64,000 nucleotides of DNA. Origin: Candidatus Bathyarchaeota archaeon. GTDB lineage: Archaea; Thermoproteota; Bathyarchaeia; Bathyarchaeales; Bathycorpusculaceae. Every line of letters begins with the position of its first letter. The first letter of the stretch is position 1. Shown piece after piece: positions 1 through 64,000 of this stretch. The translations under genes were made by a program, and so were the position numbers. The notes below the pieces were generated by a model. It saw only the letters and a list, made by a program, of their open reading frames with translations, had not been told where the DNA came from and ran no database searches. The DNA lies in contig OY970340.1 of NCBI GenBank assembly GCA_963717465.1, positions 1,856,001-1,920,000 on the forward strand, written 5' to 3'.

Positions 1-954
1 CTGATTCAAGTGCTCTTGAAACAATCCTGCGCTACTATGGAGTAAAAGATAAGGAAGTAATAGTTTGCACGAACAGTTTCATTTCTATTCCTAACAGCGT
101 TGTCTCAGCAGGCGGCAAAGTAGTTTTTTCTGATATACAAAAAAACTACGTTATCCATGGATCCTAGCAGCCTGCAAAAGAACTTGTCTAAAAAAACTTG
201 TGGGGTTATTGTTACTCACATTGCTGGTTTTCCAAACCCTGATTTAGTTGCTATAAACGAAATTTGCAAAGAAAGAAATTTGTTCTTAATCGAAGATGCA
301 ACTCACGCCTTAGGTGCCACTATTACTAATCAAAAAGTTGGAAGTTTCGGTGATGCAGCAATTTTTGCTTTTACACCTACAAAAGTTATGACAACTGGAG
401 AAGGCGGAATGCTCGTATCTACTGATCCTGAGTTAGCCGAATTTGCTAAAAGATTCCGTTATTATGGTTCTGGGCCTGGAAAAACAAATTTTGTGGAATT
501 AGGACGACACATGATGTTGCCTGAAATCTCGGCGATTCTAGGAATCTTCCAGTTGAAACGCCTCGAAGAGTTCGTTAACAAGAGAAATGAATTAGCACGC
601 GTTTACGATGAATTGCTTAAGAAGGTTGAATCGGTTACTACAATTAATTGTTCAGCGGGCTGTAGAAGCAGTTACTACAAGTATCCTTTGGTATTAGATA
701 GCAGAATTGATAGATCAGCATTTGTTATGTTGTTAGAGAAGGAGTTCGGCGTGGAAACTGGCAATGTCTTCTATCCACCGTGTCACCTTCAAGCGTTTTA
801 CAAAAAACTCGGCAAAACATCATACAGTAGTCTTTTAACCTCTGAAAGTGTTCTCTCAAGAACTATTACTCTGCCAATGCATGTTGGACTAACAATCGAC
901 AATGTCAAGTTTGTAGTAGCAAAGATTGCTTTTCTATGTTCAGAGATAGGTTAA
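1..954 (+). CDS. DegT/DnrJ/EryC1/StrS PLP-dependent sugar aminotransferase (5'-partial, frameshift near 140)
   Basis: LIEDATHALG, FAFTPTKVMTTGEGG and RTITLPMH motifs; upstream frame encodes SALETIL..EVIVCTNSFIS. Confidence 0.92.
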
Positions 955-1097
955 TTGCTTATGCTCTTCTAGAAATAAATGTTTAAGGCTATAGAACATT
1001 TCTTAGTTGTTCGGGATATGTTCTCCTTACATCTTTAAACCAATCGTGTCTCATAATTTAACATAATCTCAACTTGTTTTTCTAAGGAGTTTTTTTT

Positions 1098-1793
1098 ATG
1101 GTCGAGACACGTTCTCCAGTATCAGTTATAATTGCTTCCCTTAACGAGGAAGACGGAATAGGCCCAACAATCAAAGAGTTACAGTCTGTCATGATTAATT
1201 CTCATTTAATTGTTGTTGATGGCAACAGTGTTGACAAAACTATTGAAATCGCAAAAAACATGGGTGCTGATGTGCTTTTGCAAGAGGGCAAAGGCAAGGG
1301 TGATGCGATGTTTCAAGGTTTTCGCTTTAGAAACTCAAATTCACGATTTATAGTTTTCACAGATGCTGACTACACTTATCCTGCAGAGTTCGTTCCCAAA
1401 ATGATTGAGATACTAGAGCAAAGTCCGAATGTGGGAATGGTTATTGGCAACCGGTTTAAAGGTGAATATCTTGATAAATCGGTTAAGAATCCATTTTATC
1501 TTGGAAACAAACTGCTAGCAATTGCTCAACATGTAATGAATGGAGTTAATTTAGGTGATCCTTTGTCCGGTTTACGAGTCGTAAGAAGCGAAATACTTGA
1601 AAATTGGAAACCTAAAAGTAAAGGTTTTGATGTCGAAGCTGAATTGAATTCACTTGTTGAACGAAAAGGATACGATATAGTAGAAATTCCAATCGACTAC
1701 AGGATTAGACTTGGCGAAAAAAAATTAAAAGTTAGACACGGTTTCGGAATAATGAAAAGAATTATTTCCGAAAGCTTCACGTTTAAACATTAA
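1098..1793 (+). CDS. GT2, dolichol-phosphate hexosyltransferase (DPM1/AglJ-like)
   Basis: VSVIIASLNEE, VVDGNSVD, FTDADYTY, DPLSGLR, FDVEAE. Confidence 0.9.
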   Translation: MVETRSPVSVIIASLNEEDGIGPTIKELQSVMINSHLIVVDGNSVDKTIEIAKNMGADVLLQEGKGKGDAMFQGFRFRNSNSRFIVFTDADYTYPAEFVPKMIEILEQSPNVGMVIGNRFKGEYLDKSVKNPFYLGNKLLAIAQHVMNGVNLGDPLSGLRVVRSEILENWKPKSKGFDVEAELNSLVERKGYDIVEIPIDYRIRLGEKKLKVRHGFGIMKRIISESFTFKH

Positions 1794-1853
1794 AAATTAA
1801 AATTGTATTCTGCTGATTGTTCCAATTTTTCTATTCTTTAGGGTGTTTTATAT

Positions 1854-2879
1854 TTGGTTAGAGTTGGTTTCATCGGTTTAGGTCACATGGGGCAGCTCCA
1901 CATGCTGAATGCTATTCGCATCGATGGTGTTGAGATAGTTGCCGCTGCTGACAAGAATCCAGAAAATCGCAAGTTTGCAGAAAAATATCACGTGAAAACT
2001 TACGATGATTATTGCAAGCTGATAGATTCCGAAAAATTAGATGCAGTGATTATTTCATTGCCCAATTTTCTTAAGAAAGAAAGCGTCTCTTACGCTGCAG
2101 AAAAAAAACTTGATATCTTCTTGGATAAACCAATTAGCAGAAATTTTGCTGAAGCCCAAGAAATCGTTAAGAAAATTGAAAAAGAAAAAGTCAGGATGAT
2201 GGTTGGAGTCAACTATCGTTATTTTCCATGTGTACAAAGGATGAAAGAAAAACTAGAACGAGGCGAAATAGGCGATGCAATCATTTGCACATCCGAATTA
2301 GTTTTAAACGGGCCTATTTCCCATGACGTAGTTCCTCATCCTGTTCCAGAATGGTGGCTTAGCAAAGATTTGGCAGGCGGTGGAGCATTGATTGATTTAG
2401 GCTATCATCTAATCGACATTTTCCGTTGGATGTTCGGCGATTTTGATGTTACATTTTCAAGCTTTGGGCATAATATGAACTTGCCTGTTGAAGATTCAGG
2501 TACCGTCGTCTTAAAATCAAAAACTGACAATTCAAGTTACGTCGTTAACACTGGCTGGTTCTCTAAATCCATTTTTCCCAACTTTAATTTCAGAATCAAT
2601 TTACATGGTACAGTAGGATTCGTTTCAACGGACAATTATATCCCGCCTAACGCGAAGTTCAATGCCATAAAAGAGGGCGCTTTGAACATGATTCGAAAAG
2701 CTTCTTTCAAAAAGTTAAGCTATCTTTCCTACACTTACTATTACTCGTCTTTTTACCAAATAATGGATTTGTTTTTCAAAACTTTGAAGAATGGTTCAGA
2801 TTTTCCAGTTACATCCCAGGAACAGCTGGACGTTATCAGAGTTATTGATTCTGCTTATCACTTTAATGGAGCAAAGTAG
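1854..2879 (+). CDS. Gfo/Idh/MocA oxidoreductase
   Basis: GFIGLGHMG, DKP, GGGALIDLGYH. Confidence 0.92.
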   Translation: MVRVGFIGLGHMGQLHMLNAIRIDGVEIVAAADKNPENRKFAEKYHVKTYDDYCKLIDSEKLDAVIISLPNFLKKESVSYAAEKKLDIFLDKPISRNFAEAQEIVKKIEKEKVRMMVGVNYRYFPCVQRMKEKLERGEIGDAIICTSELVLNGPISHDVVPHPVPEWWLSKDLAGGGALIDLGYHLIDIFRWMFGDFDVTFSSFGHNMNLPVEDSGTVVLKSKTDNSSYVVNTGWFSKSIFPNFNFRINLHGTVGFVSTDNYIPPNAKFNAIKEGALNMIRKASFKKLSYLSYTYYYSSFYQIMDLFFKTLKNGSDFPVTSQEQLDVIRVIDSAYHFNGAK

Positions 2880-2880
2880 T

Positions 2881-3813
2881 ATGGCCAAAGTTGCTTTTAC
2901 AAGCGTCAAATCGGAACCATTCACCAACATTGCTATTAACGATGCAGTTGGGCGAGCGATAGATAAATTAGACTATAATTTTGCTAATGTTAAATCAGTG
3001 GTGATCAAGCCCAATTTGTGTTACTATTGGAATGCTTCGACTGGTGAAACAACGGATGGGCGAGTAGTCTCCGCTATTATTAATTACTTGAAAAACAAAA
3101 TTGGGGAAAATGTTAGTATTACTGTTGCTGAGGCTGATGCTTCAGCGATGAAAACCAAGTTCGCTTTCGATATTTTAGGCTATTCAGAACTATGCAAAAA
3201 GAATAATGTTAAATTGTTGAACTTAAGTGAAGGCAATATTTCCGATATGATTGCAAGAGTTAATGGAGAAAACATTACTTTGCCATTTCACCAAGATCTT
3301 TTGAATGCTGATTTAGTCATCAATGTTCCTAAATTGAAAACGCACAATTTTATCGGAATAACTTGCGCCATGAAAAACATGTTTGGTGCAATTTCTAAAC
3401 CCAGAAAGTTCAGCTATCACAAGAACATCAATAACGTAATAGTTGCGGCAAATAAAATTGCTAAATCACACATCGTTGTAGTAGACGGCTTGATTGTGCG
3501 AGGTTCTCACCCGAAAAGATTAGGCGCTATTTTGGCAGGTGACAATCCATTGTCTACTGATTTTGTGGCAGCTAAAGTTATGAGTTTTAATCCGCGAAGA
3601 GTGCCTTATTTGAGTTTAGCGGCGAGAGAGAAGCTTGGTGAAACAAGAAAGATTGGGTTAATCGAGGACGGCATTACGTTGGCTGAGGTTAAAAGGAAGT
3701 TTCCGCATTATAGTCATACAATTCACTCGATTTCTTGGGGTTTACAGTTAAAAATGCTCAGAACATACACAGCTGTTTCTGGAGATGTTCTTCCTCCATT
3801 CTTGGCAGAATAA
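2881..3813 (+). CDS. DUF362-family protein
   Basis: VVIKPNLC, INVPKLKTH, TCAMKNMFG, VVDG; ATG at 2881 directly follows the upstream stop. Confidence 0.85.
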   Translation: MAKVAFTSVKSEPFTNIAINDAVGRAIDKLDYNFANVKSVVIKPNLCYYWNASTGETTDGRVVSAIINYLKNKIGENVSITVAEADASAMKTKFAFDILGYSELCKKNNVKLLNLSEGNISDMIARVNGENITLPFHQDLLNADLVINVPKLKTHNFIGITCAMKNMFGAISKPRKFSYHKNINNVIVAANKIAKSHIVVVDGLIVRGSHPKRLGAILAGDNPLSTDFVAAKVMSFNPRRVPYLSLAAREKLGETRKIGLIEDGITLAEVKRKFPHYSHTIHSISWGLQLKMLRTYTAVSGDVLPPFLAE

Positions 3814-3932
3814 AATTAATAGCTTCTTGCTTGACCAATAATTAGAAGATCTTTTTGGTTGAATGGCTGATTGAGTGGTTTGAAACGGCTAACTTAAAAC
3901 TCGTTTATTTTGAAGTTGAAGTGAGTTAGGTC

Positions 3933-5072
3933 ATGCTTCTTCTTCTTGACAGTCTGGTTCCTGTTTGGTGCATTAGCGCTTGGTCCTGCAGTTTTTATTT
4001 ATCTTTATACACGACATAAATCTTCAGTGTCTTGGCCGACAATCGTTGATGCTAATTACAGACCTAAAGTTTCAATCGTAATTCCTACGTACAATGAACA
4101 AGAAATTATTTCTTATAAACTTGCCAATTCAAGCAGTTTATCATATCCCAAAAAGTCTGCTGGAAATAATAATTGTTGATAGTAATTCATCTGACGACAC
4201 CGTTGAAATAATAAAGAGTTTTGCGCAAGATCAGAAAGACCTGAAAATCAAAATATTGGTTGAAAACGAGCGAAAAGGAAAATCCCACGCTTTAAACTAT
4301 GCCTTGCCACATTGCACTGGAGAAGTAATTGTAATTTCAGATGCTGACTGTTTTTGGCCTACTAACATTCTTGAAGCTGCTTTGCCTTTTTTAGCTGACC
4401 CAAAAGTCGGTGCAATTGGAGGCCCGAAGAACTCTTTTTAATTCAAGACAAACTTGGGTAACACGGATGGAAGAAAGATACCTTAAATCAGCAAATTTTG
4501 TAAGAGTCGGAGAATCAAAGGCTGGGTCAACGGTTTTTTTTGAGGGCGGTTTTAGCGCTTTTAAACGAGAAGCCCTGGATGAATTTGATCCTTATGATAC
4601 TGGATCTGATGACTGCGGTTCAATAATTGGGATTATAGAAAAAAATTATCGCGCAATGCTTGTTAAGGAAGCCAATTTTTATTCAAGCTTTCCCCCATCT
4701 TTTAAAGGTAAAATCAGCATCAAACTAAGACGAATCAATCAGTTAATCAGAGTTTTTGCAAAATACCTCGATTTACTAGTAAAAGGGAAAAATAAACGGA
4801 ACAAAAAGCACTGTCATACCTAATATTATTCTTTATTTGATTTCGCCAATCGCGTTCGTTACTTTCATTTTCCTCTCAATTTACCTATTTCTATCTTTTC
4901 CTTTGTTATTGCTCTTTTTTGTCTTTCTTCTTAATACCTGCAAGTGCGCTTTTACTTTTATGAAGTATTAGAAAGCAACGTTTTGCTTTTTATCTCATTG
5001 ATTGCCGTTTCTTTCGGAAAAAAATTCTCCGTTTGGTCAAAACCAGACGACAGAGTTTGGCAAACTGCATGA
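3933..5072 (+). CDS. Membrane GT2 glycosyltransferase, split by several frameshifts
   Basis: ORFs 3946, 4094 and 4410 join: VSIVIPTYNE, IVDSNSSD, GKSHALN, SDADC; paralog of 37494..38684; ends approximate. Confidence 0.8.
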
Positions 5073-5135
5073 CGTTTTTCATTCTTGAAGATTTCGAACG
5101 AGGCAATTTAAAACTTAAAAATGGTGTGTTAATTA

Positions 5136-6014
5136 ATGAGATTCTGATGTTTTGGTCACTGTTGGTTTGTGCGTTAAGAATTCTGAAGCAACCATTGAAA
5201 ATGCAGTTAATAGTATACTCAATCAGGATTTTCCTTTTGAATTAATGGAGCTTGTCGTAGTAGACGGGTACAGCAAAGACCGGACGATATCACATAATTA
5301 AAGAATTCTTAATTCAAACTGACTTAAGAAAAAAATTCTTCTATGAAAACCTAGGATTGGGGCAAGCTAGACAAACAGTGGTAAAAAACACTACTGCACC
5401 CTACATTATTTGGGTAGACGGGGATATGGAGTTGCCCAAGAATTTCATTTCAAAACAAGTTAAGTTCATGGATGCCAATCCGAAAGTAGGTATAGGAAAA
5501 GGCAAATATGGGTTAGACAAAACAGGCAAGTTAGTTGCAAACTTGGAGAATATGGAGTTTCTGATTAATTTTCATGAAGAGGGGGAGACTGATTCGAAGT
5601 CTCTTGGAACCTCAGGTTGCATCTATAGACTTGAAGCAATCAGGCAGGCTGGCGGTTTTGACCCTAACTTTCAAAGGTGTCGGTGAGGATATGGATGCTG
5701 AGTACAGAGTACGTCAACAAGGCTGGAAACTCTGTGTCACGGATGCTGTTTTTTATGAGAAGCGCCGGGATTCTTGGCGGTCACTTTGGGATGAGTATTT
5801 TTGGCACGGTTACGGTTGGCAATCACTCCTAACCAAGAACAGAGATATGATCAACATTGTTAAACTGTTGCCTCCGATTGCATTGATTATTGAGTGCATA
5901 AGAGTTCCTAAAGCGTACCGATTGACGTATCAGAAAACGGCTTTATTGTTACCTTTTCATTATTTTTTCAAGCGAATCGCTTGGTTTCTTGGTTTCATGA
6001 AAAGCCGCATATAA
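5136..6014 (+). CDS. GT2 glycosyltransferase, frameshifted
   Basis: VTVGLCVKNSE, VVDGYSKD, WVDGD, GGFDPNF/GEDMD across frames. Confidence 0.82.
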
Positions 6015-6040
6015 CTACAACTGCTTTGGCGGTTTTTAAG

Positions 6041-6911
6041 ATGCGGTACGTTGTAACTATCGGAGTCTGTGTAAAAAATGGTTCCCACTCTATTCTTAAT
6101 GCGCTTGAAAGTGTTATGGCTCAGGATTTTCCCCATGCGCTCATAGAAGTCATAATTGTCGACGATGGAAGCATCGATAACACGCTTTCAATGGTAAAAG
6201 ATTACTCATCAAAAATGGATATGAACGTCAAAATCCTCCATTTTGATTGGCAAGGCATCGGTCAATCCAGAAACATCATAGCCAAAAACGCTGAAGGCAA
6301 ATACATTGTCTGGGTAGACAGCGACATGGTGCTTTCAAAAAGTTTTGTTCAAGAACAATATGATTTCATGGAGAAACAACTTGAAAATCGGAATAGCAAA
6401 AGGCGTGTATGGAATTCTGCCAAATGCAAATTTGGTTGCCTCACTTGAAAACATGTCGTTTGTTTCTGAAAATTCAAAGTATGAATGCGGGACTGGCGGT
6501 GCCATTTACCGAACTGAAGCCTTAAGACAAGCAGGTTACTTCGATGCGAACTTAAGGCTTGCTGGAGAGGATCATGCTGCAGCATCCAGGATTAAGGCCT
6601 GCAGGATGGCTGCTTGAACGCAGCCCAGCTGTTTTTTTTGAACAACCAAGAACTTCATGGAATAAGCTTTGGACTAAATACTATAATTGGGGTTACGGAT
6701 CTGAATAGCGCTTGTCGTCAAAACCCCAATTTAATCGTTCTCTACCAAATGATTCCGTTAGCTGGGTTTGTTGGCGGATTTAAACGTTCACTGATTGCTT
6801 ACAAGTTAACGAGGCGATAAAAAGAATTTTCTTTTACCTATCCAGTTTATTTTCAAATTAACCGCTTGGTGCCTGGGTTACATGAAAGGGTACATGCACC
6901 TACAGAACTAA
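6041..6911 (+). CDS. GT2 glycosyltransferase, frameshifted
   Basis: VTIGVCVKN, VDDGSID, WVDSD, AGED across ORFs 5981, 6345 and 6614. Confidence 0.82.
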
Positions 6912-6936
6912 AACAGAAATTAAAGAGGCAAGTGAA

Positions 6937-7714
6937 ATGATTATCTGAAACCTAATATCGATCAAAATCAAAGTGAAAAATTTCAAAACTGGTTTGAACA
7001 AAAAATTACTCTTTCAGATCCATGGTACAAGCTTATACTAAAAATGCTTAAAACAATAATGCCAAGTTTTGAAGGAAAAAGAGTTATGGAAGTCGGATGC
7101 GGGCTTGGGGTTTTTTGCATTCAAATAGCTAAAGAAAATGGTGAAGCCATAGGATTAGACATTTCAAAAAGTGCAATAATGGAAGCAAAAGACTTGTCAA
7201 GCCAATATGGCGTTAAAGATAAAGTCCAATTTGTCGTCAGTGATGCACGTTTTTTACCCTTTCAAAGACTGCTCAGAGGACTTAATTGTTTCTTCAGAAA
7301 CGCTGGAGCATATTGAAAACCATGAACAGGCTTTCCACGAATTCGCCAGGATCACTAACAATTCAGGGTACGTTTGCATCACAGTTCCAAACCTAATTAG
7401 CAGCCTGTTTTTTGAAATCGTTTTTTTTATGGTTATGGGTCAGCCTAAATACGTAAAACAGTTTCTTAATGTTGACAAAGAATACATTTTTCATTACTTT
7501 AAAGTCAAGCGCCTGGTTAACTCTGAAAAATTAAGATATTGTTGACATTCGCGGAACTGATTATGTCCATCTGCACCCCAAAATAACGAGGTTCTTCAAA
7601 CTAGGCAATGTTATCAACATGGTTTCAAGCGAGTTGGAAAATAAAAAATCTTGGCGTTTTTTTGGTGCAAACATCGGAATTATCGCTCAAGAAAAACTTG
7701 TGAAACCATTTAAA
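6937..7714 (+). CDS. Class I SAM-dependent methyltransferase, frameshifted
   Basis: VMEVGCGLG, GLDIS, DARFLPF, ETLEHI, ITVPN; ends approximate. Confidence 0.82.
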
Positions 7715-7746
7715 TTTTAACAGTTGCGATCTGGAAAAACAGAAAA

Positions 7747-8866
7747 GTGGACATTAAATATCGGGGTTTTTTCCCCAAGCCTTAGTCTTCTCGGAGGAGG
7801 AGAATTCGTTGCGATAGCTATTGCAAACGCTTTAGCTCAAAATGATTACAACGTTGGTATTTTTTACAACAAAAAAAGTGAATTCTCGGAAGATTAAGGA
7901 TTTTTATGGGGAAACCATTCATCCCTCAATTAAGAACTGTTGAGCAACCAACAGTAATATCCTCAAGAGGATTAGCTAGTTTTTACCAAGCAATATTGCG
8001 ATCCTACATAGCGAAAACAAACTGCAGCCTACTCATTGACCCGTACTCTAACTGTGTTTATCCTTGGACAAACATAAGTTACATTCATTACCCATACCTG
8101 AACCAGTATTCTTACAACAAAAAATTTCCATACATTGCAAGCCACCACCTCTTAGAAGTAGGAAGCCTTCCGTACGTTATACTTGAAAAAAACCTTGTAT
8201 CCTACGATAAAAAACTCGTCATTGCAAATAGCCACTACACCGCTGAAGAGATAAGGCAGTATTCTGGGGAACACGCTGAAGTGCTCTATCCGCCTTTCGC
8301 TTCACACATTCTAACAGCTGGCAAAACAGCATTCAAAAATCCAAATGAAAACTTGGTCGTGACAACATCCCGTTTTGAGCCGAACAAGAAGCTAGAGAGA
8401 ATTCCCCTGATAGCTTCTCAAACTGACTCAAGTATCAATTTTGCAGTGATCGGTCGATTATACCATAAAGGAACACTTGACGCTTTACAAAGCACTGTTA
8501 AAAAACTTGGCTTAACAGAGCGAGTAAAATTTTATCCAGATCTGCCCGCCCAAAACAAGATAGAATTGCTCAAGAAAGCCAAAATATACTTGCATACAAT
8601 GGTTGGAGAGCATTTTGGAATTTCCATTGTGGAAGCTTTAGCTTTAGGCTGCATCCCTATAGTTCATAATTCAGGTGGACTAAAAGAATTCGTGCCTGAT
8701 CAATACAGATACGACACAATACAGGAAGCTGCAGAGCAAAATAAATGATGCAGTCAGCGATTGGTCGCCTGAAAAAACAGAGGAAATGAAAAAAGGTTCT
8801 GAAAACTTTTCAATGTCCAATTTTTCAACCAGATTCATGGAGCTTTTCTCAAAATATTACGATTAA
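7747..8866 (+). CDS. GT4 glycosyltransferase, frameshifted at both ends
   Basis: GGGEFV N-terminus in an upstream frame; IANSHYT, RFEPNK, EHFGISIVEA. Confidence 0.85.
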
Positions 8867-8889
8867 ATTATGACACTTCAGGTGTCTTT

Positions 8890-10064
8890 ATGCATGTTTG
8901 CCATGTTTGGGAACGTTTTTGGCCGTTAGACATCGGCGGTTTAGAGCGTTACATAATCGGTTTATCACGTTTTTTAGCAAAGAATGAAAAAATAGATTTT
9001 TCCCTAGTAACGGGCAAAACGAAATTTTTGCTTGTTACTAAAAACATAAAAAAAGTCGAGGATGCACGGCTTCATAAAAGTTTACCGTTTGGGTCCAAAA
9101 CCCATCGATTTGGTAAACGGCGTTCTTCATGTATGCCCTTCGCACTCAACCACAATTTATAAAAAATGCAAAATTAGCAAGCCTTTGCCGAGAAGCCGCA
9201 AACTGGGAGACCGCTAAAACTGCAGATATTTTTCATATTCACGGTATTTGGGGCGACTTAGAATACATTAAGCTCGGTGTCTTCTTGAGTCAGCACTTCA
9301 AAAAACCTTTAGTTATAACACTTCATGGCGGATTCATTGGCGACCCCTTGATCGGAGGCATGCCCCTAACAAGCCCTGAAGTAAGAAAAATTTTATTCAG
9401 TGCAAATGCTATCACGACGTACTCCAAAGAAGTTTTTCTTGGACTTGAGCAAATGGGTCTCGACTCCAAAACACGTCTTATAACAAACTTTGTTAATACA
9501 ACATATTTCGCGAATCATAATCATTCCCTGCCTTCAGAAGGTACTGTGATTTTTGTCAGTAGACTTGAAGCCGTGCAAAATCCAGAAGTGATCATCAAAG
9601 CATTCAAATATGTAAACAAGGAATGTCCGAAAGCAAAACTCAACATTGTGGGTTACGGGACACAATTTGAGGCTCTAAAACATTTAATTACAGATTTGGG
9701 TCTTCAAGACTCTGTTTTCCTGATGGGAAAACAAACCGACGTCAGGCAATTCCTTTGGAACAGCGACATTTTTGTGGCTACAAACTTCGGATACATTGCT
9801 TCTCTTGAAGCTTGGTCCGCTGGTCTTGCAGTCATAGCTCCAAATTTTGGAATACTTAAAGAAATCATTTCTAACGGCGATAACGGATTGCTCGTTGCAC
9901 CGAACAATGCTGAACAGTTAGGCAATGCGATTATCGATCTCTTAAAAAACAGAGATTACCGGCTTTCTTTAGCTCTTAAGGGGTTTCAAACCGTAAAAGA
10001 TTACGATATTTCTTCAGTTGCGCCTAAAATGGCAGAAGTTTACCAGTACGCGATGGAAAACTAA
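8890..10064 (+). CDS. GT4 glycosyltransferase, frameshifted near 9065-9130
   Basis: GGLERY, HIHG, FVSRL, SLEAWSAGLAVI, DNGLLV. Confidence 0.87.
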
Positions 10065-10083
10065 TTTTTTTGGAGACTAAAAA

Positions 10084-12213
10084 ATGCCTGATAAAAAAAT
10101 GTCTGATAAAACTCAATTTTTCCAGCAGAACTTTCTAAGCATAGTCATCTTTCTTCAAGTTGTCTTGTATGCTTCTTTCTTCCTTAACATGCCCATAGTT
10201 AGAGAGGTCGTGGGCATTGCATACTTAACGTTTATTCCAGGCATAATTTTTGTAAAACTTTTGAAGCTAGATGATGGCAGACTAAGCCTCGTTGAACTCA
10301 TACTTTATTCAGTCGGATTTAGCATTTCCTTCTTAATGTTGGCCGGATTGCTAATAGATCAATTCGGTTTAATGGTTGGTTTCGATTTTCCTCTATCTAC
10401 TTTGCCTTTGTCTTTATACATAAATACAATTGTCCTAATAGGCGCTGCAATAGTCCAAGTACGTCAAGAAAAAACTAAACAACCCTTCGTTTTAAAAGAA
10501 AAAATTCCCTACTCAGCTTTAATCTTTATTTTTCTCCCTATTCTAAGTGTTTTTGGGACGTACCTAGTAAACGTTTCAGGTAACAACTCACTCTTAATGA
10601 TAATGTTCGTCGCAGTTACATTGGTATTTATCGCCTTCGCTCTCATTAACAAACAGAATATTCATAGGTACTATCCTTTTGTAATTTTTATGATTGCATT
10701 AGCTTTACTGTTCCAATTTTCATTAATTTCAAATTATATCCTGCCTTATGGTGGAGATTCACCTGTTGAATTGTTCGTTGCCAGATATACGCAAATTAAT
10801 TCAGTCTGGTATCCAGTGCTTCCATTTTCATCAGATCAAAACTTAGGCAGAATAAACGCGATGTTAAGCGTGACTGTTCTTCCCACAATTTACTCAAACA
10901 TGATCGGAATGGATCCAACATGGGTGTTCAAAATCATCTACCCACTGATATTTGCCTTCATCCCGCTTGCATTGTACGTTATTTGGCAACCGTACGTAGG
11001 CAAAAAATTCGCTTTTCTTGCCGTTTTCCTATTCATGGCTCAGGCTACGTTCTATACCGAAATGCTAGCGTTAAACCGGCAAATAATCGCAGAGTTATTC
11101 TTTGTACTTCTCTTGGCAGTGATTTTAAACAATAAGATGAAGTTACAAACCAAATTCATAAGTTTCGCATTTTTTGCAGCTGGTCTAATTTTTTCGCATT
11201 ATGCATTAGCGATAATTTTTCTTTTCATGGCTGCTGCAGTGTGGATAATTACTTATGCTCAGAAGCGTTCATCTTATAATTTGCAATTTGGAATGATACT
11301 GCTTTTTTTTGTCGGAATGTTTGGCTGGTACCTTTTTACTTCAGGCGCAATTGTTTATGATAGCTTCGTAACTTTCTCTGGTTATATCACCAGTCAATTA
11401 GGCGATTTCTTAAATCCTGCATCAAGGGGTCAAACGGTTTTAACAGGCCTCGGATTAGCCCAATCGCCTTCACTTATAAACACCATAAGCAGAGTGTTTG
11501 CATATCTTACAGAGATATTCATTGTCATAGGAATCGTTGCATTTTTAGCTAAAAAGACCAAGTTTAACTTCGACAGGGAATACACTAATTTCGCTATAAT
11601 TGCAATCGCTATGTTAGCAGCATTAACCATTGTTCCAGGCTTAGCCAACACATTAGACATGACGCGGTTTTATCATATACTTCTAATTTTTCTAGCACCC
11701 TTTTGCATAATTGGCATGTGGACGCTTGTAAAGGCAGCTTCGAAATATGAAAAAGTCTTAGCGGTTTCCCTCTTAGTAATAATTATAATAGTCCCTTACT
11801 TTCTCTTCCAAACCAACTTTATTTACGAGGTTGCTCAAACAGAAAGTTGGTCTGTTCCCTTAAGTGGGTACCGAATGGATCCCCTAATGTTATACGGAGA
11901 TTTCGGTTACATTGACACCTACAGCGTTTATGGAGCAGAATGGGCTTCGATCAATACTAACTATCAAAACAATATAGTCGCAGACAACGCTTTGTACACT
12001 GCATTAACCGGTTATGGGCTTATTTGGAGAGGATACGTCACTGAACTTACTAATACCACTGTCCTACCACCAGGTCAGTACGTATACTTGAGCTACATCA
12101 GCATTAATTATGCACAAGAATATGAAAATGGAACCATACCAGCGATAGTTTCACACACAAACGTTATTTATTCAAATGGCGGCTGTGAAATCCGCTATGT
12201 TCCAGGCTCATAA
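10084..12213 (+). CDS. DUF2206-like polytopic membrane protein
   Basis: Many TM segments; FIPG, MLSVTVLP, FKIIYP, LNRQIIAELF, SHY, TRFY, IYSNG. Confidence 0.85.
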   Translation: MPDKKMSDKTQFFQQNFLSIVIFLQVVLYASFFLNMPIVREVVGIAYLTFIPGIIFVKLLKLDDGRLSLVELILYSVGFSISFLMLAGLLIDQFGLMVGFDFPLSTLPLSLYINTIVLIGAAIVQVRQEKTKQPFVLKEKIPYSALIFIFLPILSVFGTYLVNVSGNNSLLMIMFVAVTLVFIAFALINKQNIHRYYPFVIFMIALALLFQFSLISNYILPYGGDSPVELFVARYTQINSVWYPVLPFSSDQNLGRINAMLSVTVLPTIYSNMIGMDPTWVFKIIYPLIFAFIPLALYVIWQPYVGKKFAFLAVFLFMAQATFYTEMLALNRQIIAELFFVLLLAVILNNKMKLQTKFISFAFFAAGLIFSHYALAIIFLFMAAAVWIITYAQKRSSYNLQFGMILLFFVGMFGWYLFTSGAIVYDSFVTFSGYITSQLGDFLNPASRGQTVLTGLGLAQSPSLINTISRVFAYLTEIFIVIGIVAFLAKKTKFNFDREYTNFAIIAIAMLAALTIVPGLANTLDMTRFYHILLIFLAPFCIIGMWTLVKAASKYEKVLAVSLLVIIIIVPYFLFQTNFIYEVAQTESWSVPLSGYRMDPLMLYGDFGYIDTYSVYGAEWASINTNYQNNIVADNALYTALTGYGLIWRGYVTELTNTTVLPPGQYVYLSYISINYAQEYENGTIPAIVSHTNVIYSNGGCEIRYVPGS

Positions 12214-12257
12214 AGTTCAACCATTTGCCGCTTTAACTTGAATCACTGGATTTTAAT

Positions 12258-13286
12258 ATGACTAAAGTAACAGTCGTAATTCCTACCTACAAAAGGTCTG
12301 ACATTCTGCCACATATGATATTAGCGCTCGAACGCCAATCATACAAAGATTTTAACGTAATAGTAGTCGTTAAACCCTCAGGTGACGGCACAGAAGAAAT
12401 ACTGGAGCAAGCGTCTTCCTTTCTCAAAATTGAAACACTAATCCAAGACAAAGGCCACATCGTTGACGCATACTTCTTGGGCGCTAAAAACTCCACTGGG
12501 GAAATAGTGACTTTTCTCGACGACGATGCTATTCCAGCTGATAATTGGCTTGAGGAAACAGTGAAAATATTTGAAAATTCAGAAGTGGCTGGGGTAACTG
12601 GAGATTCTTTTCCTGCAATCATGAAAAACGGTGAACTTATCATCATTCAAGAACAAGAGATTCCTTCAGTTTTATCGCATTACGAGTTTGCCTGGTTTGG
12701 ACGTCCATTAAAAGGACTTGAAGAATACAAGAATTGCATTGCAGATTCTGGACAAGTCTATGAAAGAGGCAACAATCCTTATTGGCGAAAACGAGGTGCC
12801 GCAAAAGCTTTACTCAGAGGGCCGTCAATGGCTATTGATGGCGAGGTTTTAAGGAAAATCAACTTTCCGAAAGATTGGATTCTAGGTTGCGCCTGGGAAA
12901 TGGTTCTAGGCTGGCATATGTGGAAACAAGGGCTTCTAATGCTTTACCAGCCAAAAGTACAAGTATACCATTTAGTTCATGGCAGAACATCAAGCCGAGA
13001 CTACTTAAACCCGCGAACAGACTTACTCTGGGCAGTTGAAGCCGAGCTTCTTTTCTATAGACTATATCACGATGAAGAACAGCTTTCATTAATTAGCAAA
13101 CTGACATCCGACCTCGTTAGAGTAATTCATAGCATAAAATACCTAAAAAACAATCCAGTATATTACTTACGAAAAATAGAGGGAATTTTTCTTGGAAATA
13201 TGATTGGCGCAAAATGGGTAATTTACAAACAAATTGACAGTAAATATTCTCCATTAAAAGATTTGGAAAGATTTCGAAAAAGATAA
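12258..13286 (+). CDS. GT2 glycosyltransferase
   Basis: VTVVIPTYKR, FLDDDA. Confidence 0.87.
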   Translation: MTKVTVVIPTYKRSDILPHMILALERQSYKDFNVIVVVKPSGDGTEEILEQASSFLKIETLIQDKGHIVDAYFLGAKNSTGEIVTFLDDDAIPADNWLEETVKIFENSEVAGVTGDSFPAIMKNGELIIIQEQEIPSVLSHYEFAWFGRPLKGLEEYKNCIADSGQVYERGNNPYWRKRGAAKALLRGPSMAIDGEVLRKINFPKDWILGCAWEMVLGWHMWKQGLLMLYQPKVQVYHLVHGRTSSRDYLNPRTDLLWAVEAELLFYRLYHDEEQLSLISKLTSDLVRVIHSIKYLKNNPVYYLRKIEGIFLGNMIGAKWVIYKQIDSKYSPLKDLERFRKR

Positions 13287-13333
13287 TCTGTTTTCACTTT
13301 AGCAAAATTACCTGTCTTAGGTGCGGACAAAAT

Positions 13334-14410
13334 ATGTTGATGAAAAAAAGTGAACCTTTTGTTTCAGTAATTATCCTAAACTATAACGGACAAAATTACA
13401 TTGAAAATTGTCTTTCGTCAGTGTTAAATGTGAATTATTCAAATTTTGAGGTAATTTTAGTCGACAATGCTTCAACAGACAACAGCTTAACCATTGCTCA
13501 AAACATCTTTGGGAACGATTCAAGAATCAAAATCGTAAAGAACGAGGTAAATCTTGGTTTCAGCGGAGGCAACAACGTCGGCTTCGAAAAATCAACAGGC
13601 GACTACGTGGTTTTTCTAAACAATGACACAATAGTCGATCCAAACTGGCTTTCTTATCTTGTTGACGCACTGCAAAGCGATGAAACAATTGGCTTAGCTC
13701 AAAGCCTAATATTAATGATTGATGGGGAAAAAATTCAAACAGCAGGTTGGCTTTTCAGCGATTATCTAGTACTAAAACAATCATTAGCAGAAAATAAAAC
13801 AAGCAGTTTAAATTTTCAATCAGTTTTTGAAGTTCCCGTAGCCTCAGGAGCATCGATGATTGCCAAGCGCAGCTTAATCAATAAAATAGGATTGTTTGAC
13901 TCGACAGTCCCGTTTTTTTACGACGACACTTTATTGTCATTTAAAGTTTGGCTTGCGAATAAACGAGTTGTTACTATTTCAAACTCAAAAATTCGTCACT
14001 TGCAAGGAGCAACAAAATCGTGGAATATTCAATCGACCACTTTCAACCTCTTGAAAGCAAAAATTTGTTTGATGTTTGACGTTTACTACAATTTAGGCGG
14101 ATTGATAAGAGCACTTACAATTAACTTTTTGTCCATAATGATTAACTCATTGTTTTTTTTAAAAAGAAAAAATTTGCCAGTCATATATGCTAATTTCCAA
14201 GCGTTATCGTGGAGCCTAAGAAATCTTAAATTTATGTGGAAAAACAGGCTTGATCACTGGAGTAACTCAAAAATTTCTCCAAAAGAATTGCAAAAAAATT
14301 TCGTTAGACTTAACCTTCCGACGCCGTTTTACATTCTCCCGTCAAAATTAAGTCTCAACTGCTGTGCTTTCGAAGTTGGTAAATACGAAAAAGGATTGCT
14401 TAGAATTTGA
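13334..14410 (+). CDS. GT2 glycosyltransferase (rhamnosyltransferase-like)
   Basis: VSVIILNYNG, VDNASTD, NLGFSGGNN, FLNNDT. Confidence 0.9.
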   Translation: MLMKKSEPFVSVIILNYNGQNYIENCLSSVLNVNYSNFEVILVDNASTDNSLTIAQNIFGNDSRIKIVKNEVNLGFSGGNNVGFEKSTGDYVVFLNNDTIVDPNWLSYLVDALQSDETIGLAQSLILMIDGEKIQTAGWLFSDYLVLKQSLAENKTSSLNFQSVFEVPVASGASMIAKRSLINKIGLFDSTVPFFYDDTLLSFKVWLANKRVVTISNSKIRHLQGATKSWNIQSTTFNLLKAKICLMFDVYYNLGGLIRALTINFLSIMINSLFFLKRKNLPVIYANFQALSWSLRNLKFMWKNRLDHWSNSKISPKELQKNFVRLNLPTPFYILPSKLSLNCCAFEVGKYEKGLLRI

Positions 14411-14520
14411 ATTCTTGCGTCCTTTCAATCTCTTTTCAATTTTAAAGAATTCAAGTACTCCACTATTTCGATAGATGGATCTGTAAAACTTAGTTTTATG
14501 AAAAAGAGAGGGAAAAACCT

Positions 14521-15424
14521 TTGAGTTTAGTCAGTATTGCTAAAATTCATTTCAACGATGTATATCCAGTAAAAAAAGCGATTGATGAATCACTTCAATT
14601 GATTAACTACTCCTTTAATGATGCAATAAAAAACGTTGTAATCAAGCCCAATTTGTGCTATTACTGGGACTATTCTACTGGTCAAACGACTGACCCGCAG
14701 ATTCGTGGCTTCACTCATCGACTTTATCAGGAATAAAACGAGATCTGACGTAGACATATCAATTGTTGAATCTGACGCCTCTGCAATGCGTTGCAAATAC
14801 GCTTTTAGAATGTTGGGTTATGAAAAAATTGCACAGGAGAAAAATGTCAGGCTGGTTAATCTGTCAGAAGAAGAGAGCGATGAAGTAAATGTTTCTTGCA
14901 ACGGAAAAGCATACGATTTAATGGTTCCGAAAATAATTTCAGGCGCGGATTTACGGATAAATGTTTCAAAAATAAAATATACTATTGATCCAATCAAGCT
15001 TACTTGTGCCTTAAAAAATGTTTTTGGCTGCAACCCTAATCCCAAAAAATACCTGTACCATTCTGACCTTGAAAACGTTATAGTCGCTATGAACAAGGCA
15101 ATGAAATTTGACTTATGCTTAGTTGATGGCAATGTTGTTTCTGGAATTCAACCGAAAATATTAGGGCTTGTTATGGCGGGTCAAGATCCTGTTGCACTTG
15201 ATTCGGCTTGTGCTCAAATAGCCTGGTTGAATCCTAACAAGATAGGTTATTTTTGGTTGGCTGAAAAGGAAGGAATTGGCAAGCGAAATTTTGTTCCAAA
15301 AGGTGTTCCCATCGATTACTTTAGGGCTCTATATCCAAAGAAAACTTTTAGGCGTAAAATGATGGGTCAAGCCTACAAGCTAGTGCTTAGTGTCGGGCTT
15401 GGTCCGCGACTTGGTTTAGAGTAA
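14521..15424 (+). CDS. DUF362-family protein, frameshift near 14700
   Basis: VVIKPNLCYYW, ESDASAM, TCALKNVFG, DPVALD; paralog of 2881..3813. Confidence 0.85.
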
Positions 15425-15438
15425 GGCGGTTTATTCTA

Positions 15439-16425
15439 ATGAAAAATATCAACTTGGGCATAATTGGTTTAGGATACATTGGGCAAATCCATCTTAGGCA
15501 TAGTCTAAAACTTGAAAATGCAAAGGTCGTGGCAGTTGCAGATTCTTCTCCAAAAGCCTTAGAACGCGCGAAAAACTTGGGCGTAAAAAAAACGTTCAGC
15601 AATTATGTCGATTTACTAAAAGACCCTGAAGTTGATGCAGTGTTAATATCTTTGCCAACGCATCTACATCTAAAATGCACTCAGTTAGCTGCAGAAGCTA
15701 AGAAGGATATTTTTCTTGAGAAGCCGATTGCCGTAAACATCCCGGATGCAAAAGAAATCATCTCCGCCGCTGAACGAAATTCTGTAAAGTTGATGATTGG
15801 TTATCCCTTAGTATTCAACAAATCTTTTAGAAGACTTAAAGAAGATTTGGAAGCTGGCTTACTCGGCGACGTTGAAAATATTCATGCAACCTACATTAGT
15901 TCAGGTCCATTTTTCCATCGAGCAGAAGGATACTCGCCCATTCCAGTTCCAGATTGGTGGTTCAATATCGACTACACGGGCGGCGGTGTATTAGTCGATT
16001 TGGGATGCCACATCATTAATCTTTTACACTGGCTATTCGGCGATATAGTGGACGTTAAAAGTTACTTTGGATATCGTTTCAACATGAACTTTGAAGATTC
16101 AGCAATGTGCTTAGCAAAATTTGCTTCTGGACCTGTTGCTGCAATTAATGTCGGTTGGTTTTCCCAAGAGTATGCTCTTAAACTTGATTTACTGGGAAGC
16201 GTTAAGCATGTATCAGTTATTCATAAGCCGCCAAGCCAAATATCGACTGCTTACCAAATGTTAACACGAGGTATTTCAGAATTTTTCCAGCCACATCTGG
16301 ATGAGCTGCAGTATTTTGTCTATTGTCTGCTTACAGATGCTAAGCCTTCGCCGACTGGACAGGATGGGCTTAGAGACTTGGAAGTAATATCCAAAGCGTA
16401 TCAAAACAAAATTGTTCTTCAATAA
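15439..16425 (+). CDS. Gfo/Idh/MocA oxidoreductase
   Basis: GIIGLGYIG, EKP, GGGVLVDLGCH. Confidence 0.92.
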   Translation: MKNINLGIIGLGYIGQIHLRHSLKLENAKVVAVADSSPKALERAKNLGVKKTFSNYVDLLKDPEVDAVLISLPTHLHLKCTQLAAEAKKDIFLEKPIAVNIPDAKEIISAAERNSVKLMIGYPLVFNKSFRRLKEDLEAGLLGDVENIHATYISSGPFFHRAEGYSPIPVPDWWFNIDYTGGGVLVDLGCHIINLLHWLFGDIVDVKSYFGYRFNMNFEDSAMCLAKFASGPVAAINVGWFSQEYALKLDLLGSVKHVSVIHKPPSQISTAYQMLTRGISEFFQPHLDELQYFVYCLLTDAKPSPTGQDGLRDLEVISKAYQNKIVLQ

Positions 16426-16441
16426 ACTGGTTGAGCCTTAA

Positions 16442-18083
16442 ATGGATAAAGCGCTTCAGATGGGCAAGTCATCCACGACTGGCAGTTTTCACTTGCTAAT
16501 AGGTGTAGTGGGATCGACAGTAATCCTTGCTGTAGGTACGCTTATCTTAGCGGAATTTTTGACGGTTGATCAACTTGGACTTTACGGAATAGTTCTAATT
16601 CCAGCAACTATGATAGGGTTTTTTCGTGATTGGGGCGTTAACTATGCACTGACTCAACAAATAGCCAGTTTAAGAGCAAAAGGAAACGAAGGGGAGATTC
16701 ATAATGTTATTGTTGCAGGCGTAGTTTTTGAGGTAATTACTGGATTAGCTCTGTCACTTGTGAGTTTAGGTTTAGCTGTACCATTAGCGGTTATTCTGCA
16801 GAGGCCAGACGCTGCAGGGTTGATGGCACTCATGTCTGTCTCAATATTTGGTGGAGCATTAATTTCCGCAGCCTACTGGGATTTTTGTTGGATTTGAAAA
16901 AATGAAGTTCAACAGTTTTACTCAGATATTTCAGGCTCTGATAAAAACTGTCCTTGCTTCTTTTTTTGTGATTGCTGGTTTTGGGGTTGTTGGAGCCGTA
17001 ACTGGCACCATAATTTCATATATTGCGGGAGCAATAGTTTCAATCTTTATTGTTTACTTTTCATTGTTTAGACCGTTGAGAAGATTCAATGTTGGTCGAC
17101 TTGACGTTTGGCGTACATTAAAGCCTTTACTAGGCTACGGTATACCCTTAACGGTATCGAGCGTTGTGGTTGGTGTACTGCCTCAATTCTTCGCTTTTAT
17201 CATGGCAATTTATGCTGGAAACGCGATGATGGGCAACTATTATGCTGCCACCTATTTCGCTGTTCTTTTGACTTTTTTAACTTTTCCAATTGCAACTTCG
17301 TTGTTCCCAGTTTTTTCTCAACTAAACCCTGAAAAAGAGCCAAATCTTGTTTCCGCTGTCTTTACCTCATCCGTTAAATATACAGCGTTTCTTCTTGTTC
17401 CTGCAACAATACTTATCATAACTGTTTCAACTCCGCTAGTGAATACGTTGTTTGGAACAAAGTTTCCTTTTGCTCCAATTTTTTTGGCTCTATATTCAGT
17501 GATCAACTTGTATGTTGTTTTTGGAAACATTAGTTTGAACTCTTTCCAAACAGGAATAGGAAAAACCAGACAAGTAATGAAGCAAAGCCTATTGTCTTTA
17601 GCTGTTGGTTTGCCACTTGCCTACTTTTTAGTTTCCCAGCTAACGCATTTTGGTGGAGAATCGCTGGGTCAATTTTATGCCATAATAGGAGGCATACTGG
17701 GCATTTTAATTTCCAGTGTTCCTGGCATGATTTGGGGTCTTATTTGGACTTGGAGAAATTACAGGGCAAAGGCTGATTTCAAAGTTTCCGCCAAAATACT
17801 TTTTGCTTCAATTCTCGCTGCACTGGTAACTTTTGCTTTCCTAGTGGTCTCTACAAAAGCGCCTTATTGGCTTAACCTGACAGTTGGAGTGGCAATTTTT
17901 CTGCTTGTTTACTTAGTTAGTGCTCCACTTGTTGGCGCCGTTAACCGAGCTGATATCGACAATCTTATTTCAATGGTTTCTGGCTTAGGATTCCTTTCCA
18001 AAATCATCGACCATTTCTTATTGTATATGCGGCGAATAAGCAAAGAATCTCCTAGCACCAAAAAAGTGAATATTGAAGTCTAA
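16442..18083 (+). CDS. Oligosaccharide flippase (Wzx/MOP family), frameshift near 16875
   Basis: Two hydrophobic ORFs join into ~14 TM; GLYG, DWGV, YGIPL, GNYYAA, LFPVFS. Confidence 0.87.
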
Positions 18084-18172
18084 TGTTAGAAAGCTTAAAG
18101 AAACAGTTTTTCATATACTTGTTATTAGGAAAATCTATCTTTTAATCGATTTTAATTTTCGAGGTATTTTTT

Positions 18173-18979
18173 TTGACTTTAAACGACGAAGTTAACATGG
18201 CCAAGTCACGCATAGCTGCCACTTTTCTTATTTTAGGCTCGCTTTTACTGGTCATTTCAGTTTTTTATGGAATTCAAATTGTTGCGTTCATAGGGTTAGG
18301 ATTAACTTTTTGGGGTGCCATATTTGTCGTTACACGAACGGGAAATTTTGTTGATAGTGGTTTGCTTGAAAGTTCCGCGAAGTCTCTTTATTCAACGATT
18401 GATAGGATGCTTAATGATCTAAATTATTCTGGACAAGGATACTATATACCTGCTTATCCTCAAAACGTCTACCTTCCAGATTATCTTAAGAATTTGAAAG
18501 AATCAGTGGTTTTTATTTCAGATCGAAGTTTTTCTGGGCCACCTGCAATCGAAGAATTAGCATCAGGCAAATTTTTGTCAGCAAGATCAAGAGGCATATT
18601 TATAACTTCTCCAGGTTCAGGAATCTTGAGTGAAATAGAGAAAAAAATGAACTTGGATTTTACTAAAATTAATGTAAATGATTTATGTGGAATTTTGAGT
18701 CGTTGCATGACTGATTTTTTAAATCTTGCTAAGGCAATGGAGTTATTTGTTATTGACAGCAACACAGTGAGACTGATTGTAACTGGTGTTCTGTACGAAA
18801 GCCTGTACGACCCCGAGAGTAATTGTCGAAGTGTCGGCATTATAGGTTGTCCGCTGGTTAGCGCAGTGGCTTGTGCGCTCGCAAAGTCCTCAGGAAAGAC
18901 AGTGGCAATCAAATCTCAAACATTTTTGTCGAGCAATTCAAAAACTATTGATGTTTTATTTAGTTTTGTGAGAGGTTGA
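18173..18979 (+). CDS. Conserved hypothetical protein, 2 N-terminal TM and Cys-containing C-terminal domain
   Basis: LGLTFWG, YIP, SPG, GCPLVSAVACALAK; paralog of 52238..53086. Confidence 0.8.
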   Translation: MTLNDEVNMAKSRIAATFLILGSLLLVISVFYGIQIVAFIGLGLTFWGAIFVVTRTGNFVDSGLLESSAKSLYSTIDRMLNDLNYSGQGYYIPAYPQNVYLPDYLKNLKESVVFISDRSFSGPPAIEELASGKFLSARSRGIFITSPGSGILSEIEKKMNLDFTKINVNDLCGILSRCMTDFLNLAKAMELFVIDSNTVRLIVTGVLYESLYDPESNCRSVGIIGCPLVSAVACALAKSSGKTVAIKSQTFLSSNSKTIDVLFSFVRG

Positions 18980-19191
18980 AAAGAATGTTTTTTCCCCTGT
19001 CTTATTATGATCTGAGTTTATGGCTTGCTGCCGTTGCCATTATACTTCTGATTACTTCTGAAATAATATGTTCATCAACAGAATATTCTTCGAGAGTTGT
19101 GATAGACAAAAACTTTTTGAGAGCTGTTTCCCTTGGTTGCGGTTTAGCTTTTGTTGGTATGTTTATTATGCATGTAGCTAACTACTTTTAA
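18976..19191 (+). CDS. Small 2-TM membrane protein
   Basis: Overlaps upstream stop; paralog of 53089..53301 (LLITxE motif). Confidence 0.75.
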   Translation: MKRMFFPLSYYDLSLWLAAVAIILLITSEIICSSTEYSSRVVIDKNFLRAVSLGCGLAFVGMFIMHVANYF

Positions 19192-19211
19192 AAAGGCAGT
19201 TGTTTGTTGAG

Positions 19212-19680
19212 TTACGTTTGTGATCCTATTATTGCAATGTTAAAGCTGAATGTTGTAATGCCTGTTATTGATGATGACACGGTTATAGTTAGTGTTGCCT
19301 CGGTTGAATTGTTAGCTGCTAAGGTTGTGTTTTCCTGATCCCACGTCAAGGTTATGAAAGAGTTAGCGTTTGATGGGGTCCAACTTGAACTTGTCATGTT
19401 TAATGTCAATGGCACTGTTCCATAATTCTTGATGTAAATGGTTACACTTGTCGAGTTGCCTGGGGCTACTGCTGGCCAACTTATTGAGGTGCAGTTTGTT
19501 GTGCATGCTGAGTTGGTATAGGCACCTACATTAACAGTTGCTATTGTTCCAAGTGTTGGTAAATTTTGGCTTGTAGTCAGCAAACCTGAGGTTAGGGCTG
19601 TAAGAATTATTGCGACAGTAACTGCGCTTATTGCTATTATTATATGGTATTTTCGTATTTTTATTTGCTGTTTCCTCCAC
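19212..19680 (-). CDS. Secreted Ser/Thr/Asn-rich beta-sandwich protein (possible fibre or surface subunit)
   Basis: Frame extends upstream to KIRKYHIIIAISAVTVAIILTALTSGLL; the GTG at 19680 is out of frame by 1; IKNYGTVPLTL; many NxS/T sequons. Confidence 0.75.
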
Positions 19681-19949
19681 TATGGTTTCCTAGTAAGTTC
19701 TGATGTATTGAATTCGAAGTCTTAAGTATTAATAAACATTATTGTCTAAGTGAATTACACATATACACTTCAAAACCTTAAAGTGTACTCAAAAGCAGAA
19801 TTTGCTAAGAACCGTGTCGTCAGTTAAACTGCCGGTCCAAGTCCGCAACTGACGAACACCTAAAACAAACTCTAAAAATGAAAAATCGAAACACTTAACA
19901 AAATCACTATTTGCATCGTATAAAAGTAAAAAAAGAGTAGTCAGCAGTT

Positions 19950-20618
19950 TTAAACCGGAGTTGGCGATGTTGGAGGCGTTTGTGGTTGGGTTGTTACCCC
20001 TGCGTACTCTCGAGGTGGGGGTAGAGGCTTCAGAGAGAAGAATGCAATTGCCAGAAGTATCATCGCAATCCAAATCAATAGGTAGCCAATGGCGATAATT
20101 GTTAGAATTGCGCCTATGACTAAAAGTGTTCCTGTGGTTGCGAATAACCCTACTTTCGATTTGTCAGATAGGTGATTTAATGATTTTCTCAATAAGAAAG
20201 CAGAGATTACAACCGTGAAAAAGAGAATAACAACAACTGCAGTAATGGCGCCAGCAACAGAATAAAGCATAGATAATACTTGTTGACTGGATGATGGAAT
20301 ATTTGGTGTTATAGTCGAAAGTGCTGCCCAATTACCGTATGTCCAGCTAGGGAAAATCTTCGATAACAAAGTCGGTAAAATTAAGAATAAAGCGATTAAG
20401 AACGAAACTACTCCACCGATTATGCTTAAAATTACGCCGTATAAGAAGTTTGAGAAGATGCTTGATTCTTTGTAATAACCTGCCAAACCATGCAAGCCTA
20501 TCAGAAGAAGTATAATGCCGATCAAAGATAGAATTGGAAGAAAGGTGTATGGGATAAAACCAAAAATGAGCAGTACTGCACCGACGCCGCTTAAATTTTT
20601 GCTCGTCTCAAAAGTCAT
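19950..20618 (-). CDS. DUF996-like membrane protein
   Basis: K-x-L-x-G-x-G N-terminus, LFATTG..GAILTII, LLAIAFFSL, Pro-rich tail. Confidence 0.8.
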   Translation of the reverse strand: MTFETSKNLSGVGAVLLIFGFIPYTFLPILSLIGIILLLIGLHGLAGYYKESSIFSNFLYGVILSIIGGVVSFLIALFLILPTLLSKIFPSWTYGNWAALSTITPNIPSSSQQVLSMLYSVAGAITAVVVILFFTVVISAFLLRKSLNHLSDKSKVGLFATTGTLLVIGAILTIIAIGYLLIWIAMILLAIAFFSLKPLPPPREYAGVTTQPQTPPTSPTPV

Positions 20619-20934
20619 TTATTTTTCCTCTATTTTTTCTCTGTGTTTTAATAATAAAAACTTTTCTTTGCTGCTTGCTTGCTAAGCAACAGTTTTTATG
20701 CTAACTACGTATCAATTTTAACATTAATTTCAAATTTAATTATTTCTAACTTTCGAGAAACTCGCAAATGTCCAAAATTGGGCGTCAGAGAAAAATATAC
20801 AATCAGGCTAGCAATGCTGTCTTAATTTAACAGTAGGAAACACGTGTTTTTCTTTTAAAATGTAAGACTTTAGCAAAAGTGTTTAAGCAACGGATTTTAA
20901 TGAAATTATTTGGACTCTTGAAAAGGGTTGCTGA

Positions 20935-22618
20935 TTGACTCAAAGTTCACCATACATATCTAGCAACTTGAAGAATTCAGTCCTAGATTTCTGTAGACAT
21001 ATCGGTGGTAAATCCGAACTCTTAGCTGTCGGGATTGTAGGTAATAATTCAATAAATGTCCCTTCATCAAAATCTCTCATGGAAATTGTAGCAGTTATCA
21101 AAGATTTCCAGCCGAGAATAATGACTTACTTGAGAAATTTTGAGAAAACAGTTATGATCGTGGCCATTGATAAATGGGTTTTTGAAAGAGATATCGAGCG
21201 TGGATTTCTTGGTGAATCCATAGCAAGCAAATTAATTTATCCACATTTAGCTTTATGCGGCGATACGTACCTGCGTGAAGAAGAAATCATCCTGAAAAAA
21301 AGATTAATTTTAGAGTTGCTTCAAAACTTGGTTTTAAGTTATCCAGAGCTTGCCTATAGACTTCAAATTAAACCCCAATATTTCATGTATGAAGTAATGT
21401 TAAATCGGGTTAAAATTTTCCCATTAATATCGAGTGCTGTTTCAAATCTGATGGAAAATGGGAAATTGAGAAATGAATCAGAAGCGCTTAAAAGTTACCT
21501 ATCAGCCCTAAATCAGCTTGAAACCGAGAAAGATTATCAGTTTTTCAAATGAATACGTCACGATTTCAAAAAAATTTGTGGTCGGATGCCAGGACCAAAA
21601 AATGAAAATTATCAATGTATCAAAAAATGCTCCTAGAACATTTTTTGCGTCATTATTTGAGAGCTTTGCCTCAGCTAATAAATTTTGCTCAAAATGCGCA
21701 AAATCTAGAATTTTCAAAAATGCAAAAAAAAGGCAGAATTCTCGAAGATCAGAATACTTATTTTGTTAATCCTCAAAAATATGTGTTTTTTCCAACATCC
21801 AATGGTTTAGTGTCTTTGCTGATAAAGTAGACATAGCAGGCTTTGCCCATAAAATGCTGTTGAAAGACTTTAACGGCAAAATGAAAGTTGAACCAATAGG
21901 GGGAGTATTAAATAACGTCTATTTACTGAGAATTACTAATAACAAAGGAGAAAAGAAGGTTTTAGTTAAATGCTTCAAGGATTGGTCTGGGTTTAAATGG
22001 TATCCTTTGTCTTTGTGGTCTTTTGGAGCCAGATCATTTGCTTTATCAAGCCAAGCGAGACTGTCAAAAGAATATGCTACAAATGAGTTTTTACACTCTG
22101 AAGGATTTCATGTTCCAAAAATCTTTTGCGTTAGCAATGCTGATCGTTTAATTTTTATGGAGTATATCGAAGGCGAAAATCTTGGTCAAGTCATTAAAAG
22201 GCTGGCATTAGCTAGTAGCCAAGAAAAAATAGATGAGGAAATATCCAAAATAGAGCAAGCGGGAGAAATACTTGCCAAGGTTCACTCGCACAATATGACT
22301 TTAGGTGACACAAAACCAGAAAACATGTTATGTTGCCATGATGGCACAATTTATTTGATCGATTTTGAGCAAGCAGCTCAAGACGGTGACAAATCATGGG
22401 ATATAGCCGTTTTTCTTTACTTTGCAGGATATTATATTCAACCATTTTCAAATAACGCGAAAGCAATTGTTGAATCGTTTATTTCGGGTTACCTGAAAAG
22501 TGGTGGAGACCTTAGCGATGTTAAAAAGGTGGCTAATGCAAAGTACACCCGTATATTTAGCATTTTTATGATGCCTTCAATAGTGAAGGCAATAGTAAAT
22601 GCGTGTAAAAAAGCCTGA
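20935..22618 (+). CDS. Hypothetical N-terminal domain fused to an atypical (Bud32/RIO/Kdo-like) kinase domain, frameshifted
   Basis: ORFs 20935, 21518, 21615 and 21854 tile without gaps; VLVK, FMEYIEG, LGDTKPEN, LIDFEQ. Confidence 0.7.
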
Positions 22619-22708
22619 GAATTTTTGTTAATTTAGGTTTATATCGTAAGAAAACGAATTATTTTATGAGGGATTTTTACGAGCGATAAGATTAGTTATT
22701 ACAAGGGT

Positions 22709-22966
22709 GTGTATAAAGTTAGAGTCGTGACTGAAAGTGAAGGATACATGATTGTTGAGGCTCTTGAAAATTTTGAGGACTGTGTTGAGAGTGAAGCAGT
22801 TACAGTTAAAACTGGGGAGCGTCGAATTGTGCCAATTGATACTTTGTTTGATGAAAAATCTTTGCCGCCTATGGTAAAAGAGCACGTTTATGAGTTAAAA
22901 ATGGAAAAGAAGCTTAAGAGAATGGTTGCAGAAGAGGAAAAAAGAGAAAAACAAGAGAAGAAGTGA
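22709..22966 (+). CDS. Hypothetical protein
   Basis: 85-aa ORF downstream of TATA-like TTTATA at 22639. Confidence 0.7.
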   Translation: MYKVRVVTESEGYMIVEALENFEDCVESEAVTVKTGERRIVPIDTLFDEKSLPPMVKEHVYELKMEKKLKRMVAEEEKREKQEKK

Positions 22967-23049
22967 CTAAAAGGTAATTGTGCTTAGATTGATTCTTAAT
23001 ACGAATATTAGCTAAGAATTTTGGTTTCATAAATTATTAAGGGTGAATT

Positions 23050-23325
23050 TTGGCAAATCAATATTCCATGATGACACTACCTGCAGCCCTAACTCGACGC
23101 ATGCGTTATGCGTTTCATGTTTTCGGTTTGAGTTGTTTAGGCGGAGCAATATTTCTTCAAATTATTTGTTTTACTGACATAGCCTCCAAGGGCTATTTTT
23201 TAGCTATTGAACAAAACGTTGCTATATTAGGATTCGAAGTTTTTCTAACTGGGTACGCTACGGTTTACTTTCATTTACATGTATCAGCGTTTAATTCGTC
23301 AGGTAAAATAGTTTTTTATAAATAG
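23050..23325 (+). CDS. Small 2-TM hypothetical protein (C-terminus probably frameshifted)
   Basis: GGTGA ribosome-binding site before TTG; two hydrophobic segments. Confidence 0.65.
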   Translation: MANQYSMMTLPAALTRRMRYAFHVFGLSCLGGAIFLQIICFTDIASKGYFLAIEQNVAILGFEVFLTGYATVYFHLHVSAFNSSGKIVFYK

Positions 23326-23382
23326 ATTTTTTCAAAGCTTAAATGTTACAAGGCCAATTTTAAGAAAGAGGCAAAGAAACCG

Positions 23383-24233
23383 TTGGCAAGCCAAAAAATA
23401 TGCGAAGGAGATTATGCTATTACTCTATTTAGATTCGCGCACGTACCTATATGATTAAAATAGAGGCTGGAAAAACTTTCCATACCCACAAAGGTTATCT
23501 TAAACTTGACGAGTTCGTAGGTAAAGAATTTGGAGAACCAGTAAAAAGTAGCTTGGGAATAATTTTTACGGCTCTTAAACCCTCGTTAACTGATTTCATA
23601 ATGAAGTCTTCAAGAAACACTCAAATCACGTATCCTAAAGATGCGGCATTAATCGTTATGTTCAGTGGGATTGGTCCTGGTAGTCGAGTGTGCGAATCGG
23701 GCACGGGTACTGGCGCTTTAACAACTGCGCTTGCAAATTATGTTCGACCAAACGGTAAAGTTTACACTTACGAGTTACGACCAGAATTTCAGAAGAATGC
23801 CGCTAAGAATCTTGCGCGATCAAAGCTTCTTGATTTTGTTGAAATGAAACTTGGCGATGTAACTTTGGGAATTGAGGAGCGCGACTTGGATGCTGTGGTG
23901 CTGGATTTGGCAACTCCTTGGCTCGTTGTTCCACATGTACATGAAGCGTTGAAGCCTTCAGGGATTATGGTGTCGTTTAGCCCAACTATTGATCAAGTGG
24001 TTAAGACCACTGAAGCCTTAAAGGAAAGTGGTTTTGTATTTATTGAAACAGTTGAATGCTTGATGCGTGGCATGCAGGTAGAGCGTGGAAAAACTCGCCC
24101 TCAAACTTTAATGACTGGTCATACAGGCTATATTACGCATGCAAGAAAAATCTTGAAGCCTCAGCATGAGGAGTTACCTCAACGAGAAGAATTATCTCAG
24201 TTAGAGGAATCGGTGTCTCAAAATGCTGATTAG
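23383..24233 (+). CDS. trmI: tRNA (adenine57/58-N1)-methyltransferase; N-terminus frameshifted
   Basis: FHTHKG, TQITYPKD, ESGTGTGALT, LDLATPW, FSPTIDQ, TRP..GHTGY. Confidence 0.93.
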
Positions 24234-24349
24234 CTGAGAAGGTCTGCTTTATTTTGATAAATAAGTTATTTAAATTCTGTTTTTGTCTCTGTTTTCAGGT
24301 TGGGCCATGCTGAGCGTCCAAAATGCTTGTTTTAATTGTTCGCCTCTGG

Positions 24350-25870
24350 TTAGCCATAATATGTGCCTGCTATCATGCCGATATATGGAATAGCTACGTT
24401 GTTTACGGCCTTGTAAAGTAGTGGGTTGTGTATTCTGTTTTCGAGGAATGTTGGTTTCCAGATTTTAATGTTGTATTCCCAGCATTTTATGAAAAAGTCC
24501 CAACGAGCTTTTGATAGGGAGTCTATTTCTGCGCCTTTTTTGTGCATTAGTACGCAGTTTTCAAGCGGTACAAAGAAGAGCGGGACGTAAAAGGCGTTGT
24601 AACCTTTCAGTTTATCCATTAATTCGAGAGTTTGTAGTACGTCTTCTTCTTTTTCGTCTGGAAGTCCAATGATTAGTGTAGCTAATGGGTACCAGTCATT
24701 GTCGTTTAGTGTTCCAAAGGCGTTTGTAACGACTTCTTGCCACTGTTCAGGTTTGAAGGGAAGCATTTTTCCTCCCATGTATTTTTTCATTAGCCTGCTG
24801 CTGCCTGTTTCGATTCCAGTTTCAGCGGTAATGATGGCTTTTTTATCGAGTGAGTACCAGCTTTTTTGTATCAAAATTTCTGCTAGCTCTTTGATCATGG
24901 TTGGATCGTGATATACTGGTGCTAAGGACATGTGTGATACTTGAATGCTTTTGACGCCTGGGTGATCTGATACTTTCTTGATTAAGTTTACAACGGCTTT
25001 TTTGTTTGGATTGAAGCTTTTTTCTTTTGCTCCATACAAGAAGATGTCTTCGGTGACTAAGGTTATGTGGTCGCATCCTTCCAGTGTTGATAATGCGACT
25101 TCCTCCATTATTCTCTCAAGGGGTATATCGACTTTATTTTGCACGGTTGGGGTGCAAAACTGGCAGTTTCTTCCACAACCTTTTGAGATTTCTACTGAAC
25201 CATGTATGGCAGCGTGTTTAATCAGTGGCATTGCGCTGTAATTCCATTTGCTTAGTGATTCGTCTGCTTTCACAATTTTAGGAATATGCTCGTTATTAAG
25301 TGCTTTTTTGAAGACGTCAACTATTATGTCTGGTCTTCCACCGGTGATAACATGGTCAATGCCGCAACTTTCCATCACGCCTTTACGGACAAGCTGCCAG
25401 GAGCCGAAACCTCCAACAATAATTTTAGGCTTATATTTTTTGATGCTTGGGTGAGATAGGAGTATTTTGAATTCTACTGCGTTGATTGGTTCTCCGCCGC
25501 CGATTACTGAAGAGTATGTCTTGCTTACGTATCCCATTCCAAGCGGGTCCATAGATGAGATTCCAATAATTTTGGTTTCTGGTCCAACAAAATTTTCAAG
25601 GTCTTTTGGGTGAACCACAGTCACGTCTTTTGTTGAAAATCCATTTTCCAGCAATATTGCTTCGACTTTTCGTAAACCATACGAGGCGTATTTTGCTCTT
25701 CCATCAGGTGTTTGTTCAACTGGTGGGTATAAATTTTTTCTAAAGACTCCTAACGGAATTGGTCCTTTTGCAAATCCTGCAGAGAAAGCCATAAAAGGGT
25801 TATTAAAAAAGTCACTCATTTCTGAAGCTGATGCAGTCAATACTATTTTGACGCCTGATGTCTCTTCCAA
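24350..25870 (-). CDS. Archaeal B12-binding-like radical SAM protein
   Basis: YGLRKVEA, MDPLG, KGCGRNCQFC, GIETGS, IIGLPDE; probable TTG start at 25870; C-terminus may be frameshifted. Confidence 0.87.
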   Translation of the reverse strand: MEETSGVKIVLTASASEMSDFFNNPFMAFSAGFAKGPIPLGVFRKNLYPPVEQTPDGRAKYASYGLRKVEAILLENGFSTKDVTVVHPKDLENFVGPETKIIGISSMDPLGMGYVSKTYSSVIGGGEPINAVEFKILLSHPSIKKYKPKIIVGGFGSWQLVRKGVMESCGIDHVITGGRPDIIVDVFKKALNNEHIPKIVKADESLSKWNYSAMPLIKHAAIHGSVEISKGCGRNCQFCTPTVQNKVDIPLERIMEEVALSTLEGCDHITLVTEDIFLYGAKEKSFNPNKKAVVNLIKKVSDHPGVKSIQVSHMSLAPVYHDPTMIKELAEILIQKSWYSLDKKAIITAETGIETGSSRLMKKYMGGKMLPFKPEQWQEVVTNAFGTLNDNDWYPLATLIIGLPDEKEEDVLQTLELMDKLKGYNAFYVPLFFVPLENCVLMHKKGAEIDSLSKARWDFFIKCWEYNIKIWKPTFLENRIHNPLLYKAVNNVAIPYIGMIAGTYYG

Positions 25871-26095
25871 TCTCTTCCTTCCTTGGTATCGATAGTGAGT
25901 ATTTTCTAGCCCTTTTAAGAATTGCTGTTGGTTGGCGGCTTTCAAGGAGAGCAAGGTACTTTTCGCCCAAAATATTCAGCCTTTTAACCCAGTTAACAAA
26001 ACAAGAACAAATAATATCAGAAAAGGTTTACTCTTGATTTTTGAGTTTATTGGAGCGATTAATAGTAATTACTGGTGTTTTTAATGTTAATATTT

Positions 26096-27073
26096 TTAAT
26101 TATTTCCAAAACCGCTAGCGAAAACAAAAAATGGAAAATTCTGTTGGCCTGAACTTTTCTCTTTTGTGTTTAAATTTTCATTTGAATTCGCATTTGGCTT
26201 GTAAGCTTTTTCTGGTTGAGCACTTTTCAAATCTGTTGATTTTGCCCAGACTAAGTCGAAAAGAGCTACCATGGATTTCACTATTTCTTCATTGTTGGTG
26301 TTCAAGGCTACGTTAGTGACGCCGTTTGTGGTTTTTGCTGTTCCCATGATAATTTCTTTTCGATCGGCAATTAAGAAGCGTGGGAAAATATCGAATTTAT
26401 AATTTGCGGTTCTAATGTCAACATTTTTTTCGTTGCGAAATTTTTCTACTAAGCCGAAAAGTCCGCTTTTGTTTTCAGGTGGTTTTGTAATAATCTTTAT
26501 GTTAAGGCCGCGGTTTGCGCAGTTCTTTAAAAATTTGGCGGTGTCTTCCATGACATTTTGTGCGTTGCTGAAGTCGTCTCCGAAAAATAGGATTTCTGTT
26601 TTTGCTTTTCGGGTCCAGTATCTTGCGGCTGCTTGGATGTTGGTGATTTCTTCTAGGAAACTGCAGACGGGTTCTTCGTCTGTGGATCCGTTTTGGTCGA
26701 TTGCTTTGAAGGCTTCTGATAGTTTTTTCTTATTGTTGAAAAGTAGGGAGAGTTCTGCTTTTTTTGTTTCGATGTTAAATTCTATTAGGTCTTCTATTGA
26801 TGTGGAGATGAAGTATCTTGGTTTTCCAATTGATGACTTAATAATGCCTCTGCTTTCCATTCTTTTGAGGCAGCGGTAAACTTGAACTTTGTGCATTCTT
26901 AATGCTTTTGAGATGTCTTTTGCTTTTTTTCGATTCGATTTTCTTAGTGTAATGTAGATTTTTGCTTCGTCGTCGCTGAATCCTAATTCTTTTAATTCGT
27001 TGAAAATTACGTATTGTGCGTCTGCTTCTTCGTTATTTTTGTCTCTGCCGGTTGTTTCCTTAAGGTCTTGCAT
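26096..27073 (-). CDS. TrmB-family transcriptional regulator
   Basis: LGFSDDEAKIY..VYRCL..GKPRYF; C-terminal IADRKE..FDLVW. Confidence 0.87.
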   Translation of the reverse strand: MQDLKETTGRDKNNEEADAQYVIFNELKELGFSDDEAKIYITLRKSNRKKAKDISKALRMHKVQVYRCLKRMESRGIIKSSIGKPRYFISTSIEDLIEFNIETKKAELSLLFNNKKKLSEAFKAIDQNGSTDEEPVCSFLEEITNIQAAARYWTRKAKTEILFFGDDFSNAQNVMEDTAKFLKNCANRGLNIKIITKPPENKSGLFGLVEKFRNEKNVDIRTANYKFDIFPRFLIADRKEIIMGTAKTTNGVTNVALNTNNEEIVKSMVALFDLVWAKSTDLKSAQPEKAYKPNANSNENLNTKEKSSGQQNFPFFVFASGFGNN

Positions 27074-27246
27074 CGAATCAACGTTTTTGTAGAAGGGTGC
27101 ATTCTTTTAATACTTTATGGTTTTTTCCGATATATTGAAAATTTTCACAATGGTTCTGTTTGAAAGTTTTTTGTTGGCCAGTTAGTTGGCAGGTTGGGTT
27201 AAAACTTGATTTTTGGAAAAAGTTTTTTTTATTTTGTTTTTGGGTT

Positions 27247-27556
27247 TTAGATGAGTTCGATTGTTACGTGGACTTCTTCTGGGAACACGTATGCGCATGA
27301 TTCGTCGCATGACTCTTTCTTCTGAGTCGATGTCGATTAAGCGTTTGTGGATGCGCATTTCCCATCTGTCCCAGGTTGCTGTTCCTTCGCCTGAAGGTGC
27401 TTTTAGTACTGGAACTCTTAGTCGTTTTGTGGGTAATGGTACTGGGCCGTTGATTTTTACGCCTGTTTTCTGGGCGATACTTTTCAGTTCATTGCATACT
27501 TCTTCAAGTTTACTGTAATCTGTGCTTGTGAGGCGTATTCGTGCTTTTCTTACCAT
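27247..27556 (-). CDS. rpsJ: 30S ribosomal protein uS10 (one extra base at 27281-27283)
   Basis: [29 protein letters not shown]; removing one base restores [12 protein letters not shown] (102 aa). Confidence 0.97.
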
Positions 27557-28111
27557 CTTTGCCTATCAATCCTGTGGTTCGCAAATTGTTGTTGGTGTTA
27601 CTTTAGACATTTACTTGGAACATAAAAACCTATCGTCGCGGTTTTTTCTTATGGTCTAGTTATTTGGGGTTTCGTCGTTTGAATCAGCTGGTTTAGTGTT
27701 AATGTTGGGAATCATGGTTTGCGTCGGAGGTCTGAAGCGTTTATTTTCTGTTGGTAGAAGGAACCGTTGGGTGGTTTTGCTTTTTTAGCGTTGCTTCCAT
27801 CATTGTTGCTTCTCGGCGTGTCTTGGTCTATTGATGGGTCAATTTTGCAGGCTTTGTTTATTAATCTGCTTATAGTTCTCGCAATAGAGCACGTGATCCT
27901 GCTCACGGTCATTGGTATTTTGGCATTGCAAGGGTTGAGAGCAAAAAGCAAAGAGATTGCTATGTCCAGAAATGATAGTAAAGGCTGACGCGTACGGAGT
28001 TCATGGTTTATTTCTTGCCTTATCAATGGGACGCGGATTGCTATGAGTTAGTCCTTTGTTTGTGTACGCGAGGCAAAGAGTGGCTGTTTTGAATCGAAGT
28101 TTTGTTTGATT

Positions 28112-28927
28112 TTAAAAGAAACCTTTTTCCCAGAGGTTTTGAAAGTAGCTTTCGCATAGACTTACGATGCTCTTGTTGCATGAAAAGAGTGCGTTTGAAT
28201 CGAAATTTTCTTGTGGTTTAGTGTTAATTACGACTTTTTCTTTGTCAAATATTCCCATTGCAATTAAGGGCTCATCTTTAATAAATTTTACTTGATAATT
28301 CTTGAAAAGGCTTGGGCGCTTATGAGCCATGTTTATTAGTTTTTCTTTTTGGGGGTAACCGATTATGGCTTTGACTTCTATTTTTCTTGTTAACGTTTTA
28401 TCTAAAATTGCCCTGTATTCGTCGGGTGGAAGAACTACCTTATCGGTTGGAATTACAGAATGAATGCTTTTTTTGGCTTCATTGATCATTTTTCTGCTTC
28501 TAATGTGAAATGTTTCTTTGGTGATGATGGTGAATTCGTTTTGGGTGTCTATCTGCTTGTCAAATGTTTTTTCGCCTATTTGTTTAATGAGGCTTGGTAT
28601 TCTTTTTTTTGCTTCAGCTAATTCTTTTTCTCTTTTTTGAATTAGGATATCTGTACATACCTTTAATGGTACTGCTTGGAAACGGTTGGGTTTGCTTACG
28701 ATTCTTTCGGCAAGTTGTAGTTTTTCAAGCTCCGTAGTTACTCGGTAAACGTCTGGTCTTGAGACTTTAGTATGATCCGAGATTGTTTGTGCTGTGTTTA
28801 ATTCTTGTGTTAAGAGGGCTAAGTATATTTTTGCTTGTAGAGCACTCAAGCCAAAATCTATTAGTATGGATATAGGCTCATTGTCATTAGGCATAGCGCT
28901 AACTCGGTTGCATTGATTATTGGACAT
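28112..28927 (-). CDS. TrmB-family transcriptional regulator
   Basis: GLSALQAKIYLAL, VSRPDVYRV, IFDKEKV, YFQNLW; start may be 28894; paralog of 60228..61013. Confidence 0.88.
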   Translation of the reverse strand: MSNNQCNRVSAMPNDNEPISILIDFGLSALQAKIYLALLTQELNTAQTISDHTKVSRPDVYRVTTELEKLQLAERIVSKPNRFQAVPLKVCTDILIQKREKELAEAKKRIPSLIKQIGEKTFDKQIDTQNEFTIITKETFHIRSRKMINEAKKSIHSVIPTDKVVLPPDEYRAILDKTLTRKIEVKAIIGYPQKEKLINMAHKRPSLFKNYQVKFIKDEPLIAMGIFDKEKVVINTKPQENFDSNALFSCNKSIVSLCESYFQNLWEKGFF

Positions 28928-29321
28928 TCGTAATGGTGTTTAATCTTTTAACTATTTTGAATTTTAACAAAAGAACCAAATTATTCGAAATGGATCGCAA
29001 GATGATAGCGTGCCCGTGATTTTATGATGTATTAGTTTTGGCTAGTCTTTTTGGATTGGAGTTTAGGGGAGTGTAGGCGGTTATTTTTTTTAGTTTGTTT
29101 TGAATCATCGTTTGCAATTATTTTTTAATATTTTGTGTTCTGTTTGGCTGTTATCTTTTAGTTTTGATTGGTTTATGTGTGGTGTTTGATTTTTTGAATC
29201 ATTTGTAAAATGTTCAATTCAATTTGTGACTGTTTTTTTGATATAAGATTTGTTTCAGAAGGGTTAAATCGGTGATTGATGCTTTTTTTGAAAGTATTGG
29301 ATGCAATTTCAATAAAGGCCA

Positions 29322-29358
29322 TTGTAAGTGGGTGAACCTCTTACAAGTGTTAATATAA
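29322..29358 (+). promoter_or_regulatory. Inverted repeat TTGTAAG-N11-CTTACAA abutting TATA-like TTAATATA
   Basis: Perfect 7-bp arms at 29322-29328 and 29340-29346, upstream of a wHTH gene. Confidence 0.45.
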
Positions 29359-29480
29359 GGGTAGCTTGATTGAAAAGGGGTCTTTGGTGCCCTGGAATTA
29401 TGGGCGTTATGTTAACATGGGTGGGCTGGGGAAGTGCTCGCTCGATCTTTGAGACTTATTAGATAAGAAAGGGGAGATGG

Positions 29481-29744
29481 GTGTCTGTGCGTAAGCGTGA
29501 TTGGGGAGCTATTACTGTTGATATTTTAGAGGCGACTTTGAAGCCTCAGAAGAAAATGCGGATAATGTATAGGTCTAATTTGAATTTTGAGCGGTTTGAT
29601 AAGTATTTTCAAGATTTGCTTAGCAAGGGTTTTATTGAGAGTTTAAATGATTCAGCAGGTAAGCCTGTTTATGTGGTTTCTGCAAAAGGAAAAACTTTGC
29701 TGGATGCTCTTAGAACGGCTCATGATCTTTTTGATTCCAGCTAA
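29481..29744 (+). CDS. Small archaeal winged-helix protein (HTH_45-like)
   Basis: KRD..I..DIL, RIMYRSNLN, KGK. Confidence 0.87.
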   Translation: MSVRKRDWGAITVDILEATLKPQKKMRIMYRSNLNFERFDKYFQDLLSKGFIESLNDSAGKPVYVVSAKGKTLLDALRTAHDLFDSS

Positions 29745-29787
29745 AGCATGTTTGCGGCTTGTTGTTAAGTTTTTTTTGGTTTTTTGG

Positions 29788-30003
29788 TTAGAGTGGCGTG
29801 TTTTCTTCTGGGAGTGTGTTTGCCCATTCTGGTTCGATTTTGATTTTTTGTGTTTGTTCCTCGTATTTTACTATTCCCTTTTGGGCGAGAAATTTTGAGT
29901 ACTCAATCAGCTTGTGCGCTTCCAGTCCTGTTTTTTTGGTCATTTCTTCTATTGTGTGCCAGGATTGGTCTTTGAGGAATGAAAAGATTTTTTCGGCGCT
30001 CAA
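29788..30003 (-). CDS. Small wHTH-like hypothetical protein
   Basis: WHTIEEMTKKTGL..FLAQKGIV pattern. Confidence 0.6.
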   Translation of the reverse strand: MSAEKIFSFLKDQSWHTIEEMTKKTGLEAHKLIEYSKFLAQKGIVKYEEQTQKIKIEPEWANTLPEENTPL

Positions 30004-30278
30004 TGTTTGATCATCTTCTTAATGGCATTATAGTTTATTTAAATTATATAGAACGGTGAGTAGGGTTTTTGGTTGGTTTGTTTCTGTATTTTTACTCTAA
30101 GTTTTATGGAAGAATAGTATGTCCTTTAAGTGCTATACTTTTGTGCTTTATTTTTGAACTGTACTTTGTGTCCTACTTGTTTTATATGTTTTGAAGAACT
30201 TGTATGTGTTTTCATTGGGTGCATTAAGCTCTTGGTTCATGTATTCGGTCTGCTCCGGTTCCACGGAGGGATAAACTA

Positions 30279-30677
30279 ATGGTAAATAGTAATGAAGCAG
30301 TTGAGGATGTTAAAGTTGAGGCTGTTAAGGCTGAGTGGAAGCAGCTTTGGCGTTGTAAGGTCGATGATAAGGTTAGGGCTGAAGGTGTAGCGGCTCAGCA
30401 TTTCTCTTTGTTGTTTGTGGAGCAGGGCACTGTGGTTGCTGCTACTAGGGATTTTAAGCCTCTTGATCTTAAAGAGATTTTGAGGGCCCATGAATTTGAG
30501 AATGTTGACCGGATAATTGGGCCTCATCTTTCGGAGGGTGGTTGGACGAAGTTTGCGAAGACGGTGTTGAACAAGCAGAGTCGCGCTCGGAATGTGCCGT
30601 GTTCAGAGGTCCGCTCTGATCGTGTGAAGGGTATGCAGCAGAAAAAAGGTGGAAGAGGCTGGCTGCACACGGCGTGA
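30279..30677 (+). CDS. Conserved hypothetical protein
   Basis: GGAGG ribosome-binding site; protein-like motifs DDKVRAEG, ATRDFK, GGWTKFA, GGRGWLH. Confidence 0.75.
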   Translation: MVNSNEAVEDVKVEAVKAEWKQLWRCKVDDKVRAEGVAAQHFSLLFVEQGTVVAATRDFKPLDLKEILRAHEFENVDRIIGPHLSEGGWTKFAKTVLNKQSRARNVPCSEVRSDRVKGMQQKKGGRGWLHTA

Positions 30678-30760
30678 AAGAATTGGACATCAGTTTTTAG
30701 TGCGCTCTAGACTTTTTTGTGCTTAGTGTCTTGTTTGTTTTTTTGGGGAAGTGTTTGTTT

Positions 30761-31150
30761 ATGATTGTGAAAGGTTTGAAGAGTGTAAACAAGAATAGGG
30801 GTAAGTTGGATATTGCGCAGGATATGCTGACGATTGCTTCAAATAAGGCTAGGAAGACCAGGATTATGTATCAGGCTAATTTAAATTGTGTTCAGGTGGA
30901 AAAATACATGAAGGTCCTTTTGAATGAGGGGTTGCTGGCTCGTGACAGTGATGATGGCTCGTATTATTTAACGACTAGAAAAGGACATGAATTTTTGAGG
31001 TTGTATGCTGATTACCTTGAGCGGTACAGGCGGCTTCTTGAGGTAGTTGATGACACCCTTAAGTGTAGGCTTATGTTGGAAAGTATGTGTTTTAACACTA
31101 AGGACGAAATCAATCAATCAAAATTCTTGAAAAGTGCGCTTGGCTTTTAA
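30761..31150 (+). CDS. Winged-helix protein (HTH_45-like) with helical C-terminal extension
   Basis: NRGKLDI..DML, KTRIMYQANLN, YLTTRKG. Confidence 0.87.
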   Translation: MIVKGLKSVNKNRGKLDIAQDMLTIASNKARKTRIMYQANLNCVQVEKYMKVLLNEGLLARDSDDGSYYLTTRKGHEFLRLYADYLERYRRLLEVVDDTLKCRLMLESMCFNTKDEINQSKFLKSALGF

Positions 31151-31274
31151 GTTTAATGGGTTTTTCTGTTTTCTTAATTTCAACGTGCCTTTCCTTGAAA
31201 GTTGGAAGTGTCCACGTTTAGGTGTGAAAATGGGAAGGTTTTGATGTCGGCTGGATAGTTTGATGTGAAATTAT

Positions 31275-31523
31275 GTGTTTTTTAGTGGTAATGGTCGGGA
31301 GAGGGTTAATATTAGGACTCGTTGCTTGAAGAAAGAGAAGACTAATCTTGAGGTTAAAGAATTATTGACCACTGCGGGTATAGATTTTGAAGTGGTAGTC
31401 AATAAGGCTTTGAATGCCTATTTGCCAAAGATTTTTCCTACGTGTCCATTTACTGATGATCTTTGTATTGAGAAAAAACAATGCATTGACTGCGAATCGT
31501 ATTTGCAGACGAAAAATGGCTAA
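31275..31523 (+). CDS. Small hypothetical protein with C-terminal 4-Cys cluster
   Basis: VVNKALNAYL followed by CPF..C..CIDC. Confidence 0.6.
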   Translation: MFFSGNGRERVNIRTRCLKKEKTNLEVKELLTTAGIDFEVVVNKALNAYLPKIFPTCPFTDDLCIEKKQCIDCESYLQTKNG

Positions 31524-31619
31524 CTCTGATGCAAAGCGCAAGCAGCGCAGTAATCTTTCCAGTTGATTGTATTACGGAATTTTAGGGCGCTAATAATTAG
31601 CGTTAAACCATGATGTGCG

Positions 31620-32015
31620 CTAATTTTTTGCTTTTGTCTGCTTTATTGTAGTTTCCATTTCTTTGTAGTCGAAGGGTGCCACGAGAAATTCGATGTTGTC
31701 ATGAGCATTACTGACGTCGTTTTTTGCATTCTGGATCCGTTGGGGTGTTTTCTTTTTTGTTTCTTTAGCAATTTTGGATATGGGTGTTCTGTTTTTTGGT
31801 TTTTTCGGTGTGGTCAGCATATGCGTTTGTGAATCGTATCTGTCCTTGATTGTGGTGTCTTGGCAAAAATTGTGGTAGATCTCTAAGATTGCAGCGTTTG
31901 CTTTGCTGGGTTGAACTGTTTTGTCCTCGTTTTCTTGCAGGGTTTGGGGTTTTTTGTGTAGGGTTTCGAGTCTTGTGAATAGTTTTTCGATGCGTTGTGC
32001 GACGTTGGTTTTCAT
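31620..32015 (-). CDS. Hypothetical protein
   Basis: 131-aa ORF with TATA-like TATAAA about 30 nt upstream. Confidence 0.55.
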   Translation of the reverse strand: MKTNVAQRIEKLFTRLETLHKKPQTLQENEDKTVQPSKANAAILEIYHNFCQDTTIKDRYDSQTHMLTTPKKPKNRTPISKIAKETKKKTPQRIQNAKNDVSNAHDNIEFLVAPFDYKEMETTIKQTKAKN

Positions 32016-32148
32016 GATTCGGTCTGTGTTTTATTCCATTTAATTTGAATTTATACTTATTTTATTCTGAATCTACATCACTAAATCACGTTTATTAGAT
32101 TTTTTAATTGCGAAAAAGCGTGTGCATTGCTTAAAAGGAGTTTGTTGC

Positions 32149-32850
32149 ATGTCGGAAAGAGAGGCGAAGAAAGGTTTTCCTCCATTGCAGGTTATTATTG
32201 CTGCTTTGGATGAGGAAGAAGGCATTGGGCTTACGATAGTTGAGCTGATGAATAATCTTGGTTTTCCGCGTGTGCTTGTTGTTGATGGAAAAAGTGTTGA
32301 TCGAACGGTTGAGGTTGCCAAGGATAATGGTGCTGAAGTTGCTTTTCAGGATGGATTGGGCAAAGGTGATGCGGTGGCGAAGGCGATTGCTTGCCTTGAC
32401 TTGAATGTTGATTATGTTGTTATTACGGATGCTGATTATACGTATCCGGTCGAGTATATTCCGGGGATGATTCAGATTTTAGAAGAAAAGCCCTCGGTGG
32501 GAATGGTGTTAGGAAACAGATTCGATGGTATACGTGACAAGGAGGCTATGCATGATGTGTTTTACTGGGGTAATAGGCTCATTGCTTTTTATCACAACTT
32601 ATTAAACGGTGTTCAATTAAGAGATCCATTGACTGGGCTTCGGGTGGTTCGGGCTGAAATTTTAAGAAGCTGGAAAGTTAAATCCAAAGGTTTCGATGTG
32701 GAAGTAGAGCTTAATCATTATGTGGAGCGTCAAGGTTTTGATATCGTGGAAGTTCCAATTAATTATCGGCCAAGGCTTGGAGAGAAAAAGCTGAGCCTTA
32801 AGAATGGCGCCGAGATTTTAAGGCGTATAATGTTAGAAACAACCTATTAA
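32149..32850 (+). CDS. GT2, dolichol-phosphate hexosyltransferase (DPM1/AglJ-like)
   Basis: Close paralog of 1098..1793: TDADYTYP, DPLTGLRVVR, KSKGFDVE, RLGEKKL. Confidence 0.9.
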   Translation: MSEREAKKGFPPLQVIIAALDEEEGIGLTIVELMNNLGFPRVLVVDGKSVDRTVEVAKDNGAEVAFQDGLGKGDAVAKAIACLDLNVDYVVITDADYTYPVEYIPGMIQILEEKPSVGMVLGNRFDGIRDKEAMHDVFYWGNRLIAFYHNLLNGVQLRDPLTGLRVVRAEILRSWKVKSKGFDVEVELNHYVERQGFDIVEVPINYRPRLGEKKLSLKNGAEILRRIMLETTY

Positions 32851-32898
32851 AAAATAGGATTTTATGCTTGTTATTCACGCTAAGCCTAAAAATTCTAG

Positions 32899-33066
32899 GT
32901 AATCTTCGGAAGAAAGGTCAATATAAAAATTGTGACCGACGAAAACTTTGATGCAGTGCTACGAACAGGCAATATTCTATTAAAAGAAGTCATTGCAAAC
33001 AATGTTGTCGTATGTAACCCTGGGTTGTTTGTGACTATGCTTTGGAGGCAATACATTTGGCGATAG
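32899..33066 (+). pseudogene. Start-less 3' fragment resembling the C-terminus of an archaeal minimal nucleotidyltransferase (MNT)
   Basis: Reads FGRKVNIKIVTDENFDAVLRTGNILLKEVIANNVVVCNPGLFVTMLWRQYIWR*, preceded by an in-frame TAG. Confidence 0.45.
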
Positions 33067-33143
33067 CAATATTGTTTGGTGTCTCAACCAGAAACGTAGT
33101 GTACGTATAATCGAATCAAATCTTAATGTGTGTCGTCGTAAAG

Positions 33144-33181
33144 TTTATATTTCCCACTGTGGGACTTTTTTTGGTGGGAAA
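33144..33181 (+). promoter_or_regulatory. vapBC promoter with palindromic operator
   Basis: TTTATAT then TCCCAC-T-GTGGGA (33152-33164) and a further GTGGGAA just before ATG 33183. Confidence 0.65.
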
Positions 33182-33182
33182 A

Positions 33183-33428
33183 ATGGGTACTGAAGAAGTA
33201 ACTGTTGACAGCAAAGGGCGGGTTCAAATACCCAAAGCGGTTCGAGATAAAGTAGGGTTACAAGTTGGAGGAAAAGCTCGCTTGAAAATAGAGAATGAAA
33301 ACATAGTTATCATGCCTCCGATTTCAGCTGAAGAGTTCATTAAGGAAATGGAGGGTTGTATTAAGGAAGGCGCCCCCGTTATGGATCCGCTGAAATTGAA
33401 GAAGATGTGGGAACCTGTAGAAAAATAA
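33183..33428 (+). CDS. vapB: AbrB/MazE/SpoVT-type antitoxin
   Basis: VDSKGRVQIPKAVRDKVGL..G. Confidence 0.87.
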   Translation: MGTEEVTVDSKGRVQIPKAVRDKVGLQVGGKARLKIENENIVIMPPISAEEFIKEMEGCIKEGAPVMDPLKLKKMWEPVEK

Positions 33429-33440
33429 AAGTGAGCGCGA

Positions 33441-33876
33441 ATGCTGTTCGTGGATTCTAACGTATGGTGTTATTATTTTGATCAGCGCCTTCCTGAACAC
33501 GAATCTGTGCGGGGCGCTATGCGGGAAATCATAAAATCCGAGGAAATAGGCTGTAATACTGTTATAGTCATGGAAGTGGCGCATTACCTTGTCAGGCATT
33601 TCACAGAAAAAATCGCCGCGCAAGAAAATAGAGTACTTCATTAATCTAAGCAACATGCAAATCGCAGACTTTAATCGGCAAACATTGACTGAAACTGTCG
33701 AAAACCTTCTGGCGTACGCGTACGCTGAAGGCTTAGGGGGAAGAGATGCAACAGTAATTGCTACTGTGAAGTTGCAAAAAATAAAGAAAATTGTTTCTCA
33801 CGATGATATATTCAGGCGTCTGGCAAACAAACTGGAATTGGAAGTCATCGACCCCGCCCAGCCAACTGAACCATAG
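33441..33876 (+). CDS. vapC: PIN-domain toxin, frameshift near 33615
   Basis: FVDSNVW, VMEVAH, GRDATV, SHDD across two frames. Confidence 0.87.
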
Positions 33877-33890
33877 TATTCCATGTACAT

Positions 33891-34035
33891 GTCGTTTTGG
33901 CTTTGTTTTTGGTTTGGCGCTGGTTGAAGCATAGATACATTATTGGTTTATCTGAAGCAAAACCTGAGGTAAGTAGTCAATGAAGCTTGAGGGTTACAAA
34001 TTTATTTTTGTTATTGCAGGTTTAATTGGCAGCTT
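33891..34035 (+). pseudogene. Relic junction of the gene pair seen intact at 56495..57600
   Basis: VVLALFLVWRWLKHRYIIGLSEAKPEVSSQ* overlapping (ATGA) MKLEGYKFIFVIAGLIG. Confidence 0.75.
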
Positions 34036-34313
34036 TTGGTTTTCTCATTGTATCTTAAAAATGTAGGCTTGAAAGGTTCGTTGGATATTTTACGGCTGAT
34101 TCATGCTGAGGTCATTTATGTGGTCTGCTGAGAATCAGTTTTTGGTCAACATGATTAATAATAAATTGTGAACCAATCAATGTCGATTAAAACGTGACGT
34201 TTGTGATTTTCTGGGATTCAAACGCAATTACTTGAAAGAAGTATTGGAATTTGTTTCATATTAACTCAAACAGAGTTAAAAAATTAAAAATCGACTTTGG
34301 AGGAAAGATATGA

Positions 34314-35288
34314 ATGGATAGAATACTAGTGACAGGTGGCGGTGGTTTCATCGGGAGCCATTTGGCCAAAAAACTTAAGCAGCAAGGAAACTTTGTGCGG
34401 ATAGCTGACATCAAATTCGATGACTACATGAAAGACAAGTATTACTCTGAGAAGTTGACCTTGGATCTTAGAGTTTGGGAAAACTGTCTCAAAGCGACAG
34501 AAGGCATGGATAAAGTCTACAATCTTGCCGCCAACATGGGCGGAATCGGGTTCATCACAGAAATTGGCGCCGAAGTCATGCACGACAATGTTCTGATCAA
34601 TACGTTAATGCTTGAAGCAGCTAGATTAAAAAATATAAAGAGATATTTGTACACATCTTCAGCTTGTGTTTATCCAACTTATCGCCAGACAAACCCTGAA
34701 TTGGCTGGATTAAAAGAAGAAGATGCTTATCCAGCCGATCCTGATAACTTTTATGGGTGGGAAAAGCTTTACACAGAAAAATTATGCGAAGCTTATCAAC
34801 GTGACTATGGAATGAACATTCGGGTGCTTCGTTATCATAATATTTATGGCCCTGAGGGGACATATAAGGGAGGAAGGGAAAAGTCGCCTGCTGCCATTTG
34901 TAGGAAAATCTGTGAAGCTACAAATCCGGGGACAATAGATATTTGGGGTGACGGAGAGCAAACGCGCTCATATTGTTACGTTGATGATGCGGTGAAAGCG
35001 ACAGCTCTTTTGATGGAGTCGAGTTATGAAAAGCCACTGAACATAGGCTCCGATAGGCTAGTAAGCATTAATCAACTTGCAGATATGGTTATCAAAATCT
35101 CGGGTAAGAAAATTACTAAGACGCATGATCTTTCAGCTCCACAAGGTGTCAGGGGTAGAAATGCGGATTTGACTCTTGTCAAAAAGGTGCTAAAGTGGGA
35201 ACCAGAAATATCGCTTGAAGAAGGACTTAAAAAGACTTACTCGTGGATAAGTGAACAGCTTTTAGTTGCTGTGCGATTACCTAGATAA
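34314..35288 (+). CDS. NAD-dependent epimerase, GDP-mannose 3,5-epimerase-like
   Basis: GGGGFIGSH, LAANMGGIGFI, SSACVYP, YGWEK, GGREKSPAAICRK, WGDGEQTRS, GVRGRN. Confidence 0.9.
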   Translation: MDRILVTGGGGFIGSHLAKKLKQQGNFVRIADIKFDDYMKDKYYSEKLTLDLRVWENCLKATEGMDKVYNLAANMGGIGFITEIGAEVMHDNVLINTLMLEAARLKNIKRYLYTSSACVYPTYRQTNPELAGLKEEDAYPADPDNFYGWEKLYTEKLCEAYQRDYGMNIRVLRYHNIYGPEGTYKGGREKSPAAICRKICEATNPGTIDIWGDGEQTRSYCYVDDAVKATALLMESSYEKPLNIGSDRLVSINQLADMVIKISGKKITKTHDLSAPQGVRGRNADLTLVKKVLKWEPEISLEEGLKKTYSWISEQLLVAVRLPR

Positions 35289-35555
35289 GAACATTCACTC
35301 GGCAGTCGTTCAGATTTTGTCTTGAAAGGAATGTCCTCAATATCACCAGTGGCATACAAGGACTTAACAGTTTTTTTTGCTTTCATATTATATCACTCCA
35401 GTTTTTTCGTAAGGAAAAAAAGATTGCTTGCTTTAGCTAAAAGTATTTGTTTTTTGTCCTTTTTAGGCTTATGTGACTGTATAAAGACAACCACCGAATA
35501 AATTTTCTGTAGATTTCCAGTTATGCTTAATTTTCTTTATGGAGTGAAACTCAAG

Positions 35556-36554
35556 ATGAAAGTTGATAAACTAAAAATTGGTGTGGTCGGATTGGGTAAG
35601 ATGGGTATAATGCATACATGCCTTCTAAATGTGTTACCCAACGCCAAAGTTTCAGCTATTTTTGATAAGAGTCAACTCATGAGGCTTATGGCAAAACGTG
35701 CGATTCATGAGGCACTGATAACTGATCAGCTGGAAAAGTTTTCCAGTTTAGAACTTGATGGGATTTTTGTTTTAACTCCTATTCCTTCTCACTATTCCAT
35801 TATAAAAGAAATTTATGCTAAGAGGCTTTCAAGAAACGTGTTTGTTGAAAAAACTCTTAGTTCTAGTTTTGAGAAGTCGGAGGAATTATGCAAGCTATCT
35901 GAAAGTAGTGCTGGTGTCAATATGGTTGGTTATATGAAGCGGTTTGCTGTTACTTTTAATCAAGCTAAAGAGTTATTGAATCAAGAAGTTTTAGGTGATA
36001 TTATCTCTTTTAGTGCTAATGCTTTTTCGTCAGATTTTGCTGATGCTGAGAAAGGTTCAATTGTGTCCAGAGGACGAGGAGGAGTTCTGGATGATCTTGG
36101 GTCGCATGTTATTGATTTAGCTATTTGGTTTTTCGGTGGCTTGAATGTTACTTCAGCTAAGGCTAATTTGCAGTTAGCTGCAGATTCAGAGGATGTTGTG
36201 ACCTTTTCGGTTTCAGGATTGAATGATCTTGCGGGTGTTTTTGAAATTTCTTGGTGCAAGAAGGGTTATCGTATGCCTGAATTTGAGTTATCTATACGCG
36301 GTGCAAAGGGGAACTTGAGCGTTAATGATGATGAAGTGCGGTTGGATCTAGGTGGTAGTTCACCTCGGCGATGGTACAAGCAGGATCTAAATGATTCTGT
36401 TAGTTTTTTGCTAGGTGGTTCGGAGTATTATCGTGAGGATAAACATTTTGTTGACTCGCTTGCCATTGGTCAGTCGTCTGCATCGGATTTTAGGAGTGCA
36501 TTACAAGTTGATTTTTTGATAAAACAGGTGAGGGATAAAATTAGAAATGACTAA
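35556..36554 (+). CDS. Gfo/Idh/MocA oxidoreductase
   Basis: GVVGLGKMG, VGYMKRF, GGVLDDLGSH. Confidence 0.9.
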   Translation: MKVDKLKIGVVGLGKMGIMHTCLLNVLPNAKVSAIFDKSQLMRLMAKRAIHEALITDQLEKFSSLELDGIFVLTPIPSHYSIIKEIYAKRLSRNVFVEKTLSSSFEKSEELCKLSESSAGVNMVGYMKRFAVTFNQAKELLNQEVLGDIISFSANAFSSDFADAEKGSIVSRGRGGVLDDLGSHVIDLAIWFFGGLNVTSAKANLQLAADSEDVVTFSVSGLNDLAGVFEISWCKKGYRMPEFELSIRGAKGNLSVNDDEVRLDLGGSSPRRWYKQDLNDSVSFLLGGSEYYREDKHFVDSLAIGQSSASDFRSALQVDFLIKQVRDKIRND

Positions 36555-37474
36555 AGCAATTGAGCTGCTTGTTGGCGATAATCCGTTTCATGGAATAAGC
36601 CACCTTTCTCAGGAGAGAGCGCGTCAGCGATCTTCTCTGGAAGACGATAAAAGCATTCAACGGGCAACACGTATCGTGGAGTTAGGCTTGGAGAATTCTG
36701 CTGTTGGCTTCATGTTTACAGTTAGTGACGTAACGCTTTCAATAATTAAGAACTTACAAAATTGTTGTAGAAATAAAACTGTTGAGTTGTACGCTATAGT
36801 TCCTTATGCTTATGAATATGTGAGGAAAGCCACTCAAGTCGGCGGTGTCGCTGGATTGGCAAAAAGTCTTGGCAAAGAAATAATTCTTTCATCAAATGCA
36901 AAAGTTGTTGCTTTGAACTTTTTGGGGCTTTTAAGATTTGATCTCTCAGCTTTCTTGAAAACTTATGTTTCTTATGAACTTTCAAGGATAAAATCTGTAA
37001 CTAACGAAAATCTGCACCTTAAAACAATAATGCTGCATGAGCTTTTAACGGATATGGCTTTAGCTCTTGACATGAAGGATGTTTTTGAGTCTTACATTCG
37101 CTTTATGGAGAAACGTGGTGTTAAGACCGGGGTTTGAAACACGTAATTTTCCTTATTTAGTGAACAAGTTTAGTGACTGGGGTTTTGATTTTAATGAATT
37201 AACTCTTACTGCGTCGTTTAATAAAGTTGGTTTTCAGATGAACCCTTCCAAGATTGAATGTGAAGAAGCACTAAAACGAGCTGCTAACGCTGAAGTAATT
37301 GCGATGAGCGTTCTTGCAGCTGGATACATAAAGCCAGCGGATGCAGTTGGTTATTTTGCTGATCTTAAGGGCATAAGTGGGATTGTTGTTGGTGCCTCTA
37401 AAGAGCGTCAAGCAATTGAGACCTTTAAGTTATTTCGCGAATACTTGGATAAAAAATTTGAACTTGTAGTTTAA
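36547..37474 (+). CDS. Conserved hypothetical protein, frameshift near 37128
   Basis: GDNPFHGISH; PGFETRN, NKVGFQMNP, MSVLAAG, VVGAS; translationally coupled to the upstream gene. Confidence 0.75.
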
Positions 37475-37493
37475 AAGTCTCGCAAAAAAAGAG

Positions 37494-38684
37494 TTGTTAA
37501 GCTTGATTGTTCTAGCTACGGTATTGGAAGTCTTGTTTTTCTTTTGTGTTGCAATTCCAATTTCGATCTTTGGTTTTTACGGTATTGTCGTAGTCTACTA
37601 TAACAGGGCAAAAAAATATCAGGGTAAGAAAACATGGAAACTTGCTGGTAATCTTACCGAAAATGAATCTTACGAACCAACTGTTTCTATTGTTATTCCG
37701 ACGCATAATGAACAATCCATTATCACTAAAAAGATTGATAGTCTACTTGCTCTCGATTATCCGAAAGAAAAACTTGAAATTATATTTGCGGATGACTCGA
37801 ACGATTCAACACCTAACATAATAACGGAGTTTGCAACGAAGAATCCTAACATAAAACTGATTAAGTTTAAAGAACGCATCGGATACAGCCCCTCAATGAT
37901 AGCTGGGTGCAAGAGTGCAAAAGGAGAAATTATTGTTTTAGGCGACGCTGGTTCATTTTTGGATAAGGAAGCGATTAAACATTTCATCATTCACTTTCAA
38001 GACCCAACTGTTGGCGCTGTGACTGGGCGAGACGTTATCTTAAATAAAGAAGAATCAGTTGGGGACTCAGAAAATCTTTATCAAAGGATCTATAATTATT
38101 TGCGGACTGCTGAAACAAAAATTGATTCTACATTCTTTATCAAAGGTGAGGCTACAGCTGCCCGGCGAAGTCTTATACTCGATTTAGTAAATTGCACGGC
38201 CACTTTTGATACTGCTGTAGGTTTATTTCTGAGACAGAAAGGTTATAGAATAGTTTTCGACCCACAGGTAAAATTTTATGAATACGCTCCTTCTACTCAT
38301 GCGGAGAGAATCAAGCAAAAGACAATAAGAGCTTCAAACTTAATTAGAATTATCATTCAATTCAGGGCAATAATATTCAACCGAAAATACGGTAAATACG
38401 GAACAATAATCCTTCCAATGTATTTTGCAATGATTGTTATTGCACCTTCTGCATTGTTGATGGGATTATTACTTCTTATTCCGCTTATCTTTCTTAATAC
38501 CATGTTTTCATTAACAATTTTGGGAATATTTGGAGCTGCCGTCTGTATATCATTGCTACTTAGTAGATCACTTCTGATAACCTTATTAGATTTTGAAATA
38601 AGCTTGTTAAAGGCACTCTTTGGATTTTTAATGAATAAGAAACATGATAAAATCGAGACAGTTGCTTCTACGAGGAGAAACTGA
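37494..38684 (+). CDS. Membrane GT2 glycosyltransferase
   Basis: VSIVIPTHNE, LDYPKEKLEII, QKTIR, N- and C-terminal TMs. Confidence 0.88.
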   Translation: MLSLIVLATVLEVLFFFCVAIPISIFGFYGIVVVYYNRAKKYQGKKTWKLAGNLTENESYEPTVSIVIPTHNEQSIITKKIDSLLALDYPKEKLEIIFADDSNDSTPNIITEFATKNPNIKLIKFKERIGYSPSMIAGCKSAKGEIIVLGDAGSFLDKEAIKHFIIHFQDPTVGAVTGRDVILNKEESVGDSENLYQRIYNYLRTAETKIDSTFFIKGEATAARRSLILDLVNCTATFDTAVGLFLRQKGYRIVFDPQVKFYEYAPSTHAERIKQKTIRASNLIRIIIQFRAIIFNRKYGKYGTIILPMYFAMIVIAPSALLMGLLLLIPLIFLNTMFSLTILGIFGAAVCISLLLSRSLLITLLDFEISLLKALFGFLMNKKHDKIETVASTRRN

Positions 38685-38798
38685 TAGTTGAAAAACACTT
38701 GAGATAATGTAAGAGCCACAATTGTATAACTTTACATTTTTTTATTACATTATGTTATGAAGAAAAGAAATAAAAAATAAAAAAAGGATGAAATTAGT

Positions 38799-39881
38799 AT
38801 GTCAGAAATTAAAGTTGGAATAGTAGGTTGCGGTTACATAGCAACAAAATGGCATATCCCCGGATACCAAAGACTTAAAGACGTGAAGGTTGCGGCCGTA
38901 TGCGACATAAGTCCGCAGCTTTCAAACTCAACCGCAAAGAAGTTCAAGGTGCCCAATGCGTATTCAAATGTCTCAGATATGCTGAAAAAAGAAGGCTTGG
39001 ATATAGTTGATATTTGTACACCTCCCGCTACACATGCTTCCTTAGCTATACAAGCAATGGAAAACGGTTGTCATGTTATGCTAGAAAAACCAATGGCTCT
39101 AAAGTCGGTTGATTGTGATCAAATGGTTAACTTGTCTAACAAGAAAAACAAGAAACTTTGCATAATCCATAATGAACTATTTCGCCCACCAATGATAGCA
39201 GCTAGAAGTCTTGTCGATAACGGTCAAATAGGTAAAGTGCTAGGCATGCAATGGACAAGGTTTACACACAGAGAAGAATATTTAGCCAAAGAAAATCATT
39301 GGATACATAAATTGCCTGGCGGGCTGCTTGGTGAAACTGGTCCCCATGCGTGCTACACTTCATTGGCTTTCCTTAAGAGAATCGTTAATGTTGACGTGAT
39401 AGCGAAGAATAATCTTAAACTCCCCTGGGCACCGTTCGATTATTTTGATATAACAATGGAAGGCCAGGATGCAGTCAGCTCAGTAATCATTTCTCACGCT
39501 AGCGATAACTATGTTGCTGACGTCGCGGTTTTTGGTAGTCAGGGCATGATTAAGATTGACTTACAGAATATGGTTCTTTTGCACTATAAGATTGAAAATA
39601 CGAAGTCGATGTCGCTTGCTAAGTATACATTGGGCGCAGGAGGACAAATGATACGCAAAGTTGTCTCAAACGGGTTAAAGCTGGCTTTCTCCAAAAAGAC
39701 GTTAATGATGGTTAATGGGCATGCAAAAGAAATAGAACTATTCGTTCAAAGCGTTAAAGATGACACTAAGCCTCCCGTGACTGGTGAAGAAGGTAGAGAA
39801 ACCATCCAAGTTGTAGAGATGATAGTAGCGAAATTTAACCAAAAATATGGAACTGTTGTGGTTAAAGCAAAGCAGTCTTAG
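38799..39881 (+). CDS. Gfo/Idh/MocA oxidoreductase
   Basis: GIVGCGYIA, ICTPPATH, EKP. Confidence 0.92.
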   Translation: MSEIKVGIVGCGYIATKWHIPGYQRLKDVKVAAVCDISPQLSNSTAKKFKVPNAYSNVSDMLKKEGLDIVDICTPPATHASLAIQAMENGCHVMLEKPMALKSVDCDQMVNLSNKKNKKLCIIHNELFRPPMIAARSLVDNGQIGKVLGMQWTRFTHREEYLAKENHWIHKLPGGLLGETGPHACYTSLAFLKRIVNVDVIAKNNLKLPWAPFDYFDITMEGQDAVSSVIISHASDNYVADVAVFGSQGMIKIDLQNMVLLHYKIENTKSMSLAKYTLGAGGQMIRKVVSNGLKLAFSKKTLMMVNGHAKEIELFVQSVKDDTKPPVTGEEGRETIQVVEMIVAKFNQKYGTVVVKAKQS

Positions 39882-39981
39882 TATGCATGCATGCGTGAAA
39901 ACTCAACCAAAAATATCCGCCCACGTCCAAGCACCTACAATATTTCAATAATAAACAAATTACCGAACGGAGAAGAGATCT

Positions 39982-41397
39982 ATGAGGATTCCATATGGGA
40001 AGGGGATAGAATTATTTAATAAAAGTTCTTTGTCAACGCAAAGAATTCTTAGTTTCTTAATGACACCGATTCCGCGTTCTACAATTCTTGGTACAGGATT
40101 TCGAGCTTCTCTGGAGGAATTAGAGCGAACTCAATGGCTTGAATTATCAGCACTTAAGAAATACCAAGAAAAACAACTCAGAGCAATAATACGACATGCA
40201 TATCGGAATGTGCCATATTACAATAAGCTATTTAGACAAAGAAACATACAGCCAGAGGCAATTAAAACTTTTGAAGATCTTGTAAAAATTCCAATTTTAA
40301 CGAAAGCAGATTTGAGAAATCACTTCGATGAGTTGATTGCATCGAACGCTAGTATTTTCAAATATGGAAAGAGCCATACAAGCGGATCCACAGGAGTTCC
40401 AGTGGATTTCTATTTAGACCAGCAGAACAGAGAACGAGAGTATGCTGCAAAGTGGCGCCAAAGAAGATGGGCAAATGTTAATCTGAACAGTAGAATAGCA
40501 ACATTTAGGGCATTTAGAGGGCTTAGCGGCACAGACTATCTAAGTGGCAAACCTCGATGGAAAACTAATGCTCTCTCTAAAGAATTGGAATTCAATGTAT
40601 TTGGAATTAGAAAAGAAACTCTAGCAGAACAGGTCAAAAAATTGCGAAAGTTTAAACCGGAACTTATTGAAGGCTTACCATCTGCGATTGAATTGTTGGC
40701 TAAATACATGATAGACGAAAAAATCAAAGATGTTACACCTCTTGTTATCCAAACAAGTTCTGAGTCTCTGTCGACGAGAAGAGTGGCCATTGAAGAAGGT
40801 TTTGGATGTAAGGTACTTGATTGGTATGGTCAATCAGAGTATGTCGTATCGGCAGCCGAATGTCCTGAAGGTAATTATCATGTAACCGAATCAGGAGTAA
40901 TGGAGATTATTAGAGATGGAGAGCAAGTTTCGGATGGAGAGATAGGCGAAATTATCGGTACAGGGCTATACAATTATTCAATGCCTTTAATTAGGTATAG
41001 GACAACTGATGTAGGTCGATGCTCAGAGGAGAAGTGTACCTGTGGGCGGGGCATGCCACTAGTTAGGTCTTTGGAAGGGCGAGTTTCTGATTCGATCTTG
41101 GCTTCTGAAGGAAGAATAGTTACCGGACAATTGGTGGAGCAATATTGGAAGCATCAAATAAGCCATAAAGCGCCACATCTTGAATATGTTCATATCATCC
41201 AAAGAGCCAATACGAGTTTATTGGTCAAAATAGTTAAGTCAAAAGGCTACTCAGAAAAAGAGGAAGCCGCAATTGTGAACGGGTTGAATAAACTGCTAGG
41301 CCCTGAGATAGATGTTGAATTCGAAGAATTGTCTTCAATTCCAGTTCAAAGGAAATGGCGTTTTACTGAGTCAGAACTTGACATTAGTCTAATTTAG
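39982..41397 (+). CDS. Phenylacetate-CoA ligase/CapK-like adenylate-forming enzyme
   Basis: HAYRNVPYY, TSGSTG, YGQSE, MPLIRYRTTD, CTCGR, EGR. Confidence 0.88.
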   Translation: MRIPYGKGIELFNKSSLSTQRILSFLMTPIPRSTILGTGFRASLEELERTQWLELSALKKYQEKQLRAIIRHAYRNVPYYNKLFRQRNIQPEAIKTFEDLVKIPILTKADLRNHFDELIASNASIFKYGKSHTSGSTGVPVDFYLDQQNREREYAAKWRQRRWANVNLNSRIATFRAFRGLSGTDYLSGKPRWKTNALSKELEFNVFGIRKETLAEQVKKLRKFKPELIEGLPSAIELLAKYMIDEKIKDVTPLVIQTSSESLSTRRVAIEEGFGCKVLDWYGQSEYVVSAAECPEGNYHVTESGVMEIIRDGEQVSDGEIGEIIGTGLYNYSMPLIRYRTTDVGRCSEEKCTCGRGMPLVRSLEGRVSDSILASEGRIVTGQLVEQYWKHQISHKAPHLEYVHIIQRANTSLLVKIVKSKGYSEKEEAAIVNGLNKLLGPEIDVEFEELSSIPVQRKWRFTESELDISLI

Positions 41398-41446
41398 AAA
41401 AGACTTGAGACTGTTTTTCTTTATTATTTAGCAGGTAAGTCACTTA

Positions 41447-42646
41447 ATGGCAACGCGTATATGTCGTCGCAAAAAATTCATAAAAAGTAAAACCCAAAAG
41501 ACAATTTTGCTTTTGGGGCCACTTCCTCCAACTGTCGGTGGAATTACTACATTTATCTCAGACCTATTAAAATCTGATTTACGTGAGAAATATCGACTTA
41601 CTACATTTGGCACTGAAAGACCTACTCTCGGGATATTCAAAAGCGCTTATGACTACACCATAATCATACATATAGGTTTTTTTGCTCTCATTAAATCGCT
41701 TTTCTGCACTATTTCACACTTACTGGTTTTTCCGTTTATTCTCCTCAGGTGTCGTCCGGCGATAGTACACATAAACACAGCTAGTTATTGGTCTTTTTGG
41801 GAAAATGCTTTATACGTAATTACCTCCAGAATAATTCTCAGGAAAACAATCCTTCATATTCACGGAGGCCAATTTGAGCAGTTTTACGAAAAAAGTAATA
41901 GGTGCTCAAAGTTTTTGATGAGGGGAGTCCTCAACATAGCCAACAAAGATATTGTTTTGTCATATTCTTGGAAGAAATTTTTGGTTACACTTGTTCCAGA
42001 AAACAAAATCTCTATTGTTGAGAATTTTGTTGATCTATCCGAATTTGAGAAATTTCACAAGGAAGCTAAACATTCAAATAAAATAAAGGATATGATCATC
42101 ATCCTTTTTGTTGGGGGAGCTGGAGCCAAAGGAAAAGGCCTCTACGATGTTATAAGTGCTGCCTCTATAGTTACAAAGCAATGCAAAAATGTTTTTTTCG
42201 TTTTTCTGGCTTGTTCTGGGATAAGGGGGCTCAATACCGTTTGTGAACGTAAAAAATTGATGGATCATGTGCGAATTTTAGGTTATCTTCATGGATACGA
42301 GAAATTAAGGTTGCTTTTTGGCTCTGACATTTTTGTTTTGCCAAGTTATGCTGAAGGTTTCCCAATTACAATGTTAGAAGCCATGGCTGCAGAATTACCG
42401 ATAATAGCTTCTTCTGTAGGGGCAATTCCTGATGTAATTCAAGATGGGACAAACGGATTTCTTATTAAAGCAGGTGATTATGAAGCCTTATCAGAGAAAA
42501 TACTTATACTGGCAAAAAACGCAGTGCTCAGGCGGGAAATGGCTAAGAATAATATTGCAACCATTAGGCAGCGATACAACAAAAAAATAATTCTTCAGAA
42601 ACTACAAAATGAATACGATAAGTTGCTTGGCTGTTCACTTGTTTGA
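41447..42646 (+). CDS. GT4 glycosyltransferase
   Basis: PPTVGGI, HIHGG, FVLPSYAEGFPITMLEAMA. Confidence 0.92.
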   Translation: MATRICRRKKFIKSKTQKTILLLGPLPPTVGGITTFISDLLKSDLREKYRLTTFGTERPTLGIFKSAYDYTIIIHIGFFALIKSLFCTISHLLVFPFILLRCRPAIVHINTASYWSFWENALYVITSRIILRKTILHIHGGQFEQFYEKSNRCSKFLMRGVLNIANKDIVLSYSWKKFLVTLVPENKISIVENFVDLSEFEKFHKEAKHSNKIKDMIIILFVGGAGAKGKGLYDVISAASIVTKQCKNVFFVFLACSGIRGLNTVCERKKLMDHVRILGYLHGYEKLRLLFGSDIFVLPSYAEGFPITMLEAMAAELPIIASSVGAIPDVIQDGTNGFLIKAGDYEALSEKILILAKNAVLRREMAKNNIATIRQRYNKKIILQKLQNEYDKLLGCSLV

Positions 42647-42943
42647 ATTGACGATTATTAAGAATTAAAGCGGAAATTTTAACTAAGAGGCTGCAAAAAG
42701 TCTTTGACAAGCAATTACCTAAAATTACATGCGACAAACGGAAGATGGACGAGCAAGATTTGCAAATATGGCTCATAAAGGTTAGCGTGCGCTGCCCCAC
42801 TCCGAAGGACCGAAAATTTGGTCACAAGAGAGGCTTAAACTCGTTGATGTTGAATGCCAGTCGCCTTTAGAGAAAACCAGAGGGTTTTGTGACGTTGTTG
42901 AAAATTCTGCGCTTTGCTTTGAAACATATTTGAGGAATAGCTT

Positions 42944-44026
42944 ATGAAAATACTGGTTGTTTCTACTACGACCTCAAATGAGCTAGGCTCCTACAACCAA
43001 AGATTGCTAAACTTGAAAGAAGGACTAAATCAGAATGGAGTGGCTACTGAGATGCTATATTTAGGTGATTACTTTTTCAGATCGCCCGTTCTGATAGACG
43101 CTCTTAATATTCCTTGGATGAGGAAAGAAATCGATGGTTATGATGCTGTTCATGGAGGAAGTTTTTCCGCCTCTTACGTTCTTGGGCTCCTAAAAAAGAT
43201 GCGACGATTTAATCTCATTACGGATGTGCATGGGTGTATTGAAGAGTCTATTCTTAAAATGCGAAACTTCTTTGACGTTACAGCTTACATTCAGTATTTT
43301 GAACAGATTATAGCTCAAGAAGTATCCATTAAATATTCAGACTTTTTTATCACTTGTTCAAAACCATTAAGAGAAAGGCTATTGCAACGAGGAATTGAAA
43401 AAATAAACGTCGAAGTAATACGAAATGGAGTGAATACAGACCTGTTCAAGCCAAAAGACTTAACTTCTGATAGCAACGACTTTGTTGTTACGTACGCTGG
43501 AGCCTTTCAAAAATGGCAAGGGATAGAAAATCTCATTGCAGCAGCCGAATTGATAAAGGTTCCGAATGTAAAGTATAGGATCATTGGTTTCAGAAAGAAA
43601 GATCAAGTATTAAAAAATACATTTAAGAAAACTTTGGGTTCAAAAGTTGAATTAATTGATGCATTGAGCCAAAGTGAATTAATTGATCAATTTTGTTTGT
43701 CTGATATTTTAATAATTCCGAGAAGCAGGCACTGCGCAACACAAATGGCTTTTCCCACGAAATTTCCAGAATATATCGCAACTGGGAGGCCTGTTATTGT
43801 GACTGATGTCGATGAAACGGCGACTTTTGTGAGAAAATATAAGTGTGGTTTCATCTGTAAACCGAATGCCGAGTCAATAGCTAGAACAATACTTAAGGCA
43901 AAACAAACCCCGCGAGAAGTCCTAATTGAAATGGGCAAGAATGGACGGTTCTTAGCAGAATCACACTTTAATCAAAGAGTGTTAGGTAAAAAATACTCAG
44001 AGTTTCTCCGTAAAATCTTATCTTGA
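42944..44026 (+). CDS. GT4 glycosyltransferase
   Basis: IRNGVN, YAGAFQKWQG, PTKFPEYIATGRPVI. Confidence 0.9.
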   Translation: MKILVVSTTTSNELGSYNQRLLNLKEGLNQNGVATEMLYLGDYFFRSPVLIDALNIPWMRKEIDGYDAVHGGSFSASYVLGLLKKMRRFNLITDVHGCIEESILKMRNFFDVTAYIQYFEQIIAQEVSIKYSDFFITCSKPLRERLLQRGIEKINVEVIRNGVNTDLFKPKDLTSDSNDFVVTYAGAFQKWQGIENLIAAAELIKVPNVKYRIIGFRKKDQVLKNTFKKTLGSKVELIDALSQSELIDQFCLSDILIIPRSRHCATQMAFPTKFPEYIATGRPVIVTDVDETATFVRKYKCGFICKPNAESIARTILKAKQTPREVLIEMGKNGRFLAESHFNQRVLGKKYSEFLRKILS

Positions 44027-44331
44027 TGTTGGCATTGTTTCCGAAATCGTAAAATTGAAAAACCAGCAGTACTCAGAAATGCATGACTTGGTTTTGAAAA
44101 TATCACTTGTATTTGCTGTTGGGTATGAACTTTTTGACTATTTTAAGAAAGTTTGGTGGAAGAAAATGGCAGGAGGAAGGACGGCATAATCCAGAAAGAA
44201 TGGTCACAAAAAATCTTTTAAATCATTTATCCTAATCCGATTTTTCCCAAATATTCAGAAGTAACTACCTCCAATATTTGCTTGAGACTTATTTTTCCAT
44301 CGAATTAGAGTTAAGAATTTAATGTAGGTTT

Positions 44332-45267
44332 ATGAGTGATTTTAACATGGCTCCAAAGGTAACCATCGGGGTGTGCGTGAAGAATTCAGAAAAAACTATC
44401 AGAGAATCTGTCAGCAGTGTTATTAATCAGAAGTATCCAACAGAATTTATTCAGATCATTATTGTAGATGGATGTAGCAAAGATAAAACAATGTCTATCA
44501 TATATAATGTGATTGAAAAGACTAGTATGAAAGTTGAAATTTACTCGGATAAAAGCGGAGGGATAAGTAAAGCAAGGCAACACGTGGTGAACAAAGCAAA
44601 TGGTAAGTACATAATTTTTGTTGATTCTGACGTTAAACTTTTCGATGATTTCACGAAGAAGCTTGTGGGTTTCATGGATGAAAACCCAAAAGTTGGCGTA
44701 GCTTTCGGGAAGCCTATGTATCAAGAAGGAGGGGCGCTAGTTTCTGCGGTTAGAGATTTGTATTGGTACGCTATAGGTGGATTTTTAGGAAATAGTGCGA
44801 CTATTTACCGGCCTGAAGCCATACATGAAGTGTGCGGTTTCGATCAGAACATCAAAGGAGCTGGGGAGGATACCGATTTAATAAATAGAATTCGAGCAAA
44901 GGGTTGGTTAGTTTCCGTAGGTGAGAAAGCAAGATTCTTTCATAAAAGTAGAGAGAATCTTAGAGAGTTCTGGCTTGAGCAATATTGGTTTGGTTATGGA
45001 GACCATTACATATCTCACAAAAACAAGAATGGAAACCAATTGTGGCACAGACTTCCGATTGGGTCCTTTAGATACGGATTAAGAGTGGCCATCAAAGCTT
45101 ATAGACTAACCCATATAAAGATATCTTTTCTCATTCCCTTGCAGTCGGTTTTTGGAAACATATCTTGGTGGTTCGGATTTGTCAAAGGGCACATAGAAGG
45201 TTATGGGCATGTGAGCCCAGAGAATTTTTTTTCCATAGTTAATGAAAAATTTTCTCAACACGTTTGA
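44332..45267 (+). CDS. GT2 glycosyltransferase
   Basis: VTIGVCVKNSE, FVDSD, GAGEDTD; paralog of the 5136 and 6041 genes. Confidence 0.9.
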   Translation: MSDFNMAPKVTIGVCVKNSEKTIRESVSSVINQKYPTEFIQIIIVDGCSKDKTMSIIYNVIEKTSMKVEIYSDKSGGISKARQHVVNKANGKYIIFVDSDVKLFDDFTKKLVGFMDENPKVGVAFGKPMYQEGGALVSAVRDLYWYAIGGFLGNSATIYRPEAIHEVCGFDQNIKGAGEDTDLINRIRAKGWLVSVGEKARFFHKSRENLREFWLEQYWFGYGDHYISHKNKNGNQLWHRLPIGSFRYGLRVAIKAYRLTHIKISFLIPLQSVFGNISWWFGFVKGHIEGYGHVSPENFFSIVNEKFSQHV

Positions 45268-45333
45268 GTTCGGATTCGAAGAAGTGGCTCTTTGATGATT
45301 TACCGCAAATTGACACTGAGTTGACGCTGATAC

Positions 45334-47493
45334 ATGAGAGACATTTTGTTAGTTATACCAATCATGACCGTCTTTGCCAATTTTGCAATTTTACTAGATA
45401 TTCCCCTTCTTAGAGAAATTATTGTCTTTATTTTCCTATCATTTATACCAGGATTTGCTATTCTTAGACTGTTTAAACTGAAGGAAATCAGTTTTCTGGA
45501 CACTATTCTCTTTTCAGTGGCTCTAAGCATTGCAGTTGTAATGCTTATAGGTTTGTTAGTTAATGAGTTATATCTATTTCTTGGCATCTCTCAATCTTTG
45601 TCGACTATTCCTCTAACGGTAGCAATATCTACTTTTACGTTGACTGTTTTTTTCGTCGAATACTTCAGACGCGATTTATCAATAACTTGGCAGCTGAAAA
45701 CGAGTTTTGAACACGAATTTAAAAAACCTGTTTTCCCTTTACTCATAATCCTATTTATTCTTCCTCTCCTCAGTGCAATAGGCGTTTTGTATTTTAATTC
45801 CTCTGTTATTCTCCTTTCCGAAGCAATTATCGCTGCTTTGTGTATACTGAGCGTTGTATCTAGAAGACTGGTTCCAGAAAACTTTTTTCCTTTTTTGATT
45901 TTTTCGATTTCTTTGGCTCTTATTTGCCAAGTTCTGTTAACTACAAAATATGTTGTGATCGTCGACGCTAACCTTGAATATTACGTTTTCAGGTTGACGC
46001 AGATAAGTGGACACTGGGGTTTTCTTAACGCCAATGTTAACTCGTTGATAACGCTCACCTATGACTCTATGCTTTCGATCACCTTGTTGCCTGCAGTCTA
46101 TTCTACTTTGATGAATGCTCAGAGTGGAGTAGTTTTCAAAATTTTGTACCCTTTCATCTTTTGCTTCGTACCGTTAGCTCTGTACCGAATTTGCGAAAAA
46201 CAGTTCGGGAAATTGATTGGGCTCCTCTCCGCGCTCTTTTTTGTTTTCACTTCTACAGCTTTTTACGGTGAACCTTTAGGTCTCAACAGGCAAATTGTTG
46301 GCGAACTTTTTTTTATTCTCTCAATTTTCCTTTTGATAAGCAAAACCATACCATTAAAACAACGAAGATACCTCCTGATTATTTTTGGGACTGCTTTGGT
46401 AGTATCGCATTACTCCCTTGCTTACATTTATCTGGCTATAGTGACTATTCTTTTCATTATCTCACGAGTGAAGCCTCGATTTGATGACACACTTAATACT
46501 TCGACTGTGTTGCTTCTTTTTGGGATAACTTTTGCATGGTACAGTCTAGGGTCGAGTGCGCCATTAATGTCATTGGTTAACACCATTAAACTGACTTTCG
46601 GGGATTTAACTAAAGGTGTGTCGCCTACAACAGGGTCAGCATCCAATATGTTCTTTGTTCCTCAAGTTTTTACCATAGCTACGTGGATTAATCTATTAGT
46701 ATCGGGCATTGCAAACCTTTTCTTGATTATAGGAGTTCTCTCAATAAAAGGACACAGAATTTCCGCACAGTATAAAGTGATGATAACTATAGCTGGAATC
46801 ATCTTGGTCGCTTCCTTCATCGCCCCGAGCATTGCATCAAGTCTCAATTTCACCAGATTCTACGGCATAACTCTGTTGTTTTTGTCGCCTTGCTTTGTTT
46901 TAGGAGGTAAGACGCTTCTTGTAATAACAGAAAAAGCTTGGACGAAAATTAAGTTGACTCTAAAACGTAAAACTATCTCAAAAAGCAAGAATTTAAACCT
47001 GGTGTTCTTGCTAATTGCGATTTTGCTGAGCGCATATTTTCTTTCGCAAGTGGGATTTATAAACCTCGTGACCAATGGTGAAATTCATACTTATAACGTT
47101 GATTTTTATAGAATGATCACGTCGAACGATAGCAATGCCAAAATTAGTCTTTACGACATCTACATTCCAGAGCAAGATGTATCCAGTGCAACTTGGTTAT
47201 CCAACTATAAGATTGAAACAGCAACAGTATTCGCTGATTACCTATCTGAATCTCACGTACTTATTAGCTACGGCTTAATTCCAAACAAACTATTACTTCC
47301 CATAACTAATACAACAATTCCACCGCAAGGTAGCTTCATCTACTTAGGAAGCTTAAATATAGTGAATGGCGTCATAACTACCACTACTACTGCTTCATAC
47401 AACACATCTCAAATTTCCTCCCTTCTCGATCAAAACGATCTAGTATATTCAAATGGCAATAGTGAGATCTGGTATGTTGCGCCTACCCATTGA
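45334..47493 (+). CDS. DUF2206-like polytopic membrane protein
   Basis: MLSITLLP, FKILYP, LNRQIVGELF, SHY, TRFY, VYSNG; paralog of 10084..12213. Confidence 0.85.
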   Translation: MRDILLVIPIMTVFANFAILLDIPLLREIIVFIFLSFIPGFAILRLFKLKEISFLDTILFSVALSIAVVMLIGLLVNELYLFLGISQSLSTIPLTVAISTFTLTVFFVEYFRRDLSITWQLKTSFEHEFKKPVFPLLIILFILPLLSAIGVLYFNSSVILLSEAIIAALCILSVVSRRLVPENFFPFLIFSISLALICQVLLTTKYVVIVDANLEYYVFRLTQISGHWGFLNANVNSLITLTYDSMLSITLLPAVYSTLMNAQSGVVFKILYPFIFCFVPLALYRICEKQFGKLIGLLSALFFVFTSTAFYGEPLGLNRQIVGELFFILSIFLLISKTIPLKQRRYLLIIFGTALVVSHYSLAYIYLAIVTILFIISRVKPRFDDTLNTSTVLLLFGITFAWYSLGSSAPLMSLVNTIKLTFGDLTKGVSPTTGSASNMFFVPQVFTIATWINLLVSGIANLFLIIGVLSIKGHRISAQYKVMITIAGIILVASFIAPSIASSLNFTRFYGITLLFLSPCFVLGGKTLLVITEKAWTKIKLTLKRKTISKSKNLNLVFLLIAILLSAYFLSQVGFINLVTNGEIHTYNVDFYRMITSNDSNAKISLYDIYIPEQDVSSATWLSNYKIETATVFADYLSESHVLISYGLIPNKLLLPITNTTIPPQGSFIYLGSLNIVNGVITTTTTASYNTSQISSLLDQNDLVYSNGNSEIWYVAPTH

Positions 47494-47759
47494 TTTATTG
47501 TAAGAATTCAGAGCCAATTATTTTGCACGCAACGCCGCCCCCTAACTAAAAACTATTGCAGATCCGAGTGGTCATCAACGTTTGATGCTCTGTGGTTTAA
47601 TGCCTAGTAAGGACGCTTTGTTAGAGGATTCAATCAAAGAAGATCAAACCAGATGAATCCCAAAAAATCTTTGATAGAGAAATAGTAACAACTAAATTGG
47701 CACAGCGCGCTGATTTATTTTAAACCAGTCTGAGCGCTTGTCTTTTGGAGAGATAGAAA

Positions 47760-48554
47760 TTGAGCTACCAAGCCGGTATTCTGGAGAATGAACTCGAATA
47801 TTTAGAAATTACCACTAAAATCGGGTGCCCAGTTAATTGTTTAAAGTATTGTCCTCAAGAAGTGACTACGACCAGATATTCTGGAAAGAGAACACTTTCT
47901 ATAGATGATTGGGAAATAATGCTGAATCATATTCCGAAGAAACTGCCTCTTGTCTTCTCTGGTTTCTGTGAACCTTTCGCAAACAACCAAGTTGTCGATC
48001 TGATTGAAATGGCTCATAAAGCTAAGCATCCTATAGGTATCTTTACAACTCTTTACCAAGCATCTCGAATTGACGTAGGAAAACTGATTAAATATCCGTT
48101 TTTGATGTTCTGCCTTCATCTGCCCGATGGTAATGCTATGAAGATTCCCATGTCGCAAGAGTACAAAGACAATGTATTCACCGTTCTCTGTAACGTCAGG
48201 AATGTTCGCTTTTGTATTATGAATGACCTTTTCAAAAGCTCAAATCGAGAGAACATAACAAGGGGCGATTTAATAAAGCGCAAACGTTTTAGATTTTGTG
48301 CTAAGTTGGACCATCCGCAGTTTATCTTGCTCCCGAATGGCGATGTAAGCTTGTGTTGCATGGATTTCAGTTTATCTAATGTATTGGGAAACCTGTTGGC
48401 TGAGAACTACATAGATGTAAAGCGGAGGTTTTTGGCACGTAAGAGAACATTTGAGCTATGCTCTTATTGCTACGCTAATGTTTCTCCTCTTAAGACTTTA
48501 TATAACCATTCAAAACGTAAAGCTGCAAAATATTTTCATAGCGCATTTTACTAA
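47760..48554 (+). CDS. Radical SAM protein with SPASM/twitch-like C-terminus
   Basis: GCPVNCLKYCPQ, SGFCEP, PNGDVSLCCMD..GNL..CSYC. Confidence 0.82.
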   Translation: MSYQAGILENELEYLEITTKIGCPVNCLKYCPQEVTTTRYSGKRTLSIDDWEIMLNHIPKKLPLVFSGFCEPFANNQVVDLIEMAHKAKHPIGIFTTLYQASRIDVGKLIKYPFLMFCLHLPDGNAMKIPMSQEYKDNVFTVLCNVRNVRFCIMNDLFKSSNRENITRGDLIKRKRFRFCAKLDHPQFILLPNGDVSLCCMDFSLSNVLGNLLAENYIDVKRRFLARKRTFELCSYCYANVSPLKTLYNHSKRKAAKYFHSAFY

Positions 48555-49125
48555 TTATTATTGTGTTGTATTATCCTTTATGCATCATTTGTTTTATTCA
48601 GCGATGTCAGCGGTTGTTTCTAGCTCGTTGTAGCTTACTAAAGCAAAAGTAAAGGTCAAAGGTATCGTTGCAGAATCAATTGACAGGTGTAACTTGTTGC
48701 CGAGTAAGACTATTTTGCCCACCCTCCCCACTCGGGCGACCTTGCCCGAATAGCCCTTGTGGTTGTCCACTGAATGCCGTTTGCTTTAGGCTTCAATAAA
48801 TAACGCTGAGCTATTGAACCAAGAGGTCATAAAACCCTTTAGTATCTACCACTTTTTCTGGTGGTAGATTCGTGCGTGGCAAGTTAAATAATTTATTTTT
48901 AGCTGTGGACGCACTTTTTGGCTTTAGGGGGGCCTCAGAAATGCCTCTTCCTGGGCTGAAGAGTGACGGTGCGCCCCTGTCGTGTGAAGAGCGTCACTCC
49001 GTTTTGGGCGACGACCGAGACTGTTCCAGCAGAAATATTTAATACTTAGGCGAACAGTTGCTTCCTGAATCAACGAGATAAGCGGTACTGCCTGAAATGG
49101 GGCTTGCGATGTAAATGACTGGATT

Positions 49126-50640
49126 TTAGCCGAAATTGTTTATCATTGTGTTTTCTGGGACGTTGGTATCGTAAATTTGCATGTATAAGTTATCGTACAC
49201 ATGGTTTTCTATCAGAACGTTGTTGCATGCGCCTGGATCCACAGATATGCCGTATTCTTGTGTTCTGGCGGCGCCTGAGCGGTCGTCAAAGGCTTGATTT
49301 TGGCTGATATAATTGTAGTTTCCACTTATTTCTATACCACTTCCACCATAAGTCATACCCCAATGGATCCCTGAGAGTTGGTCGTAAACTGTATTTGTAC
49401 TTACTGTATTGTTGTTGCTCGCCGAGTCAAGATAGATTCCGCCGCTACCGCACTGAGAAATTATATTTCCGCAAATGGTGTTGAAACCCGCACCGTAGAG
49501 ATATATTCCGATACCACCATTATATGATGTTGTATTGCAGTACATTCCAGTTACTTGATTATCTAAAACGGAGTTGTATTCACAACTAGTACCATACTGT
49601 TTTGTTAATACAATTCCGTATTGAGGTCGGCTTGTGCTGTTGCTTGTTATGGTATTCTGTGAAATAGTATTATTGTTGCAACTACTATCTTCTATTCCGA
49701 TAGAGCAGTTTCGGACGGTGTTTTGTGTTATTAAATCGTTGCACCCTCCCTCTATAGCGATGCCCCATTCAGCGTCTCCGCCACCACCTGTTGTTCCATT
49801 AAGGTCGTGAACATAATTTTCCGTTATAGTTGAGCCTATGCCATACGATGTTGCTCCCACATCACTGCAACCGTAGATTTCGCTATTAACCAAGTAACAA
49901 TCTACATCGGTCGACTGCCCTATGATAAAACCGTTCCAACCGCAGTCATAAATTTTGCTATTAATAACGCCGCTGTGAGTAGCTGTTATGGAACCAGAGG
50001 GCAGAGTCCAAATGCTTGCATCTACTCCAAACACACGACAATCGTAAATTACAGCGTTAGTAATCTCATCATTAGAACCAGCGATATATACGCCGTCTGG
50101 TTGGTTGGGAAATGAACCTACAACTTGGTTGGCTGCATTGCCGTCTATTGTTACACCCGATATAACACAGTTATTGACATTGTTTAGGAGTAGAACAGGA
50201 GCGTTCAAATTATTGGCCGCAGCAAGTTCAGCTCCGTTTTCAAAATTTAGAGTAATGCTATTAATGTTAGATAGAGTCCATGAGGTAATTACTGAATACA
50301 CGCCGCTCTCAACATCGATCCTACCACCAGCGGGGCAATCCTCAACAGCATCACTGAACACTCGACTAGAATTTGGGCTTTGAAAGACTATTTGTCCCGT
50401 GGCTCCATCTACCATTTGGTAATTTGAGCCTGAGACGCTTAATATGTAGGAGTATGGTTCAGTTAGTGTAGACGTTGGCGATAGTATAGGTGTTTGTTTA
50501 AGTGTCGGCGTTGAAGTTTGTTGGATGTCTCCGCTAGAAAATAAAGTCAAACTTGGTCCAATTATGCTGGCTGAGAAAACCGTGAGTAGCATTCCGATGC
50601 ACATTGTTATGACCGTTAGCACGCGAATCTTGGTGTTCAT
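49126..50640 (-). CDS. Secreted right-handed parallel beta-helix (pectin-lyase/NosD-like) protein
   Basis: N-terminal hydrophobic signal; IDGNAANQ; repeated GI-x-I..N-x-I-xx-N-x-I; TQEYGI. Confidence 0.87.
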   Translation of the reverse strand: MNTKIRVLTVITMCIGMLLTVFSASIIGPSLTLFSSGDIQQTSTPTLKQTPILSPTSTLTEPYSYILSVSGSNYQMVDGATGQIVFQSPNSSRVFSDAVEDCPAGGRIDVESGVYSVITSWTLSNINSITLNFENGAELAAANNLNAPVLLLNNVNNCVISGVTIDGNAANQVVGSFPNQPDGVYIAGSNDEITNAVIYDCRVFGVDASIWTLPSGSITATHSGVINSKIYDCGWNGFIIGQSTDVDCYLVNSEIYGCSDVGATSYGIGSTITENYVHDLNGTTGGGGDAEWGIAIEGGCNDLITQNTVRNCSIGIEDSSCNNNTISQNTITSNSTSRPQYGIVLTKQYGTSCEYNSVLDNQVTGMYCNTTSYNGGIGIYLYGAGFNTICGNIISQCGSGGIYLDSASNNNTVSTNTVYDQLSGIHWGMTYGGSGIEISGNYNYISQNQAFDDRSGAARTQEYGISVDPGACNNVLIENHVYDNLYMQIYDTNVPENTMINNFG

Positions 50641-50666
50641 GTTCTGACCTTAACGTTGAATTCGCA

Positions 50667-50706
50667 AGTAAGTATTAATACTTACTACTTACTACTTACT
50701 ACTTAA
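50667..50706. repeat. 20-bp perfect palindrome extended by a (TACTTAC)x3.9 tandem
   Basis: AGTAAGTATTAATACTTACT at 50667-50686; heptamers start at 50679, 50686, 50693 and 50700. Confidence 0.85.
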
Positions 50707-50822
50707 TAAAATTTATATATTAATACTATGCTCGGCTTGCTTTACAATTAAAGTTGATAAACCAGGATCAAAAATGGCGTTATTATTGGTCTAATTCAAA
50801 ACTCATTATGGTGTAGTTCAAG

Positions 50823-51905
50823 TTGAAAATTTCTATTATCTTGGGGACTAGGCCTGAAATAGTAAAATGTTCGCCAATAATCCGTGAATGCGACAGGTTA
50901 AGCTTGGATTATTTTATTTTGCACACTGGGCAACATTACTCCTATAATATGGATAAAGTCTTTTTTGAGCAACTTAATCTACCTGGGGCTAAGTATAACC
51001 TTAACGTGGGTTCAGGAAGCCATGGTCAGCAAACAGGTCAGATGCTTGCTGGCGTAGAAAAAGTTTTGATGAAAGAAGCTCCAGACGTTGTAGCAGTTGA
51101 AGGTGATACAAATACCGTTTTAGCTGGTGCTTTAGCGGCAGTGAAACTCGGAATCAAAGTTGGGCACATCGAAGCTGGATTACGCAGTTATGACAGAAAT
51201 ATGCCTGAAGAGGTTAACAGAGTCTTAGTTGATCATTGTTCAGATTACTTGTTTGCTCCAACCCCAAAATCCAAGGAAATATTACTTAAGGAAGGTATAG
51301 ATGAAAGGAAGATATTTCTAGTAGGAAACACGATTGTAGATGCTGTTTACCAGAATTTAGAAATAGCCAAATCAAAAAGCCAAGTTTTTAAAACTTTTAG
51401 ATTGAAAAGCGAAAAATACGTGATAGCTACAACGCACAGACAGGAAAATGTTGATAACAAGGAAAAATTCTCTGGTATTATTCGTGGTTTGCAAATGGTT
51501 AAAAATGAATTCAAGATTCCGATGATTTACCCTATTCATCCTAGGGCAAAAAAGCAACTAGATCAATTCGGCATAGACTACACTGGCATCACGTTGATTG
51601 AACCTTTAGATTATTTAGCCTTTCTACAACTTGAAAGCGAGTCTAAACTAGTCTTAACTGACTCCGGTGGTGTGCAAGAAGAAACCTGTATTCTGGGCGT
51701 TCCGTGTGTTACGTTACGAGATAATACTGAAAGACCTGAGACTTTGGAAGTTGGGTCAAACATACTTGCAGGCACGGACGCTGCCAAAATTCTTAAAGCT
51801 GCTAAAATTAGTTGCGCCCACAAAAAAAGTTGGGTAAACCCGTTTGGCGATGGTACAACTGGCAAAAAAATAGTCAATGTACTAGAAAGCGAACTCGCTA
51901 AGTAA
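50823..51905 (+). CDS. wecB: UDP-N-acetylglucosamine 2-epimerase (non-hydrolysing)
   Basis: GTRPE, HTGQHY, GDTNT, HIEAGLRS, PEEVNR, TDSGGVQEE, TERPE, PFGDG. Confidence 0.96.
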   Translation: MKISIILGTRPEIVKCSPIIRECDRLSLDYFILHTGQHYSYNMDKVFFEQLNLPGAKYNLNVGSGSHGQQTGQMLAGVEKVLMKEAPDVVAVEGDTNTVLAGALAAVKLGIKVGHIEAGLRSYDRNMPEEVNRVLVDHCSDYLFAPTPKSKEILLKEGIDERKIFLVGNTIVDAVYQNLEIAKSKSQVFKTFRLKSEKYVIATTHRQENVDNKEKFSGIIRGLQMVKNEFKIPMIYPIHPRAKKQLDQFGIDYTGITLIEPLDYLAFLQLESESKLVLTDSGGVQEETCILGVPCVTLRDNTERPETLEVGSNILAGTDAAKILKAAKISCAHKKSWVNPFGDGTTGKKIVNVLESELAK

Positions 51906-52237
51906 AGAAAGCTTCACTAATAAGTCAAAAGTTAAGACCAATTTTTGAGTTTCAAGCGCGTCCAGTATTATTTTCTAAATGCTTTTTGTAATATTCCATT
52001 ATAACTAGTGAAAAATCACGCCTCTTCGCAGAGAAAAGCCTGCGGTTCAGCCTAAAAGAGAAGTTGTCAAATGCCACGGCGCGTTTAACCGAAGGGATTT
52101 TTTGGCAGCAGCCATGACGAGTTTGAATAAAATAGCGCGACCAAATAAGCTCTGCTTACTATTTTTTATATTTAATTGCGGACAAACCTTATTTTTGTGA
52201 AAAATAAAGAACAAAACTCTTCAAGGCGCTCTAGAAA

Positions 52238-53086
52238 ATGTCTAAGCCAAAAAAATCCCCCTATAAAATGCCGGCAATTGCAATGCTCACTTTAGCAATA
52301 GTGTTAATAATTATTTCCGCGTTCAACAGTTCCTCTTTTGCAGCAATTTTAGGCGTTACTTTAGCATTCTGGGGCATAATCCTTCTTTATATTTCTCCAG
52401 TTAAACATGTGCCCTTAACAATGCTCAACGCCACATATGACACAAGCAACATCGAACGCCTATTAACATATATGAATATTACACTAAAAGGCGTTTACCT
52501 GCCGCCTAAAAACCTCCCAAACATAGATTCTAATATAGTCATAGATTCTAGTTTGGTCTTCATTCCTGAAACGAGCCAGACTATTGTGCCTCTTCCTGAA
52601 GAAGTAACAAAGTTGTTAACCCCAAGAAAAGACGGATTACTTCTAATTCCGCCGGGCATGAATCTTTGTAAACTTTTCGAGCATGAACTAGGTGGGCCAT
52701 TCGAAAAAATAGACCTTGCCCACCTACAAACTTTGCTTCCAAAATTGCTTATGGAAGACTTGAAGATAGCAGAAAAAGTTGAAATTGACCTTGAAGCAAA
52801 CATAGTAACCGTGAAAGTGACAAAAAGCATTCTATACGAAACATGCGAAGCCACTCAGAAACAGCCTCGCACACATACCCTAGTGGGTTGCCTTTTAAGC
52901 AGTGCTATAGCCTGTGCTCTTGCTAAGGCCTCAGGCCAACCGATAACAATTCTTCAGGAAAAACAAAACCCGGAAACTAAAACCACCCAAACAGACTACG
53001 AAATCTTAACGCTCCTGCCCACTACAGAACCTACAACCACTTCAGCTAAAACCGAACAAGAAAACACCCTTTTTAAAGAGGCGTAA
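52238..53086 (+). CDS. Conserved hypothetical protein (paralog of 18173..18979)
   Basis: LAFWG, VYLPP, PPG, GCLLSSAIACALAK. Confidence 0.8.
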   Translation: MSKPKKSPYKMPAIAMLTLAIVLIIISAFNSSSFAAILGVTLAFWGIILLYISPVKHVPLTMLNATYDTSNIERLLTYMNITLKGVYLPPKNLPNIDSNIVIDSSLVFIPETSQTIVPLPEEVTKLLTPRKDGLLLIPPGMNLCKLFEHELGGPFEKIDLAHLQTLLPKLLMEDLKIAEKVEIDLEANIVTVKVTKSILYETCEATQKQPRTHTLVGCLLSSAIACALAKASGQPITILQEKQNPETKTTQTDYEILTLLPTTEPTTTSAKTEQENTLFKEA

Positions 53087-53088
53087 AC

Positions 53089-53301
53089 TTGCAAATTCCA
53101 CCCTTAACCTTCACAGATATAACTTTCCTTTTAGCTACAAGCAGCATTACACTGCTCATTACAGCCGAACTTGCTTCCCTATACCATGGCCGAACAACCG
53201 TCTTTTTAAACAAGAAAAACCTAGAAAAAGCCGCATTGGTAATTGGTATATTATTTCTATTGACGATTGCAGTAAAAATAATAAATTTAATCACAATATG
53301 A
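53089..53301 (+). CDS. Small 2-TM membrane protein (paralog of 18976..19191)
   Basis: PLT..D....LA...I.LLITAE. Confidence 0.75.
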   Translation: MQIPPLTFTDITFLLATSSITLLITAELASLYHGRTTVFLNKKNLEKAALVIGILFLLTIAVKIINLITI

Positions 53302-53538
53302 AAACTTATGCTGGGCAAGCTTGCAAAAAAGCAAAGAATACCCTAAAACTTCAACAACAATTCGTTAAAACTTAACCAAAAAATTTCCTTGATAACTTTA
53401 ACATGAACAAATTCAAAAAAATGCTCTTGTTATCTGTCCGGAGCAGGGTTTTATCGCTAGCCATTATGTCGATTCATCAATGGCCTCCAATACTCAAGTT
53501 GAAGTTATCGACGAAATCAGTTAACACTAGTGTACCAC

Positions 53539-55637
53539 ATGGAAGAAAACAAATTGCTTTCCACCAAGATGGTTTCAGAGCTGAACCACTATAGATTGTC
53601 GATTGCACTAAAATTCATCGTTATAACCATAACTGTAGTAGCATTGTACCTCCAAGACTTAAACATGATCTTCACGGGTGCTTTAACCAACGAATCAAGC
53701 TACTACATACTTGCAATCCTATTCCTCTTCGGTTACTTAATATACCGAAAAAGGAAAATGATTGCCGCCGCCATTCAAATTCCTCAAACAAGCACACGCG
53801 GATTCCAAAAATACTTCAGCACACTAGCTGGCATATCATTAAGTGCAGTCGCTATACTCTCATACTGGTATGGAAGCTACACCTTCACACCACTAGAATA
53901 TCACATGCTTACCCTGCCTTTTCTAACAGCAGGATTAATCTTAATATTATTCAACACTCAGACACTAAAACAATTACTTTTCCCCATAGCATTCCTCATA
54001 TTCCTCACACCTCCCCTTGACGAAATCCTTTACGGCACTCGGATCAACACTCGCAAACCTAAGTGCATCAGCATCAAATGCCCTTGCAAACCTGTTCGGA
54101 ATACACTCAATACTCTCTGCCAGCAACGTAGGCCCCATAATAACCCTCATCAAATCAAATCAAACAATCTTATCCTTTAACGTAACTGTGGCTTGCTCAG
54201 GAATCTACAGCATCATAGGCTTCGCAATATTTGCACTATTCATAGCCTACATCACCCGCGGTAAACTACGCAACAAATTAGCTATCCTTATCATGGGCAT
54301 TCCACTAATTATGGCACTGAACATAATTCGCATAACAACAGTTCTTGCAATAGGCTATAACTTCGGCGAAGATTTAGCACTACAAGTTTTCCATGCAATA
54401 GGCTCCACAGTGCTAATGTTTTTAGGTACACTTTTGCTGCTGGCTATAACAGAGAAAACATTCAAACAACCAAAGCCGCCACAACCTTGCCTAACATGCA
54501 ACCCGACCCAGACAAACCCAGCCGAACCATTCTGCCCCAGTTGCGGAAAACTCTTCAAACTCCCAAAAACAAAACTCAACAGAGCAGACATCGCAAAAAT
54601 CGCAGGCATCGCTATAATCGTAGTTATGCTTTTATCTATTCAAGCGCCCGTATTCGCCCTAACGCAAGGCCCAGCCCAGGTCATAACCCAAACACCATCA
54701 GGCATCCAAGTTAACACATCAAACTCCCTGCTCCCAAACATCACAGGATACACACTAAATTACCTCTACCGCGACACGCAATTTGAACAAGAATCAGGCG
54801 ATGACGCAGCACTAGTCTACTCCTATGCCTCACCTAACCCAACAACATCACCCATATGGGTAGCCATACAAATAGCCGCCAGCATAACATCCGAACACCG
54901 ATGGGAAACCTGCCTCATCAATTATCCACTCAGCCAAGGAAATCCGGCAACGGTAAACCAACTGGACCTTAGAGATATTCAAATTCAAGATAACCCTCCC
55001 TTAACGGCACGATACTTCGCCTTCCAATACAAAGACACGAACCAAACCCAAGTTATTCTCTACTGGTACGAAACAGCCACATTCAACACAAACGGCACAG
55101 CACAAACAAAAAGCGTAATGATCAGCTTAATTGTGTACCCATCGTCTAATCAAAGCATTTCAGACGCTGAGGCCCAGCTACTGCCAATTGCCAACGCCAT
55201 TAACAACTACTGGAATCCAATACAAACCTGGAGTACAATCGCATTAAGCATCAGCCAAAACGGACTTGCCTTCTCAGCAGGCGCAACCGCCATTCTTGTT
55301 CTACTCATAATCTACGCTGTATACTTAGATAGAAAAGAGAAACTTTTTCTCTTAAACCACTACCAAAAACTCTCAACACCAAACCAACTCATAATAAAAG
55401 CAGTAACCAACGCCCAAAAACAAGGAAACCCAACAACCGAAGGCATAATTACTGAGCTGCAAAAATTAACACAAACAACTGTTGATAAAACATGGCTCAC
55501 AGAAAAACTCACGGAAGCCCAAAACGCCGAACTAATCAAGCAAACACTAGCTGAACAAGAATGACGAACCCCGTATCCAATGGGAAAACCAGGTCCCTCA
55601 GAACACTAGCTTTGCCAGCAAACTTTTCCATTTCTGA
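53539..55637 (+). CDS. Exosortase/archaeosortase-family transpeptidase with fused extra domains; frameshifts near 54035 and 55550
   Basis: LLFPIAFLIFLTPP, catalytic ACSG (Cys), NIIRI (Arg), FH (His); downstream CxxC/CxxC, HRWETC and LYWY. Confidence 0.87.
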
Positions 55638-55736
55638 AGAATATTGGTTCTAAAGAGAAATTATAAAGCGCGCTATAGATAAGTATGTATAGTTTTTCAT
55701 GCTCCTTTATAAGCAACCGACTTTTTAACTTAAAAA

Positions 55737-56297
55737 ATGATGGTCTGTCGAATGAGAGGGGCGAACTTAAGTAAAACCGCTTTATTGATAATTTTAAGTA
55801 TTGCTATTATTGCACCCTTGATGATAAACGTTGTACACGCTGGCACAGGCACGGCTAATACTGTTGGCCAAGTATGGTTGGATGCCCAGCAGAATGATCC
55901 GACTGGTCAATATTGCATCAGTCAAGCCTCTGTTGGACAAACAGTTTACATATATTGGGGCCACATAACGCCCCCATCAGGTACAGTAAAAATTGTTGTA
56001 ACACCCTACGACGAGGATGGAAATGCTTTGACACCAATACAACTTGGCATCTTGAGTCCTTCAGCTTCGGGGACGACGGCAGCCTCTTTTGTTGTTCCTA
56101 ATACACCTAATGGTTACTGCGATGTTTCGCTATATGGACAAGCTACCAAAAAAGCAACCTTACGAGTTGTTGCCAGTGTGACACTGTTTGTTCTGCCCGA
56201 AAGCACATTTGGAACGTTAGCTGCGTTAGGAGCAGGCTTAGCAGCTTTCGCTGTCTATAAGAAACGAAACAGCCTCCCACACTTATATAGAGCCTAA
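55737..56297 (+). CDS. Secreted protein with PEP/PEF-CTERM-like sorting signal
   Basis: Signal peptide ending VHA; C-terminus FVLPES-TFGTLAALGAGLAAFAVY-KKR. Confidence 0.82.
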   Translation: MMVCRMRGANLSKTALLIILSIAIIAPLMINVVHAGTGTANTVGQVWLDAQQNDPTGQYCISQASVGQTVYIYWGHITPPSGTVKIVVTPYDEDGNALTPIQLGILSPSASGTTAASFVVPNTPNGYCDVSLYGQATKKATLRVVASVTLFVLPESTFGTLAALGAGLAAFAVYKKRNSLPHLYRA

Positions 56298-56494
56298 AAA
56301 AACATTTTCTTTAAAATTAGAATAATTCTAATTTTCTAAAAAAGTTTTATTGGTTCTTTAAAACATCTTTAGCATACGCACAATTACTTAGACTTTGCCA
56401 ATATCTATCGTCGCATTTTTTTCTTGTCATCTAGTAATTTAACTCTTACATTTTTAATACGTTTATATCGTGATATTTAGTTAAATTTGGTGCT

Positions 56495-57004
56495 ATGGTG
56501 AATATGGCTGGAAATCCCCAAGTTCTTGCGATAGCGATCACAGTATTTGTAGCATTTAGTCTGCTTTTTCAGGTTGGGTGTTTGGCTCAAACCGATCAAA
56601 CACAATCAAAACTTCAAGCAGCTGATACTGCAGTTGATCAAGCATTCAGTGCTGTTTCTGCTGCTGAGAAAGCTGGCGTAAATGTGACAAGCTTACTTAT
56701 CCAGTTAAATAATGCAACTAGGTTGTTAGGTCAAGCAGAAAACGCTTATGCAACTGGTGATAACAGTACGGCTATCAGTGATGCGAACGCTGTTTTGCCC
56801 ATTGCAAATCAAGTTTTAACAGAGGCACAGACAGCAGATTCATCTGCTTCCGTTTCATCTCAGAATAATTTCGAATTAACCATTGCACTAACAATTGTTG
56901 CAGCCGCGCTTTTTATCGTAGATCTGATTCTAAGTTGGGACCTGTTTAAGGATTACTATATTAAGCGTTTACTTAAGGCAAAGCCTAAGGTTGATGCTCA
57001 ATGA
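56495..57004 (+). CDS. Exported helical protein with C-terminal TM anchor
   Basis: Signal peptide, AEKAGVNVTSL helical bundle, C-terminal TM then KAKPKV. Confidence 0.78.
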   Translation: MVNMAGNPQVLAIAITVFVAFSLLFQVGCLAQTDQTQSKLQAADTAVDQAFSAVSAAEKAGVNVTSLLIQLNNATRLLGQAENAYATGDNSTAISDANAVLPIANQVLTEAQTADSSASVSSQNNFELTIALTIVAAALFIVDLILSWDLFKDYYIKRLLKAKPKVDAQ

Positions 57005-57600
57005 AGCTAAGCGACTTTCAACTCATTTTTATCGCCGCTGGTTTGATTGGCGTGTTGCTGATTGCTTCTCCTGCTCTTGCTAGCTTAATCCATTTGCCAA
57101 GTGGCGAAGCGTTTTCTGAACTTTACCTTTTAGGCCCAAATAACATGGCTGGGGATTACCCTTTTAACATTGAGGTTGGACAGAACTATCTAGTTTATGT
57201 AGGTGTTGGCAACAATCTGGGTTCATCAGCTTACTACGTCATAGAAGTGAAGCTCTTGAATGGAACGAGCTTGTTGCCAGACTCCTCAGCTGGGACGCCT
57301 AGTCCGGCTCAGTCGCTCTATGAATATCGGTTTGTGCTTCAGGATGGAGCTACCTGGGAGGCTCCTTTGAATTTTTCCATTGTCGATGGTTCAATCTCAG
57401 GGCTCAATTCTCAAATTAACGTTTTGCAGATTAACGATGTCACGTTTACCGTGGGGACCTCTGCCTTGTGGAATTCGAATTCAACGGTGTTTAACTACCA
57501 ACTTTTGTTTGAACTGTGGCTCTATAATAATTCTTCAGGCGCAGTTGATTATAATAATCGTTTCGTGGATTTGCAATTAAACTTCACTGGACCAACTTAG
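57001..57600 (+). CDS. DUF1616-like protein
   Basis: EAFSELYLLG..AGDYP, VGVGNN, L..GATWE, LLFELW. Confidence 0.82.
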   Translation: MKLSDFQLIFIAAGLIGVLLIASPALASLIHLPSGEAFSELYLLGPNNMAGDYPFNIEVGQNYLVYVGVGNNLGSSAYYVIEVKLLNGTSLLPDSSAGTPSPAQSLYEYRFVLQDGATWEAPLNFSIVDGSISGLNSQINVLQINDVTFTVGTSALWNSNSTVFNYQLLFELWLYNNSSGAVDYNNRFVDLQLNFTGPT

Positions 57601-57735
57601 CTCGTACACAGATTCGATTATTCTTTCTGAGTTTTGGAATCGACGTTAAGGTTCATTTTTAAGAGCCACTTACTTAACCCAAAGCGTTTTCCTTCTGATA
57701 ACATCGAATCAACTCAATTAAGAGAGGTGAAAATT

Positions 57736-58074
57736 GTGAGTAAAAACCAAGCGTTAGGCGGGATTATACTCGCTGTCTGCATTATAGTAGCAGTAGGATA
57801 CATCATTTTGGTAGGTGCTCCATCATACTTGGGCCTTGACACTGCCACCGTTAGACTTGACGCCGTCCTCATTCTAGTATCCATAGCATTCATCGTCATC
57901 CTTGCCATCGGTGCATGGCTAGGCTACACGATGGCAACAACTCCACCGCCAAAACCCATAGAACCAAAACCCATAAAACAAATCACCACCGAAACAAAAA
58001 AAGAAACCGAAACAAAAAACAAAACACAAAAACAAACAGAGTCAGAAGACAAAACACAAGAATCCAAACCATAA
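57736..58074 (+). CDS. Conserved small archaeal 2-TM protein
   Basis: GAGGTGA ribosome-binding site before GTG; WLGYTMATTPPPKPIE then a charged tail. Confidence 0.8.
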   Translation: MSKNQALGGIILAVCIIVAVGYIILVGAPSYLGLDTATVRLDAVLILVSIAFIVILAIGAWLGYTMATTPPPKPIEPKPIKQITTETKKETETKNKTQKQTESEDKTQESKP

Positions 58075-58102
58075 CAAAAACCCAAACACACGCGTCTCTA
58101 CG

Positions 58103-58214
58103 AAGTTTTTCTAAAAGAAATCATTAAATTTTCGTGTCTCCAGTTATTCTGCTGTCAAGATCACGCAGCAACTGGAAACACCTAAAGCCAACTATGAGCT
58201 TTAAATACATAATT
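58103..58214 (-). repeat. Structured repeat copy A (candidate small RNA; hairpin 58134-58181)
   Basis: Aligns over ~110 bp with 59939..60053; minus-strand stem GUGUUUCCAGUU/AACUGGAGACAC. Confidence 0.8.
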
Positions 58215-58290
58215 AGCGCGTGGAAGCCTAAGAGGGAAAAATGCTATTCCTGTGTCATGGCGCCAAAACGTCGGTTCAGCGTGCATAACG

Positions 58291-58998
58291 CTAAGAGAGC
58301 TTCTTTAGCTTCTTTAAGACTTCTTCCCTTGTCCTTTCAGTGAACTCTGAGGTGACAAATGTCCCTTTCCATGAGTCCAAGAATCGTTTATCGGAAATAT
58401 CTGAAATTATAAGTTTTAGGTTCTTCACAATAATCTCAGGGTGGGCTAGAGTCTTCTTTGCCTCTTCCTTCAGATTATCGGGAATGCCATTTTTCCATAC
58501 CAGTGTAGCAATGTCTCTTATGTCGCTGGGTCTCGCAGACATTAGCTTTAGAATCAGATAATCGGTGTAATCCGGAACATACATATCGATAGTTTTTTCA
58601 GCGACGGCGATCTTCACTTTCGTGGCTTTTTGCATAAATTTTTCGGTTAAAAAGAATATCTGCTCGTCTAATCTTCCTCTTACTTCGCCTTCCATAAAAT
58701 CCATGGATATCTTGGCATTTGCCTCTAGCAGCTTTACACACCTAAGGAACCCGTAGCTACCCCGCTTCTCAAAAGCCTCAGCGCTCATGTCTTTGGATAG
58801 CATCTTTTGTATTTTATCTATGTTCCAGCCATCTGATTTCTTGAGAACAAAGTCGCAATCCCGTGTATATCGGGAAAATGACGTGAAAGCCCGAAGAGCA
58901 TAGCCACCAATCAAGACCATTTTGGGGTTTTCAAAAGAGACGGTCTTTTCTGATAGCTGATCAATGATCTTGCCGATTTCAACCTCTCTCAGGTTCAT
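58291..58998 (-). CDS. AbiEii/DUF1814-like nucleotidyltransferase toxin
   Basis: LIGGYAL..RYTRDCDF, LILKL..RPSDIRDI. Confidence 0.8.
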   Translation of the reverse strand: MNLREVEIGKIIDQLSEKTVSFENPKMVLIGGYALRAFTSFSRYTRDCDFVLKKSDGWNIDKIQKMLSKDMSAEAFEKRGSYGFLRCVKLLEANAKISMDFMEGEVRGRLDEQIFFLTEKFMQKATKVKIAVAEKTIDMYVPDYTDYLILKLMSARPSDIRDIATLVWKNGIPDNLKEEAKKTLAHPEIIVKNLKLIISDISDKRFLDSWKGTFVTSEFTERTREEVLKKLKKLS

Positions 58999-59011
58999 AA
59001 TTTCAAGGTGA

Positions 59012-59722
59012 TTAACCAAGTTCAACAACCTTCTCGACTGCTTCATCAATTTCTCTTTTCACAAAGTCATCTTCCAATTTTGTCTCTCTGTGCGGAAATT
59101 CAACCCCGCCTAACTCGCCCAACTGATGAAAACCATACTCTAAAGCCTGTTTAGCCCTAACATTTGTCTTTGAAATTCTCTTCCAATAAGATTCCTTGTA
59201 CAACCTGTCCAAACTTATCTTGTCCTTGTTCTCGTATAAGACGGCAAAGGCATCTGTGAAAGCCCATTTCTTTAAGCATTCGATTACATTCTCTTCAATA
59301 TCCTCAACAAGCAAGTTTCCAACTTTCCGATACTTGATCTTGGATGCATCTTTCGAGTATTCGACTTCAACATTCCAGCCTTTCTTTTTGGCGAATTCTT
59401 TCAACGCTTTCCCATAGGACTTGTCTTTAACTTTCAAAACATAGACATCCCTGTGAATGAAATCATTATTCCAGAAAGACGCCGCAGTCTGAGCGGAGAC
59501 GACTTTAAAATTTTTGTCTTTTTCTAAGAAATCCCAGATGTCTTTAACTTCGGCAGGAATCCAGTACCATCCCCACTTGACCCTTTCTATTGATCCTTCT
59601 TTGGCTAATTTGTTCAAGTATTCCTTGGCGTTTGGCTCAATGTTTTTTATGGAGTTAACTCTAACTAAACTTCCTTTGAAGGGCCTCAATTTCTCATTAA
59701 ACTCAGCCAAGTATTCGGGCAT
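59012..59722 (-). CDS. AbiEi-like antitoxin (N-terminal wHTH)
   Basis: YLNKLAKEGSIERVKWGWY, VSAQTAASFW; directly upstream of the nucleotidyltransferase. Confidence 0.72.
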   Translation of the reverse strand: MPEYLAEFNEKLRPFKGSLVRVNSIKNIEPNAKEYLNKLAKEGSIERVKWGWYWIPAEVKDIWDFLEKDKNFKVVSAQTAASFWNNDFIHRDVYVLKVKDKSYGKALKEFAKKKGWNVEVEYSKDASKIKYRKVGNLLVEDIEENVIECLKKWAFTDAFAVLYENKDKISLDRLYKESYWKRISKTNVRAKQALEYGFHQLGELGGVEFPHRETKLEDDFVKREIDEAVEKVVELG

Positions 59723-59726
59723 AGTT

Positions 59727-59795
59727 GTTCACCTTTTATTATTGTTTGGCAAACTACTTAAGGATATTCGTTCACCTTTTTGCATATATTGGCAA
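59727..59795 (-). promoter_or_regulatory. Two direct repeats GTTCACCTTTT-N8-TTGGCAA (candidate autoregulatory operators)
   Basis: Copies at 59727-59752 and 59770-59795, 43-bp period, flanking a TTAAG TATA-like box. Confidence 0.6.
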
Positions 59796-59806
59796 GGTCA
59801 GCCAGA

Positions 59807-59865
59807 TACGTCAACTACACGGGCGCTAACTTAAATTACGTCAACTACACGGGCGCTAACTTAAA
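59807..59865. repeat. Perfect 29-bp tandem duplication
   Basis: TACGTCAACTACACGGGCGCTAACTTAAA at 59807-59835 and 59837-59865. Confidence 0.95.
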
Positions 59866-59938
59866 CCATAACTAAAAATCTAACAAAACCGAAAAGCGCA
59901 AACCACAACAAAAACTAAAGCACACTTAACCACCGACC

Positions 59939-60053
59939 AAGTTCTCATAAAAAAGTTACATTTCATTTTTTGTATCTCCAGCCATTCCGCCGTCAAAATA
60001 CACGGCGACTGGAAACACCCAACGGAGACTCTGACCTTCAAAGACTCATAATT
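59939..60053 (-). repeat. Structured repeat copy B (candidate small RNA; hairpin 59972-60018)
   Basis: Minus-strand stem GUGUUUCCAGUC/GGCUGGAGAUAC, upper stem GCCG/CGGC. Confidence 0.8.
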
Positions 60054-60227
60054 TTCATTTTATTCAAAATTCAAAACGAACAATTTACCTCAATTTTCAA
60101 CTCATAGAACCCGAACTCCACGCGACATTGTCTTCACATATTCGTATGCTTCCAAAGCGCACTACCTTTTTTCAAGCTTCTCCACGACGTAAAAGCCAAA
60201 GCGCTCTTAAATCAACTGTTTAAAATG

Positions 60228-61013
60228 TTAAATTTCAGAAAAACTTTCGTTCCAGAGACTTTTAAAGTAGAATTCACACAAAGCAAGAATGCACTTGTTG
60301 CTTGACATAAAGACTGTTGCATCAAAATTTTCTCCTGGTTTAGTGTTAATTACAGCTTGTTCTCCATCAAATATTCCAATTGTAGTTATAGGCGTTTCTT
60401 TAGTATACCTTAACTGAAAATTCCTAGAGCGAAATGCATCCTCATACACTGTATTTTTTAATTTCTCGTTCGAAAAAGATACTATAACTCTGAAATCTGC
60501 ATTCCTAGATAATGCTTCACCTAAAGCTTTCTGATAATCAAGAGGCGGCGAAACAACTTGTGCAGTAGGAATAATAGCATAAACACTTTTTCTGGCAGAT
60601 TTAATCATCTGTGCACTTTTAATGTAAAACACTTCTCTAGGAATAATGCTAATGGTAAATTCGTCAGGTTCCTTCTGCTTCCCATGTTTTTCGCCTACAT
60701 GTTGAATAAGAATAGGAATCCTTTTTTTAATTTCAGCAAGCTCCCTCATTTTACTTTGCATTAAAATCGACGTGGACGCCTCCAAAGGCGTTGCTCGATA
60801 TTTAGTCGGCTTACCAACAAGTCTCTCTACAAGTTGAAGCCCTTCAAGCTGCGCAATTATCCGGTAAACATCCGGTCTTGAAACTTTAGAAATGCTAGAA
60901 ACTTCTCTTGCAGAACTCATCTGTCGCATTAAAAGCGCCAAATATATTTTTGCTTGCGAAGTACTCAAGCCAAGATCTACAAGTGTTGATAGAGACTCGT
61001 CGTCACTAGTCAT
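60228..61013 (-). CDS. TrmB-family transcriptional regulator
   Basis: LGLSTSQAKIYLAL, VSRPDVYRI, IFDGEQ, YFKSLW. Confidence 0.88.
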   Translation of the reverse strand: MTSDDESLSTLVDLGLSTSQAKIYLALLMRQMSSAREVSSISKVSRPDVYRIIAQLEGLQLVERLVGKPTKYRATPLEASTSILMQSKMRELAEIKKRIPILIQHVGEKHGKQKEPDEFTISIIPREVFYIKSAQMIKSARKSVYAIIPTAQVVSPPLDYQKALGEALSRNADFRVIVSFSNEKLKNTVYEDAFRSRNFQLRYTKETPITTIGIFDGEQAVINTKPGENFDATVFMSSNKCILALCEFYFKSLWNESFSEI

Positions 61014-61642
61014 AGCGTTTCACCTTTGCAAGCTACTATACTATTCAAATAGTTATAAGCGGCTCGTTAGCTCAAGCACAATTTCCATGCCTTTTTTCAT
61101 TTGCCAGCACAATTACTAGCAATCCATTAAACAGTTAGCAACAATTTTGGATAATAAAACCACATCCAAAAAGATTAGCTCCAAACTATGTTAAAACGTT
61201 CCATCACTCTAACTAACAATGCATGAAATTTTAAAGAATCAAATCAGCCAAACCGAGTTTTAAAGTTTGCTTAAGCGTATCTTGCTTTGGAAAAAACATT
61301 AAAAGTAATTCAAGAATTGTATGTGGAAAGACAACTTACAAAGGTATATAAACCATATTCAATAATCCTTGAACGCTCTTTAACTACAACAAAGAGAGCC
61401 CAGCGCTTCTTCCCTCCTTAGCGCTGTAATTTTTCTTATTCAATTTTAATTCAAATTGATACAATTTATTTTATAAAAGATTTATTACGGAAGATTTAAA
61501 TCAAATACTGATGCTCCATGAAAGCTTAAGTGCATAATATGATGCTTGGCAAGTGGATAAGAGATCATATTTTACGCGATTTTGAAAAAATAGTGAAAGG
61601 ATATGATAAATTCTGGTTGACCGTTTAATCCTTAGCAAAGCT

Positions 61643-62911
61643 TTGGATAAACTACCTCCAAGATTGCGGAAAATCGAGTCAGAGAGCGTAAATTTACTCA
61701 AATTATTTCTTTTCAAATTAAAATTTCTAACTTCAAAAAAGAATGTCCCAAACCCAAAGACAATTTACTGGATTCCCACAAACCGAATTATTCATCATAC
61801 AAATTATAATATTGGGAACAATCCAAAAGCTTCCATTAATGATAGAGTTTTTCATAGTAGCATGCGAGGTAAAATCGTTGGTGGAAACTGGGATTTAGGT
61901 GACTATAATTTTGAGGATTTGGATGTTTTCCAAGCTTTCAAAATGAGACTTAGAGACGTAGTTGAATGGAAAGATACAGCATTTTACAGTAGGGTTCTCA
62001 AACAAGCTGAATCCGGCAGGTTTGTATGGAATATCAAAAATAAACATGATTTGGATCAACGCTGTCAAGCTCTGGATGACCTTTATTCCTCAATTAAAAA
62101 TGAAGGATATCAACTGAACTATGATAAGTTTACGAAAGCAATTAACTATGATGAAATCGACGTTAATATTGGAAGAAACGGAGAATATCTTTTCCAGAAT
62201 GGAGTGCATAGACTTTCAATAGCTAAAATACTTGGAATTGAAAAAATCCCAGTTACAGTCTTAGTTAGACACAAAAACTGGATAGATTTCAGAACAAACC
62301 TACTTGAATACTCAAAACAACAAAATAGTAAAAAACTATACCAACCGCCAATTCACCCAGACCTTGATGACATACCATTTAACCAAGAAACTCACGACTG
62401 GCTTCATCTCATGGAAGCAGTTGAAAAAAATCTTATCACAAAAAAAGGCGTAATGCTCGATATAGGCGCAAACCTCGCCTTCTTTTGCCACAAATTCGAA
62501 GACATAGGCTTTTCTTGCATCGCTGTTGAAACAGACCCGATAACTTGCCAAATGGCAGAAAAAATCAGAATCGCCGAAAACAAAAAATTCAAAATCATCA
62601 ACAAATCAATACTAGACCTCGAAAACCTAAAAAGCAAACAATTTGACGTCGTCTTAGCTCTTAATATTTTCCATCATTTCCTAAAAAAACAAGACACTTT
62701 TTATCAATTTAAAAATTTTCTAAAAAACCTAAAAACAACTGAACTTTTTTTCGAGCCCCATACGCATAATGAACGCCAAATGAAAAATGCATACATCAAT
62801 TATAACGAACAAGAATTTGTCAATTTTATATTAGCCAATTCATGCTTAAACAAAGTCAAATTAATATTCTCTGAGCCATCAGGAAGACACGTATACCATT
62901 TATCCAAATAA
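61643..62911 (+). CDS. ParB/Srx-like N-terminal domain fused to a class I SAM methyltransferase
   Basis: LYSSIKNEGY..VNIGRNGE..NGVHRLSIAKILG; then LDIGANLAFF, FDVVLALNIFHH. Confidence 0.75.
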   Translation: MDKLPPRLRKIESESVNLLKLFLFKLKFLTSKKNVPNPKTIYWIPTNRIIHHTNYNIGNNPKASINDRVFHSSMRGKIVGGNWDLGDYNFEDLDVFQAFKMRLRDVVEWKDTAFYSRVLKQAESGRFVWNIKNKHDLDQRCQALDDLYSSIKNEGYQLNYDKFTKAINYDEIDVNIGRNGEYLFQNGVHRLSIAKILGIEKIPVTVLVRHKNWIDFRTNLLEYSKQQNSKKLYQPPIHPDLDDIPFNQETHDWLHLMEAVEKNLITKKGVMLDIGANLAFFCHKFEDIGFSCIAVETDPITCQMAEKIRIAENKKFKIINKSILDLENLKSKQFDVVLALNIFHHFLKKQDTFYQFKNFLKNLKTTELFFEPHTHNERQMKNAYINYNEQEFVNFILANSCLNKVKLIFSEPSGRHVYHLSK

Positions 62912-62990
62912 TTCTGCATAATATTTGTCAATCACATTGAATCCAAGCATCTGTAGGGTTAATCGTGAAGAACGCTTCTAAAACTTTAGC

Positions 62991-63050
62991 AAGTTACCAA
63001 ATGAATAACCATCATCTTTAAGCATAGTTTAGTTACCAAATAAGTAACTA
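62991..63050 (+). promoter_or_regulatory. Paired palindromic operators around a TATA box
   Basis: TAGTTAC-N7-GTAACTA (63030-63050) and imperfect AAGTTAC-N7-ATAACCA (62991-63011), with TTTAAG between them. Confidence 0.65.
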
Positions 63051-63731
63051 TGTCAGAGCCTATTCCAACGTTTGCCCAGCAGGCATATGCGATCTTGTAC
63101 AACAGGTTCGGAGACCAGCCATTAGAATCCAATTACTTGAATTGGTTCTTATCTGAAGGCATGGTTAAAAAAAACCTTGTACTTCTTAGAAAAGAGACGT
63201 TGGATTCAGAGAGTTCGTAAGGGCAGCTAAGTCTGCATAAATCCTGATCAAATCTTTAGAAGCATGGTCCAGTTCAAAGTGCCAAAATTGTTGAGTGAAG
63301 CGACGAGAAAATATGCATACACGAGAGCAAGCGCTGTTGAGGTCTGGACTGATTTCAGCTATATGCAGAGGAGTTGGGAGCACTCACCGTATTTTGTCAA
63401 AGTGTTAAAAGAAGACGAGATATTCTAGAAACAGCATTTCAGAAATCATAAAATCAATGTGTTTGTCAGAGAGGCGCACCCAGCCATAGACGAGTTTGTG
63501 GTCTTGTTTCCGCAGGAAAGATTAGAATATGAAGTTTATGAAGACATGCCCGTTGATAAATTGAACCAAGTCACGAGATTCTGTGAAAGAAACATTGAGA
63601 CCTTCGAGTATACTTTAGCTTATTTGAAGAGCAAATTCGGCGTCAAGACCAAGGCGAAGATAGATAAAAGGGTTTTAGAGGAAGCCGCCCGGGAAGAAAG
63701 CAGAAGCCAGAAAAGCAAACACACGATTTGA
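63050..63731 (+). pseudogene. Degraded AbiEi-like (wHTH) antitoxin/regulator
   Basis: MSEPIPTF..LEKRRWIQRVRKGS*..YTRASAVEVWTD; one A-run frameshift plus in-frame TAA at 63228 and TAG at 63426. Confidence 0.65.
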
Positions 63732-64000
63732 TGCTTAGAATTGTGCTCACAAATACGAGAAAGACAAAATCGTAGCCATGCGAGCGCTTTTCATCTTTGC
63801 GGAAGGGTATTTGGAACCGTTTGACCAGTGGTCTTTTGTTTTTTAATGCGGTGTAAAAGCGATAATGAGGTAGCTATTAAAATTGCAGCTAGTAAAAATT
63901 ATGGTTCCTAAAAGAAAAACTGATTGCAGCGAGAACAAAGAGAATGATCTGGAACCGGTTGATGTTGATGTCGATGTCGGAGAGCTTGAAATCGGAAGGC

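Follow-up and report, generated by a model that had tools for sequence, protein, structure and literature searches.

The locus raises the question whether a membrane protein with a Cys/Arg/His triad and the secreted protein encoded directly downstream form a new archaeal exosortase system with a sorting signal of its own. The window, i.e. the whole stretch of 64,000 nt that was analysed, is part of a Bathyarchaeota genome of 3.05 Mb in a single contig (completeness 88%). A sequence-only reading had proposed a distinct PES-type signal with a cognate sortase, coupled to the neighbouring glycosyltransferases (GTs), DUF2206 and DUF1616. Our main reading, with a probability of roughly 0.7, is that the enzyme is a Bathyarchaeia-centred exosortase of the bacterial type (long, EpsH-like) with a fused zinc ribbon, an EpsI-like ectodomain and a winged-helix tail, acting together with a cognate PEP-CTERM-like signal. 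The features are listed in Table 1.

Table 1. Features of the sortase locus, in coordinates of the window.
Feature	Position	Strand	Details
DUF7982-family membrane protein	52238..53086	+	matched in the Atlas at 0.95 with 227 features in common; 90% of the cluster carries PF25939
Exosortase, N-terminal membrane helices	53539..54034	+	frame 1; PF09721 positions 3-120, 43.2 bits; profile A3 positions 8-164
Exosortase, catalytic half	54035..54450	+	frame 2, ORF 54017-55564; Cys 54194, Arg 54329, His 54392; TIGR04178
CxxC...CxxC zinc ribbon, probably cytoplasmic	54488..54544	+	four conserved Cys; weak PF08772 match; putative Zn binding
EpsI-like extracellular domain between two membrane helices	54629..55216	+	HxWExC motif at 54896; five N-glycosylation sequons
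Winged-helix-like cytoplasmic C-terminal domain	55330..55637	+	final ~27 codons in third frame past break near 55553
Secreted target: signal peptide, ~115-residue beta-sandwich, sorting tail	55737..56297	+	ORF 186 aa; database start 55752
Sorting signal FVLPES, membrane helix, KKR	56187..56267	+	family tail profile 46.1 bits, sole hit in genome
DUF1616 C-terminal-half protein, no regular partner	57001..57600	+	PF07760 positions 160-272; 1/89 loci

In the assembly the exosortase is spread over three reading frames with breaks near 54035 and 55553. The triad had been described as intact in one membrane protein; Cys, Arg and His are indeed present and conserved, but the gene is not a single ORF and the breaks had been overlooked. 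The N-terminal ORF (53530-54180, start at ATG 53539 or GTG 53530) continues out of frame beyond the first break. ORF 54017-55564 covers PF09721 positions 120-250 and every later domain, and the third-frame piece (stop at 55635-55637) matches the conserved C-terminal end of the homologues in the alignment. Each break amounts to one surplus base net. The reconstructed exosortase spans ~698 residues, compared to 694-707 in the closest relatives.

Frame changes were surveyed at 80 places of the source genome whose coverage by conserved proteins of related loci is 80% or more. They occur in 17 of these 80 conserved genes (33 changes in 86 kb), whereby the sortase is itself among the 80 and scored 0 (partial queries were allowed) and a query error could add a false change. 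The gene for ribosomal uL3 shifts frame relative to two independent queries. Within the window the uS10 match ends at position 91 of 99, and a flippase gene and a GT2 gene are split. At the frame-change rate of the genome, two or more breaks in the exosortase gene are expected with P = 0.19. The homologous loci (n = 79) are whole in 66 cases, cut by contig ends in 6 and split in 7. With frame changes in 17 of 80 conserved genes and a whole gene at 66 of 79 homologous loci, the two breaks are most likely assembly errors, and the cell probably has an intact gene. The seven split homologues break at profile positions between 79 and 593, never at 164 or 675. Against this, a distant homologue from genome G193 has its break close by, near profile positions ~157-161. 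Programmed frameshifting was rejected, as the breaks of these seven do not coincide with those seen here and L120-L123, the nearest relatives of full length, have one uninterrupted ORF each.

If the breaks were genuine, the enzyme would be a pseudogene here and its target would remain tethered by an uncleaved helix. Two breaks within a single gene would fit such a decay, as would the patchy distribution of the system (88 of the 251 host-family genomes have the enzyme), an enzyme remnant with orphan tails in genome G118 and the single target left in the source genome. However, internal stops are absent, all motifs are kept, and the whole piece is 70-76% identical to intact relatives. Moreover uL3 is broken likewise in the same assembly, and the other split homologues (n = 7) break at unrelated places. 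We consider gene decay unlikely.

TIGR04178 is passed with 64.9 bits (cut-off 23) and PF09721 with 43.2 and 59.7 bits by the two pieces (cut-off 25.7 for both). The triad columns of the family alignment hold Cys in 80 of 81, Arg in 81 of 81 and His in 81 of 81 members. These generic family models are the only ones passed by the enzyme family. No named exosortase or archaeosortase model is passed, and the suspicion that the enzyme lies outside the named subfamilies has held. The best-scoring named models on four intact homologues are the bacterial XrtA, XrtW, XrtD, XrtV and 8TM_EpsH, all far below cut-off (e.g. 68-91 vs 208 for XrtA, TIGR03109, and 56-80 vs 105.55 for TIGR02602). Family enzymes do not reach the cut-offs of the XrtD, XrtW, XrtV, XrtE and XrtT models. 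For ArtA, ArtB, ArtC, ArtF and thaumarchaeosortase neither the enzyme cut-off nor that of a cognate PGF, VPXXXP, PEF or PEFG tail is attained. NCBIfam 20.0 holds no model for the enzyme-tail pair, and public annotation names relatives, where it names them at all, 'exosortase' or 'exosortase/archaeosortase family protein'. A literature search, sparse in its coverage of subscription journals, returned no published description of a Bathyarchaeia exosortase.

The family comprises 306 representatives at E ≤ 1e-30. Its 79 loci fall into Bathyarchaeia/Bathyarchaeota/Bathycorpusculum (75), Nitrososphaerota (3) and Nanoarchaeia (1). The enzyme is found in 18 of 201 genomes of a class sample, and in a phylum sample of 151 genomes it occurs in one genome from another class. 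In a tree of 36 rows the 19 family rows form a single clade (support 96/91). Together with six bacterial exosortases this clade is split from ten thaumarchaeosortase or thaumarchaeosortase-like rows and one other (95/92), the family being sister to the bacterial rows and not nested within them. The tree is unrooted, gave long-branch warnings and is restricted to six bacterial rows, a plasmid search having returned only ten weak bacterial exosortase matches. As it moreover holds no ArtA or ArtC rows, no donor is inferred. Taken together, the pair is a real, unnamed Bathyarchaeia branch of the known exosortase/PEP-CTERM systems.

Intact relatives of ~690 aa consist of the exosortase core, zinc ribbon, EpsI-like ectodomain and winged helix. 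The core is followed by the four-Cys ribbon, a helix, an outer domain of ~190 residues, a second helix and the cytoplasmic tail. The ribbon cysteines are conserved in 79, 76, 80 and 80 of 81 rows. Aligned with six annotated bacterial EpsI domains by hhalign, the outer domain gives E 0.00056 at a probability of 29.7, and the alignment pairs the H-x-x-E-x-C and Y-W motifs. The EpsI domain models PF11984 and TIGR02914 stay below cut-off on the ectodomains (PF11984 13.4-13.9 vs 26.1 in three of four, no match in the fourth). The nearest Atlas clusters are DUF3485 at 0.86, which serves as a lead only. At the level of sequence motifs the outer domain thus resembles EpsI, below every cut-off. The structure predicted for an intact homologue (pLDDT 75) places it close to the Mog1p/PsbP fold with modest Z-scores of 8.9-9.6 (top match with rmsd 3.5 over 108 aligned residues; Mog1 Z 9.1). 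Residues ~600-687 of the model match Cdc6/Fur/ORC winged helices, again with modest Z of 8.4-8.7 (Cdc6/Orc1 8.7, Nur 8.4). Foldseek with the whole enzyme against the PDB returned nothing at E ≤ 0.001. In a wide fold search no solved exosortase-core match stood out, which has no bearing on the fold of the enzyme.

The neighbouring secreted protein was confirmed as described in ORF 55737-56297. It starts with a hydrophobic signal, FVLPES follows at 56187 and KKR at 56259, and nine more residues complete the chain. No Pfam or NCBIfam family matches it. Its structure model (pLDDT 60.5) finds generic beta-sandwiches only (Z up to 6.3). A sigma-70 promoter scan, with a model unsuited to archaea, stayed below shuffle level. 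The tail reaches 46.1 bits on the family tail profile compared to 13.2 for the next-best place in the six-frame genome and hence is not a chance match. On TIGR02595 (PEP-CTERM) it scores 14.4 and remains under the cut-off of 16.

Searching the 79 loci by pattern marked tails in 51; six evident false hits and five IPEF-type tails were removed, which left 73 tails in 49 loci. These share the consensus [FN]-V-[VI]-P-[ED]-x-[PA]-[LTF]-G, followed by the helix and a basic cluster. P is found in 73 of 73 (fixed by the search pattern), E or D in 64 and 9, V at -2 in 61 and V or I at -1 in 67. The tails lie within 500 bp of the enzyme in 27 loci (in one of them, L066, measured between two enzyme pieces) and share its strand in 70 of 73 cases. 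The bodies comparable in length (n = 70, including that of the window) fall into 23 unrelated groups. Features listed in the available text of Haft (bioRxiv 2023.06.07.544157) are all seen here: C-terminal position, helix, basic cluster, signal peptide (judged by eye from the N-termini), unrelated bodies and gene linkage.

The proposal of a new PES signal with its own sortase divides at this point. An enzyme-tail pair stands, specificity for PES does not. The third position of the 73 tails is variable: 21 have Y, 16 V, 9 L, 6 each P and I, 4 S and 11 another residue. Leaving all PES members out of the profile does not prevent it from recognizing the window tail with 42.2 bits (next 13.0). The sequence-only reading had named a PES tail lacking conservation as a refuting outcome. 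Mixed spellings occur in 18 of 63 loci with profile hits. The profile of the target's own family matches in 29 of 251 genomes. Thirty loci of this family were retrieved and hold 18 PES tails, a number that includes the window and two duplicates. The 14 genomes concerned all have the long enzyme, yet it lies within 1.5 kb only at the window and at two PEY loci. PES is thus, judged by sequence, a recurrent minor spelling typical of the target's small-protein family.

A distinct PES signal with a PES-specific enzyme sub-family and a dedicated cassette was nevertheless weighed. All six homologues of the target carry PE[SA] tails, five of them PES, and 15 further distinct PES tails are found in 13 other genomes. 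The source genome has one enzyme and one target. The eight nearest enzyme rows adjoin PEY, PEY, SEY, SEY, PES, PES (an identical pair), PQS and PES tails, so half of them could be read in favour of PES. However, the two PEY tails belong to the two closest enzymes (76% identity), and the enzyme of the window is nested in a clade dominated by PEY, spelling tracking lineage only loosely. PES and other spellings also flank one and the same enzyme (PEY, PES and PEY in L035; PEV, PES and PET in L040) or share a genome with a single long enzyme (G086), and the other PES loci fetched have no sortase within 1.5 kb. Serine is neither fixed nor tied to one enzyme clade, and a PES-specific signal with a dedicated enzyme is not supported. 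Largely refuted in silico, it is highly improbable, and this narrower claim should be dropped.

What remains is the co-occurrence of enzyme and tail, which the sequence-only reading had suggested as a check with a tail profile. Among 251 genomes of the host's family 81 hold both, 7 the enzyme only, 17 the tail only and 146 neither (enzyme E ≤ 1e-20, tail E ≤ 1e-5). At the same thresholds the 39 genomes of the host's genus give 14, 1, 1 and 23, respectively. In the class sample the tail is found in 18 of 18 enzyme genomes and in 4 of 183 others; one of these four carries an enzyme remnant on the same contig. Completeness is 90% or more in seven of the 17 genomes that have the tail only. The association is overstated because the genomes are kin and because the tails used to train the profile lie near these enzymes, partly in the same genomes. 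The many double negatives within one genus, however, are not circular. The source genome is one-to-one with a single sortase gene and a single tail; elsewhere 1 to 19 tails per genome are found. A pair of cognate sortase and tripartite signal is thus supported. The enzyme sub-family can be defined, and the tail profile allows surface proteins to be recognized in an archaeal class that is large and for the most part uncultured.

The class also has a second family of thaumarchaeosortase-like enzymes (~345 aa) with IPEF-type tail neighbours. As these enzymes are common, one of them might cut the tail while the long enzyme serves something else. Such a gene was not found in the source genome, however, and genomes with only that enzyme give no strong tail match. 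Ten of the IPEF-type tails score poorly on the main tail profile (-0.1 to 11 bits vs 33.5-59.4 for members). Processing by this enzyme is therefore hardly credible, and the tail system described here is separable from the IPEF-type system.

The closest known counterpart is PEP-CTERM/XrtA (EpsH) with EpsI (TIGR02595, TIGR03109, TIGR02602, TIGR02914). Both share the long multi-helix core with Cys/Arg/His, a C-terminal EpsI-like fusion, a tripartite tail led by V-P-E and a location in polysaccharide loci. One could hence see a plain archaeal copy that needs no separate description. The accessible text of the 2006 paper by Haft (PMC1569441) describes EpsH-EpsI fusions in polysaccharide loci, the classical pattern, and found no archaeal PEP-CTERM. 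Besides the window tail, eight tails were scored singly on TIGR02595, and four, chosen for their VPEP motif, pass (18.3-29.4 bits vs 16). At E ≤ 10 the model matches 11 of the 73 tails. The other 62, however, show no match; the third motif position is free and the basic cluster is mostly Lys. The intact enzymes remain far below the TIGR02602 and XrtA cut-offs, as given above, and add zinc ribbon and winged helix in a host without outer membrane. A mere copy is accordingly very unlikely, and a separate Bathyarchaeia branch is preferred. The fused XrtD (VPLPA-CTERM, TIGR04152) and XrtW (NF038142) have the same single-chain EpsH-EpsI architecture, and the XrtW model aligns through the Bathyarchaeia ectodomain (positions 3-430 of 494). 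In contrast, scores of 56-85 face cut-offs of 400 and 425, the signal differs and the length is ~690 instead of ~490 aa.

ArtA/PGF and ArtC/PEF are named as archaeal pairs in the accessible part of PMC5244752. With archaeosortase A/PGF-CTERM (TIGR04125, TIGR04126) of Haloferax volcanii, on which cleavage and lipid anchoring have been studied experimentally (available portion of PMC7157517), the enzyme shares superfamily and triad, whereas the score is 22.2 against a cut-off of 75 and the motif differs. Archaeal P-E-x tails are a feature shared with ArtC/PEF-CTERM (TIGR03762, TIGR03024) and thaumarchaeosortase/PEFG-CTERM (TIGR04297, TIGR04296). The enzyme scores 29.5 vs 100 for ArtC and does not match TIGR04297, and the best tails reach 13.2 on PEF-CTERM (cut-off 23) and 14.9 on PEFG-CTERM (25).

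By analogy with ArtA and Xrt, the signal peptide would export the target and its C-terminal helix would hold it in the membrane. The catalytic Cys would then cut at the outer face of the membrane. Cleavage at or just past the P-E motif is, on this analogy, the most likely course; it would remove the helix and leave the small beta-sandwich of ~115 residues at the cell surface among the glycans of the neighbouring genes. The EpsI-like domain may present the target or hand it on.

According to the available parts of bioRxiv 2023.06.07.544157 and PMC7157517, removal of the C-terminal helix and attachment of a lipid depend on ArtA, and in the latter PssA and PssD are required for ArtA processing in Haloferax. 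PF02666 (phosphatidylserine decarboxylase, PssD) was not detected in any of 101 host-family genomes nor in any of 5 genomes, and TIGR04217 was above cut-off in none of the 101, with weak hits in 16; the H. volcanii control was positive for both. Anchoring to an ethanolamine lipid as by ArtA is doubtful. As PssA and PssD were not found, probably either the acceptor differs from archaetidylethanolamine or the protein is set free. Fused EpsI-like domain and missing PssD raise two questions, namely the role of EpsI and the need for an ethanolamine-lipid acceptor in the exosortase family. The locus itself adds the test of PES, a one-to-one genome and the missing PssD. As a tentative and rather less likely extension, Bathyarchaeia might run a bacterial-type PEP-CTERM/EpsI machine in a single-membrane cell. 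The EpsI-like domain would pick an acceptor other than that of ArtA (a different lipid head group, or a glycan of the surface made by the neighbouring genes), and zinc ribbon and winged helix would link to a partner inside, e.g. the DUF7982 protein. If true, the source genome would be a minimal case of such sorting with one enzyme and one target.

The neighbourhood was counted in 89 loci (the 79 and 10 further). The DUF7982 homologue is the most constant neighbour (52 loci). Raw counts are 35 for a 123-aa secreted family, 27 for the flippase, 27 for any of nine GT queries from the window, 27 for the N-type of DUF1616, 8 for DUF2206, 1 for the C-type of DUF1616 seen in the window and 0 for WecB. 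In the window GT2, DUF2206 and the DUF1616 piece lie near the enzyme. The proposed coupling holds insofar as the loci appear enriched in surface-glycan genes; its DUF2206 and DUF1616-C part is weak by these counts. The setting is that of surface-glycan loci in general and not a fixed DUF2206/DUF1616 module. The DUF1616 type corresponding to the N-terminal half is present in the source genome as well, away from the locus in the window.

Two full-length copies of the long exosortase lie outside the class sample, one from another class of the phylum (locus L182, genome G554) and one with 53% identity (L100) on a contig titled Nanoarchaeia that is possibly misbinned. A more distant full-length sub-group (G193:C1:19408-21263, genomes G410, G416 and G392, and G302:C3; E 1e-55 to 1e-98) sometimes shares a genome with the main type. 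The exosortase is also contained in very long open frames (L043:6438-10082, P0012, G316:C1 and G410:C1:1712896), whose length of 1209-1802 aa suggests fusions with upstream genes.

Some targets adjoining intact enzymes carry S-E-Y with loss of the Pro (L121:3682-4458, L122:3685-4461), and the L120 target carries P-Q-S; such tails represent tests of motif tolerance. In genome G118 a remnant of the sortase winged-helix end is split by an opposite-strand gene (G118:C44:2995-3225; L114, L117), and tail-profile matches are found on the same contig. This is a decayed locus.

A second sortase family of ~345 aa is present in Bathyarchaeia (L021, L022, L027-L032). Its top model is thaumarchaeosortase at 60-70 bits versus a cut-off of 250, the Cys is retained within W-P-C-x-G, and IPEF-type tail proteins often adjoin the genes. 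No member was found in G000, the genome holding the window. Minimal exosortase-family proteins of ~174 aa occur at L024-L026 (TIGR04178 42.4 for L024), where their gene overlaps a 440-450-aa membrane gene and no tail partner was seen. Regarding lipid acceptors, phosphatidylserine decarboxylase (PF02666) was not found in the 101 host-family genomes searched, and archaetidylserine synthase gave nothing above cut-off there.

Further features are summarized in the table. The beta-helix protein bears no sorting tail. The 123-aa family, for which no Pfam match was found, has six copies in G000. Together with the flippase and the DUF7982-like gene, its copy at 19212-19583 forms a stretch (16442-19583) of habitual sortase-locus companions 35 kb upstream of the sortase. 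Since GT2, the flippase, uL3 and probably uS10 are each in two frames, any frame break in the G000 assembly should be treated as suspect.

Further features of the window and the uL3 gene elsewhere in G000
Feature	Position	Strand	Remark
GT2	4094-4823		two frames
Flippase	16442-18083		split, two frames
Second DUF7982-like gene	18173-18979		
123-aa secreted protein	19212-19583	minus	
uS10	27182-27556		probably two frames
Secreted parallel beta-helix protein	49126-50640	minus	within glycan cluster
uL3	G000:C1:259040-260051		two frames

Follow-up and report, generated by a model that had tools for sequence, protein, structure and literature searches.

A fused exosortase-EpsI protein with a Cys4 ribbon and a winged helix in Bathyarchaeia, its candidate substrate gene and a possible role for EpsI at the active site

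Introduction

The closest described systems are the bacterial exosortases A and D, to which EpsI is either fused or encoded next door (TIGR03109, TIGR04152, TIGR02914, PF11984) and exosortase W (NF038142). They combine an EpsH membrane domain bearing Cys-x-Gly, Asn-x-x-Arg and His-x-x-x-Gly motifs with an EpsI-like outer domain, a PE-containing C-terminal signal on the substrates, and surroundings rich in glycosyltransferases and flippases. According to the accessible part of PMC1569441, a common DNA motif lies upstream of the substrate genes, as with the PrsR site in front of PEP-CTERM genes in proteobacteria, EpsI is without a known function, and the post-cleavage acceptor is an "unknown periplasmic nucleophile". 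Whether exosortases and archaeosortases act as one-step transpeptidases was still an open question in 2023, as far as the accessible text of 10.1101/2023.06.07.544157 goes. In archaea, ArtA (TIGR04125), which acts with PGF-CTERM signals and belongs to the same superfamily, has been shown to cleave its substrates and direct their lipid anchoring in Haloferax (accessible parts of PMC7157517 and PMC9263693). The thaumarchaeosortase (TIGR04297) and its PEFG-CTERM signal (TIGR04296) are found in Thermoproteota. Haft 2012 reportedly defines the archaeosortase subfamilies. Membrane-tethered one-component regulators of the ToxR/CadC type join an outer sensor domain through a transmembrane (TM) helix to a cytoplasmic winged helix that binds a site next to the core promoter.

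The gene presented here shares the features listed for the bacterial systems, including a motif before substrate genes that parallels the PrsR site. Unlike them it is archaeal, scores below every subfamily cut-off and adds a Cys4 ribbon, a TM helix and a winged helix. Its EpsI motif reads HxWExC instead of the bacterial HxPxxC and its family includes a clade with Ser at both the catalytic and the EpsI Cys positions. Moreover, the sorting signal is VxPE[YSLV]xxG, no sigma-54 or PrsKR is involved and the DNA motif abuts a TATA box. Its resemblance to ArtA amounts to ~20 bits, and ArtA has neither EpsI, ribbon nor winged helix and uses a different signal. With the thaumarchaeosortase it shares the phylum and, in the Ser/Ser clade, the catalytic Ser; however, thaumarchaeosortase frames are 308-341 aa long and EpsI-less, and one occurs alongside a fused Ser/Ser enzyme in the complete genome G506. 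In contrast to ToxR and CadC, its winged helix is C-terminal, Cdc6/Fur-like and joined to a protease, with DNA binding as a prediction only. In literature on archaeal and Bathyarchaeia sortases, EpsI/DUF3485 and sortase-winged-helix proteins, a scope that left out most subscription papers and Haft 2012 (which may mention archaeal EpsI fusions), the architecture, an EpsI mechanism and the motif were not described.

Architecture of the fused gene

Within the window, the whole stretch of 64,000 nucleotides that was analysed, a gene at 53539..55637 joins an exosortase, a Cys4 ribbon, an EpsI-like domain and a winged helix (forward strand, as are all features below unless marked; ~690 aa in homologues). 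In this copy the frame changes at ~54035 and ~55550. Alignment by tblastn with three homologues places the start at 53539 and joins the span into one gene, whose stop codon (55635-55637) is reached after the frame switch. A preliminary description had proposed this combination of parts, and all the motifs it named lie in the single frame of ORF 54017-55564. The proposal holds, as homologues keep every part in one chain instead of encoding them separately. At E<=1e-3, 848 homologues were found among 8000 scored candidates and those among the 120 matches listed are mostly ~690-700 aa, so the fusion is not a chance ORF. The gene is one ORF at 62 of 80 genomic loci, one of the 62 being without the EpsI domain. 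Residue numbers below follow the intact homologue P0006.

The exosortase (EpsH) membrane domain extends over 53539..54036 up to the first break (PF09721, E 4e-11; tblastn) and resumes at 54038..54460. Its superfamily membership is indicated by TIGR04178 (64.9 bits against a cut-off of 23) and PF09721 (59.8 and 43.2 against 25.7), by the catalytic Cys (54194-54196, C209), Arg (54329-54331, R254) and His (54392-54394, H275), all on the outer face in the predicted topology, and by co-occurring substrates with motif-TM-basic tails. Bacterial XrtW, XrtA and XrtD models score 60-100 bits against this part and archaeosortase models ~20-35 bits; it falls below the subfamily cut-offs of XrtA, XrtD, XrtW, ArtA-F and thaumarchaeosortase, the best being 102 of 425 bits (XrtW). 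The 60-100 bits with the bacterial models, together with the HHalign match of the outer domain given below, bear out the earlier suggestion of a bacterial-type EpsH-EpsI arrangement in an archaeon. This genome has one exosortase-family gene and no match to the thaumarchaeosortase model. Bathyarchaeia without the fused enzyme often have thaumarchaeosortase-like proteins of 340-390 aa that score below that family's cut-off (G076, G012, G100, G036, G068).

One TM helix leads outward (54584..54649) and the last returns to the cytoplasm (55241..55330). Judged by positive-inside counts of Lys/Arg, the catalytic loop and the EpsI domain lie outside and the ribbon and tail inside, as had been expected of two TM helices flanking an extracellular domain. 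An AlphaFold model of the full protein from 139 sequences reached pLDDT 91 and pTM 0.92. A sequence search of solved structures with the full profile gave no match, and Foldseek at E<=1e-3 returned nothing for either model; structural rows pointing to GGCX were discarded (TM 0.09).

The cytoplasmic Cys4 ribbon (54488..54547), a putative Zn site, is formed by the two knuckles CLTC (54488-54499) and CPSCG (54533-54547) in a CxxC-x11-CxxC pattern. Both motifs had been correctly read before; the spacer is 11 residues rather than the 10 first given. Two CxxC knuckles are what a zinc ribbon would have, and its loop is rich in Lys/Arg, with Pfam Zn_ribbon_NOB1 reaching E 0.048 only. Across 85 proteins, C322 and C325 are present in 78, C307 in 71, and the second ligand is Cys or His in 54.

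Turning to the outer domain (54719..55225), HHalign, ESM Atlas, Pfam and the AlphaFold model all point to an EpsI/DUF3485-like domain of the Mog1p/PsbP fold, C-terminal to EpsH. Against 30 bacterial DUF3485/EpsI domains HHalign gave a probability of 79.9 and E 1.4e-5 over 134 columns, with H-x4-C and LYWY/YYWY in register: HRWETC (54896-54913) falls on HSPxxC, in which H, P and C are invariant in 30/30 bacterial sequences, and the second motif is VILYWY (55052-55069). The EpsI His (54896-54898) is H443 and the Cys (54911-54913) C448. The Ser clade's own EpsI domain matches bacterial EpsI at E 4.4e-4. The top ESM Atlas matches are DUF3485 at 0.92-0.93, just under the recognition threshold. Pfam PF11984 is found weakly in 10/62 family members (best E 4.6e-4); the curated cut-offs of TIGR02914 and PF11984 are not reached, and TIGR02914 has no match in the genome or in the control. 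Residues 368-550 of the AlphaFold model match Mog1p/PsbP-fold chains such as DcrB (Z 8.6, rmsd 3.3 over 113). A weak Pfam PRMT_C label in 21/62 members was discarded since the fold disagrees. Stand-alone EpsI-like proteins (89-303 aa) gave 87 matches, none Pfam-labelled; most lie on short contigs and are probably fragments.

The cytoplasmic tail contains a predicted winged helix (55361..55590), the last wing strand of which lies past the second break at ~55550 (tblastn, AlphaFold model). The tail model (pLDDT 91) has a three-helix bundle with a beta-hairpin wing and matches Nur/Fur, Cdc6/Orc1 and SAMD1 winged helices at Z 10-11.5, the best being Nur (Z 11.5, rmsd 2.2 over 77) and Cdc6/Orc1 (Z 11.2, rmsd 2.9 over 87); residues 588-680 of the full model match winged helices as well. 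The preliminary description's reading of the two domains, EpsI-like and winged-helix, is thus upheld by profile and structure comparisons made domain by domain.

A candidate substrate and its sorting signal

Adjoining the fused gene, 55737..56297 encodes a secreted protein of 186 aa with a VxPE-TM-basic tail (56184-56282; 47.8 bits, E 5e-13), a candidate substrate. A tail model built without this genome found one clear match in its 3.05 Mb, namely this gene. The tail, V[VIL]PE[YSLV]xxG-TM-basic, occurs 72 times at 44/80 loci, and 63/73 proteins carrying it have an N-terminal hydrophobic stretch. Tails were found by profile, a hydropathy screen having missed the neighbouring substrate gene; the existing NCBIfam tail models (PEFG-CTERM, PEF-CTERM, PEP-CTERM) did not match that protein or six other tail proteins. 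Among 121 Bathyarchaeia genomes, enzyme and tail are both present in 10, the enzyme alone in 1, the tail alone in 3 (weak matches, E 4e-6 to 7e-5) and neither in 107, while some exosortase or archaeosortase occurs in 74. Kinship and training on the same loci inflate the association (Fisher p 2e-11). Judged by this co-occurrence, the tail tracks the enzyme and is its putative cognate sorting signal. In an alignment of tails (A7), 29/67 VxPE tails have a Cys inside the TM helix (AACF), a feature that resembles sorting signals with a Cys.

A palindrome before substrate genes and a possible role of the winged helix

A palindrome copy, TATAGATAA-N10-TTTTTCATG, precedes the candidate substrate gene at 55674..55701. 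Its score is 16.4 bits with a matrix from whose training this genome was left out, and a TATA-like box comes after it at ~55705-55713. Sites with such a score number ~5 per strand genome-wide and the same in shuffles, so the copy carries weight only because of where it lies; for a chosen gene, the chance of such a score within 200 bases is estimated at about 3e-4. Across loci, AAAA-N10-TTTT is enriched upstream of substrate genes (18/65 vs 15/600, p 2e-11, about 10,000 features). The refined motif, TATAGAA-N14-TTC[CT]ATA, is present in 30/65 substrate upstreams, with a TATA-like box ~4 or ~20 bases on. At a score of at least 12 bits the palindrome is found in 30/63 training upstreams, in 30/638 background regions, several of which are missed substrate genes, and in 1/62 sortase upstreams; both the tail and the palindrome models were trained on these loci. 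In untrained sets, the same threshold is reached by 7/13 new Bathyarchaeia substrate genes and by 3/5 in G153 and G458, two genomes from a different family within the phylum (6/19 test regions that overlapped training were set aside and 1 of 20 was not parsed). In G506 it is weak or differently spaced (1/10 at 12 bits or more); two loci of that genome (L205, L206) have TATGTAA-N6-TTACATA right before the TATA-like box of two paralogous substrate genes. A scan for the exact pattern over 121 genomes, an insensitive method, gave 14 matches against 7 for the control; they fall in 13 genomes, 4/11 that have the enzyme (two of these matches are training sites) and 9/110 without it. A second scan gave 4 matches against 6. 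Upstream of 53 sortase genes, no motif was enriched beyond multiple testing. The half-site resembles TTCCA, the core motif of the origin boxes that the Cdc6/Orc1 winged helix recognises in archaea.

The palindrome lends indirect support to the notion that sorting is linked to regulation, and the enzyme's own winged helix may activate the genes that encode its substrates. There is, however, about an even chance that the protein sorts as proposed while the winged helix and ribbon serve as modules for protein interaction or localisation, for example with DUF7982, the division site or the glycosylation machinery, and a separate factor reads the palindrome. Such a role would suit the neutral character of the winged helix (10.1 K/R vs 10.2 D/E), the variable first half of its recognition helix and its conserved acidic wing (D665, P667, W671), as well as the outlasting of catalysis by ribbon and winged helix in dead copies and the presence of DUF7982 at 45/80 loci. 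The genome also has many free small regulators, among them 12 or more small proteins that stand alone and belong to another putative winged-helix family, and ArtA localises to midcell according to the accessible part of PMC7157517. Against it, the best fold matches are DNA-binding winged helices, and the enzyme's is the only putative DNA-binding domain in all intact loci, other candidates being sparser: the small winged-helix family is present at 6/81 and DUF1616 with an HTH-like N-terminus at 22. The latter was not found in this genome, and its N-terminus has no clear relation to the enzyme's winged helix (prob 6).

Covariation of EpsI with the sortase active site

Three findings go beyond the preliminary description: the Ser/Ser clade, the adjoining substrate gene and the covariation between the EpsI His/Cys and the catalytic residues. 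Covariation was calculated over 85 full-length representatives, namely P0006 and those 84 of 150 listed proteins whose sequence covers the profile. Cys is present at both 209 and 448 in 52 proteins and at neither in 29 (18 of them Ser/Ser); three have only C209 and one only C448. The C209-C448 pair ranks first of 205,833 by MI-APC. Once overall decay is removed by regression, C209-C448 ranks first and H275-H443 second of 14,086 pairs, and they keep these places among 15,427 pairs without the 17-member Ser clade, followed by C209-H443 at 3 and C209-H275 at 4, with C209-C322 of the ribbon at 2208. Collapsing the Ser clade instead of removing it leaves ranks 1 and 2 unchanged. As an internal control, ribbon Cys residues covary with one another and not with the catalytic Cys. 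In proteins that have lost C209, C448 is retained in 1/13 and H443 in 3/13, making them the most often lost of 65 conserved columns. One natural deletion follows the same pattern: at locus L060 the EpsI domain has been lost in frame together with C209 and H275, and ribbon and winged helix are kept (9956-11449; its genome yielded no other copy, and the gene lies next to one for a VxPE-tailed protein of 1594 aa). The trees contain only 8-9 changes and most Ser/Ser rows form one clade. An independent-pairs test gave 5 same, 0 opposite and 2 unchanged (p ~0.06), and a second version 4/0/2 (p 0.125). Since the EpsI His and Cys covary with the sortase His and Cys and Ser occupies both sites in a large clade, EpsI is likely to be part of the active site of the fused enzyme; both pairs face outward by the positive-inside counts.

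The Ser clade is informative about what the coupled residues may do. Across 19 proteins with a mean identity of 39%, Ser448, His443, Arg254 and His275 never vary, which favours function rather than decay, and 38/38 further relatives, chosen as kin of the clade and hence not independent, keep Ser, Ser, Arg, His and His along with the ribbon. Several Ser/Ser relatives are assigned by their sources to Nitrosocaldus, Nitrososphaera or Nitrosomirales, so that ammonia-oxidising archaea are represented, and one Cys209/Ser448 protein stands at the base. The clade is distinct from thaumarchaeosortase.

Covariation by itself cannot tell a relay from a disulfide or a metal site. A C209-C448 disulfide, acting as a redox latch or structural tie, or a Cys2His2 metal site with H275 and H443 would produce identical covariation and the same Cys-Cys and His-His pairing, and both Cys are predicted to be extracellular; EpsI would then be a gating lid with no second nucleophile. 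Such a site is nevertheless rather unlikely, because its loss would not fix Ser twice and 55 Ser/Ser proteins (17 + 38) have done so with both His kept. The thaumarchaeosortase likewise has Ser at the catalytic position (3/3 inspected). Invariant Ser on both sides thus favours two His-activated nucleophiles, of which C448 or S448 of EpsI is perhaps the second.

It is less likely still that the Ser/Ser clade is a dead enzyme retained as a scaffold or regulator, with covariation the trace of shared decay. Several non-Cys copies are clearly degenerate, and the Ser/Ser genome G506 has a second, thaumarchaeosortase-like enzyme. Yet the Ser/Ser/His/His/Arg set is invariant, covariation persists after decay correction, and VxPE tails are abundant in that genome (11 matches at E<=0.01) alongside separate PEFG tails. 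Elsewhere in the family, catalytically degenerate full-length copies have arisen repeatedly (P0132, P0151, P0182, P0192, P0193, P0195, P0202, P0209, P0234, P0252), with ribbon and winged helix kept in most.

Proposed mechanism

With moderate confidence, a single-chain exosortase-EpsI sorting enzyme is the best explanation overall. By analogy with its family, the enzyme would very probably cut secreted VxPE-TM-basic proteins near VxPE through C209 at the membrane surface, yielding an acyl-enzyme. The covariation raises the possibility, put forward tentatively, that EpsI then caps the site and H443/C448 takes the protein by trans(thio)esterification and passes it to a final acceptor, most likely an envelope lipid or glycan; the Ser/Ser clade would use the same relay via oxy-esters. 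More doubtful is a third step, in which the cytoplasmic ribbon and the winged helix would act together in regulation: as part of a membrane-bound dimer, the winged helix would bind the palindrome directly upstream of the TATA box of substrate genes and tie the supply of substrate to the state of the enzyme. A second nucleophile is no general requirement, since EpsI-less exosortases and archaeosortases exist and ArtA works with Cys173, Arg214 and Arg253 (accessible part of PMC9263693).

The complete protease-regulator hybrid, with substrate relayed from the sortase Cys/Ser to the EpsI Cys/Ser and its own winged helix activating substrate genes via TATAGAA-N14-TTCYATA, is improbable; if true, it would imply a catalytic role for EpsI in all bacterial exosortase A/D systems. 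Because EpsH and EpsI are fused and Cys is swapped for Ser, the archaeal family exposes a four-residue module (C209, H275, H443, C448) through which the role of EpsI is open to point-mutant testing in culturable EpsH-EpsI bacteria. In addition, a putative sorting signal and promoter motif are defined for surface proteins of abundant archaea of sediments and of certain ammonia oxidisers, and the winged helix is a candidate for a transcription regulator that sits at the membrane as part of a sorting protease.

Distribution, frame breaks and gene neighbourhood

The enzyme is distributed among Bathyarchaeia and some other Thermoproteota in a patchy manner. Almost all of the 80 loci are from Bathyarchaeia, and it is present in 11/121 Bathyarchaeia genomes, 18/401 of the phylum and 3/10 others of the genus. 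Frame switches were detected in 12/80 tested genes of this single-contig genome, the fused gene among them, and split homologues break at other positions, so the two breaks are probably assembly errors. A true pseudogene, which the two breaks and the patchiness even inside the genus might suggest, is very improbable given that all catalytic and motif residues are intact, identity to intact homologues is 72-84% on either side of the breaks, other genes of the assembly are similarly broken and the substrate gene and palindrome are undamaged.

Loci with the fused gene are rich in glycosyltransferases and flippases. The commonest companion is the DUF7982 membrane protein, here at 52238..53086 (ESM Atlas 0.95), and a 70-aa two-TM protein at 53089..53301 recurs at 19/80 loci. 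DUF1616 recurs at 22/80; these proteins stand beside the enzyme at L059, L029, L046 and 19 more loci and have an HTH-like cytoplasmic domain at the N-terminus. Much of the window (157-47493) is a large surface-glycosylation island of glycosyltransferases, NDP-sugar enzymes, a flippase and two ~710-aa multi-TM proteins, in which frameshifts, probably from assembly, interrupt several genes (e.g. 4094-4823, 16442-18083). Two DUF7982 paralogues belong to one glycosylation island (18173-18979 and 52238-53086). Downstream, 57634-58074 encodes a member of a small two-TM family found at 9/80 loci, with weak PIG-P similarity (E 3e-6, L037 member), and the pair at 58291-59722 on the reverse strand resembles, by eye only, a type IV toxin-antitoxin (nucleotidyltransferase and HTH protein). 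Two Ser/Ser enzymes of ~1070 aa (P0237, P0374) end in a nucleotidyltransferase domain (PF14907). In several independent records a polysaccharide flippase (MurJ/Polysacc_synt) precedes the enzyme in one fused protein (L053:8450-12094, P0125, P0130, P0386; 957-1238 aa), which ties the enzyme to glycan export.

Follow-up and report, generated by a model that had tools for sequence, protein, structure and literature searches.

Bulged hairpins as candidate gene-unit exchange sites in surface-glycan and defence islands of Bathyarchaeia

Closest described systems and the locus in the window

Imperfect hairpins with a tetranucleotide foot on their 5' side are characteristic of REP and IS200/IS605 elements, and REP sequences are dispersed genome-wide and occur as inverted doublets. 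Archaeal REP-like palindromes are treated in PMC12306157, and nothing similar to the element described here appears in the accessible parts of that article or of PMC6563490. Gene-cassette arrays of integrons are recognised by attC sites, in which YAAC/GTTR cores close a hairpin and which span 57-141 bp (PMC5371416, as far as accessible). In the accessible part of Ghaly et al. 2022 (PMC9668308; bioRxiv 10.1101/2022.02.06.479319), attC sites are reported from eight Bathyarchaeia genomes, one PALSA-986 genome has 14, and none of the five annotated cassette genes of PALSA-986 is a toxin-antitoxin (TA) gene. The Bathyarchaeia attC printed in Data S9 of that source is canonical and unlike the site analysed here; the comparison was made with this one printed sequence, the 14 PALSA-986 attC being known here by count only. 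The GA stem of productive archaeal H/ACA guides measures about 10 bp, and one-sided H/ACA-like RNAs are known in Pyrobaculum (both from the accessible part of PMC4652768). A literature survey with subscription journals outside its coverage found no description of the element.

The window, the whole stretch of 64,000 nt analysed in this study, belongs to the 3.05-Mb single-contig genome of Candidatus Bathyarchaeota archaeon (contig OY970340.1, positions 1,856,001-1,920,000). Reading of its open reading frames (ORFs) suggested two surface-glycan islands, at about 1-19.6 kb and 28-58 kb; the island gene labels are mostly our own sequence reading, with the exosortase and DUF1616 calls taken from a profile search. 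Both islands are closed by hairpin sites, copy C ending the first and copy A the second (Table 1). Site C lies about 220 nt upstream of the Ig-like surface protein gene. The exosortase gene, split in the window, is one ORF in the relative G420.

Table 1. Features of the window; bit scores are for covariance model R3.
Feature	Position	Strand	Remarks
Ig-like surface protein gene	19215-19583	minus	choice-of-anchor D, below cut-off; commonest site neighbour (24/65 loci)
Site copy C	19814-19859	minus	at right edge of first surface-glycan island
Exosortase EpsH-family gene	53530-55564	plus	two overlapping ORFs; marks island closed by site A
Small membrane-protein gene	57634-58074	plus	terminates just 3' of site A; present twice in the genome
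Repeated block around A	58049-58214	minus	upstream leader, hairpin, tail, last codons of membrane gene
Site copy A	58134-58181	minus	long form; 64 bits; 4-bp foot, stem, one-sided AGAAT bulge, 4-bp upper stem, loop
AbiEii-like nucleotidyltransferase	58291-59049	minus	putative type IV toxin; Pfam PF08843/PF19502 over cut-off
AbiEi-like antitoxin/regulator	59012-59722	minus	weak assignment; without Pfam match
AbiE upstream region	59727-59780	minus	two 11-nt direct repeats
Perfect 29-nt tandem duplication	59807-59865		joint of B block and AbiE unit
Diverged duplicate of A block, around B	59883-60053	minus	
Site copy B	59972-60018	minus	long form; 53 bits; two compensatory changes relative to A
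TrmB-family regulator	60228-61013	minus	upstream of site B

An earlier note, made from the sequence alone, had described A and B as two covarying hairpins on the minus strand. Both are present there as written, with two U-A to C-G double changes and a one-sided purine bulge, and both fold well beyond shuffled sequences (z of -5.4 for A and -4.9 for B; 0 of 200 shuffles as good). The TTTAAA placed upstream of copy A was confirmed at 58200-58205. A conserved leader with TTTAG at its end stands immediately 5' of hairpin A. The window genome contains three clear copies, all within the window, on one strand and within 41 kb; beyond these, one further R3 match had an E value of 2.4.

Comparison of A and B, which are 1.84 kb apart, revealed likeness over about 170 nt (70% identity over 172 columns; score 125 versus at most 48 in 200 shuffles), extending beyond the hairpin and into the last codons of the membrane gene. 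B consists of a repeat of A plus about 110 nt of A's downstream flank, followed by the 29-nt tandem duplication and then the AbiE genes. In G420 the site and the membrane gene are present, AbiE is absent and the upstream neighbour is another one. The membrane gene ends just 3' of the site at 12 of the 65 low-copy site loci, and its copy in relatives adjoins a gene that we take to be ahcY.

The AbiE-like module reported between the hairpins held well for one of its two genes. The AbiEii-like protein scored 30.1 bits against PF08843 (cut-off 22.5), exceeded the cut-off for DUF6036 and matched AbiEii in PADLOC (E 4e-5). The AbiEi-like call is weak, with seven weak PADLOC AbiEi matches (best E 2e-4) and a top Foldseek match to 6y8q, AbiEi of S. 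agalactiae (E 4e-3), from a low-confidence model (pLDDT 61). As in type IV AbiE systems, the two genes overlap, regulator-like first and nucleotidyltransferase second; unlike those systems, this version is distant and archaeal and its AbiEi call is weak. The two direct repeats upstream are a possible operator. Homology with other AbiE loci begins near 59795. Loci elsewhere with AbiEi homologs (52-92% identity) lacked the site in all 18 cases, so the pair appears to spread mainly by other routes. The window genome has 20 TA-family loci, found with the queries used for the arrays below, versus three sites. The AbiE pair is atypical cargo and not the origin of the hairpins; it lies within an old duplication of site plus flank that is probably no longer mobile as a unit. 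Contigs from four of seven DNA sequencing runs covered the AbiE genes and left out the sites, which is neutral evidence. That B carries a diverged duplicate of A's flank speaks against a clean cassette insertion of AbiE.

Structure and range of the hairpin family

BLAST of the 116-nt A region against 401 genomes of the class found copy B and weak partial matches only, and for this reason model searches were needed. The covariance-model search proposed in the earlier note yielded both further homologs and strong covariation. A three-sequence model, built from A, B and the G420 homolog (found beside the closest homolog of the small membrane gene), recovered copy C and homologs in the genus, and two rebuilding rounds gave model R3, with 97 sequences. 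Applied with strict filters to samples of partly incomplete genomes, on some of which it had been trained, R3 matched in 77 of 120 genus genomes (1-26 copies each) and in 42 of 151 family genomes, covering 26 of 70 genera; in the class sample it matched 9 of 15 genomes of the own family, one of five of a sister family and none of 130 genomes of the remaining families.

Analysis of 208 sites revealed two forms, long (47 sites, like A, B and C) and short (161 sites), with a hairpin of 43-55 nt. The window's three copies are old, low-copy long forms. The constant features are a leader ending in TTTAG, a 4-bp foot, a stem of 7-8 bp and an upper stem that is short and capped by a free loop. The lower stem can be read in a register in which every pair is Watson-Crick and one T is bulged out; this T is kept in 140 of the 161 short and 33 of the 47 long forms. 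The one-sided AGAAT bulge is exact in 137 of the 208 sites, and each position of TTAG at -4 to -1 is kept in more than 85% of short sites. ACA or ATA occurs at the 3' end in 172 of the 208 sites; the ACA is paired with the 5' foot and lies in a covarying stem. T-rich tails follow many sites.

Covariation was assessed on two alignments. A MAFFT alignment of nine sequences showed two-sided changes in 9 of 16 pairs, with a paired fraction of 91.5% against 25-61% in slid controls. An alignment of 75 model-fitted sequences, which leans toward the model, showed them in 14 of 16 pairs, and its covariation score was reached by 0 of 500 shuffles.

Searches against known families and in metagenome and viral contigs gave no accepted match. 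An Rfam match, raised earlier as the result that would speak against a new family, was not found: the window gave no gathering-level match and the sites gave none, and across eight loci one match appeared (E 0.77), away from the site. A pattern scan of metagenome contigs produced 105 matches, of which 80 were scored with model R1, two of them weakly; all were judged to be chance matches in GC-rich DNA, so the scan carries little weight for metagenomes. Pattern scans of viral contigs produced 9 and 103 matches (80 of the 103 fetched), with no score from the models. SECIS elements were rejected as an identity, the sites here not following UGA-containing genes (the ORFs end in TAG, TAA and TAA). 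On these sequence comparisons, the hairpins are an undescribed, covarying and lineage-restricted family in one branch of Bathyarchaeia.

The earlier note had considered an H/ACA-like small RNA with a K-loop, which as an explanation would mean an independent guide family bound by L7Ae and Cbf5. The stem-loop-stem of similar size, the ACA/ATA near the end, the formal K-loop and upstream TTTAAA of copy A, and the one-sided RNAs of Pyrobaculum are all points of likeness. The K-loop did not prove to be a family feature: it is apical in copy A alone (1 of 47 long forms), and the nearest homolog, that of G420, has AA for the second GA. Other matches to the K-loop regular expression occur in three long and 41 short sites, and those displayed (three and six) use the bulge in a stem-breaking register. 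The upper stem has 4 bp, too short beside the 10-bp GA stem of productive guides, and the ACA pairs with the 5' arm, with which it covaries. In the organism's own 16S and 23S rRNA there was no complement longer than 8 nt and no two-sided pairing above chance. Promoter signals were not enriched, TATA-like words 18-45 nt upstream occurring at 15 of 206 sites versus 18 of 206 in a control window. Copy number, moreover, tracks TA arrays. We regard a guide RNA family as highly improbable.

A different RNA explanation is a cis-acting element (leader, processing or termination) of surface-protein or island genes, carried along with these genes, with the arrays described below formed by units mobile in some other way. 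Covariation does not separate RNA from single-stranded DNA. The T-rich tails, an Ig-like gene downstream on the same strand in 17 of 65 loci and, among long forms, 46 G-U-type cells against 26 A-C cells point in this direction. The argument made earlier from strand, that the wobbles pair on the minus strand alone, agrees with the better folding of A and B on that strand and does not generalise to the family: as RNA, 25 of 47 long forms favour the modelled strand, about equal numbers on both, whereas short forms favour the opposite one (33 of 161 favour the modelled strand). Neighbouring genes are found in all four orientations to the site (69, 59, 48 and 38), the sites are without an Rfam match, and the flanks are re-assorted at the site. 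Taken together, these observations make a cis-acting RNA unlikely.

Genomic context, arrays and re-assortment of flanks

Most genomes with the element carry a single copy, inside a surface-glycan/exosortase island. Among 65 low-copy loci, the window's three included, 45 have at least one of six island genes within 1.5 kb: the Ig-like gene at 24, a YdjM-like membrane protein at 16, the small membrane gene at 12, one unnamed island gene at 12, a flippase at five and an exosortase at four. Core genes farther from the site vary among genera. From this pattern we infer that the low-copy sites would descend from a single ancestral copy in a conserved island block.

Arrays of sites were found in addition. 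In 42 regions chosen for holding matches, R3 gave 146 matches; the 144 that remained once two truncated matches were removed lie on 24 contigs of 19 genomes. Neighbouring sites less than 15 kb apart are co-oriented in 108 of 110 cases and inverted in two, with a median gap of 1.8 kb. Seven of the 144 sites lie within a called ORF. The units between sites are rich in TA genes, 42 of the 72 units shorter than 3 kb matching TA families (PIN/VapB, AbrB, HicAB, MNT-HEPN or related); four of these 72 are shorter than 320 nt. Among the other cargo are the small membrane gene, genes for surface proteins, an IS66 and a D5 primase-helicase element in which no integrase was seen. Gene orientation within units is mixed (67 opposite vs 46 same, from crude ORF calls), and in many cases no site separates TA pairs within the arrays.

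Comparison of flanks showed that what lies on either side of a site is re-assorted. Among 135 short sites, 24 pairs have a common 5' flank only, 25 a common 3' flank only and two both, the last being a tandem duplicate; the flank-sharing pairs, drawn from 10 and 19 clusters, are not independent of one another. Whole site-to-site units recur beside different neighbours: 22 of 82 units, in eight classes, are alike end to end, the largest class occurring in five genomes and one class being the tandem duplicate. Of 339 ends of cross-genome homology, 81 lie no more than 80 nt from a site, where 19 would be expected by chance and 45 if every end were intergenic; the other 258 lie away from sites. 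A site in G476 joins two units that lie in reverse order in G416, which fits loop-out and re-entry. A clean empty-site pair, which the earlier note had suggested seeking as sites with a single copy, was not found; three triplets were found, with reversed order.

Within the site, bases from +1 past the stem go with the downstream flank, and bases from about -19 with the upstream one. Loop positions track neither flank, and no fixed crossover was found. Likeness is barely higher between adjacent sites than between distant sites (0.69 vs 0.68), and target-site duplication on insertion was rejected for this reason.

The idea, also raised earlier, of single-stranded DNA sites delimiting a TA cassette thus finds support at the family level in the co-oriented arrays, TA cargo and re-assorted flanks, and is a poorer fit for the AbiE pair itself. 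The arrays resemble those of integrons and CALINs: at least two co-oriented bulged-hairpin sites less than 4 kb apart, typically 1-2 kb, part small TA-rich gene units, with no integrase adjoining the array. The differences lie in the site and in the units. The attC frame RYYYAAC...GTTRRRY was found in 0 of 208 sites, the hairpin is shorter than the 57-141 bp of attC, genes in the units point both ways, no IntI adjoins the array and no fixed crossover was found. In arrangement the sites are like an integron array, but by these features they fall outside the integrons.

Candidate enzymes and the proposed exchange site

No site-specific recombinase, and no PF00589 match, was found among 127 scanned array proteins (of 146 chosen from 274 clusters). 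Reverse transcriptase and serine resolvase were each found in 0 of 5 array-rich genomes; IS110 (2 of 4) and Cas1 (1 of 4) are patchy. Tyrosine recombinases were detected in 5 of 5 genomes, and none of their 20 loci has an adjoining site. A common tRNA-linked integrase, present in 93 of 120 genomes, was rejected after the query found none in the array-rich genome G425. A dif/Xer origin was likewise rejected, the four PF00589 matches of the window genome lying beside tRNA genes and no stand-alone XerA being seen. Although cumulative GC skew peaks inside the window, its curve is flat. The YdjM-like neighbour was considered as the enzyme and set aside: it gives a confident all-helical membrane model without a PDB match, and it lies far from the sites in the window genome. 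For the gene at the island start ("gene X") no family was found.

Capture of adjacent genes by a one-ended IS91/ISCR mechanism would yield hairpin-ended units, and Y2 transposases do occur in the genus (13 of 120 genomes). Their distribution does not track the site, Y2 (IS91-family) transposases being commonest in genomes without sites. The elements measure 1183 bp and end in a short terminal hairpin of their own that is unrelated to the site, and R3 found no match at three Y2 loci with filters off or at nine more with default filters.

With REP/REPIN-RAYT and IS200/IS605 elements the site shares an imperfect hairpin in intergenic DNA, a tetranucleotide-like foot and one extrahelical base. The corresponding explanation is a non-autonomous REP- or MITE-like selfish repeat of about 250 nt that ends in the hairpin and owed its local spread to a transposase that is no longer present, the shuffling being a by-product of homologous recombination between copies. 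An upstream extension of about 190 nt is common to 23 of 89 array sites called by regular expression, three minimal units between sites (244-256 nt) resemble one another, the crossover position appears variable, and REP and IS200/IS605 ends are similar in having a TTAG-type foot ahead of a bulged stem. As a structured RNA the extension was rejected, since none of its 30 pairs covaries. Unlike REP doublets, the copies are confined to islands and nearly all are co-oriented singles, and many genera retain one copy in a conserved block of genes. The Y1 transposase is missing in 4 of 4 array-rich genomes, and the window genome's Y1 has no site nearby. We consider a selfish repeat rather unlikely.

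Our preferred reading, to which we assign a probability of roughly 0.55, is that the sites are a structured DNA junction marking where gene units of surface-glycan and defence islands are exchanged, and most likely bringing that exchange about. The short conserved leader and the bulged hairpin of 43-55 nt would together serve as the site, folding in single-stranded or cruciform DNA, and a trans-acting protein would read the constant bulges. Strand exchange would take place between two sites, somewhere in a stretch that starts about 17 nt ahead of the stem and ends a few nucleotides past it, and units would be looped out and then re-inserted in the same orientation. The enzyme may be a recombination enzyme or structure-specific nuclease of the host, or a divergent one.

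More specifically, and more tentatively, the sites could belong to an independent cassette system in one order of Bathyarchaeia, separate from integrons. Such a system would comprise an ancestral landing site in the island, a dedicated recombinase outside the tested classes, and, in one sublineage, arrays of up to 26 sites that store and reorder TA pairs, surface genes and an integrase-less primase-helicase element.

The novelty claimed here lies in the sequence features that separate the sites from known families, not in a mechanism. Under the weaker readings the hairpins would still be an undescribed and strongly covarying element that is absent from Rfam. If the exchange reading is true, they would represent a second, independently built archaeal route to gene-cassette arrays, with a DNA site read by its structure and possibly a new recombinase acting on it. 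It would also explain the swapping of surface-glycan and defence genes in a lineage abundant in sediment and peat, and would provide a searchable marker of hypervariable islands overlooked by attC-based tools.

Glycan islands and their genomic setting

Both surface-glycan gene regions of the window open with the same gene of 126-132 aa, followed by a gene of the Sso10a family. The opening gene occurs in four copies in this genome, and neither a family assignment nor an Atlas lead was found for it. The exosortase gene (window 53530-55564) is present as two overlapping ORFs, the counterpart in the related genome G420 being a single ORF, and several glycosyltransferase genes (window 3810-8745) are fragmented. 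The split and the fragmented genes reflect either decay or assembly errors. Between the two islands lies a gene (window 27185-27556) labelled S10-like ribosomal protein on reading its sequence; an EF-1alpha-like gene is located ~75 kb away from it. The cumulative GC-skew of the genome reaches its maximum at window ~45350, on a flat curve, and this peak may be a product of the strand bias of the islands.

Genes neighboring the site

A gene for a YdjM-like membrane metal-binding protein often starts ~60 nt from the bulged-hairpin site, mostly in divergent orientation. H, D, HR, H and D are invariant residues of this protein, and its confidently predicted structure found no match in the PDB. In the window, a perfect 29-nt tandem duplication (59807-59865) is situated directly upstream of the promoter region of the AbiE gene pair. 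Beyond site B, small ORFs at window 63050-63731, the first pair of which lies in two frames, look like another two-gene module; PADLOC gave no match for them.

Features and their locations (L, extracted locus; G000:C1, contig of the window's genome; G416:C10, contig of a related genome)
Feature	Location	Also in
Island-start gene	window 30279-30674; G000:C1:1851120-1851497	
YdjM-like gene	L318 779-1438	15 other site loci
Two UCA-anticodon tRNA genes, called tRNA-Sec	G000:C1:845695-845779 and 2829638-2829723	
Gene-less site-to-site units	L276 9046-9361; G416:C10 20022-20276 and 55090-55334	
IS91-family (Y2) elements	L343 1027-2209; L345 1027-2209	L344
D5 primase-helicase + AbrB + HTH element	L263 10342-15014	L268, L274

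Array units and mobile elements

Gene-less units running from site to site measure 244-256 nt and are mutually alike; a stretch of ~190 nt from them also precedes 23 array sites. The tabulated IS91-family (Y2) elements, from Bathyarchaeia, are compact (1183 bp) with a short terminal hairpin in common, and Y2 matches were found in 13 of the 120 genomes of the genus. In the array-rich genome G425, a ~6 kb element carrying D5 primase-helicase, AbrB and HTH genes lies between two sites, with no integrase seen in it; related genes occur in other arrays. This element appears satellite- or plasmid-like.
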